Source: a virus | Lineage: Duplodnaviria; Heunggongvirae; Uroviricota; Caudoviricetes | DNA: 5,245 bases | Virus record (IMG/VR): IMGVR_UViG_2695420539_000011 | Location: 1 to 5,245 of that record | Reading direction: 5' to 3' (one strand) | Part shown: one piece after another, positions 1 to 5,245 of the stretch | How the letters are laid out: each line of letters begins with the position of its first letter | Numbering within the stretch: the stretch's first letter is position 1 | The notes under the pieces: model-generated | The model's input: only the letters and a program-made list of their open reading frames with translations | What the model was told of the DNA's origin: nothing | The model's database searches: none | Position numbers and translations under genes: made by a program

Positions 1-1176
1 ATGTTTGCTGCATTTCGTAAGGCGATGCACAAAGCCGGATTGCGCTGGTATGGCGTGCGGGTGGCTGAGCCGCATCATGACGGTACAGTTCACTGGCACC
101 TGTTGTGTTTTATGCGCAAAAAAGATCGCCGCACCATTACTGCTTTGTTGCGTAAGTTTGCCATTCGTGAAGACCGCGAGGAGCTGGGTAATAACACGGG
201 ACCACGCTTTAAGTCTGAGCTGATAAACCCGCGCAAAGGTACGCCAACAAGCTACATCGCGAAATACATCAGTAAGAACATTGACGGGCGTGGTCTGGCT
301 GGCGAGATCAGCAAGGAAACGGGTAAATCCCTGCGTGATAACGCTGAATACGTTAATGCCTGGGCGTCTCTGCATCGTGTTCAGCAATTCCGCTTCTTTG
401 GCATTCCGGGGCGTCAGGCTTACCGTGAACTGCGATTGCTGGCTGGTCAGGCGGCAAGGCAGCAGGGGGACAAAAAAGCAGGTGCGCCGGTACTGGATAA
501 CCCGCGCCTTGATGCAATCCTGGCTGCTGCTGATGCTGGTTGTTTTGCCACCTACATCATGAAGCAGGGCGGCGTACTGGTTCCCCGCAAATATCACCTC
601 ATCAGAACTGCTTATGAAATCAACGAAGAGCCGACCGCATATGGCGATCACGGTATTCGTATTTATGGCATCTGGTCACCCATTGCAGAGGGCAAGATCT
701 GCACTCATGCCGTGAAGTGGAAAATGGTTCGTAAGGCCGTTGACGTTCAGGAGGCGGCAGCCGACCAGGGCGCTTGCGCCCCTTGGACTCGTGGCAATAA
801 CTGTCCCCTTGCTGAAAATTTGTACCAACAAGGGAAAGACAAATCAGCTGATGGAGATACCAGAACGGATATCACCCGCATGGATGACAAGGAGTTGCAC
901 GATTACCTGCACAGTATGAGCAAAAAAGAGCGCCGGGAACTGGCAGCAAGGTTACGCCTGGTGAAACCGAAACGGCGTAAAGACTACAAACAGCGAATTA
1001 CAGACCATCAGCGACTGCAGCTCGTGTATGAACTGAAGTCCAGGGGATTTGATGGCAGCGAGAAAGAGGTCGATTTACTCCTTCGCGGCGGCAGTATTCC
1101 GTCGGGAGCAGGCCTGCGTATCTTCTATCGGAACCAGCGTTTGCAGGAAGATGATAAGTGGCGAAACCTGTATTAA
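1..1176 (+). CDS. A: Replication initiation endonuclease (P2 gpA-like rolling-circle Rep, HUH superfamily); 5' end lies outside the window, C-terminal ~391 codons present
   Basis: Open frame runs from window edge to TAA at 1174-1176. Contains HUH-type motif V-H-W-H-L-L (His codons at 91-93 and 97-99) and paired tyrosines in SYIAKYISK (Tyr codons 253-255 and 265-267), very like the phiX174 gpA / P2 gpA active-site motif Y-x-x-K-Y. Position immediately upstream of the DinI-like gene as in P2-family phages. Confidence 0.85.
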
Positions 1177-1268
1177 TTACGCGGGTTAACAATTCGTGCT
1201 CTTAATAATACCAGGCATATCAGGCTGATGAGCGTAAAAAAACGTTTTACATCAGTAAGATTATTATA

Positions 1269-1288
1269 TACTGTAAATATAAACAGTG
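1269..1288. promoter_or_regulatory. LexA (SOS) box, TACTGTAAATATAAACAGTG, within an AT-rich promoter region upstream of the small-ORF/DinI-like module
   Basis: Perfect CTGT-N8-ACAG core (CTGT 1271-1274, 8-nt AT-rich spacer, ACAG 1283-1286) with flanking TA...TG, matching the E. coli LexA operator consensus TACTG(TA)5CAGTA. Lies about 40 nt upstream of the RBS/ATG at 1319-1331. Exact -35/-10 hexamers could not be assigned unambiguously. Confidence 0.65.
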
Positions 1289-1328
1289 GTTATGTATACA
1301 GTATTGCTTTGGTGTCATAGGAGGAAAG

Positions 1329-1517
1329 ATGCAGGACTATTTTTTGGAGTCTTTGAAGCTCCAGCGCATTGATTTTTTTCTTAAGCTTGTAGCGGCTAGT
1401 GAGTGTAGTGATGAAGAGAAGGGGCTGGCTCTGCAGTGGGTTTCTGAACTGACAGATGAACTCATGGCAAAAATCAGAACCCACGAATACAACCGCTCAA
1501 TGGATGTCATCAGCTGA
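1329..1517 (+). CDS. Small hypothetical protein (62 aa); possibly the N-terminal portion of a 186 Tum-like antirepressor split from the downstream DinI-like ORF
   Basis: ATG at 1329 preceded by a strong Shine-Dalgarno AGGAGG (1319-1324). Stop TGA 1515-1517 overlaps the RBS of the next gene. Sits directly downstream of the LexA box. Function not recognisable from sequence. Confidence 0.45.
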   Translation: MQDYFLESLKLQRIDFFLKLVAASECSDEEKGLALQWVSELTDELMAKIRTHEYNRSMDVIS

Positions 1518-1527
1518 GGTGACTTTT

Positions 1528-1761
1528 ATGCGCATTGAAATAATGATCGATAAAGAGCAGAAGATTAGCCAGTCTACACTGGACGCCCTTGAATCCGAGC
1601 TTTACCGCAATCTGCGCCCCCTGTATCCCAAAACGGTAATTCGTATCCGCAAAGGTAGCTCTAACGGTGTGGAACTTACCGGATTGCAACTGGACGAAGA
1701 AAGAAAACAAGTGATGAAAATTATGCAGAAGGTGTGGGAAGACGACAGCTGGCTGCATTAA
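1528..1761 (+). CDS. DinI-family protein (77 aa; similar to E. coli DinI, to the C-terminal domain of 186 Tum and, I believe, to P2 Orf91)
   Basis: Product MRIEIMIDKEQKISQSTLDALESELYRNL...ERKQVMKIMQKVWEDDSWLH aligns by eye along its length with E. coli DinI (MRIEVTIAKTSPLPAGAIDALAGELSRRI...KQRISEILQETWESADDWF). RBS GAGGTG at 1516-1521, 6 nt before the ATG at 1528. Stop TAA 1759-1761. The track's longer 1456 start was set aside because DinI homology begins exactly at MRIE and there is an RBS in front of 1528. Confidence 0.8.
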   Translation: MRIEIMIDKEQKISQSTLDALESELYRNLRPLYPKTVIRIRKGSSNGVELTGLQLDEERKQVMKIMQKVWEDDSWLH

Positions 1762-1849
1762 GAAACGTTGCTGGCGTCTGAACCTGCTTCTGGCGTCAGC
1801 AAGGTTGAACCGCGAGCCTTGAGAGGCGTTAACCATAAGTAAAAAGACA

Positions 1850-1972
1850 GTAATCATTTGATTATCTATCAGGGCGAGACCTATGCTGCACTTTTAGTTA
1901 TAACTCATAATGTATTGAAATTATTAGAATATATGTCATTCTTAAAATGTGTATGCTTATCAAGGAGCAAGA
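1850..1972 (+). promoter_or_regulatory. AT-rich upstream region of the cargo gene, presumed to contain its promoter; RBS AAGGAG at 1962-1967
   Basis: Very AT-rich stretch with several imperfect -35/-10-like hexamers (for example TTGAAA 1915-1920, CATAAT 1906-1911, TAGAAT 1925-1930), none in a convincing pairing, so the exact promoter is not called. The RBS is clear. Confidence 0.3.
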
Positions 1973-2845
1973 ATGAAACGTGGCATTGTAGCTAATCCTA
2001 ATGAAATGAGTTTTCATAGAAATAATAGTACGGTCTATCTTGGGGCAGGTTTAACTGAGCAGGATATTAATTATTTCTGCTTTTACTGGGATGATGTGGT
2101 TATTCTAGATAGTGAAAATATTCACTCGATTGTGCCTAAAGAAAAAGAATTATTAGATAATGGGGTATTACGTAGACCTATTATGAAACATGATGGTATG
2201 CTGAATATCCAAGACTTTCCATTTTTATATACGGAATTTCAGTTGCAGACATTGGATGAATTCAGGAAGAACGAGCCTGCTACTTATTGGCACTTTCATC
2301 AAACAGGGGAAAATTTAATATATGATAAAGAACAGAAAACGGCCCTTCAGTTGAGATTGGAGTTGTTTAATGTTCTGAGAATTCCTGATAAAGATGCTCA
2401 TATAGAAGATATATTACGTTTTAAAGATGATTGTCAGGATGATCTTAATGCGTTACATGAGTACTTAGAAAAACTGTATACTGAAGTCCTTTATTCTAGA
2501 GACCCTAATCTAACGAGGGCTAAAAATTTTTCTTTATTACAAGAGGCTGTAGTTAATCTTGATAAAGCTATCGAAGGGAAATGGAGAAATCCTATCAGAA
2601 TGGGAGTCAAAGCCAATCCAGAAGTAGATGGTGGGCAGGTTATGGAATTTTTAAAACCGTTGTACCATGCTGCTATTGCTGGTTATTCAGGCGGTATTAT
2701 TCCCGGTATGGTTACAGCCTTGGCAACCGCAATTCCAAGTTTTATAAAATTCCAACCAGAATGGGTGGGCTTTAGAGATAAGGGGCCTAAAGAATTAGCT
2801 TATCTTACCAAAGCAACGCATAAGGGGTTGATTAAGAGAGCTTAA
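1973..2845 (+). CDS. Hypothetical protein, 290 aa, AT-rich cargo gene at the tin/old-equivalent position; candidate phage-defence or exclusion protein with a C-terminal hydrophobic (putative transmembrane) segment
   Basis: Long uninterrupted ORF. ATG at 1973 with RBS AAGGAG 5 nt upstream; the track's GTG at 1949 is in frame but lacks an RBS. Stop TAA 2843-2845. Marked drop in GC relative to the flanking phage genes. Hydrophobic, Gly/Ala-rich stretch around residues 227-259 (AAIAGYSGGIIPGMVTALATAIPSFI). I recognise no similarity to any protein family. Confidence 0.7.
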   Translation: MKRGIVANPNEMSFHRNNSTVYLGAGLTEQDINYFCFYWDDVVILDSENIHSIVPKEKELLDNGVLRRPIMKHDGMLNIQDFPFLYTEFQLQTLDEFRKNEPATYWHFHQTGENLIYDKEQKTALQLRLELFNVLRIPDKDAHIEDILRFKDDCQDDLNALHEYLEKLYTEVLYSRDPNLTRAKNFSLLQEAVVNLDKAIEGKWRNPIRMGVKANPEVDGGQVMEFLKPLYHAAIAGYSGGIIPGMVTALATAIPSFIKFQPEWVGFRDKGPKELAYLTKATHKGLIKRA

Positions 2846-2946
2846 GGCATTTTAATCGATTTTCGCAACTATATTCCTTCGTAACCACACAAGTGCATGA
2901 CTATGCCGCATGAATCCGCATGATCGTTTGAGGATCGTTTTAGCTG

Positions 2947-2976
2947 AGGCCCGCTAGGAATGGCGGGCCTTTGCTT
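2947..2976 (+). terminator. Putative rho-independent terminator for the cargo gene transcript
   Basis: GC-rich inverted repeat AGGCCCGC (2947-2954) / GCGGGCCT (2963-2970) with an 8-nt loop, followed by a T-rich tail TTTGCTT (to 2976). About 100 nt downstream of the cargo gene stop. Confidence 0.5.
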
Positions 2977-3017
2977 ATGTCATGCAGGCGCATGAAAACC
3001 ACTACATAAAGCGGGCA

Positions 3018-3036
3018 GGCGTGGCGGGGATACGAG
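3018..3036. other. Putative cos (cohesive end) site of the P2/186 type: GGCGTGGCGGGGATACGAG
   Basis: From memory, the first 13 nt (GGCGTGGCGGGGA) match the 19-nt cohesive end of phage 186 (GGCGTGGCGGGGAAAGCAT) and nearly match P2 (GGCGAGGCGGGGAAAGCAC). Located about 160 bp beyond the end of Q, in the expected orientation and position. The last 6 nt diverge, so exact termini are uncertain. Confidence 0.4.
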
Positions 3037-3120
3037 CGCGCGCAACGGGGTAAAATGGCCAAAATCCGGCGCAGCCTCTGGCCCGCTGGCAGCCTCATTT
3101 TGCGTAGGGGGAAAATGTCA

Positions 3121-3160
3121 GGACAAAAAGAAACGCCCCGCAGAATGCTGCTGGGGCGTT
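3121..3160 (-). terminator. Putative rho-independent terminator of the P-Q packaging operon
   Basis: Inverted repeat AACGCCCCGCAG (3132-3143) / CTGC(T)GGGGCGTT (3148-3160) with a 4-nt loop and one bulged T. On the minus strand it is followed by the T-rich run TCTTTTTGTCC (reverse complement of 3121-3131). Lies 35 nt downstream of the Q stop. Confidence 0.55.
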
Positions 3161-3195
3161 GTGAGAATTGGTCAGTTATTGATGTTGTGAGTATG

Positions 3196-4242
3196 TCAGC
3201 CTCGTTTGCTCTTAAGTCCTAAGTCATAGGTTTCAAAACGGATCACCTTTTCACCCAGCCAGTTGTTAAGCTCCAGCAGTCGCTTTTGCAGTGGCATCAG
3301 CTCATTGCGGACGAAAACACGGCTCGCCTTTTCCACATCACCGAAGCCGCCAGTGTTGTTGGGAATGATACCCATCATTTGCGGCGGTACGCGGTGTGCC
3401 GCCATCATGTCGTCCCGACTCACGTTCTTGATGTTCAGAAATTCATCCTTCGCCGCGACTTCCGACAACGGGATGATCTGAAGCCCGTCCTTTTTGCCGT
3501 TAGGCGAGTACATAAACAGGTTACGGAAGTTACCAGGACCTTTGGCACTTTTCATTGCGTTGCGGAGGTTGTTCACATCCTCCTGGTTCTGCGCGGCGTC
3601 GGTCATGTACATGATGAAGCCCGCATGGCTGCCGTTAATGTAATACTTCCGGCGGAACAGCGTGGCGGACTCGTTGAGCAGGGCGGATGGAATGGCAGAA
3701 AGGTAACCTGGCAGACCATAAATCTCCTGGTTGATATCCGGCTCCATCAGGTGGAAGACGTTACCTTTTGTGAACTGATACGGCTGTGTCGTCAGGCTGT
3801 ATTGCACAAACCAGTAGGTATCCAGGTCTAACCCGCGTCGGGTGTATTTTGCCAGCGCAGGTTCAAGGGCGATAACTTCACCGAAGCGGTTCGTGCGTTT
3901 CTCCAGGTAGGCGTTACCAAATACCAGATAGTCCTGCACAAAACGTGAAAAAGCCTGCTGGCTGAGCAGTGGGTGAGGGATATAGGTGCTGGTCAGAATG
4001 TTGCACTTTACTGCAATCGGTGAGCTGTGGTGTACGGCGGCGCGGAATGTTCGCGCCAGGCCGTCGAAACTCACAGGCGGCTCATACCAGCGGTCCATCT
4101 GTACGCATTCCACATAGTCCAGCAGTTCGCGGCGGTCAAGTACTGGAACGGGATCACCGAAGCTGAATGCTTCGGCTGAAGTCTGGCTTTTATGCTGAAT
4201 CTGGTTCGTCGACGCAGCGCGGTTCTTCTTACTCTTTCCCAT
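3196..4242 (-). CDS. Q: Portal protein (P2 gpQ-like), 348 aa
   Basis: Minus-strand ORF of portal-typical size immediately downstream of the terminase gene, with the P2-family gene order cos-Q-P. ATG at 4240-4242 (minus strand) with GGAG 8 nt upstream; the track's 4245 start is an in-frame TTG one codon earlier. Stop TGA at 3196-3198. Confidence 0.85.
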   Translation of the reverse strand: MGKSKKNRAASTNQIQHKSQTSAEAFSFGDPVPVLDRRELLDYVECVQMDRWYEPPVSFDGLARTFRAAVHHSSPIAVKCNILTSTYIPHPLLSQQAFSRFVQDYLVFGNAYLEKRTNRFGEVIALEPALAKYTRRGLDLDTYWFVQYSLTTQPYQFTKGNVFHLMEPDINQEIYGLPGYLSAIPSALLNESATLFRRKYYINGSHAGFIMYMTDAAQNQEDVNNLRNAMKSAKGPGNFRNLFMYSPNGKKDGLQIIPLSEVAAKDEFLNIKNVSRDDMMAAHRVPPQMMGIIPNNTGGFGDVEKASRVFVRNELMPLQKRLLELNNWLGEKVIRFETYDLGLKSKRG

Positions 4243-5245
4243 CAAAAAATCTCCACAATATTGCTGGTATTGGCGGACTCGCCCTGCAGCGGTTCGTTAA
4301 ACAGTGCGTGCATTGTTGCCCAGGCCAGATCGGCGTGGCTGGCTTCTTCGCTGCGGCTGGCTTCATAGGTCGGGCGGTTGCCGCTGGCGGTGGTTGCGCG
4401 ACGGATTGCCATGAATGACTGCGCAATGTCGGTGTGTCCGGCGTCAAACTCCAGACGGCGGTGGCTGATAATGTCGTAGGCCTTGAGTACCAGGGCATTT
4501 TTAACATTGGGGTTATAGACAAACTCCCGGACGGCAGGAAAGAAAGCTTTCACGTTCTCATAAACCCCGTGACCAACGCCGGTCGAGTCGATACCGATAT
4601 ACGTAACGTTGTACTGTTCGGTGAGTTTTTTGATGGCGTCAGCCTGGGCGCGGAAGTCCATCCCGCGCCACTGGTGACGCTCAAGAATGCGGAACTTACC
4701 ACCCGGCACGGCTGGCGGAGCCACCACCACGCATCCGGCACTGTCGCCGTTCTGCGTACCTTTTGCCGGGTCATAACCGATCCACACTTCGCGCCAGCCA
4801 AACGGGCGCAGCGCCAGTGCATGAAAGTCGGTCCAGACTTCCCAGCTGTCCACCATGCACGCCTGCAGCTCGCTGAGCGGGAACACGGACGCGAGATCGT
4901 CCACGAACTCACACATCAGCAGGTTCTGGTATTCGTCCGGGCTGTACTCCATGCGCAACTGGCCGAGGTCGAACAGGTTACAGCCACCGCGCACCGCATC
5001 TTCCACGGTGACTATCTGGCGGTATTGCCCGTCTGCGCACAGCAGGCCGGGTGCCAGATTGCTGTGGGACAGGTCGATGTCCACCTTGTCAGCTTTGTTG
5101 CGCCCACGGTTGAACAGCGCACCGGACCAGAACGGATAAGCACTGTGGGTCAGACTGGATGGTGTGGAAAAATAGGTCTGCCGCCATTTCTTGTGAATAG
5201 CCATACCGGAAGCCACTTTGCGTAGCTCCTGAAATTTCGGTATCC
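4242..5245 (-). CDS. P: Terminase ATPase / large subunit (P2 gpP-like); C-terminal ~334 codons, 5' end outside the window
   Basis: Minus-strand frame is open from the window edge (no stop between 5216 and 5245; the track's 5216 start is an internal GTG) to TGA at 4242-4244. The C-terminal region is consistent with a terminase nuclease domain. Position directly upstream of, and overlapping, the portal gene. Confidence 0.85.
   Translation of the reverse strand, partial: IPKFQELRKVASGMAIHKKWRQTYFSTPSSLTHSAYPFWSGALFNRGRNKADKVDIDLSHSNLAPGLLCADGQYRQIVTVEDAVRGGCNLFDLGQLRMEYSPDEYQNLLMCEFVDDLASVFPLSELQACMVDSWEVWTDFHALALRPFGWREVWIGYDPAKGTQNGDSAGCVVVAPPAVPGGKFRILERHQWRGMDFRAQADAIKKLTEQYNVTYIGIDSTGVGHGVYENVKAFFPAVREFVYNPNVKNALVLKAYDIISHRRLEFDAGHTDIAQSFMAIRRATTASGNRPTYEASRSEEASHADLAWATMHALFNEPLQGESANTSNIVEIF

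Follow-up and report, generated by a model that had tools for sequence, protein, structure and literature searches.

The window, by which we mean the whole 5,245-nucleotide stretch of DNA analyzed here, is the right end of a P2-like genome. Its plus strand carries the 3′ part of replication gene A, two small genes encoding proteins of 62 and 77 aa, and a cargo gene, while its minus strand carries the portal (Q) and large terminase (P) genes. The features, by position in the window, are as follows.

1 to 1176, plus strand: 3′ part of replication gene A (gpA endonuclease; Pfam Phage_GPA, E = 5.8e-44), the upstream neighbor of the predicted SOS operon
1246 to 1251, plus strand: putative −35 hexamer, TTTACA, of the predicted SOS promoter (p95 equivalent); 100% pairwise identity in 8 relatives
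1269 to 1274, plus strand: putative −10 hexamer, TACTGT, within LexA box 1, placed by analogy with the annotated −10 of 186 p95
1269 to 1288, no strand assigned: LexA box 1, TACTGTAAATATAAACAGTG; 23.0 bits; identical in DuoHS and Fels-2
1284 to 1303, no strand assigned: LexA box 2, CAGTGGTTATGTATACAGTA; 15.0 bits; a second box at the 15-bp offset in 8/8 Fels-2-type relatives
1319 to 1324, plus strand: Shine-Dalgarno sequence, AGGAGG, of the 62-aa gene; GGAGG invariant in 10/10 aligned sequences, including 186 and PSP3
1329 to 1517, plus strand: tum (TumA-type), the 62-aa putative antirepressor gene; 61/62 residues identical to DuoHS ECHS_RS04495
1528 to 1761, plus strand: dinI-like gene (TumB-type), 77 aa; Pfam DinI, E = 6.6e-23
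1768 to 1802, plus strand: strong hairpin just past the dinI-like stop codon, without a U-tract (RNA fold)
1973 to 2845, plus strand: DUF6236 cargo gene, low GC (Pfam DUF6236, E = 6.4e-21)

Over positions 1150 to 1800, the window is 97.7% identical to Salmonella phage Fels-2 and 92 to 98% identical to many Peduoviridae of Escherichia coli and Klebsiella, and some part of the 5,245 bases is matched in 1,298 of 5,426 complete E. coli genomes. Gene A is the upstream neighbor in 186, PSP3, Fels-2, and the E. coli HS prophage DuoHS as well. Among E. coli chromosomes, the nearest copy matches the full window at 99.3% identity and belongs to a complete prophage adjoining rcdA, which encodes an integrase, CI, CII, and Fil and thus has 186-type immunity; its CI is homologous to 186 CI (30% identity, E = 5e-32). 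Since the immunity region lies outside the window, we infer the CI target of the module from such relatives.

The LexA operator and its putative promoter

Positions 1269 to 1288 read exactly TACTGTAAATATAAACAGTG and contain, as the original prediction stated, a complete CTGT-N8-ACAG LexA core, which occurs a single time in the window (1271 to 1286). Taken alone, this core is only moderately unlikely by chance, with 0.08 matches expected per window and at least one match in 16 of 200 dinucleotide shuffles. Given that frequency and the AT-richness of the region, the LexA-like sequence might be read as a chance AT-rich palindrome with no regulatory role, but the remainder of the evidence leaves this reading with almost no credence. 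For scoring, we turned 27 E. coli operators of the Lewis 1994 and Fernandez de Henestrosa 2000 compilations into a 20-position weight matrix, against which box 1 scored 23.0 bits, exceeding 21 of the 27 training operators; no window shuffle reached the score of the full 20-mer (0/300). Box 1 also matches what is expected of a gammaproteobacterial LexA site, namely, a CTGT-N8-ACAG palindrome whose spacer is AT-rich and a close match to the 20-bp consensus TACTGTATATATATACAGTA. A second box, CAGTGGTTATGTATACAGTA at 1284 to 1303, scored 15.0 bits, a value that was reached in 1 of 300 window shuffles and falls within the range of real operators. Meanwhile, the best unrelated LexA-like site in a weight-matrix scan of the full window had no more than 8.5 bits. 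The two 16-mer cores (1271 to 1286 and 1286 to 1301) have one base in common, G1286, and are offset by 15 bp, the canonical colicin offset. Furthermore, both boxes are selectively conserved in diverged relatives, and there is genetic evidence from the near-identical phages Fels-2 and DuoHS, as described below. Judged by its sequence, the LexA operator at 1269 to 1288 is genuine, and by the same reasoning it is part of a double, overlapping, colicin-type SOS box rather than a single one. The perfect core that had been predicted was thus recovered, while the description of the operator as one box missed the second site at 1284 to 1303.

The site lies just upstream of the 62-aa open reading frame (ORF) and the DinI-like gene, again as predicted, with box 1 ending 41 nt 5′ of the ATG at 1329. 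A consensus promoter scan at a strict threshold called no sigma-70 promoter near the boxes, so the promoter assignment rests on conservation and on analogy with p95. The arrangement TTTACA-17 nt-TACTGT in the window mirrors that annotated for 186 p95, TTCACA-18 nt-TACTGT, in which the −10 hexamer also falls within the LexA site. Conservation was assessed as mean pairwise identity in an intergenic alignment of eight Fels-2-type phages, some of which are merely 77 to 80% identical over the module. Identity was 1.00 for the TTTACA hexamer (1246 to 1251), 0.87 for LexA box 1, 0.84 to 0.85 for LexA box 2, and 0.89 for the Shine-Dalgarno sequence with the start codon, compared to 0.58 for the 17-nt spacer between TTTACA and TACTGT, 0.60 for upstream intergenic DNA, and 0.21 for the stretch from box 2 to the Shine-Dalgarno sequence. 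The boxes, the −35 TTTACA, and the ribosome-binding site are therefore kept in relatives of 77 to 80% identity, whereas the flanking intergenic DNA is not. Equivalents of box 2 in the eight Fels-2-type relatives scored 9.5 to 18.9 bits, the weakest being that of SEN8 (9.5 bits). The double-box pattern was found in at least 120 IMG/VR contigs. Among the 120 listed, the 62-aa gene is directly downstream in 118, with a dinI-like gene too in 106, and gene A is upstream in at least 107.

Two further observations concern LexA sites in relatives of this phage. In a prophage of E. coli 22-245 that is 99.3% identical to the window (L011:10269-10303), a C-to-T change falls in the CAG common to both boxes (TACTGTAAATATAAATAGTGG...) and drops box 1 from 23.0 to 16.3 bits; going by the matrix score, this may be an operator-weakening mutation. 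Outside the region covered by the window, a second strong LexA-like box (TACTGTATGTATAACCAGTG, 23.4 bits) is found ~30 nt 5′ of the integrase start codon in both DuoHS (L139:18335-18354) and the 22-245 prophage (L011:1539-1558), a placement suggesting that SOS control may extend to int in these two prophages.

The 62-aa and DinI-like genes

In this 186-type P2-like phage, the 62-aa gene comes first after the LexA box, with gene A on one side and the right-end cargo on the other. Its product is 98% identical to Fels-2 STM2728 and is represented in 482 database clusters, and it matched no Pfam family. The dinI-like gene starts 10 nt after its stop codon and encodes a protein identical in all 77 residues to DuoHS ECHS_RS04500, with a full-length match to the DinI profile (PF06183, positions 1 to 63 of 63, 81.3 bits against a cutoff of 24.2). 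This protein shows 78% identity with PSP3 TumB and 42% with the C-terminal portion of 186 Tum, and the dinI-like gene is best described as a separate C-terminal half of tum. In comparisons to relatives with synonymous divergence of 0.42 to 0.67, dN/dS was about 0.06 to 0.10 for the gene pair (0.08 for the 62-aa gene and 0.06 to 0.10 for the dinI-like gene), indicating that both genes are real and under strong purifying selection.

Whether the 62-aa protein corresponds to the other half of Tum is harder to judge from sequence. BLASTP produced no alignment of the 62-aa protein with either 186 Tum or PSP3 TumA. The same search also failed to align PSP3 TumA with 186 Tum, an accepted pair, and the negative result therefore carries little weight for proteins this short. 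A profile comparison of the 62-aa family with the N-terminal half of 186 Tum using hhalign gave a weak match (score 20.7, E = 1.2e-3, probability just 20%), which was ungapped and collinear (positions 3 to 43 on positions 3 to 43) and whose score was reached in 0 of 300 column shuffles (mean 10.4, standard deviation 2.5). Homology of the 62-aa protein to the Tum N-terminal half is, from these data, plausible but not proven.

Experiments on a near-identical prophage bear on function more directly. In DuoHS, an in-frame tum deletion and a lexA(Ind−) mutation each abolished both lysis and virion production after mitomycin C (PMC12055606), and the supplement of that paper names tum as ECHS_RS04495 (PMC12055606). 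In the genome record (NC_009800), ECHS_RS04495 is a 189-nt gene annotated as a “hypothetical protein,” immediately upstream of the DinI-like ECHS_RS04500. By analogy with DuoHS, then, the antirepressor is the 62-aa ORF, a split-off, TumA-like N-terminal half of tum, and not the DinI-like gene. The original prediction pointed to the antirepressor gene tum at the equivalent position in 186, which agrees with our reading, but its implicit emphasis on the DinI-like gene does not.

One might still propose that the DinI-like protein couples the SOS response to induction, with the 62-aa ORF serving as an accessory or leader peptide. The DinI-like segment is, after all, part of the Tum polypeptide in 186, and a gap of 10 nt separates the two genes within a single operon, so that deleting tum may have polar or coupling effects; even the in-frame deletion in DuoHS might conceivably disturb translation of the dinI-like gene, which begins 10 nt further on. 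We consider this proposal improbable. It was the 62-aa ORF that the in-frame deletion in DuoHS removed (PMC12055606), the 186 annotation describes truncated, DinI-only Tum products as merely “modulating” SOS induction, purifying selection on the 62-aa gene is strong, and 8 of the 120 listed viral contigs carry the 62-aa gene without a detectable dinI-like gene within 700 nt. With the 62-aa protein as the likely antirepressor, the 62-aa “hypothetical protein” that adjoins the DinI-like gene should carry the label Tum antirepressor in annotation.

Phage Cartapus (L010:1680-2112, compared with positions 1329 to 1761) has a 62-aa gene nearly identical to that of the window (pS of 0.027 and no amino acid change) followed by a strongly diverged dinI-like gene (pS of 0.60). 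The mosaic boundary between them indicates that recombination separates tum from the dinI-like gene. In one pair of prophages, near-identity of the 62-aa Tum protein (about 97 to 100%) goes along with CI repressors of only 47% identity (L011:4131-4784 versus L002:19-615), and in this CI pair the N-terminal helix-turn-helix region is far better conserved than the C-terminal part. This pattern hints that Tum might target the conserved N-terminal DNA-binding region of CI, or that one Tum might serve several immunity types.

Variable cargo, the right end, and the proposed switch

Similarity to Fels-2 ends at about position 1759, and the hairpin at 1768 to 1802 lies at a place equivalent to that of the partial terminator t95a in 186. 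It is possible that this hairpin is likewise a partial terminator, or an RNA-stabilizing element, at the boundary with variable cargo. The DUF6236 gene that follows has a GC content of about 34%, compared to about 52% in its flanks, and occupies a variable slot between the dinI-like gene and cos/Q. In relatives, the same slot holds a Hypoth_Ymh-domain protein, PIN-domain or AIPR proteins, or Fels-2 STM2726; in P2, it holds old/tin. At 2945 to 2975, 3′ of the DUF6236 gene, folding predicts a strong GC-rich hairpin (GAGGCCCGCTAGGAATGGCGGGCCTT) followed by TGCTTAT, which probably terminates the rightward transcript shortly before cos. Both hairpins were found by folding alone, as a consensus terminator scan called neither. 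In alignment, the right end annotated in the 186 record corresponds to position 3017 of the window (...CATAAAGCGGGCA), and the 19-nt cohesive end of 186, GGCGTGGCGGGGAAAGCAT, aligns with GGCGTGGCGGGGATACGAG at 3018 to 3036. Positions 3018 to 3036 (context, 2990 to 3040) are the cos site of the phage, which places the SOS operon, together with its cargo, at the very right-hand end of the DNA that is packaged. The module therefore occupies, as originally claimed, a position equivalent to that of p95-tum in 186, flanked by replication gene A on one side and, on the other, by cargo at the right end beside cos.

By analogy with 186, the DUF6236 gene may be reached by read-through from the SOS promoter. 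In 186, a further cargo gene, orf97, lies past the partial terminator and is cotranscribed from p95, and in Fels-2, STM2726-2728 have been grouped as a single predicted, responsive operon (PMC2225428). Together with the location of the DUF6236 gene on the same strand and the missing U-tract in the hairpin after the dinI-like gene, these parallels could be taken to mean that the promoter mainly expresses the cargo under SOS control, as a damage-induced moron or defense gene, and that prophage induction is secondary. Yet modules that otherwise hardly differ carry different cargo, with DUF6236 in the window but not in Fels-2, DuoHS, 813R9, or the PIN/AIPR variants, which have other genes in its place, while the unit of operator, tum, and dinI-like gene stays constant. 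Furthermore, PADLOC returned no match for any of the three proteins (62-aa, DinI-like, and DUF6236), leaving the DUF6236 gene with no defense-family assignment. We regard a promoter that exists mainly for its cargo as highly improbable; expression of the cargo is compatible with an induction operon and does not replace that explanation.

Altogether, positions 1246 to 1761 very probably make up the operon through which the SOS response induces a P2-like prophage of the Fels-2/186 type, a split-tum form of the LexA-Tum-CI switch. In a lysogen, LexA, probably as two dimers, would occupy the overlapping operators at 1269 to 1288 and 1284 to 1303, covering the −10 region and the site where transcription probably starts, in a promoter with TTTACA (1246 to 1251) as its putative −35 hexamer. 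Upon DNA damage, activation of RecA would lead to self-cleavage of LexA, firing of the promoter, and synthesis of the two small proteins. The 62-aa Tum would then bind the 186-type CI immunity repressor and block its DNA binding, opening the way to lytic growth, while the 77-aa DinI-like protein would most likely tune RecA-filament activity and the host SOS response. A double box with colicin geometry would be expected to give tight repression and a high or late threshold of induction. The dependence of induction on LexA and tum in this scheme is carried over from published work on modules that are 98 to 100% identical at the protein level. Given this role, calling the locus an accessory module, as was first proposed, is a misnomer: it would be the induction switch of the prophage.

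Comparison with known SOS-controlled modules

The LexA-Tum-CI induction switch is already known, and prophages nearly identical to this one have already been tested experimentally. DuoHS has the same module, in which Tum (61/62 residues) and the DinI-like protein (77/77) match those of the window, and its intergenic region agrees at 98% of positions, box 1 being the same and box 2 differing at two spacer bases. In Fels-2, the counterparts of the gene pair are STM2728 and STM2726.1. Both DuoHS and Fels-2 have the neighbors seen in the window (gene A upstream and cargo followed by Q/P downstream), but the DUF6236 cargo differs from theirs. Fels-2 STM2727 is listed as a LexA-regulon gene and was induced 5.5- to 14.8-fold by the mutagen MX (PMC2225428), and a lexA null is lethal in Salmonella LT2 through Fels-2 induction (PMC8072944).

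In 186, a LexA-repressed promoter lies 3′ of gene A with its −10 hexamer, TACTGT, within the LexA box, and the module combines an antirepressor acting on a 186-type CI with a DinI-like moiety that follows it; a similar arrangement is predicted for the window. The differences are that 186 has one near-consensus LexA box (27.4 bits) where the window has two overlapping boxes and that 186 Tum is a single 146-aa fusion, whereas the window has split genes for 62 and 77 aa whose N-terminal counterpart can barely be aligned with that of 186. In the literature consulted, CI binding has been shown for 186 Tum alone (cited in PMC3121763). PSP3 is split in the same manner as the window, with a 60-aa upstream gene (tumA), annotated as “UV induction of prophage,” ahead of a 77-aa DinI-like gene (tumB), but it has a single LexA box (28.6 bits) in place of the double one, and its TumA is just 22% identical to the 62-aa protein in a MAFFT alignment. 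Lemire 2011 described tum as split in two by a stop codon in Fels-2 and PSP3 (PMC3121763) and the upstream gene of PSP3 as encoding the antirepressor (PMC3121763).

P2 has orf91 (DUF3850), tin, and old at the equivalent position, with no tum or dinI there and LexA-like sites of at most 7.5 bits. The original contention that this prophage is of an SOS-inducible type, unlike P2, is consistent both with this absence and with the experiments on the near-identical DuoHS and Fels-2. The module explains why DNA-damaging antibiotics induce this class of P2-like prophages, which is common in E. coli, Salmonella, and Klebsiella, but do not induce P2 itself, and it is relevant to gene transfer by prophages and to lysis of the host under genotoxic stress. 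The Gifsy and Fels-1 prophages (GfoA/GftA with dinI homologues) follow the same logic, in which LexA represses a small antirepressor that is cotranscribed with a dinI homologue. They differ in that dinI comes first, and their antirepressors, repressors, and phage type (lambdoid) are unrelated to those of the window.

The operator itself also resembles those of bacteriocin genes. A 49-nt operator query returned matches in small Col plasmids at 86 to 90% identity over 41 to 47 nt, located 40 to 80 nt 5′ of genes for colicin N (cna), pesticin (pst), a Klebsiella tRNase bacteriocin, and a pore-forming colicin. When aligned, the operators are nearly superimposable (ACTGTAAATATAAACAGTGGTTATGTATACAGTAT in the window and ACTGTATATAAAACCAGTGGTTATGTGTACAGTAT for colicin N). 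The colicin and pesticin operators share with the window 16-mer cores that have one base in common and a strong box 1 followed by a weaker box 2 that begins with CAGTGG. Box 2 scored 12.1 to 16.2 bits in four colicin/pesticin operators, and across the Fels-2-type and bacteriocin double operators, box 1 ranges from 21 to 24 bits and box 2 from 9.5 to 19 bits. In the bacteriocin operators, the boxes sit just downstream of a TTGACA-17-TAATTT promoter, whereas box 1 of the window overlaps the putative −10 hexamer, and the genes under control are unrelated. In the literature searched, which did not include Bunny et al. 2002, we found no description of this near-identity to bacteriocin double SOS boxes.

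Double boxes of this kind in colicin operators are reported to be bound by two LexA dimers, with very tight repression as the outcome (PMC2994835). As a minor addition to the known switch, the double, colicin-like operator predicts tighter repression here than in 186. We see roughly even chances that the Fels-2-type lineage has adopted, by shared descent or selected convergence, the bacteriocin-style threshold of firing only in heavily damaged cells. If so, the kinetics of induction and the fraction of spontaneously induced cells should differ predictably between phages of this type and 186.

Follow-up and report, generated by a model that had tools for sequence, protein, structure and literature searches.

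The region between positions 1246 and 1806 of the window (the whole 5,245-base stretch of DNA that was analysed) holds, with a probability of roughly 93%, the operon for SOS induction of a Fels-2/186-like prophage, in the usual form with two genes. In this reading, a 62-aa Tum-type antirepressor gene (tumA type, hereafter ORF62) is followed by a separate gene for a DinI-like protein (tumB type), and it is the single-chain Tum protein of phage 186, a fusion of the two, that is out of the ordinary. The two-gene arrangement itself is ordinary and already known from the annotation of PSP3, the literature on Fels-2 and PSP3, and the genetics of the prophage DuoHS. An earlier note on this DNA had considered a tum gene frameshifted by prophage decay or sequencing error, translational frameshifting, and a lineage with separate expression of the two domains. 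The third proposal was borne out by the conserved separate ORFs and by the precedent of PSP3 and Fels-2, and the other two had to be given up on the grounds set out below.

Genomic setting of the two ORFs

The window covers the right-end/left-end junction of a P2/186-like prophage (Peduoviridae, Fels-2-like), and its features are collected in Table 1. ORF62 and the DinI-like ORF come right after the replication gene A, and the same order was found in 186, PSP3, and Fels-2. The locus thus occupies the position of a Tum-type gene, at the right end of a P2/186-like genome and immediately after gene A. An identical 601-bp stretch is present in E. coli S163-2. The coordinates that the earlier note had given for ORF62, and its finding that the DinI frame is open upstream to 1456, were confirmed, as was a ribosome-binding site of the DinI-like ORF's own. 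The A5 run that it had placed at 1472-1476 is actually at 1469-1473.

Table 1. Features of the window, in order of position
Feature	Position	Strand	Basis or remark
Replication gene A, C-terminal 391 codons	1-1176		Pfam Phage_GPA, 5.8e-44
Putative -35 (TTTACA) of the SOS-controlled promoter, counterpart of 186 p95	1246-1251	+	inferred from sequence
LexA (SOS) box TACTGTAAATATAAACAGTG	1269-1288	+	overlaps the putative -10 TACTGT (1269-1274)
Shine-Dalgarno AGGAGG of the 62-aa gene	1319-1324	+	4 nt before ATG 1329; GGAGG kept in relatives
tumA-type gene, predicted 62-aa stand-alone Tum antirepressor	1329-1517	+	ORF call; homology to the N-terminal half of 186 Tum
Shine-Dalgarno GAGGTGA of the DinI-like gene	1516-1522	+	overlaps the upstream TGA stop; 5 nt before ATG 1528
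tumB-type gene, 77-aa DinI-family protein	1528-1761	+	Pfam DinI PF06183, 6.6e-23
Stem-loop after the second gene	1764-1806	+	fold energy -28.3 kcal/mol, z = -2.25; no T-run
DUF6236-family ORF, 290 aa, low GC	1973-2845
cos site	3018-3036
Portal and large-terminase genes	downstream of the cos site	minus

A predicted SOS promoter and a downstream hairpin

Searched with the 20-nt LexA consensus, the window gave a single match, the LexA box (3 mismatches, with 0.01 matches expected by chance), and the pattern CTGT-N8-ACAG also occurred only once, at the same site. The box lies 41 nt upstream of the ATG of ORF62. The same box or a one-mismatch version of it precedes the homologous ORF in nearly all of the 33 related loci described below. 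The same holds for 186, PSP3, Fels-2, ESSI-2, and a Yersinia phage, and in DuoHS of E. coli HS the box is identical to that of the window.

The putative -35 sits 17 nt upstream of TACTGT, and TTTACA or TTCACA is kept at that spacing in most of the relatives, the -35 being conserved in PSP3, Fels-2, ESSI-2, and the Yersinia phage as well; the consensus promoter scan missed it because the -10 is weak. The layout matches that of the annotated p95 promoter of phage 186, in which the -35 is TTCACA and the -10, TACTGT, lies inside the LexA site. Judged from its sequence, the promoter of ORF62 is therefore predicted to be LexA-repressed, with the SOS box over the -10, which is the arrangement of a Tum-type gene.

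The stem-loop behind the second gene is kept in some of the relatives, including ones with a deletion of the DinI gene, in which it adjoins the stop of tumA. In phage 186, the partial terminator t95a lies at the equivalent position. By analogy, the stem-loop of the window may be a partial terminator or an RNA-stabilising hairpin.

ORF62 as a homologue of the N-terminal half of 186 Tum

ORF62, which ends at the TGA at 1515-1517, is under strong purifying selection. Among 30 sequences, dN/dS was 0.085 in its own frame and exceeded 1 in the other two, and the variable sites were distributed 28/17/56 over the three codon positions. The 62-aa protein belongs to no family in Pfam, NCBIfam, or PADLOC, and direct BLASTP gave no alignment with either 186 Tum or PSP3 TumA. 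Since BLASTP found no match, homology to Tum had to rest on profiles and on an intermediate sequence.

The intermediate was the 60-aa stand-alone 'tum protein' of Yersinia phage vB_YenM_06.16-2, which is 46% identical to residues 4-42 of 186 Tum (E = 2e-10) and 35% identical to residues 11-44 of ORF62 (E = 9e-8). Family HMMs were built from 98 ORF62-family and 92 Tum-N-family sequences. Each of them matched the founder of the other family, at 13.9 and 11.8 bits, and these scores were reached by none of 5,000 shuffles, the closest shuffle against the Tum-N HMM coming near to the observed 11.8 bits with 11.6. When the two families were compared by hhalign, columns 3-43 were aligned on columns 3-43 with P = 8e-4, at a probability of 24.5% for a short helical protein. 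In the PHROG collection, 186 Tum matched the family to which ORF62 itself belongs (phrog_698) at 2.4e-5, with positions 7-44 on positions 7-44, and ORF62 matched the Yersinia-type family at 2.4e-8 and the PSP3-TumA-type family at 2.2e-3. Moreover, MAFFT aligned the ORF62 and Tum-N families from residue 1 without gaps, and M1, E7, L20, C26, A34, and E40 were invariant.

AlphaFold2 models the 62-aa protein as a helical hairpin with a pLDDT of 90, in which helices 2-23 and 28-61 are joined by a loop that carries the invariant Cys. When this model was searched against the PDB with Foldseek, generic helical hairpins were the only matches and none had E < 1, so the search is uninformative on the function of the protein. 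A solved-structure search with 186 Tum returned E. coli DinI alone, through the C-terminal half, and the N-terminal domain was unmatched.

It may be asked whether ORF62 is an unrelated small gene that happens to stand upstream of a phage dinI homologue, its similarity to Tum-N being a fortuitous product of helical composition. Helical hairpins readily give spurious similarity, the profile scores are low (12-14 bits), BLASTP found no direct match to 186 Tum or PSP3 TumA, and the Foldseek matches are generic, all of which such a reading would explain. However, the Yersinia sequence is significantly similar to both sides, independent PHROG profiles cross-match co-linearly, and the shuffled sequences did not reach the observed scores. 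The position after gene A and the layout of the LexA-box promoter are also those of tum, and deletion of a near-identical gene abolishes SOS induction, which is the Tum phenotype. We therefore regard a chance resemblance as very unlikely. On the evidence of the profiles and the intermediate sequence, ORF62 and the N-terminal antirepressor half (1-61) of 186 Tum are homologous, though diverged. The earlier note had named a lack of similarity between ORF62 and the Tum N-terminal domain as a ground for rejecting a Tum locus, and the profiles and the Yersinia bridge show that this ground does not apply. The alignment to 186 Tum that it had called for succeeded for both ORFs in that both are homologous to the phage protein, that of ORF62 through profiles and the bridge, and came to nothing as far as a direct BLASTP of ORF62 is concerned.

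Deletion of a near-identical gene in DuoHS

The phenotype referred to above comes from the Phollow study (PMC12055606; preprint PMC11195241), in which an in-frame Δtum in DuoHS, a P2-like prophage of E. coli HS, abolished induction by mitomycin C. In the Δtum primers of the preprint PMC11195241, a sequence ending in ATAGGAGGAAAGATG is joined directly to TGAGGTGACTTTTATGCGCATTG. Each of the two occurs once in the window as an exact match, at 1317-1331 and at 1515-1537, respectively, and the end-points of the deletion correspond to window positions 1331 and 1515. Based on the primer positions, the experimentally defined 'tum' of DuoHS is the 62-aa ORF, and the deletion spared the DinI-like gene.

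The DuoHS tum product has 61 of its 62 residues as in the window, and the LexA box, the Shine-Dalgarno sequence, the stop, and the DinI junction are identical; the differences are T51S and a few upstream bases. By analogy with this 61/62-identical gene, which is needed for mitomycin C induction, the gene of the window would be expected to be required for SOS induction of its own prophage. DuoHS has a CI repressor that is 33% identical to 186 CI over the full length (E = 7e-38). The presence of a 186-type CI supports carrying the mechanism of 186 Tum over to the DuoHS protein, whose binding to CI would follow from homology.

The DinI-like gene and the junction between the two ORFs

The 77-aa product of the second gene belongs to the DinI family. 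It scored 81.3 bits against a Pfam cut-off of 24.2 and covered profile positions 1-63 of 63. With the NCBIfam equivalog for chromosomal DinI, it scored 42.7, below the cut-off of 111, indicating that the protein is a member of the family and not an orthologue of host DinI. It is 41% identical to residues 71-145 of 186 Tum and 78% identical to PSP3 TumB, and it matches phrog_189.

There are 10 nt between the TGA of ORF62 and the ATG at 1528. The frame of the DinI-like gene is open from 1456, giving an ORF of 101 aa (1456-1761) behind a TGA at 1450-1452, and the earlier note had taken the resulting 62 nt as an overlap of two genes. The upstream extension amounts to 25 stop-free codons, for which the chance expectation is approximately 30% ((61/64)^25). 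The ATG at 1456 has no Shine-Dalgarno sequence, and the extension in the relatives is often merely 1-5 codons long. Within the overlapping stretch, the substitutions gave a pS of 0.75 and a pN of 0.15 in the frame of ORF62, and a pS of 0.29 and a pN of 0.25 in the DinI frame. This pattern fits the frame of ORF62 and not the DinI frame, showing that the C-terminal 20 codons of ORF62 are constrained in their own frame. The '62-nt overlap' is an open-frame extension and no gene overlap, and the junction is an ordinary operon junction in which the stop lies inside the next Shine-Dalgarno sequence. A G-rich Shine-Dalgarno sequence stands between the stop and the ATG in every relative that retains the DinI gene.

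A hairpin at 1506-1523, picked up by the terminator scan, was considered as a frameshift or attenuation element at the junction and was rejected (z = -0.85 versus shuffled sequences; sequence not conserved).

Conservation of the two-gene form

With the single 62-aa protein as a query, 33 loci from different enterobacterial species were collected, at 71-100% aa identity. The genera in this set were Escherichia, Citrobacter, Klebsiella, Enterobacter, Raoultella, Kluyvera, Serratia, Pantoea, Erwinia, Tatumella, and others. ORF62 was intact and always stop-terminated in 32 of the 33 loci; the remaining one (Siccibacter) was frameshifted. An intact DinI gene followed 9-12 nt downstream in 16 loci, where its frame relative to ORF62 was 0 in five, +1 in four, and +2 in seven. 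In six further loci, the DinI gene was disrupted (truncated, frameshifted, or carrying a nonsense codon), and in ten it was absent, and ORF62 was kept in both groups. Three loci (L017, L027, and L040) have a clean deletion of the DinI gene that puts the downstream stem-loop against the stop of ORF62.

The gene pair was also found in 67-76 phage records, among them Fels-2, SopEΦ, RE2010, and Cartapus as well as numerous Klebsiella phages, and it is annotated as two genes in Fels-2, Cartapus, and vB_EcoM-813R9. Among complete E. coli genomes, 1,125 of 5,426 (approximately 20%) carry it. When 25 of the E. coli rows were sampled, the genes were separate in all 25; in 24 of these, they were annotated as 'hypothetical protein' and 'DinI-like family protein', and the other one was a partial match with the hypothetical protein only. 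The earlier note had stated that homologous prophages consistently encoding the same two ORFs with a conserved overlap would speak against its split-tum locus. The first part of this was observed, in that the homologues consistently have two separate ORFs; as to the second part, neither the overlap nor the relative frame is conserved.

These data bear directly on programmed +1 ribosomal frameshifting, which, acting within 1456-1514 or at the TGA, would add a fused Tum-DinI protein to the two separate products. The DinI frame of the window is indeed +1 to the upstream ORF and open across the junction, and in phage 186 a short product is made alongside the fused one. However, the +1 relation is not kept among the relatives, some of which have frame 0 with an in-frame stop and others +1 or +2, and many of which lack the DinI gene. 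Since the relative frame varies, there is nothing conserved for programmed frameshifting to exploit. In addition, a canonical slippery site is missing, the hairpin at the junction has neither a convincing z-score (-0.85) nor a conserved sequence, and the DinI-like gene has its own Shine-Dalgarno sequence and ATG. The locus thus lacks the properties of the programmed frameshift genes of the prfB or dnaX type, and we judge that the translational frameshifting raised by the earlier note has hardly any probability left.

Least probable of all, and close to negligible, is a single tum gene broken by a one-base frameshift through prophage decay, or seemingly broken by a homopolymer sequencing error: a one-base deletion in 1456-1514 would give a product near the 146 aa of 186 Tum (about 143 aa, so that the fusion calculated earlier at about 144 aa was essentially right), and the A5 run lies within these positions, but the stop-terminated 62-codon ORF is shared by 32 of the 33 loci from different species, by some 70 phage records, and by roughly 1,100 complete E. 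coli genomes, the downstream gene stands in any of the three frames, the last 20 codons are constrained in the ORF's own frame, a near-identical gene is functional in DuoHS, and no fused representative was found in the subfamily. Because the DinI gene occurs in all three relative frames, no single indel links these loci to a fused ancestor. A gene found in many genera and in about a fifth of the complete E. coli genomes, with a dN/dS of 0.085, does not behave as a frameshift pseudogene. Two separately expressed genes, with a stand-alone Tum-type antirepressor in the first place, remain the reading that we adopt.

Fused and stand-alone forms of Tum

The first protein search with the 186 Tum N-terminal part listed mostly truncated or stand-alone proteins, without the full 146-aa protein. 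The counts of fused and split forms were taken from an exhaustive search of cluster representatives together with a tblastn of the phage collection. A profile of both subfamilies, run against 1.84 billion cluster representatives, gave 151 clusters at E ≤ 0.001, nearly all of 44-105 aa. A DinI domain was present in only 3 of the 150 listed cluster representatives, all three from the 186 subfamily, and there was no fused representative of the ORF62 subfamily among the matching cluster representatives. In the phage collection, the fused 146-aa form was found by tblastn in 28 records, all at least 92% identical to 186 Tum, and the split forms were diverse. The 186 subfamily also has stand-alone versions of 63-67 aa.

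The window does not encode a single-chain Tum of the 186 type; ORF62 terminates with its own TGA, and the DinI-like gene lies in another frame with its own Shine-Dalgarno sequence and ATG. The rarity of the fusion, the stand-alone versions within the 186 subfamily, and the AAGGAGG and GTG retained in 186 suggest that the 186 gene arose secondarily, when a tumA-tumB pair was fused. The DinI partner was disrupted or absent in 16 of the 32 loci with an intact antirepressor gene. Extending this, we lean towards the view that Tum was originally a stand-alone hairpin of about 60 aa, which is still by far the prevailing form, that the 146-aa Tum of 186 is a recent and narrowly distributed fusion, and that the DinI part is dispensable and has been lost repeatedly.

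Proposed mechanism and consequences for annotation

By analogy with 186, DNA damage would lead to RecA-stimulated cleavage of LexA and thereby derepress the LexA-repressed promoter in front of ORF62. The 62-aa hairpin would then bind the 186-type CI of the prophage and stop it from binding its operators, as expected of a homologue of 186 Tum; the repressor gene of this prophage is located beyond the limits of the window. With CI off the operators, lytic transcription would start and the prophage would switch to lytic growth. The DinI-like protein would be an accessory modulator of RecA and the SOS response and probably dispensable, which fits its frequent loss.

As a discovery, this locus carries little weight, the split tum having been previously annotated, described, and genetically tested. 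The practical value lies in annotation. The 62-aa 'hypothetical protein' should be labelled as the probable SOS antirepressor to which a very common class of P2-like prophages owes its inducibility, and not as a pseudogene fragment. The DinI-like gene next to it often carries the name 'Tum' and does not encode the antirepressor. Since no Pfam or NCBIfam model exists, over 1,000 E. coli genomes list the antirepressor as a 'hypothetical protein'. Correct labelling bears on the prediction of SOS-inducibility of P2-like prophages in E. coli, Klebsiella, and Salmonella.

Comparison with known systems

Besides DuoHS, the closest known system is Fels-2 of Salmonella Typhimurium LT2 (STM2728 and STM2726.1), whose 62-aa protein is 98.4% identical to that of the window and which has the same two-gene layout after gpA. 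The next gene downstream differs, being a 732-nt ORF in Fels-2 and the DUF6236 ORF in the window. A passage in Lemire et al. (2011) describes the tum genes of Fels-2 and PSP3 as split in two halves, citing Bunny et al. (2002) and a personal communication from G. Christie.

PSP3 shares the architecture, with a LexA box, an antirepressor gene for about 60 aa, and a gene for a 77-aa DinI-like protein. Its GenBank record describes tumA as 'similar to 5' end 186 tum; UV induction of prophage' and tumB as 'similar to dinI and 3' end of 186 tum'. However, PSP3 TumA belongs to another subfamily (phrog_1993) and is connected with ORF62 by the profile match of 2.2e-3 alone, and tumA and tumB of PSP3 are in the same frame, separated by the stop and 3 nt.

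The tum gene of phage 186 has the same genomic position and a LexA-controlled promoter of the p95 type, and both domains of its product are homologous to the ORFs of the window. It differs in that a single polypeptide is made instead of two, and the N-terminal domains are only about 20% identical. The phage record confirmed the statement of the earlier note that 186 Tum has 146 aa and internal starts; one of these, a GTG behind AAGGAGG, yields the DinI-like part alone. According to the account of Shearwin et al. (1998) given in a passage of Lemire et al. (2011), 186 Tum binds CI and blocks its binding to the operators.

[quoted passage not shown] In these operons, dinI precedes the antirepressor gene, neither the antirepressors nor the repressors are related in sequence to those considered here, and the phages are lambdoid. 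Non-polar deletions of dinI in the Gifsy prophages had no significant effect on induction (Lemire et al., 2011).

Loss of the DinI-like gene beside an intact antirepressor gene

Among the species-level relatives (33 loci from different species), roughly half had a disrupted or lost DinI-like gene, and the 62-aa antirepressor gene was intact in these loci. The lesions comprised nonsense codons, frameshifts, truncations, and clean deletions, and the loci counted as DinI-defective were L012, L013, L017, L022, L023, L026, L027, L031-L037, L039, and L040. The decay or loss of the DinI-like gene next to an intact antirepressor gene points to a dispensable DinI partner. As listed in the table, Tum-type small ORFs were also present in two P2-like phages, in which no annotated DinI gene adjoined the ORF; in ESSI2_ev129, the ORF was directly followed by a convergent transcriptional regulator gene.

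Features in the window and in two related phages
Feature	Location	Strand	Details
ATACAGT motif	window 1296-1302		about 10 nt 3' of the LexA box in L009-L040
Stem-loop	window 1764-1806	+	directly 3' of the stop codon of the DinI-like gene; fold energy -28.3 kcal/mol, z = -2.25
290-aa ORF, DUF6236 family	window 1973-2845	+	6.4e-21; phrog_23128
cos site	window 3018-3036		GGCGTGGCGGGGATACGAG
Tum-type ORF, 60 aa	L004 (Yersinia phage vB_YenM_06.16-2) 1177-1359		LexA box upstream
Tum-type ORF, 70 aa	L005 (ESSI2_ev129) 1201-1413		LexA box upstream

In public annotation, the antirepressor is named "hypothetical protein" by RefSeq in the sampled E. coli genomes and lacks a model in both Pfam and NCBIfam. 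In several phage records, "tum" or "SOS operon TUM protein" is applied to the DinI-like gene, not to the antirepressor. The name "Levan regulatory protein", given to one protein cluster, appears to be spurious.

Elements bordering the tum operon

The ATACAGT motif was kept in most relatives (L009-L040) and may represent either a degenerate second LexA half-site or some other element close to the promoter. The stem-loop at the other end of the operon, which has no T-run, was kept in some relatives with paired changes included, and in three loci without the DinI gene (L017, L027, and L040) it stood directly 3' of the antirepressor stop. Its position equals that of the partial terminator t95a of phage 186.

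The variable slot and the cos site

The cos site agrees with the 19-nt cohesive end of 186 (GGCGTGGCGGGGAAAGCAT) in the first 13 bases, after which GCGCGC follows in both. Since the site is inside the window, the joined phage genome ends lie within it, as in a prophage or a circular form. The region that separates cos from the tum operon is a variable slot, occupied here by the DUF6236 ORF, which has a GC content of 0.34 against approximately 0.52 in its flanks. This ORF had no match in PADLOC or NCBIfam, and it is likely a cargo ("moron") gene. The same slot holds orf97 in 186, a Hypoth_Ymh-domain protein in vB_EcoM-813R9, and two small ORFs in Cartapus.

Follow-up and report, generated by a model that had tools for sequence, protein, structure and literature searches.

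The question raised by this locus is whether a sharply AT-rich block lying among the conserved genes of a P2-like prophage is foreign cargo and, if it is, whether its base composition marks a recent arrival. The window analysed is the whole stretch of 5245 bp (positions 1–5245 of the IMG/VR record IMGVR_UViG_2695420539_000011), the backbone of which matches Peduoviridae records at 91–97%. The 3′ part of gene A, for the gpA replication endonuclease, occupies positions 1–1176 on the plus strand (Pfam Phage_GPA, E = 5.8e-44; 'replication endonuclease' in the RefSeq annotation of L001, a 13 kb prophage stretch). It is followed by an AT-rich intergenic region (1177–1328, GC 0.342) that is backbone and not cargo, lying inside a block (1–1831) that is 96% identical in the relatives L002 and L003. 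Next, also on the plus strand, are orf62 (1329–1517), a small conserved hypothetical gene that matches PHROG 698 (unknown function), and a DinI-like gene (1528–1761; Pfam DinI, E = 1.3e-22, and RefSeq), with a strong hairpin 3′ of it at 1764–1806 (ΔG approximately −28 kcal/mol for the segment 1762–1831, z −2.3). At the far end, on the minus strand, are the backbone genes Q, for the portal (3196–4242; Pfam Phage_portal and RefSeq), and P, for the large terminase, of which the 3′ part is present (4242–5245; Pfam Terminase_6N and Terminase_6C, and RefSeq). A scan of the window with Rfam returned no match.

The initial annotation placed an AT-rich island at approximately 1840–2900, between GC-balanced phage genes. 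That interval has a GC content of 0.354, as does the block at 1832–2891 delimited below, compared with 0.529 for the rest of the window (z = −10.2); expressed as AT, this is 64.6% over 1060 nt against 47%. In L001, the island ranks lowest in GC among all 1060 nt windows (median 0.529). Across the left junction, GC in 100 nt windows falls from 0.56 to 0.29, and across the right one it recovers from 0.37 to 0.54. The leader (1832–1972) has a GC content of 0.298 (70% AT over 141 nt) and the coding sequence (1973–2845) one of 0.362, and the string ttattagaatatatgtcattcttaaaatg, quoted earlier as an example of the AT-rich runs, is located at 1921–1949. At third codon positions, GC3 is 0.29 in the cargo ORF versus 0.52–0.70 in the five flanking genes. 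GC content along the window thus separates 1840–2900 from its flanks, and the block is borne out.

Of the flanks, gpA (0.526), Q (0.531) and P (0.579) are GC-balanced, and the DinI-like gene, which had been included, is already intermediate at 0.462; the values for orf62 and for the block around cos (2892–3053) are 0.450 and 0.562, respectively. The best maximum-likelihood segmentation had one broad low-GC segment at 1151–2905 (BIC 7191), and models with four or five segments, which break at 1831–1836 and 2875, were slightly worse (BIC 7195–7199). As the broad segment is preferred, GC at the left edge of the island descends from an intermediate level (orf62 and the DinI-like gene, 45–46% GC) and not from 53%. 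The intergenic region between A and orf62 includes an AT spike with only 21% GC (1236–1305; 0.214). As this spike is inside conserved backbone, cargo is not identifiable from AT-richness alone.

Comparison of the window with related P2-like prophages revealed where the cargo begins and ends. In L002 and L003, which are also 91–93% identical to it over 3284–5245, position 1831 is joined straight to the block at 2892–3053, and 1832–2891 is wholly missing. In L004, this block is preceded by a different cargo instead. The blastn breakpoints against L002–L004 (1831/1832 and 2891/2892), the junction alignments and the segmentation breaks together define a 1060 nt cassette at 1832–2891, on the plus strand, with homology breakpoints no more than 10 nt from the coordinates first proposed. 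The adjoining 2892–3053 is the conserved cos region of the backbone, which is 86–91% identical in L002–L004 and is kept also in L005, L009 and L013. The flanks in L002–L004 are thus 91–97% identical to those in the window, yet the slot is empty or holds other genes, and against this backbone the cassette is either there in full or missing altogether. We conclude that 1832–2891 is, very probably, a single-gene cargo cassette in the A-side slot of the hypervariable cos-flanking hotspot of P2-like (Peduoviridae) prophages, between gene A (with orf62 and the DinI-like gene) and Q.

An alternative is that the low GC reflects a backbone function near cos, as packaging, bending or regulatory DNA, and that the island is not foreign. 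The island does abut cos, and the AT spike at 1236–1305 is an example of AT-rich DNA conserved in the backbone. However, close relatives package via the same cos block without 1832–2891, and a conserved, protein-encoding ORF that is under purifying selection accounts for 82% of the island. The empty sites in L002 and L003 refute this reading, which we regard as scarcely credible.

The cassette was found at 99.4–100% identity in 22 of 5426 complete Escherichia coli genomes; the other matching records listed share with the window only approximately 60 nt of the cos-block flank. A copy that is 88% identical lies outside any P2 context, beside a resolvase and an IS110 transposase. The claim that a cargo module had entered a conserved phage backbone horizontally is therefore upheld by comparison rather than by composition, through the empty sites in L002 and L003 and the copy outside P2, and horizontal exchange of cassettes is supported. 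The swapping would occur through recombination between conserved flanking sequences: the 3′ flank of the DinI-like gene with its hairpin on one side and the cos block on the other.

No machinery for transposition or site-specific recombination is visible at the cassette. Insertion by a dedicated mobile element (an IS, a transposon, an integron-like cassette or a site-specific recombinase) in place of recombination in the flanks is very unlikely. The 88% identical homologue adjoins the resolvase and transposase just mentioned, and an imperfect direct repeat is present at the junctions, CGTTAACCA at 1828–1836 and CGT-AACCA at 2883–2890. However, transposase or recombinase ORFs and terminal inverted repeats were not found in or around the island, and transposable elements are, according to the literature, almost non-existent in these hotspots. 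The junction repeat itself is short (8–9 nt) and interrupted by an indel; the empty site has only part of it (CGTTA), and the L009 junctions lack it. A repeat search gave no terminal repeats, and the direct repeat was judged to be probably due to chance.

The position of the cassette relative to cos was examined via the right end of P2. Positions 2986–3030 of the window align at 80% with the P2 right end, into the annotated cosR GGCGAGGCGGGGAAAGCAC, and the 19 nt cohesive end is predicted to be GGCGTGGCGGGGATACGAG at 3018–3036. As the cassette ends (2891) 126 nt before the 19 nt cos end, it occupies the extreme right end of the packaged genome. On the other side of cos, toward Q, there is a second slot for cargo (3054–3195), which is unoccupied here and holds only the terminator of the Q/P operon. 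In relatives, the second slot carries unrelated genes (L002, 2591–4265; L003, 2569–3720; L004, 3330–5072; L005, 9151–10836; L042, 5147–6514), and relatives whose left-flank backbone is approximately 96% identical have an empty A-side slot with unrelated cargo of approximately 35% GC across cos.

This arrangement corresponds to the cos-adjacent gpA–gpQ hotspot, for which 1,650 arrangements have been reported (Rousset et al. 2022, PMC9122126; the hotspot also features in NAR 2026, PMC13586616). In the window, gpA ends at 1176, Q lies at 3196–4242 on the minus strand, cos is adjacent, and contents vary among near-identical cores. The initial annotation mentioned neither the cos site directly downstream nor the catalogued hotspot. 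The cargo protein is itself catalogued: it is system #125, 'DUF6236', in Table S5B of Rousset et al. 2022, with 23 occurrences and an identical 290 aa sequence, and the accession WP_053901735 is present in Table S5A as well (PMC9122126). It lies outside the set tested in that study, where 'DUF6236' occurs only in the catalogue table (PMC9122126).

In P2 itself, the corresponding position between gene A and cos/Q is taken by the 'TO region', with the exclusion genes tin and old. The likeness extends to the compositional contrast (GC 0.33 for tin and 0.35 for old versus 0.53 for P2 A and Q) and to all-or-none swapping among near-identical backbones. The differences are that a single DUF6236 gene is present here and shares the strand of gene A, P2 old and tin being read leftward from a promoter near cos, and that this lineage has orf62 and the DinI-like gene between gene A and the slot. 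Furthermore, old, tin and the validated systems of Rousset et al. have demonstrated phenotypes, whereas the cargo here is known from sequence. The compositional island is a rediscovery of the P2 tin/old slot, which is textbook knowledge and today recognised as a major hotspot for defence, and its cargo protein had already been catalogued. The pattern is ordinary, and by itself the island holds no new lesson.

The cargo gene (1973–2845, plus strand) encodes the 290 aa DUF6236 protein WP_053901735, and the RefSeq start is the ATG at 1973. The match to Pfam DUF6236 (PF19749) is full-length and scores 75.3 bits against a gathering threshold of 26.2 (E = 6.5e-21). Compared with an 83% identical homologue, the gene has a dN/dS of 0.12, as expected of one intact ORF under purifying selection. 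The family comprises approximately 1000 clusters at 50% identity. The cargo protein matches PHROG 23128, and all 95 aligned relatives (95/95) match DUF6236; both DUF6236 and PHROG 23128 are families without functional annotation. Copies with 60–83% identity lie in the same P2 slot in loci L009–L013, L042 and L043. At least 10 lambdoid loci have copies with 28–46% identity, in the slot that separates the lysis cassette from the packaging genes, and in L044 a 59% identical copy comes after a lysis cassette where the contig ends. AT-richness is common to every one of these copies.

These homologues bear on the claim that the abrupt GC shift indicates acquisition, which holds only in part. The contrast is real, but low GC persists in saturated homologues, in unrelated cargo and in tin/old. 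Homologues of DUF6236 with saturated synonymous sites have GC3 values of 0.25–0.34 in hosts or phages with 49–56% GC, and unrelated cargo genes of the hotspot have 35–40% GC. The gene might have been acquired recently from a low-GC donor, with a composition that has not yet drifted toward the E. coli or phage average. A strong contrast with the flanking genes in both GC and GC3 would be expected on that account, the cassette is rare among complete E. coli genomes, and the family has members in low-GC taxa, e.g. Winogradskyella and Acinetobacter. However, homologues with 60–72% amino acid identity in the same P2 slot, at a pS of 0.78–0.85, retain these GC3 values in backgrounds with 51–55% GC. 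The lambdoid prophage copies are of like composition despite their distance, and unrelated hotspot cargo and P2 tin and old are also at 33–40% GC. In addition, the divergence of the cargo is comparable to that of the backbone, with 72% and 67% nucleotide identity, respectively, to L013. We therefore consider a recent donor unlikely. As low GC is common to saturated homologues, unrelated cargo and tin/old, it appears to be a maintained property of a circulating cargo pool and not the fading signature of a recent donor, and on these comparisons the AT-richness is best described as a steady-state trait of that pool and not as a mark of recent arrival. A GC3 of approximately 0.3, held across saturating divergence and in unrelated cargo, supports low GC as a selected or equilibrium property and not as a transfer clock.

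Upstream of the gene, a putative sigma-70 promoter was identified from conservation at 1915–1942 (plus strand): a −35 box TTGAAA at 1915–1920, a 16 nt spacer and an extended −10 element, with TGt at 1934–1936 and CATTCT at 1937–1942. Upstream of the gene in the orthologous loci L042, L043 and L013 (72–83% identical), the sequence has diverged apart from ATATTGAAA and ATGTCATTCTT, the sole conserved blocks. A scan with consensus promoter and terminator models left the cargo promoter below threshold (score 8/12) and also missed the tQ hairpin. A Shine–Dalgarno sequence AAGGAG, read from the sequence at 1962–1967 (plus strand), is 5 nt before the ATG at 1973 and is kept in L041 and L042. Downstream, a GC-rich hairpin followed by UUUGCUU at 2942–2975 (plus strand; ΔG −25.6 kcal/mol, z −4.2; inverted repeat I5) is terminator-like for rightward transcripts out of the cargo slot and is conserved in relatives. 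It has only a short U-run and sits in the conserved backbone block, not in the cassette. The Q/P-operon terminator, a hairpin followed by a U-run at 3132–3160 on the minus strand (ΔG −20 kcal/mol, z −4.4), is at the place where P2 is annotated with tQ.

In a lysogen, the conserved promoter-like element of the cassette itself (TTGAAA, 16 nt, TGtCATTCT) would drive transcription of the cargo, and transcripts would end at the backbone hairpin. Phage morons, a concept due to Hendrix and Juhala, are autonomous extra genes that lie between conserved phage genes and have their own promoter and terminator and an atypical composition. The cassette resembles them in that it adds a gene between ones that are neighbours in relatives, and has deviant GC, a conserved promoter-like element upstream and a hairpin downstream. 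It differs in that both the promoter and the terminator are predictions here, and in that the downstream hairpin belongs to the backbone block. With the cassette boundaries, cos, the empty second slot and the promoter-like element mapped to the nucleotide, the cassette is directly clonable.

The island had also been named a likely target of H-NS-type silencing, and targeting by H-NS is plausible by analogy. In the P2-like prophage of BL21, H-NS ChIP peaks were found on the lowest-GC cargo genes of the same hotspot, with derepression in an hns deletion (preprint, bioRxiv 10.64898/2026.09.05.749240). The H-NS-silenced AT-rich immunity loci (retron Eco1 in the BL21 P2-like prophage; Lit and Kunado in e14) are alike in the kind of element and the hotspot, i.e. 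low-GC cargo in a GC-normal P2-like backbone. Both the cargo gene and the strain differ, and a role for H-NS in the present case is drawn by analogy. The high-affinity H-NS motif TCGATAAATT, with up to two mismatches, has six matches in the window, where 5.1 are expected; four of these are in the island, and the search, which showed no enrichment, was uninformative as to H-NS. Binding of H-NS over a 1 kb stretch of 65% AT would damp expression of the cargo, and we think it probable that it does so. Persistent low GC is consistent with host H-NS as a regulator of prophage cargo.

What the cargo product does was approached through databases and neighbouring genes. Scans of the protein with PADLOC, NCBIfam and PHROGs gave no functional name, and DUF6236 was found in the main text of no paper. 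With PADLOC-DB v2.0.0, the window protein matched no defence family at E ≤ 1, and the 95 relatives gave only scattered single weak matches. A sequence search of the PDB with two profiles found nothing below E = 0.06, and a word-indexed profile search added only four further distant relatives. The AlphaFold model used was built from the 95-sequence alignment (pLDDT 84) in place of a poor one based on 13 close homologues (pLDDT 60), and a fold search against the PDB and BFVD had no significant match. As PADLOC, the PDB and the fold search all failed to return a match, the case for a defence role comes from location. A HEPN Rx4-6H motif was considered in a conserved helix, FKxRRxDELxALH, and was rejected, since its spacing is not matched and the window protein lacks an arginine in that helix.

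We tentatively favour, as the most likely role of the product, one in phage–phage competition, by defence, exclusion or abortive infection. The gene recurs in accessory slots of temperate phages from two lineages that are unrelated to each other. On Acinetobacter plasmids, its homologues are preceded, at a distance of 21 nt, by a HEPN gene, and elsewhere they have NERD, HNH, Imm_superinfect and PIN_12 genes or an AAA_15/21 ATPase as neighbours. The same evidence counts against a function in lysogenic conversion or a selfish one (a moron for host physiology or virulence, an anti-defence factor or an addiction-type toxin), as do the lack of a signal peptide or virulence-like domain in the protein and of an antitoxin-sized partner ORF in the cassette. 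Even so, a non-defence function is a serious, if slightly weaker, candidate. The hotspot also houses partition systems and a cytolethal distending toxin, the PADLOC models were unmatched, and one distant homologue has a chromosomal setting, next to biosynthetic genes and away from any phage. Moreover, of the hotspot systems that Rousset et al. assayed, only roughly one in three defended against their panel (PMC9122126).

A narrower and more doubtful proposal is that DUF6236 is a new single-protein anti-phage family, acting by abortive infection or exclusion, with a fold absent from the PDB. Such a protein would combine a sensor-like alpha/beta domain at the N-terminus with a helical hairpin and a Gly/Ala-rich C-terminus that is membrane-active under certain conditions, and would be encoded by a permanently AT-rich, H-NS-tuned cassette that moves between the cos-proximal accessory slots of P2-like and lambdoid phages. 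As a widespread family that the searches above connected to no known fold or defence model and that occupies accessory slots of two prophage lineages, DUF6236 is a modest and inexpensive candidate for a defence screen. The product may, speculatively, act via the conserved hydrophobic Gly/Ala-rich segment at its C-terminus. Table S5B of Rousset et al. 2022 records no transmembrane entry for the cargo protein, and the C-terminal segment is borderline hydrophobic, with a Kyte–Doolittle maximum over 19 residues of 1.55 and a family median of 1.45.

Over its full 5245 nt the window shares 99.3% identity with the E. coli 22-245 chromosome, and it is a segment of a P2-like (Peduoviridae) prophage. 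In a gene layout based on RefSeq and Pfam, the plus strand carries the 3' part of gpA (1–1176), orf62 (1329–1517), a DinI-like gene (1528–1761) and a DUF6236-family cargo gene (1973–2845), and the minus strand carries the portal gene Q (3196–4242) and the terminase gene P (from 4242). Homology of the backbone to related phages, determined by blastn, covers 1–1831 (approximately 96%) and approximately 3284–5245 (91–93%). A separate conserved block at 2892–3053 was seen in related phages by blastn and in junction alignments. In two close relatives, L002 (CP019275) and L003 (phage vB_EcoM-813R9), the equivalent of position 1831 abuts this block directly. L002 and L003 thus represent empty sites, and the sequence that they lack, 1832–2891, is a discrete cassette of 1060 nt.

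Neither terminal inverted repeats nor a transposase or recombinase gene was found at the island. Its junctions include an imperfect direct repeat, CGTTAACCA (1828–1836) and CGT-AACCA (2883–2890). In L002 and L003 the empty site shows CGTTA only, and the repeat is absent from L009, which has a homologue in the same slot. The repeat is short, is not kept in other occupied sites and is probably due to chance or microhomology. Approximately 25 nt upstream of the left junction is the end of a strong hairpin (1764–1806), which lies directly 3' of the DinI-like stop codon and has an 11 bp main stem without a U-run; the segment that holds it (1762–1831) has a dG of about -28 kcal/mol. L002 and L003 share this conserved hairpin; a further relative, L004, does not. 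No RNA families were found in the window by Rfam.

The compositional contrast that the initial annotation described at approximately 1840–2900 is real. GC content is 35.4% in 1832–2891 versus 52.9% elsewhere in the window (z = -10.2), the lowest among all 1060 nt windows of the 13 kb prophage stretch, and GC3 is 0.29 in the cargo ORF versus 0.52–0.70 in the flanking genes. In 100 nt windows, GC content changes from 0.56 to 0.29 across the left junction and from 0.37 to 0.54 across the right, and the A/T-rich string quoted initially lies at 1921–1949. Unconstrained segmentation slightly favoured a single broad low-GC segment (1151–2905) because orf62 and the DinI-like gene are intermediate (45–46% GC), and models with four or five segments placed breaks at 1831–1836 and 2875. 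The intergenic region between A and orf62 (1177–1328) includes a 21% GC spike at 1236–1305. This region belongs to the backbone (96% identity with relatives) and presumably has a promoter or regulatory role, so AT-richness alone is no marker of cargo.

The low GC content might be taken as a fading trace of recent transfer from a low-GC source, but all homologues examined are AT-rich (GC 0.33–0.39, GC3 0.23–0.34, in backgrounds of 0.36–0.56), and low GC and GC3 persist in homologue pairs with saturated synonymous sites. Unrelated cargo at this position in relatives is also 0.35–0.40 GC, with one gene at 0.45. We conclude that AT-richness is not such a trace and is a kept feature of the cargo pool. 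Thus, while the cargo module was horizontally placed, as initially proposed, it is the comparison with empty sites that provides the evidence and not the GC step.

The cassette is located in the hotspot that Rousset et al. 2022 (PMC9122126) reported between gpA and gpQ and beside cos, with 1,650 gene arrangements across 18,150 loci. Besides old and tin in P2, its cargo comprises many defence systems, along with partition systems and a toxin. Rapid swapping there has since been confirmed, with transposable elements almost absent (NAR 2026, PMC13586616). In P2 itself, the cargo genes tin (0.329) and old (0.348) contrast in GC with A (0.532) and Q (0.534) much as in the window. The cargo protein is identical to system #125, 'DUF6236', in Table S5B of PMC9122126 (290 aa, 23 occurrences), where the entries for signal peptide, transmembrane domain and note are all blank, and system #125 is absent from that study's tables of tested systems. 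Within the window lies a textbook cos-adjacent P2-like cargo hotspot with a cargo protein already catalogued; the initial interpretation is mostly correct, and the pattern is ordinary.

The alignment of window positions 2986–3030 with P2 covers the right end of that phage and continues into its annotated cosR, and from this alignment the 19 nt cohesive end GGCGTGGCGGGGATACGAG is predicted at 3018–3036. The 2892–3053 block, which more distant P2-like loci also retain, is the cos region, so the cassette holds the rightmost gene of the packaged genome, the position that old occupies in P2. Across cos, between cos and Q, relatives carry unrelated cargo: a Hypoth_Ymh protein, an AIPR/Abi protein, a frameshifted hypothetical gene, an AAA_15/21 ATPase or a 455 aa hypothetical protein. 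In the window this Q-side slot (3054–3195) is empty except for the Q/P terminator, a minus-strand hairpin (3132–3160) followed by a U-run. The gpA–gpQ hotspot is really a pair of cargo slots with the conserved cos block between them, and, being separated by cos, they lie at the far right and far left ends of the packaged genome. Only the A-side slot is occupied in the window, where 2892–3195 spans the cos block and the empty Q-side slot, and only the Q-side slot in L002 (region 2345–4265) and L003 (region 2338–3720); both are filled in L004 (region 2377–5072), L005 (region 8995–10836) and L042 (region 5147–6514). Table S5A of PMC9122126 shows another genome in which a PIN_12 protein comes after the cargo protein, which fits two independent slots. 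Q homology resumes only at approximately 3284 relative to L002 and L003 and at 3234 relative to L004 (3196–3283 varies), so the last approximately 13–30 portal codons and the terminator region vary with the Q-side slot. A plus-strand ORF of 55 aa (3055–3222), overlapping both the tQ terminator and the 3' end of Q, is probably spurious, as homology gives it no support.

Upstream of orthologous copies in the P2 slot (72–83% identity), the sequences are mostly unalignable, with two blocks in common. Together these blocks supply, on the plus strand, a putative -35 TTGAAA (1915–1920) and, after a 16 nt spacer, a putative extended -10 TGt (1934–1936) and -10 CATTCT (1937–1942); AAGGAG (1962–1967) then precedes the cargo ATG at 1973. 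The consensus promoter scanner did not call the TTGAAA/CATTCT site, so the promoter, which would be a sigma-70 promoter of the extended -10 type, is one that we infer. A strong hairpin within the cos block (2942–2975; dG -25.6 kcal/mol, z -4.2) could end rightward transcripts. The region had also been called a likely H-NS target. Binding to a 1 kb, 65% AT cassette is plausible, with support by analogy: in the P2-like prophage of BL21, H-NS ChIP peaks lie on the lowest-GC cargo genes, and hns deletion derepresses these genes and reveals defence (preprint bioRxiv 10.64898/2026.09.05.749240). A motif search found no enrichment of the canonical high-affinity H-NS motif here.

In other Enterobacterales the same P2 slot holds homologues at 60–83% identity (L009–L013, L042, L043 and a Hafnia P2 remnant). 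The remnant, in Hafnia alvei (L005/L006, 8001–11449), is degraded and keeps only DUF6236, cos, an AAA_15/AAA_21 ATPase gene, a portal fragment and ogr; here, hotspot cargo has outlasted its phage. At least 10 lambdoid/HK97-like prophages or viral contigs carry homologues (28–46% identity) between the lysis cassette and packaging genes, and a 59% identical copy in L044, located at the end of a contig, also comes after a lysis cassette. This fixed slot 3' of the lysis cassette was seen in L014, L018, L022, L028, L031, L033, L034, L036, L037, L039, L040 and L044, most with a conserved 485-aa/196-aa/HNH/TerS-TerL packaging block further downstream. All copies in it (28–59% identity) are approximately 36–39% GC in backgrounds of 49–57%. 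An 88% identical copy in L041 (482–1354; protein P0002) adjoins a resolvase and an IS110 transposase, with no P2 or phage context. Homology to the window begins only approximately 25 nt 5' of the ATG, and the promoter block is therefore not common to L041. The L041 and window copies show a dN/dS of 0.58, and their differences cluster at residues 10–35. In two Acinetobacter plasmids, A. lwoffii pALWED1.3 (L046, 4934–6882) and NZ_CP094256, a HEPN gene ends 21 nt upstream of the DUF6236 gene; the pair may be a two-gene operon on these small plasmids, a hint of defence-type pairing in some lineages. DUF6236 is also the terminal gene in two Vibrio phages, adjoining an HNH endonuclease; one metagenomic copy adjoins Imm_superinfect, NERD and HNH genes, and one is chromosomal without phage nearby. 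This distribution suggests, without proving it, an accessory role in the competition among mobile elements.

The cargo protein matches Pfam DUF6236 (75.3 bits, cutoff 26.2) and PHROG 23128, a family without assigned function. PADLOC and NCBIfam scans gave no match, a PDB sequence search found no relative, and no literature naming DUF6236 or PF19749 in its text was found. The family comprises approximately 1003 clusters at 50% identity (E <= 1e-3), and nearly all members are stand-alone proteins of 280–300 aa. Purifying selection acts on the cargo gene (dN/dS 0.12 against the 83% homologue). What remains of interest is this protein, from a widespread family with no fold or defence-model match detected, which is found repeatedly in the accessory slots of two lineages of temperate phages; that it represents a new anti-phage family is possible, though we rate this as less likely than not. 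The only domain fusion seen is an N-terminal SEC-C zinc-binding motif, in family representatives P0053 and P0157 (E = 3e-7 and 8e-11). An AlphaFold model built with 95 homologues was confident (pLDDT 84, pTM 0.83), predicting an alpha/beta domain (residues 1–136), a long helical hairpin (144–200) and a C-terminal part (221–252) of beta-strands and low-confidence hydrophobic Gly/Ala-rich helices. This C-terminal segment is the hydrophobicity maximum family-wide, with a 19-residue Kyte-Doolittle value of 1.55 (family median 1.45) that is borderline for a membrane helix.

What the first reader, a model, noticed from the sequence alone, without database searches (positions are those of the whole stretch)
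1973..2845. Unrecognised 290-aa cargo gene in the P2-family replication-to-cos hotspot: candidate novel single-gene anti-phage or exclusion system
The gene sits between the DinI-like gene and the cos-like site, the position occupied by tin and old in P2. That locus is established as a hotspot where P2-like prophages carry diverse antiviral systems. It has its own RBS, its own AT-rich upstream region and its own downstream terminator, so it looks like an autonomous moron. Its product resembles neither Tin, Old nor any defence family I can recognise. Hotspot position, foreign composition, a stand-alone expression unit and a putative membrane segment together make it the best candidate for an undescribed defence system in this window.
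Basis: partly seen in the sequence, partly recalled or inferred. Interest (0 to 1): 0.85.

Follow-up and report, generated by a model that had tools for sequence, protein, structure and literature searches.

The report
Untested DUF6236 cargo in P2 hotspot
A real, well-conserved 290-residue gene of unknown function (Pfam DUF6236) sits in the slot next to the packaging site of a P2-like E. coli prophage, where related prophages carry anti-phage genes; that makes it a reasonable but untested defence candidate, and it was already listed in a published catalogue.

Summary
The ORF is real: ATG 1973 to TAA 2845, 290 aa, with a strong Shine-Dalgarno sequence and 36% GC against about 52% in the flanks. 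It lies between a DinI-like gene and the cos site of a P2-like prophage. Comparison with sister prophages shows it is a discrete 1,060-bp cargo module (1832-2891). In an otherwise 97%-identical relative this slot is empty. In other relatives the two slots flanking cos hold known or candidate defence genes.

It is not "unrecognised". It is Pfam DUF6236 (75 bits), and RefSeq annotates it as such. The identical protein is "system #125, DUF6236, 23 occurrences" in Table S5B of Rousset et al. 2022, which did not test it.

The "own terminator" belongs to the shared backbone. No promoter was detected. The "membrane segment" is marginal.

Anti-phage function is plausible (about 0.5). The mechanism remains inferred.

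The parts
1832..2891 (+). Cargo module: the 1,060-bp insertion that distinguishes this prophage from sister P2-like prophages.
   Evidence: blastn against L016 (E. coli 4588) aligns window 1-1831 and 2892-3046 with only 7 bp between them in L016. L017 and L018 break at the same points but hold other genes.
1832..1972 (+). AT-rich upstream region of the cargo, probably the promoter and 5' UTR. It includes a block, TTGAAA (1915-1920) and TATGTCATTCTT (1932-1943), shared with the Cronobacter orthologue.
   Evidence: Composition. Alignment of upstream regions. No sigma-70 consensus hit, so promoter function is inferred only.
1962..1966 (+). Shine-Dalgarno sequence AGGAG, 6 nt upstream of the ATG.
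   Evidence: Read directly from the sequence.
1973..2845 (+). CDS of 290 aa, a DUF6236 family protein identical to WP_053901735.1.
   Evidence: ORF list. Pfam PF19749, 75.3 bits against a cut-off of 26.2. phrog_23128, E 2e-31. RefSeq annotation. Nonsynonymous differences pN 0.17-0.25 against saturated synonymous differences pS 0.78-0.84.
1537..1761 (+). Context: DinI-like gene (the P2 orf91 position), left border of the slot.
   Evidence: Pfam DinI, E 6e-23. It is 100% identical in prophages with other cargo.
2892..3046 (.). Context: conserved cos segment of the backbone. It contains the hairpin 2942-2975 and the cos-like 19-mer 3018-3036. It is not part of the cargo.
   Evidence: Shared at 85-91% identity with L016, L017 and L018. 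Hairpin energy -25.6 kcal/mol, z -4.3. Alignment to the annotated P2 cosR.
3047..3195 (.). Context: second cargo slot (cos to Q), empty here. It holds only the portal-operon terminator hairpin 3132-3160 on the minus strand.
   Evidence: Hairpin of -20 kcal/mol, z -5.6, followed by a U-run. In relatives this slot holds a PD-Lambda-3_B-like protein, PDC-S06, a retron or a PIN_12 gene.

Best explanation
The gene is a horizontally exchanged accessory gene (a 'moron') of temperate phages that encodes a cytoplasmic DUF6236 protein. Here it occupies the DinI-to-cos half of the P2 gpA-gpQ hotspot.

Its most likely role is a single-protein anti-phage function that benefits the lysogen, either abortive infection or exclusion of competing phages.

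Proposed working, all inferred. The variable N-terminal alpha/beta domain (residues 1-140) and the strongly conserved helical hairpin (about residues 145-201) would recognise a cue from an infecting phage. The C-terminal Gly/Ala-rich hydrophobic segment (about 229-260) would then act as the effector, for example by inserting into or perturbing the inner membrane.

Shown: gene identity, family membership, module borders, mobility between phage backbones, purifying selection, and alternation with known or candidate defence genes.

Inferred: defence activity, expression in the lysogen, and the sensor/effector division.
For: Discrete cargo in the hotspot:
- The module borders at 1832 and 2891 are sharp. 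The slot is empty in L016. Across the two slots that flank cos, L016-L018 hold PADLOC-recognised proteins (ShosT/PsyrT-like PRTase, PDC-S31, PDC-S06, PD-Lambda-3_B-like, retron II-A NDT).
- P2 itself has tin and old in this slot.

Prior from the literature:
- 3 of 8 untested P2-hotspot systems were protective in Rousset 2022.
- 6 of 8 randomly chosen unknown-function P4-hotspot loci were protective in Moura de Sousa 2026.

Cargo moves independently of the phage backbone:
- The Cronobacter orthologue is 72% identical while gpA, DinI and portal are only 39-66% identical.
- The L076 orthologue is 60% identical while the backbone is 77-93% identical.

Retention after prophage decay: in Hafnia alvei a decayed P2 remnant keeps an intact 69%-identical DUF6236 gene beside an Old/AriA-like ATPase, with only integrase, portal and ogr fragments left.

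Family-wide pattern:
- About 1,003 clusters at 50% identity match, nearly all stand-alone proteins of about 285 aa.
- 56 IMG/VR viral contigs carry homologues.
- Their neighbours are lysis-cassette genes upstream and terminase or HNH genes downstream. Phage phi80 carries its Tai defence gene in the same lysis-to-packaging region.
- Klebsiella homologues follow tail-spike genes at prophage ends.
- One distant member sits beside Imm_superinfect, NERD and HNH genes.

Selection and composition: pN is far below the saturated pS. All homologues have 34-40% GC whatever the host.

C-terminal hydrophobic segment: it is conserved in position and character across the family although its sequence varies. 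Its only sub-threshold Pfam similarities are to membrane-hairpin families (DUF3482, DUF1269, ATPase_gene1; SLATT in 7 of 119 members).
Against: - No experimental evidence exists, and no paper in the library mentions DUF6236 or PF19749.
- No PADLOC model matches any of the 119 members at a meaningful level.
- No promoter was detected. The gene is co-oriented with the early operon, so it could be expressed only during lytic growth.
- The hydrophobic segment is below standard transmembrane thresholds in this protein. In the better AF2 model it is partly a beta-strand packed on the fold (residues 257-267, pLDDT about 80).
- Not every hotspot gene is a defence gene. The most frequent P2-hotspot entry in Rousset's table is a StbA/Plasmid_stab_B pair.
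Confidence: 0.5

Rival explanations
1. It is an accessory gene that serves the phage and not the lysogen's immunity. It would be made during lytic growth by read-through of the flanking operon, and would act as a counter-defence factor, a take-over factor, or a modulator of packaging or lysis. Alternatively it could be a lysogenic-conversion gene unrelated to phages.
For: - In this window it is co-oriented with the early gpA-DinI operon and follows it without a canonical terminator. The 1764-1806 hairpin has no U-run.
- In lambdoid prophages it sits between the lysis cassette and the terminase genes.
- In Klebsiella it directly follows tail-spike genes.
- No autonomous promoter was detected.
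- Rousset's P2-hotspot table also lists systems with no evident defence function.
Against: - It is dispensable and patchy. It is present in 22 of 1,261 E. coli genomes carrying this backbone flank, and sister prophages lack it entirely.
- It is retained intact in a Hafnia prophage remnant that can no longer make virions.
- It occupies three unrelated slot types in different phage families, so it has no link to one particular phage process.
- Anti-defence systems were detected in only 28 of 1,511 P2-like elements.
Confidence: 0.3
2. It is a membrane-associated superinfection-exclusion protein of the Sie/Imm type. It would block DNA entry of incoming phages and would not kill the infected cell.
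For: - It is prophage-borne and a single gene.
- It has a conserved hydrophobic C-terminal segment.
- One distant homologue neighbours an Imm_superinfect gene.
Against: - It has no signal peptide or N-terminal transmembrane helix (Rousset Table S5B).
- Most of the protein is a soluble alpha/beta plus helical fold of about 215 residues, much larger than known Sie proteins (my own knowledge of SieA, Imm and HK97 gp15).
- The hydrophobic segment is marginal.
Confidence: 0.1
3. It is a functionless hitch-hiker, a decaying gene, or an over-called ORF in AT-rich foreign DNA.
For: It has no known function, it is rare in E. coli, and no promoter was detected.
Against: - The reading frame is intact in all 20 listed genomes at 99.5-100% identity.
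- There are about 1,000 family clusters with conserved motifs (YWD, FK..R..EL.AL, LAYL).
- pN is 0.17-0.25 against saturated pS.
- The AF2 models are confident for residues 1-215.
Confidence: 0.03

Closest known systems
Rousset et al. 2022 (Cell Host Microbe 30:740), Table S5B, P2-hotspot 'system #125, DUF6236'
   Same: The protein sequence is identical, the locus is the same, and it is a single-gene arrangement. The table gives 23 occurrences among 18,150 P2 loci, with no signal peptide, no transmembrane domain and no note.
   Different: Nothing differs; this is the same entity. The paper only catalogued it. It is absent from the list of systems they cloned (no hit in Table S2).
P2 tin and old (lysogenic-conversion exclusion genes of phage P2)
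   Same: They occupy the same interval between orf91/DinI and cos, they are non-essential cargo, and they sit adjacent to cos.
   Different: There is no sequence relationship. hhalign against Tin gives probability 0.09%. The PADLOC Old model does not match this protein, although it does match the Hafnia neighbour gene at 2e-19. tin and old are transcribed leftwards from their own mapped promoter near cos, whereas this gene is rightward and has no mapped promoter.
Rst_DUF4238 and other validated single-gene P2-hotspot systems (Rousset 2022)
   Same: It is a single protein of about 300 aa, made of a domain of unknown function, in the same hotspot.
   Different: No PADLOC match was found, including to the Rousset-derived models in that database. 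The Pfam family is different. Activity has been shown for DUF4238 (against T7) but not for DUF6236.
Tai (tail assembly inhibition) systems, e.g. phi80 orf63 (He et al. 2024, Nat Commun 15:7539)
   Same: Both are prophage accessory genes found mainly just upstream of the packaging module in lambdoid phages, and also in cos-proximal hotspots of P4 or P2 type elements (compare).
   Different: They are not homologous. hhalign probability against phi80 orf63 is 0.9%. Tai is about 204 aa and is encoded opposite to the late operon in phi80.
Sensor-plus-membrane-effector defence proteins (SLATT-type 2TM effectors; Cam1, a CARF domain joined to a transmembrane helix)
   Different: Nothing reaches significance. 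No nucleotide-signal generator is nearby. The hydrophobic segment falls below transmembrane thresholds, and the domain order differs.

Membership tests
Pfam DUF6236 (PF19749) | The HMM score exceeds the curated gathering threshold. | tested here: met
   75.3 bits against a cut-off of 26.2, E 6.4e-21, covering profile positions 75-319 of 324. All 119 collected relatives also match. RefSeq names it 'DUF6236 family protein'.
P2 gpA-gpQ hotspot cargo (Rousset 2022; Moura de Sousa 2026) | It lies between the replication gene A (with DinI) and portal gene Q, adjacent to cos, in a P2-like prophage. | tested here: met
   Gene order and Pfam hits. cos aligns with the P2 cosR.
P2 gpA-gpQ hotspot cargo (Rousset 2022; Moura de Sousa 2026) | The content is variable between conserved flanks, alternating with other systems in related prophages. 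| tested here: met
   1,261 E. coli genomes share the flanks and 22 carry this gene. Breakpoints lie at 1831/1832 and 2891/2892, and the alternates are PADLOC-recognised proteins.
P2 gpA-gpQ hotspot cargo (Rousset 2022; Moura de Sousa 2026) | It shows anti-phage activity when cloned. | not testable with these tools
   This needs plaque and growth assays. No published test was found.
Known or candidate defence families (PADLOC-DB v2.0.0) | It matches any of the 5,027 defence-protein HMMs. | tested here: not met
   The window protein has no hit at E<=10. Among 119 relatives there are only scattered chance-level hits at E>=0.005.
P2 Old (OLD-family ATPase/nuclease) and P2 Tin | It shows sequence homology to Old or Tin. 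| tested here: not met
   No match to the Old model, although that model detects the Hafnia neighbour gene at 2e-19. Tin: hhalign probability 0.09%.
Tai tail-assembly-inhibition proteins | It shows homology to TaiEcA (phi80 orf63). | tested here: not met
   hhalign probability 0.9%, E 0.061 over 40 columns.
Moron (autonomous accessory transcription unit in a prophage, sensu Juhala et al. 2000; definition from my own knowledge) | Its composition differs from the surrounding phage genes. | tested here: met
   36% GC against about 52%.
Moron (autonomous accessory transcription unit in a prophage, sensu Juhala et al. 2000; definition from my own knowledge) | It has its own promoter. | tested here: inconclusive
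   There is no consensus sigma-70 site upstream. The best candidate by eye is TTGATT(1858)-18-TATGCT(1882), matching 8 of 12 positions. A conserved block lies at 1915-1943.
Moron (autonomous accessory transcription unit in a prophage, sensu Juhala et al. 2000; definition from my own knowledge) | It has its own terminator. | tested here: not met
   The only strong hairpin downstream (2942-2975) lies in the shared backbone segment 2892-3046. Nothing is found in 2846-2891.
Integral or tail-anchored membrane effector (SLATT-like 2TM, glycine-zipper hairpins) | It has a predicted transmembrane helix or hairpin, or a significant match to a membrane-effector family. | tested here: inconclusive
   The Kyte-Doolittle maximum is 1.55 here, the family mean is 1.56, and 46 of 119 members reach 1.6, always at the same position. 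Only sub-threshold Pfam hits were found. A crude Hessa-scale sum did not separate this segment from a lambda S holin control sequence. The AF2 models have low confidence or a partial beta-strand there.

The most novel reading that the evidence does not exclude
DUF6236 defines a previously uncharacterised, widespread family of single-protein anti-phage effectors (about 1,000 clusters at 50% identity). Its fold has no close solved relative. It travels as a cassette of about 1 kb between packaging-site-proximal accessory slots of unrelated temperate phages: the P2 DinI-cos slot, the lambdoid lysis-terminase junction, and the end of tail-spike modules. It is kept by hosts even after the prophage decays.
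Probability: 0.45. Interest if true: 0.65.

Novelty: new member of a known kind. Interest (0 to 1): 0.45.

Why it matters
If DUF6236 proteins protect against phages, they would add a compact one-gene system with no recognisable enzymatic or known effector domain to the defence catalogue. Current annotation tools would then miss it in Escherichia, Klebsiella, Enterobacter, Citrobacter, Cronobacter, Hafnia, Vibrio and Acinetobacter.

Its occurrence in three different packaging-proximal slots would also help define where to look for further prophage-borne immunity.

The find is incremental. The gene was already listed in a published hotspot catalogue, and the general principle that P2 hotspots hold many untested defence genes is established.

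Tried and rejected
- PADLOC, NCBIfam and PHROGs gave no functional label. PHROGs returned only phrog_23128, function unknown.
- Full-text searches for DUF6236, PF19749, WP_053901735 and the Vibrio phage accessions found no functional study. The only hit was a Vibrio prophage survey listing an accession.
- A profile search against PDB sequences gave nothing below E 0.2.
- The afdb50 library was unavailable.
- GT-A glycosyltransferase and CARF readings were considered and dropped. The scores are at the generic-fold level, and no DxD motif or partner cyclase is present.
- Homology to Tai and to Tin was tested and rejected.
- Rfam found nothing anywhere in the window, so there is no retron-like or type III toxin-antitoxin RNA next to the gene.
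- The promoter and terminator scan gave no promoter upstream and did not call the downstream hairpin.
- The genome-contig scan with degenerate patterns returned only one locus. A3 was too diverse to seed a scan, and the third homologue search returned only 18 proteins.
- A simple additive Hessa-scale estimate could not tell this segment from a lambda S holin control sequence and was discarded as a test.
- dN/dS could not be computed for the closest DNA pairs available because synonymous sites are saturated. Only pN and pS are reported.

Full report
**1. What is in the window.**
The window is a piece of a P2-like prophage. It carries the following features:
- the C-terminal 391 residues of replication protein A (1-1176, Pfam Phage_GPA);
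- a conserved 62-aa ORF (1329-1517, phrog_698);
- a DinI-like gene (1537-1761);
- the ORF in question (1973-2845);
- on the other strand, portal protein Q (3196-4245) and the large terminase P (4242 onward).

An identical stretch lies in E. coli strain 22-245. There the full P2 gene order surrounds it: repressor, Cox-region genes, A, DinI, this gene, Q, P, O, N, M, L, lysis genes.

The cos assignment is sound. Window 3018-3036 (GGCGTGGCGGGGATACGAG) and its left flank align with the annotated right cohesive end of phage P2, matching 14 of the 19 cohesive-end bases. In P2 itself, tin and old fill the same orf91-to-cos interval.

**2. The observation.**
The ORF starts at ATG 1973, preceded by AGGAG at 1962-1966, and ends at TAA 2845, giving 290 aa. 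GC is 34-36% against 50-56% on either side.

These claims hold. Three do not hold as written.

*Terminator.* The strong hairpin downstream (2942-2975, -25.6 kcal/mol, z -4.3) lies inside a 155-bp segment (2892-3046). That segment is shared at 85-91% identity with prophages carrying other cargo or none. It therefore belongs to the cos-flanking backbone and not to the gene. The consensus scan did not call it a terminator.

*Promoter.* The same scan finds no sigma-70-type promoter in the 141-bp AT-rich leader. The only support for a regulatory element is a block, TTGAAA (1915-1920) and TATGTCATTCTT (1932-1943), that is also present upstream of the 72%-identical Cronobacter orthologue.

*Membrane segment.* The hydrophobic stretch (about residues 229-260) peaks at a Kyte-Doolittle value of 1.55, just under the usual 1.6 cut-off. 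A published table lists no transmembrane domain for this protein.

**3. Module borders and the hotspot.**
Megablast of 1300-3400 against 5,426 complete E. coli genomes finds the flanks in 1,261 genomes but the whole stretch in only 22. All 20 listed matches are 99.5-100% identical and annotated as an intact CDS.

Direct comparison fixes the borders:
- In E. coli 4588 (L016), window 1-1831 and 2892-3046 lie 7 bp apart. The cargo is therefore the 1,060 bp from 1832 to 2891.
- That prophage has an empty DinI-cos slot and carries its cargo on the other side of cos.

Two slots therefore flank cos. Sister prophages hold the following genes in them:

| Slot | Locus | Content |
|---|---|---|
| DinI-cos | L017 | ShosT/PsyrT-like PRTase pair |
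| DinI-cos | L018 | PDC-S31 (DUF2971) protein |
| cos-Q | L016 | PD-Lambda-3_B-like HEPN protein |
| cos-Q | L017 | PDC-S06 ATPase |
| cos-Q | L018 | retron II-A effector with its reverse transcriptase |

The gene thus alternates with, and can sit beside, known or candidate defence genes. In this window the cos-Q slot (3047-3195) is empty.

**4. Already known.**
The protein matches Pfam DUF6236 well above threshold (75.3 bits against 26.2), and RefSeq names it accordingly.

Table S5B of Rousset et al. 2022 (PMC9122126) lists 'system 125, DUF6236, 23 occurrences in P2 hotspot' with a representative sequence identical to this ORF. The table gives no signal peptide, no transmembrane domain and no note. 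The accession WP_053901735 also appears in their locus table. The gene is not among the systems they cloned (no hit in their Table S2).

No paper in the searchable library mentions DUF6236 or PF19749 in its text. The gene is therefore catalogued but functionally untested.

**5. The family.**
An exhaustive profile search finds 1,003 clusters (at 50% identity) with E<=1e-3 and 448 with E<=1e-10. Nearly all are stand-alone proteins of 280-300 aa. Named members come from Escherichia, Cronobacter, Hafnia, Enterobacter, Klebsiella, Citrobacter, Serratia, Providencia, Vibrio and Acinetobacter.

Conservation along the protein:
- Family-wide invariant or near-invariant residues include R3-G4, Y38-W39-D40, W106, P136/P138, F150-K151, E157, Y169, D177 and Y277.
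- Residues 131-215 and 31-40 are the most conserved.
- Residues 11-30, 71-130 and 221-250 are the most variable.

Three distant members carry a SEC-C zinc motif, at the N-terminus in P0157 and P0261 and at the C-terminus in P0248.

Synonymous sites between orthologues are saturated (pS 0.78-0.84) while pN is 0.17-0.25, so the protein is under purifying selection. Every homologue examined has 34-40% GC whatever its host.

**6. Genomic settings elsewhere.**
Close relatives (59-88% identity) sit in the same P2 slot:
- P0010 lies between DinI and Q in another P2-like phage. Its backbone proteins are 77-93% identical to this window's, yet its DUF6236 is only 60% identical.
- The Cronobacter sakazakii orthologue is 72% identical on a backbone only 39-66% identical.

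The cargo history is therefore uncoupled from that of the phage.

In Hafnia alvei a 69%-identical copy survives intact next to an Old/AriA-like ATPase. Only fragments of integrase, portal and ogr remain around it. This pattern fits a gene that the host keeps.

More distant relatives (about 30% identity) are found in other prophage types:
- in Klebsiella, directly after tail-spike genes at prophage ends;
- in E. coli and Enterobacter, between the lysis cassette and the small terminase subunit.

I surveyed 53 IMG/VR viral contigs that carry a homologue:
- The three upstream neighbours are dominated by endolysins (18 hits), holins (18) and Rz (4).
- The three downstream neighbours are dominated by terminase subunits, DUF1441 and HNH endonucleases.

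In phage phi80 the Tai defence gene (orf63) lies in the same lysis-to-packaging region.

Two very distant members were checked. One is an orphan chromosomal gene. The other lies beside Imm_superinfect, NERD and HNH genes.

Among 50,697 deposited phage genomes only two Vibrio phages encode a detectable homologue, at a genome end next to an HNH gene. No deposited phage has this cargo on a P2 backbone.

**7. Structure and mechanism.**
Two AlphaFold2 models were built:
- this protein: pLDDT 68.8, pTM 0.69;
- the Enterobacter representative P0026: pLDDT 76.7, pTM 0.78.

The models agree on three parts:
- an N-terminal mixed alpha/beta domain (residues 1-140, pLDDT 80-94);
- a long antiparallel helical hairpin (about 145-201);
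- a poorly defined C-terminal part.

In the better model, residues 257-267 of the C-terminal part form a strand with pLDDT about 80.

There is no homology to Tin or Tai (hhalign probabilities 0.09% and 0.9%), to the Old model, or to any other PADLOC model.

The C-terminal Gly/Ala-rich hydrophobic segment is conserved in position and character (family mean Kyte-Doolittle maximum 1.56, with 46 of 119 members at or above 1.6). It gives only sub-threshold similarities to membrane-hairpin families.

The sensor-plus-membrane-effector model is therefore an inference with low confidence, about 0.15-0.2. That the gene serves anti-phage defence or exclusion is more likely, about 0.5. This estimate rests on three things:
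- position, mobility and retention of the gene;
- the published hit rates for unknown hotspot genes: 3 of 8 for P2 candidates and 6 of 8 for P4 unknowns;
- the absence of any direct evidence.

**8. Verdict.**
The gene is a real, conserved cargo gene of a known uncharacterised family. It sits in a known hotspot, and it was already listed in the literature without a test.

The claims of novelty, an autonomous transcription unit and a membrane segment are overstated.

The gene is a sensible candidate for a plaque-assay screen and is of moderate interest.

Noticed in passing
window 2892-3195; L016, L017, L018: The P2 'hotspot' here is really two cargo slots separated by the conserved cos segment, DinI-cos and cos-Q. 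A single prophage can fill one, both, or only the second. In this window the cos-Q slot is empty (149 bp, holding only the portal-operon terminator).
   Followed up: partly
L020 9191-10249 (IMG/VR contig with the identical DUF6236 gene): A 353-aa PIN_12-domain protein lies downstream of the DUF6236 gene and before the portal gene in some prophages that carry this gene. It has no PADLOC hit. In Rousset's locus table a PIN_12 protein recurs with different partners (KAP NTPase, AAA_21, or alone). It looks like an independent, uncharacterised cargo.
   Followed up: partly
L008-L010 (Hafnia alvei), 7200-11450: A decayed P2-like prophage remnant keeps only integrase, portal and ogr fragments, yet it retains an intact DUF6236 gene and a 561-aa Old/AriA-like ATPase. 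This looks like a case of hotspot cargo being kept by the host.
   Followed up: partly
window 1329-1517: A 62-aa ORF (phrog_698, function unknown) lies between gpA and DinI. It is 97-100% identical in the E. coli sister prophages and 88% identical in L076, and RefSeq annotates it as a hypothetical protein.
   Followed up: no
window 1764-1806: A stable imperfect hairpin (-28 kcal/mol, z -1.9) lies just after the DinI stop codon, inside the shared backbone and without a U-run. It could be an attenuator or processing site that decides whether early transcription reads into the cargo.
   Followed up: no
window 1915-1943; L080 about 5940-5975: A short block, TTGAAA followed 11 nt later by TATGTCATTCTT, lies upstream of the gene and is shared with the 72%-identical Cronobacter orthologue, although the rest of the leader has diverged. 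It does not fit a sigma-70 -10 element at a normal spacing.
   Followed up: partly
P0157, P0261 (N-terminal); P0248 (C-terminal): Three distant DUF6236 proteins carry a SEC-C type zinc motif fused at one end or the other. These are the only domain fusions seen in the family.
   Followed up: partly
L084 2455-6436: A 22%-identical family member lies in a small island with Imm_superinfect, HTH, NERD and HNH genes.
   Followed up: no
L018 1-1430 (E. coli O68:H12 strain 97.3): A group II intron reverse transcriptase/maturase is annotated where the end of gpA is expected in this P2-like prophage. Homology to the window begins only at window position 1289.
   Followed up: no
window 4434-5225 (+): A 263-aa open frame runs antisense inside the terminase gene, in GC-rich sequence. 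It is most likely a by-product of codon composition and not a gene.
   Followed up: no

What the first reader, a model, noticed from the sequence alone, without database searches (positions are those of the whole stretch)
2651..2750. C-terminal hydrophobic Gly/Ala-rich segment in the cargo protein suggests a membrane-acting effector
Residues about 227-259 (LKPLYHAAIAGYSGGIIPGMVTALATAIPSFIK) form a roughly 26-residue apolar stretch rich in small residues, followed by a basic tail (KFQPEWVGFRDKGPKELAYLTKATHKGLIKRA). The preceding ~225 residues are hydrophilic, and residues ~135-175 are rich in acidic and leucine residues. A soluble N-terminal domain with a C-terminal membrane anchor or pore-forming helix is a recurring design of abortive-infection and superinfection-exclusion proteins. 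The mechanism is speculative.
Basis: inference. Interest (0 to 1): 0.55.

Follow-up and report, generated by a model that had tools for sequence, protein, structure and literature searches.

The report
Hydrophobic hairpin in a prophage cargo protein
The apolar stretch is real and conserved across a large uncharacterised protein family (DUF6236) that temperate phages carry next to their DNA-packaging end, but it is an internal helix-loop-helix below transmembrane thresholds rather than a C-terminal membrane anchor, and neither a defence role nor membrane action has been shown.

Summary
Window 1973-2845 (+) encodes a 290-aa DUF6236 protein. It is the only swapped-in gene (cassette 1832-2891, about 34% GC against about 52%) in the gpA-cos-portal accessory hotspot of a P2/186-like E. 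coli prophage. In this sequence alone only its lack of charge stands out (30 uncharged residues, 0.5% of shuffles). Its hydrophobicity falls below every transmembrane threshold tried. Across the family the feature is robust: about 33 residues, 5% charged, 44% small residues, helical periodicity, always at the same place. A confident AlphaFold model puts it between two beta-strands. The "basic tail" forms two further strands and carries the family's most conserved motif. It is therefore an inserted hydrophobic hairpin, not an anchor plus tail. The fold has no solved relative and there is no conserved partner gene. Divergent homologues occupy accessory slots beside the packaging genes of unrelated lambdoid and Vibrio phages. 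The protein is already listed as an untested hotspot system (Rousset 2022) and predicted defensive by DefensePredictor (2026). One DUF6236 homologue tested there gave no defence. A membrane-acting effector remains possible but unproven. Interest is modest.

The parts
1832..2891 (.). Swapped-in cargo cassette of the hotspot (low GC); holds the DUF6236 gene and 140 bp of AT-rich upstream DNA
   Evidence: blastn against relative CP019275 aligns window 1-1831, 2892-3053 and 3284-5245 only. GC is 34-41% against about 52% in the flanks.
1962..1967 (+). Shine-Dalgarno AAGGAG, 5 nt before ATG 1973
   Evidence: Read from the sequence.
1973..2845 (+). DUF6236-family protein, 290 aa (RefSeq WP_053901735.1), single-domain, no signal peptide
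   Evidence: Pfam PF19749 E 6.4e-21, 75 bits against cut-off 26. phrog_23128 E 2e-31. RefSeq annotation. No PADLOC or NCBIfam hit.
2597..2620 (+). Amphipathic beta-strand (residues 209-216) before the hairpin
   Evidence: AlphaFold DSSP. 180-degree hydrophobic periodicity in the family columns.
2639..2746 (+). Charge-poor, small-residue-rich helix-loop-helix (residues 223-258).
   Evidence: Helices 222-240 and 246-249, pLDDT 49-68. 100-degree periodicity in both halves. The linker 236-246 is mostly gaps in the family.
2744..2818 (+). Two beta-strands (residues 258-266 and 275-282) formed by the 'basic tail'; includes the conserved L-A-Y-L-[ST]-x-A motif
   Evidence: AlphaFold pLDDT 84-86. Y277 is present in 126 of 136 homologues.
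1..1176 (+). C-terminal part of the P2-type replication endonuclease gpA (left border of the hotspot)
   Evidence: Pfam Phage_GPA E 5.8e-44. RefSeq annotation.
1329..1517 (+). Small conserved hotspot ORF (62 aa, phrog_698)
1528..1761 (+). DinI-like protein, conserved backbone gene of the hotspot
   Evidence: Pfam DinI E 1.3e-22. RefSeq coordinates.
2892..3053 (.). Conserved backbone element with a terminator-like hairpin (2948-2975) and a cos-like GGCGTGGCGGGGA (from 3019)
   Evidence: 88% identical to CP019275, where it lies before that phage's cargo. Sequence read. The cos assignment is from memory and was not tested.
3196..4242 (-). Portal protein gpQ (right border of the hotspot)
   Evidence: Pfam Phage_portal. 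RefSeq annotation.
4242..5245 (-). Large terminase gpP, cut by the window end
   Evidence: Pfam Terminase_6N/6C. RefSeq annotation.

Best explanation
The gene is a stand-alone accessory ('moron') gene of temperate phages. Here it is the single cargo gene of the P2 gpA-cos-gpQ hotspot, most likely serving the lysogen in competition with other phages.

The protein is a cytoplasmic one-domain alpha/beta protein of a fold with no solved relative.

I commit to this reading: the hairpin is a lipid-facing element that dips into the cytoplasmic leaflet of the inner membrane as a re-entrant or monotopic anchor. At most it is a latent insertion device released on infection. It holds the globular domain at the membrane, where phage DNA entry and lysis take place.

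It is not a single-pass C-terminal anchor and not a constitutive pore.

Shown: gene, family, cassette, hotspot, family-wide conservation of the hairpin's character, model topology, absence of a partner gene.
Inferred: defence role, membrane contact, re-entrant geometry.
For: Hotspot and cassette:
- gpA, DinI, portal and terminase flanks.
- Rousset 2022 defines this interval as an anti-phage hotspot and lists this exact protein as single-gene system 125, 'DUF6236', 23 loci.
- Cassette limits and the GC drop.

Recurrent phage cargo:
- A 60% homologue sits in the same P2 slot in Klebsiella.
- A 69% homologue is retained in a decayed P2 remnant in Hafnia, beside an AAA_15/21 ATPase.
- 31% and 44% homologues lie between the lysis cassette and the small terminase of two different lambdoid prophage types.
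- A Vibrio phage carries one as the first gene at the genome end.
- Neighbours in other genomes include Mrr, HNH, PD-(D/E)XK and HEPN genes and PADLOC candidate systems.
- No neighbour recurs between unrelated loci.

Prediction: DefensePredictor log-odds 8.3 for this exact protein.

Hairpin:
- Its position is conserved in 90% of homologues.
- Composition is conserved while sequence and length (21-47 residues) vary. It is 5% charged, 44% small residues, 8-fold enriched in small-xxx-small motifs, with helical periodicity, and basic residues follow at 259/261/263.
- It has the lowest pLDDT between confident strands. That suits a lipid-exposed or partner-buried element better than a packed core.
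Against: - No transmembrane threshold is reached. Kyte-Doolittle 1.55, with a family median of 1.48 and only 25% of members at 1.6 or above. Eisenberg 0.64. Hessa-type sum about +5 kcal/mol, with no family member at or below 0.
- Both halves show an amphipathic pattern, and Asp/Glu occur at columns 225 and 232 in about a quarter of members.
- A near-identical E. coli variant has Asp at 238.
- I could not inspect the model's coordinates, so exposure of the hairpin is inferred from pLDDT only.
- A 289-aa DUF6236 homologue cloned in MG1655 gave no defence against 24 phages. Its identity to this protein is unknown.
- Many family members sit among housekeeping genes.
- No experiment addresses localisation.
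Confidence: 0.35

Rival explanations
1. The protein is soluble. The apolar hairpin is a buried structural element or a homo-oligomerisation interface, and whatever the protein does (defence or otherwise) is carried out by the conserved N-terminal alpha/beta and helical part, not at the membrane.
For: - Hydrophobicity is below all transmembrane thresholds, and in this one sequence it is not exceptional against shuffles.
- Each half has large hydrophobic residues on one face and small residues on the other, a pattern typical of tight helix packing.
- Charged residues are tolerated at several positions, including Y238D.
- There is no signal peptide.
- The helices in the median family member are only 12-14 residues long, too short to span a bilayer.
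- The nearly invariant residues (Y38-W39-D40, W106, P138, F150-K151, Y169, D177) all lie outside the hairpin.
Against: - Neither helix face is polar, so the hairpin cannot sit on a solvent-exposed surface.
- Packed cores are usually the best-predicted and least indel-tolerant parts of a fold. This segment has the lowest pLDDT (49-68) and its length varies from 21 to 47 residues.
Confidence: 0.35
2. One reading: an abortive-infection or exclusion effector in which the stretch is a true transmembrane anchor or a pore-forming helix that depolarises the cell on infection.
For: - The hotspot context and the defence prediction.
- The conserved charge-free segment with glycine-zipper-like small-xxx-small repeats.
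- 25% of family members exceed Kyte-Doolittle 1.6.
- In this subfamily the two halves are longer (about 19 and 17 residues) and could just span a bilayer as a hairpin.
Against: - A single-pass anchor conflicts with the model, because the residues after the stretch form strands of the same domain.
- The insertion-energy estimate is strongly positive, and two prolines sit inside the most hydrophobic window.
- The gene is carried stably in lysogens, and a homologue was clonable and inactive against 24 phages.
Confidence: 0.15
3. The gene is not an anti-phage gene at all. It is a moron with another role, such as lysogenic conversion, modulation of host physiology, or help with the phage's own packaging or lysis, given its place beside cos, terminase or lysis genes.
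For: - One family member tested negative for defence.
- No PADLOC hit.
- Many chromosomal homologues lie among housekeeping genes.
- The position next to the lysis cassette and terminase in lambdoid prophages.
Against: - The position beside cos is simply where accessory genes accumulate in these phages, and the P2 copy is far from the P2 lysis genes.
- The copy retained in a decayed prophage remnant in Hafnia argues for benefit to the host rather than a phage-cycle function.
- Nuclease, HEPN and ATPase neighbours and a high DefensePredictor score.
Confidence: 0.15

Closest known systems
Cargo systems of the P2 gpA-gpQ hotspot (Old, Tin and single-gene systems such as the DUF4238 protein; Rousset et al. 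2022, PMC9122126)
   Same: Same interval between the replication gene and the portal gene next to cos. A single low-GC gene swapped in as a cassette. This exact protein is listed there as system 125.
   Different: No sequence relation to any of them: only DUF6236 is hit in Pfam at E<=0.1 and nothing in PADLOC at E<=1. It was not among the systems they tested.
DefensePredictor candidate '6236' (DeWeirdt et al., Science 2026, PMC13092281)
   Same: Same Pfam family and nearly the same length (289 against 290 aa). Both are predicted defensive, with log-odds 8.56 and 8.32.
   Different: That protein (WP_097421955.1) is a different sequence, and its identity to this one could not be established. It was scored non-defensive against 24 phages in MG1655.
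Prophage membrane exclusion and abortive-infection proteins (lambda RexB, T4 Imm/Sp, P22 SieA, HK97 gp15; from general knowledge)
   Same: Prophage-borne accessory proteins with apolar segments, thought to act at the inner membrane.
   Different: Those have clear transmembrane helices or lipoprotein signals. This protein has a large soluble domain, no signal peptide and one sub-threshold hairpin. There is no homology.
Soluble proteins with a latent hydrophobic helical hairpin (pore-forming colicin domains, Bcl-2 family, diphtheria toxin T domain; from general knowledge)
   Same: A water-soluble fold carrying a charge-free, Ala/Gly-rich helix-loop-helix of about 35 residues.

Membership tests
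Pfam DUF6236 (PF19749) | Score above the family's gathering threshold over most of the protein | tested here: met
   75.3 bits against a cut-off of 26.2, E 6.4e-21, residues 35-281. A profile search finds 1003 cluster representatives, nearly all 280-300 aa with full-length matches.
P2-hotspot cargo (Rousset 2022) | Located between the gpA replication endonuclease and the gpQ portal of a P2-like prophage, and variable between related phages | tested here: met
   Flanking genes. The cassette is replaced by other DNA in CP019275 and in 80+ related phages. Listed in Table S5 of the paper.
Integral membrane protein with a C-terminal (tail) anchor | A segment that passes standard transmembrane hydrophobicity thresholds | tested here: not met
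   Kyte-Doolittle 19-mer 1.55 (<1.6). Eisenberg 21-mer 0.64 (<0.68). Hessa-type sum +5.2 kcal/mol. Wimley-White -3.6. DeepTMHMM was not available.
Integral membrane protein with a C-terminal (tail) anchor | Nothing folded after the anchor (a short luminal or periplasmic tail) | tested here: not met
   The 31 residues after the stretch form two strands with pLDDT 84-86 and hold the family's most conserved motif.
Known anti-phage defence systems (PADLOC-DB v2) | Match to a model of a known or candidate defence protein | tested here: not met
   No hit at E<=1.
Experimentally validated defence gene | Reduces plating of at least one phage when expressed | not testable with these tools
   Published data exist only for another family member, and they are negative. 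This protein is untested.
Multi-gene system (toxin-antitoxin or sensor-effector pair) | A partner gene conserved next to it | tested here: not met
   All-against-all BLAST of neighbours in 20 diverse loci: only the DUF6236 gene recurs between unrelated loci. The window cassette holds one gene.
Pore-forming colicin / Bcl-2-like folds | Structural similarity of the whole domain | tested here: not met

The most novel reading that the evidence does not exclude
DUF6236 is a widespread, single-protein, phage-borne immunity module with a previously unseen fold. A latent hydrophobic hairpin, held between two beta-strands of a soluble domain, is released on infection and inserts into or perturbs the inner membrane. 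This module has been captured independently into the cos-proximal accessory slot of at least four unrelated temperate-phage lineages.
Probability: 0.15. Interest if true: 0.65.

Novelty: new member of a known kind. Interest (0 to 1): 0.35.

Why it matters
If the hairpin does mediate membrane contact and the protein does exclude phages, DUF6236 would be a compact one-gene immunity module with a new fold. The family has about 1000 clusters at 50% identity, spread across many bacterial phyla and several phage types. It would also be a clean model for how a soluble protein keeps a membrane-active element latent.

As things stand, the value of this work is mostly corrective. The stretch should not be annotated as a transmembrane anchor. 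The gene is already catalogued as a candidate. The single published test of a relative was negative, so a claim of defence needs new experiments with this allele in its native lysogen.

Tried and rejected
- **Known defence families.** PADLOC, NCBIfam and Pfam gave nothing beyond DUF6236.
- **Solved structures by sequence.** Profiles of 13 and of 136 sequences gave nothing significant. The best hit was E 0.18, to 14-3-3 helices.
- **Fold searches.**
  - The AFDB library was unavailable.
- **First AlphaFold run.** With 13 sequences it was poor (pLDDT 59, C-terminus below 35). It was superseded by the 136-sequence run.
- **Conserved partner gene.** None was found.
- **Domain fusions that might reveal function.** Only an N-terminal SEC-C zinc motif in two members, and one probable chimera with a dUTPase fragment.
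- **Promoter for the cassette.** The consensus scan found none upstream of the gene.
- **Literature.**
  - No paper text mentions DUF6236 or PF19749.
  - The supplements of Vassallo 2022 have no entry.
  - The supplements of the 2026 P2/P4 hotspot paper and of the metagenomic selection paper are not held.
- **Sequence of the tested homologue WP_097421955.1.** It is not in the supplements and not among the cluster members read. E. coli complete genomes hold only copies at least 99.3% identical to this allele.
- **Chance apolar run.** Rejected because of the position-specific conservation across the family.

Full report
**What the window is**

The window is part of a P2/186-like prophage of E. 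coli.
- Bases 1-1176 (+) encode the C-terminal part of the replication endonuclease gpA.
- 3196-4242 (-) encode the portal protein.
- 4242 to the window end (-) encode the large terminase.
- Between gpA and the portal lie a 62-aa ORF (1329-1517), a DinI-like gene (1528-1761) and a 290-aa ORF (ATG 1973 to 2845, preceded by AAGGAG).

GC falls to about 34% across the 290-aa gene, against about 52% in the flanks. A related P2-like element (CP019275) aligns with window 1-1831, 2892-3053 and 3284-5245 only. The swapped-in cassette is therefore 1832-2891 and holds this one gene.

The interval between gpA and the portal, next to cos, is the anti-phage hotspot of P2-like phages described by Rousset et al. 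2022 (PMC9122126).

**Checking the observation**

Its composition is as described:
- 42% Gly/Ala/Ser/Thr, against 17% elsewhere.
- The next 31 residues have 7 K+R and 3 D+E.
- Residues 135-175 are acid- and Leu-rich.

Taken alone, the stretch stands out only by its lack of charge. A 30-residue uncharged run (P229-I258) occurs in 0.5% of shuffles. Its mean hydrophobicity is reached in 8-23% of shuffles.

All four hydrophobicity scales put the stretch at or below the borderline for a transmembrane helix:

| Scale | This protein | Family |
|---|---|---|
| Kyte-Doolittle, 19 residues | 1.55 (threshold 1.6) | median 1.48; 25% at 1.6 or above |
| Eisenberg, 21 residues | 0.64 (threshold 0.68) | 5% at 0.68 or above |
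| Hessa-type insertion sum | about +5 kcal/mol | no member at or below 0 |
| Wimley-White octanol | -3.6 kcal/mol | median -3.6 |

The Hessa and Wimley-White values were computed on the 90%-identity cluster representative P0001. It differs from the window protein only by Y238D, and that residue lies outside the best-scoring windows.

**The family**

The protein belongs to Pfam DUF6236. A profile search of 1.8 billion representatives finds 1003 clusters, 448 of them at E<=1e-10. Nearly all are 280-300 aa and match end to end.

In 90% of 136 full-length members the most hydrophobic 19-mer is at the same relative position. In the alignment:
- Columns 223-258 are 5% charged, against 26% elsewhere.
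- They are 44% small residues, against 21% elsewhere.
- Small-xxx-small-xxx-small motifs are 8 times denser there.
- The segment length varies from 21 to 47 residues.
- The segment splits into two short stretches with 100-degree (helical) periodicity, joined by a Gly/Pro-rich linker of variable length.
- The stretches on either side (208-219 and 258-266) alternate with 180-degree (strand) periodicity.
- The C-terminal motif L275-A-Y277-L-[ST]-x-A281 is among the most conserved in the family.

The apolar element is therefore a real, selected feature. It is conserved in character rather than in sequence.

**Structure**

With 13 sequences AlphaFold gave a poor model. With 136 sequences it gave pLDDT 84.4 and pTM 0.83.

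The hairpin (helices 222-240 and 246-249, pLDDT 49-68) lies between strand 209-216 and strand 258-266. A further strand at 275-282 follows. Both of these C-terminal strands have pLDDT 84-86.

Both ends of the apolar stretch must lie on the same side of any membrane. This rules out the simple picture of a soluble domain, a single-pass C-terminal anchor and a tail. It leaves either a hairpin (re-entrant or transmembrane) or a protein-buried element.

I could not read the coordinates, so exposure is inferred only from the low confidence of the hairpin.

The fold has no solved relative:
- Foldseek against the PDB, best E 0.056.
- Foldseek against BFVD, nothing at E<=0.001.
- Sequence profiles against the PDB, nothing significant.

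**Genomic context of relatives**

No partner gene is conserved across 20 loci from many phyla.

The family recurs as phage cargo:
- A 60% homologue sits in the same P2 slot in Klebsiella.
- A 69% homologue survives in a decayed P2 remnant in Hafnia, next to an AAA_15/AAA_21 ATPase.
- 31% and 44% homologues lie between the lysis cassette and the small terminase of two different lambdoid prophage types.
- A Vibrio phage carries one at its genome end, beside an HNH gene.
- Acinetobacter plasmids carry one 21 bp after a HEPN gene.

Elsewhere the direct neighbours include Mrr, HNH and PD-(D/E)XK genes and PADLOC candidate systems. Many copies also sit among housekeeping genes. Two members carry an N-terminal SEC-C zinc motif.

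In E. coli, 22 of 5426 complete genomes carry this allele, all at 99.3% nucleotide identity or more.

**Prior knowledge**

No paper text mentions DUF6236, but two supplements do.
- Rousset 2022, Table S5, lists this exact sequence as single-gene system 125 ('DUF6236', 23 loci). It is not among the systems they tested.
- The DefensePredictor paper (PMC13092281) scores this exact protein, WP_053901735.1, as a predicted novel defence gene (log-odds 8.32).
- The same paper tested a 289-aa family member from another E. coli strain (working id '6236', WP_097421955.1). [quoted passage not shown] The recorded result was defensive = FALSE.

I could not obtain the sequence of that tested protein. Its length matches the lambdoid-prophage lineage (289 aa, 31-44% identical to this protein), but that match is a guess.

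**Interpretation**

The best-supported statements are these:
- This is a stand-alone accessory gene of temperate phages.
- It is a credible but unvalidated anti-phage candidate.
- Its apolar stretch is an inserted helix-loop-helix, not an anchor plus tail.

On what the hairpin does, the evidence is split.

For a lipid-facing role:
- Neither helix face is polar.
- Only composition is conserved, while sequence and length drift.
- Confidence is lowest there, between confident strands.
- Basic residues follow the hairpin.

For a protein-buried or oligomer-interface role:
- The hydrophobicity is sub-threshold.
- The pattern is large residues on one face and small on the other.
- Acidic residues are tolerated at some positions. 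The near-identical allele with Asp at 238 is one example.
- The helices are only 12-14 residues long in the median family member.

I favour a re-entrant or monotopic association with the inner leaflet (confidence 0.35). The soluble, buried reading is rated equal (0.35).

**Verdict**

- The gene is a catalogued member of an uncharacterised family in a known hotspot.
- Interest is modest.
- It would rise if localisation and a defence phenotype were demonstrated.

Noticed in passing
window 2892-3053 (cos-like GGCGTGGCGGGGATACGAG at 3019-3037; hairpin 2948-2975): A 160-bp backbone element with a terminator-like hairpin and a sequence that, from memory, resembles the 186/P2 cohesive end. It lies after the cargo here but before the cargo in relative CP019275. 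Cassettes can therefore be inserted on either side of it.
   Followed up: partly
window 2684-2686 (codon 238 of the cargo protein): The 90%-identity cluster representative differs from the window protein only by Y238D, in the linker of the hydrophobic hairpin. The linker therefore tolerates a charge.
   Followed up: partly
L025-L031 (Klebsiella and Enterobacter prophages), gene at 6001-6870: Divergent DUF6236 genes (31-44% identity, 289 aa) sit between the holin/endolysin cassette and the small terminase of two different lambdoid prophage types. This is a second and third phage backbone with the family beside the packaging end.
   Followed up: partly
L034/L035 (Hafnia alvei), 5001-7836: A 69% homologue is kept in a decayed P2 remnant (portal fragment, Ogr/Delta gene), followed by a 561-aa AAA_15/AAA_21 ATPase. 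This looks like domesticated hotspot cargo.
   Followed up: no
L023 (Acinetobacter lwoffii plasmid pALWED1.3), 4934-6882: A DUF6236 gene starts 21 bp after a HEPN-domain gene on a 16-kb plasmid, possibly a two-gene arrangement in that lineage. A weak HEPN_RiboL-PSP hit also occurs two genes downstream in Marinobacter locus L003.
   Followed up: no
P0157 and P0053 (distant family members): An N-terminal SEC-C zinc-binding motif is fused to the DUF6236 domain.
   Followed up: no
E. coli ZH177, NZ_CM125652.1 3135579-3138221 (hit H20): An IS1B element is inserted inside this hotspot next to the DUF6236 gene in one strain.
   Followed up: no
window 1329-1761: The small phrog_698 ORF and the DinI-like gene are a constant part of the hotspot in many P2-like prophages. 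They precede the variable cargo.
   Followed up: partly
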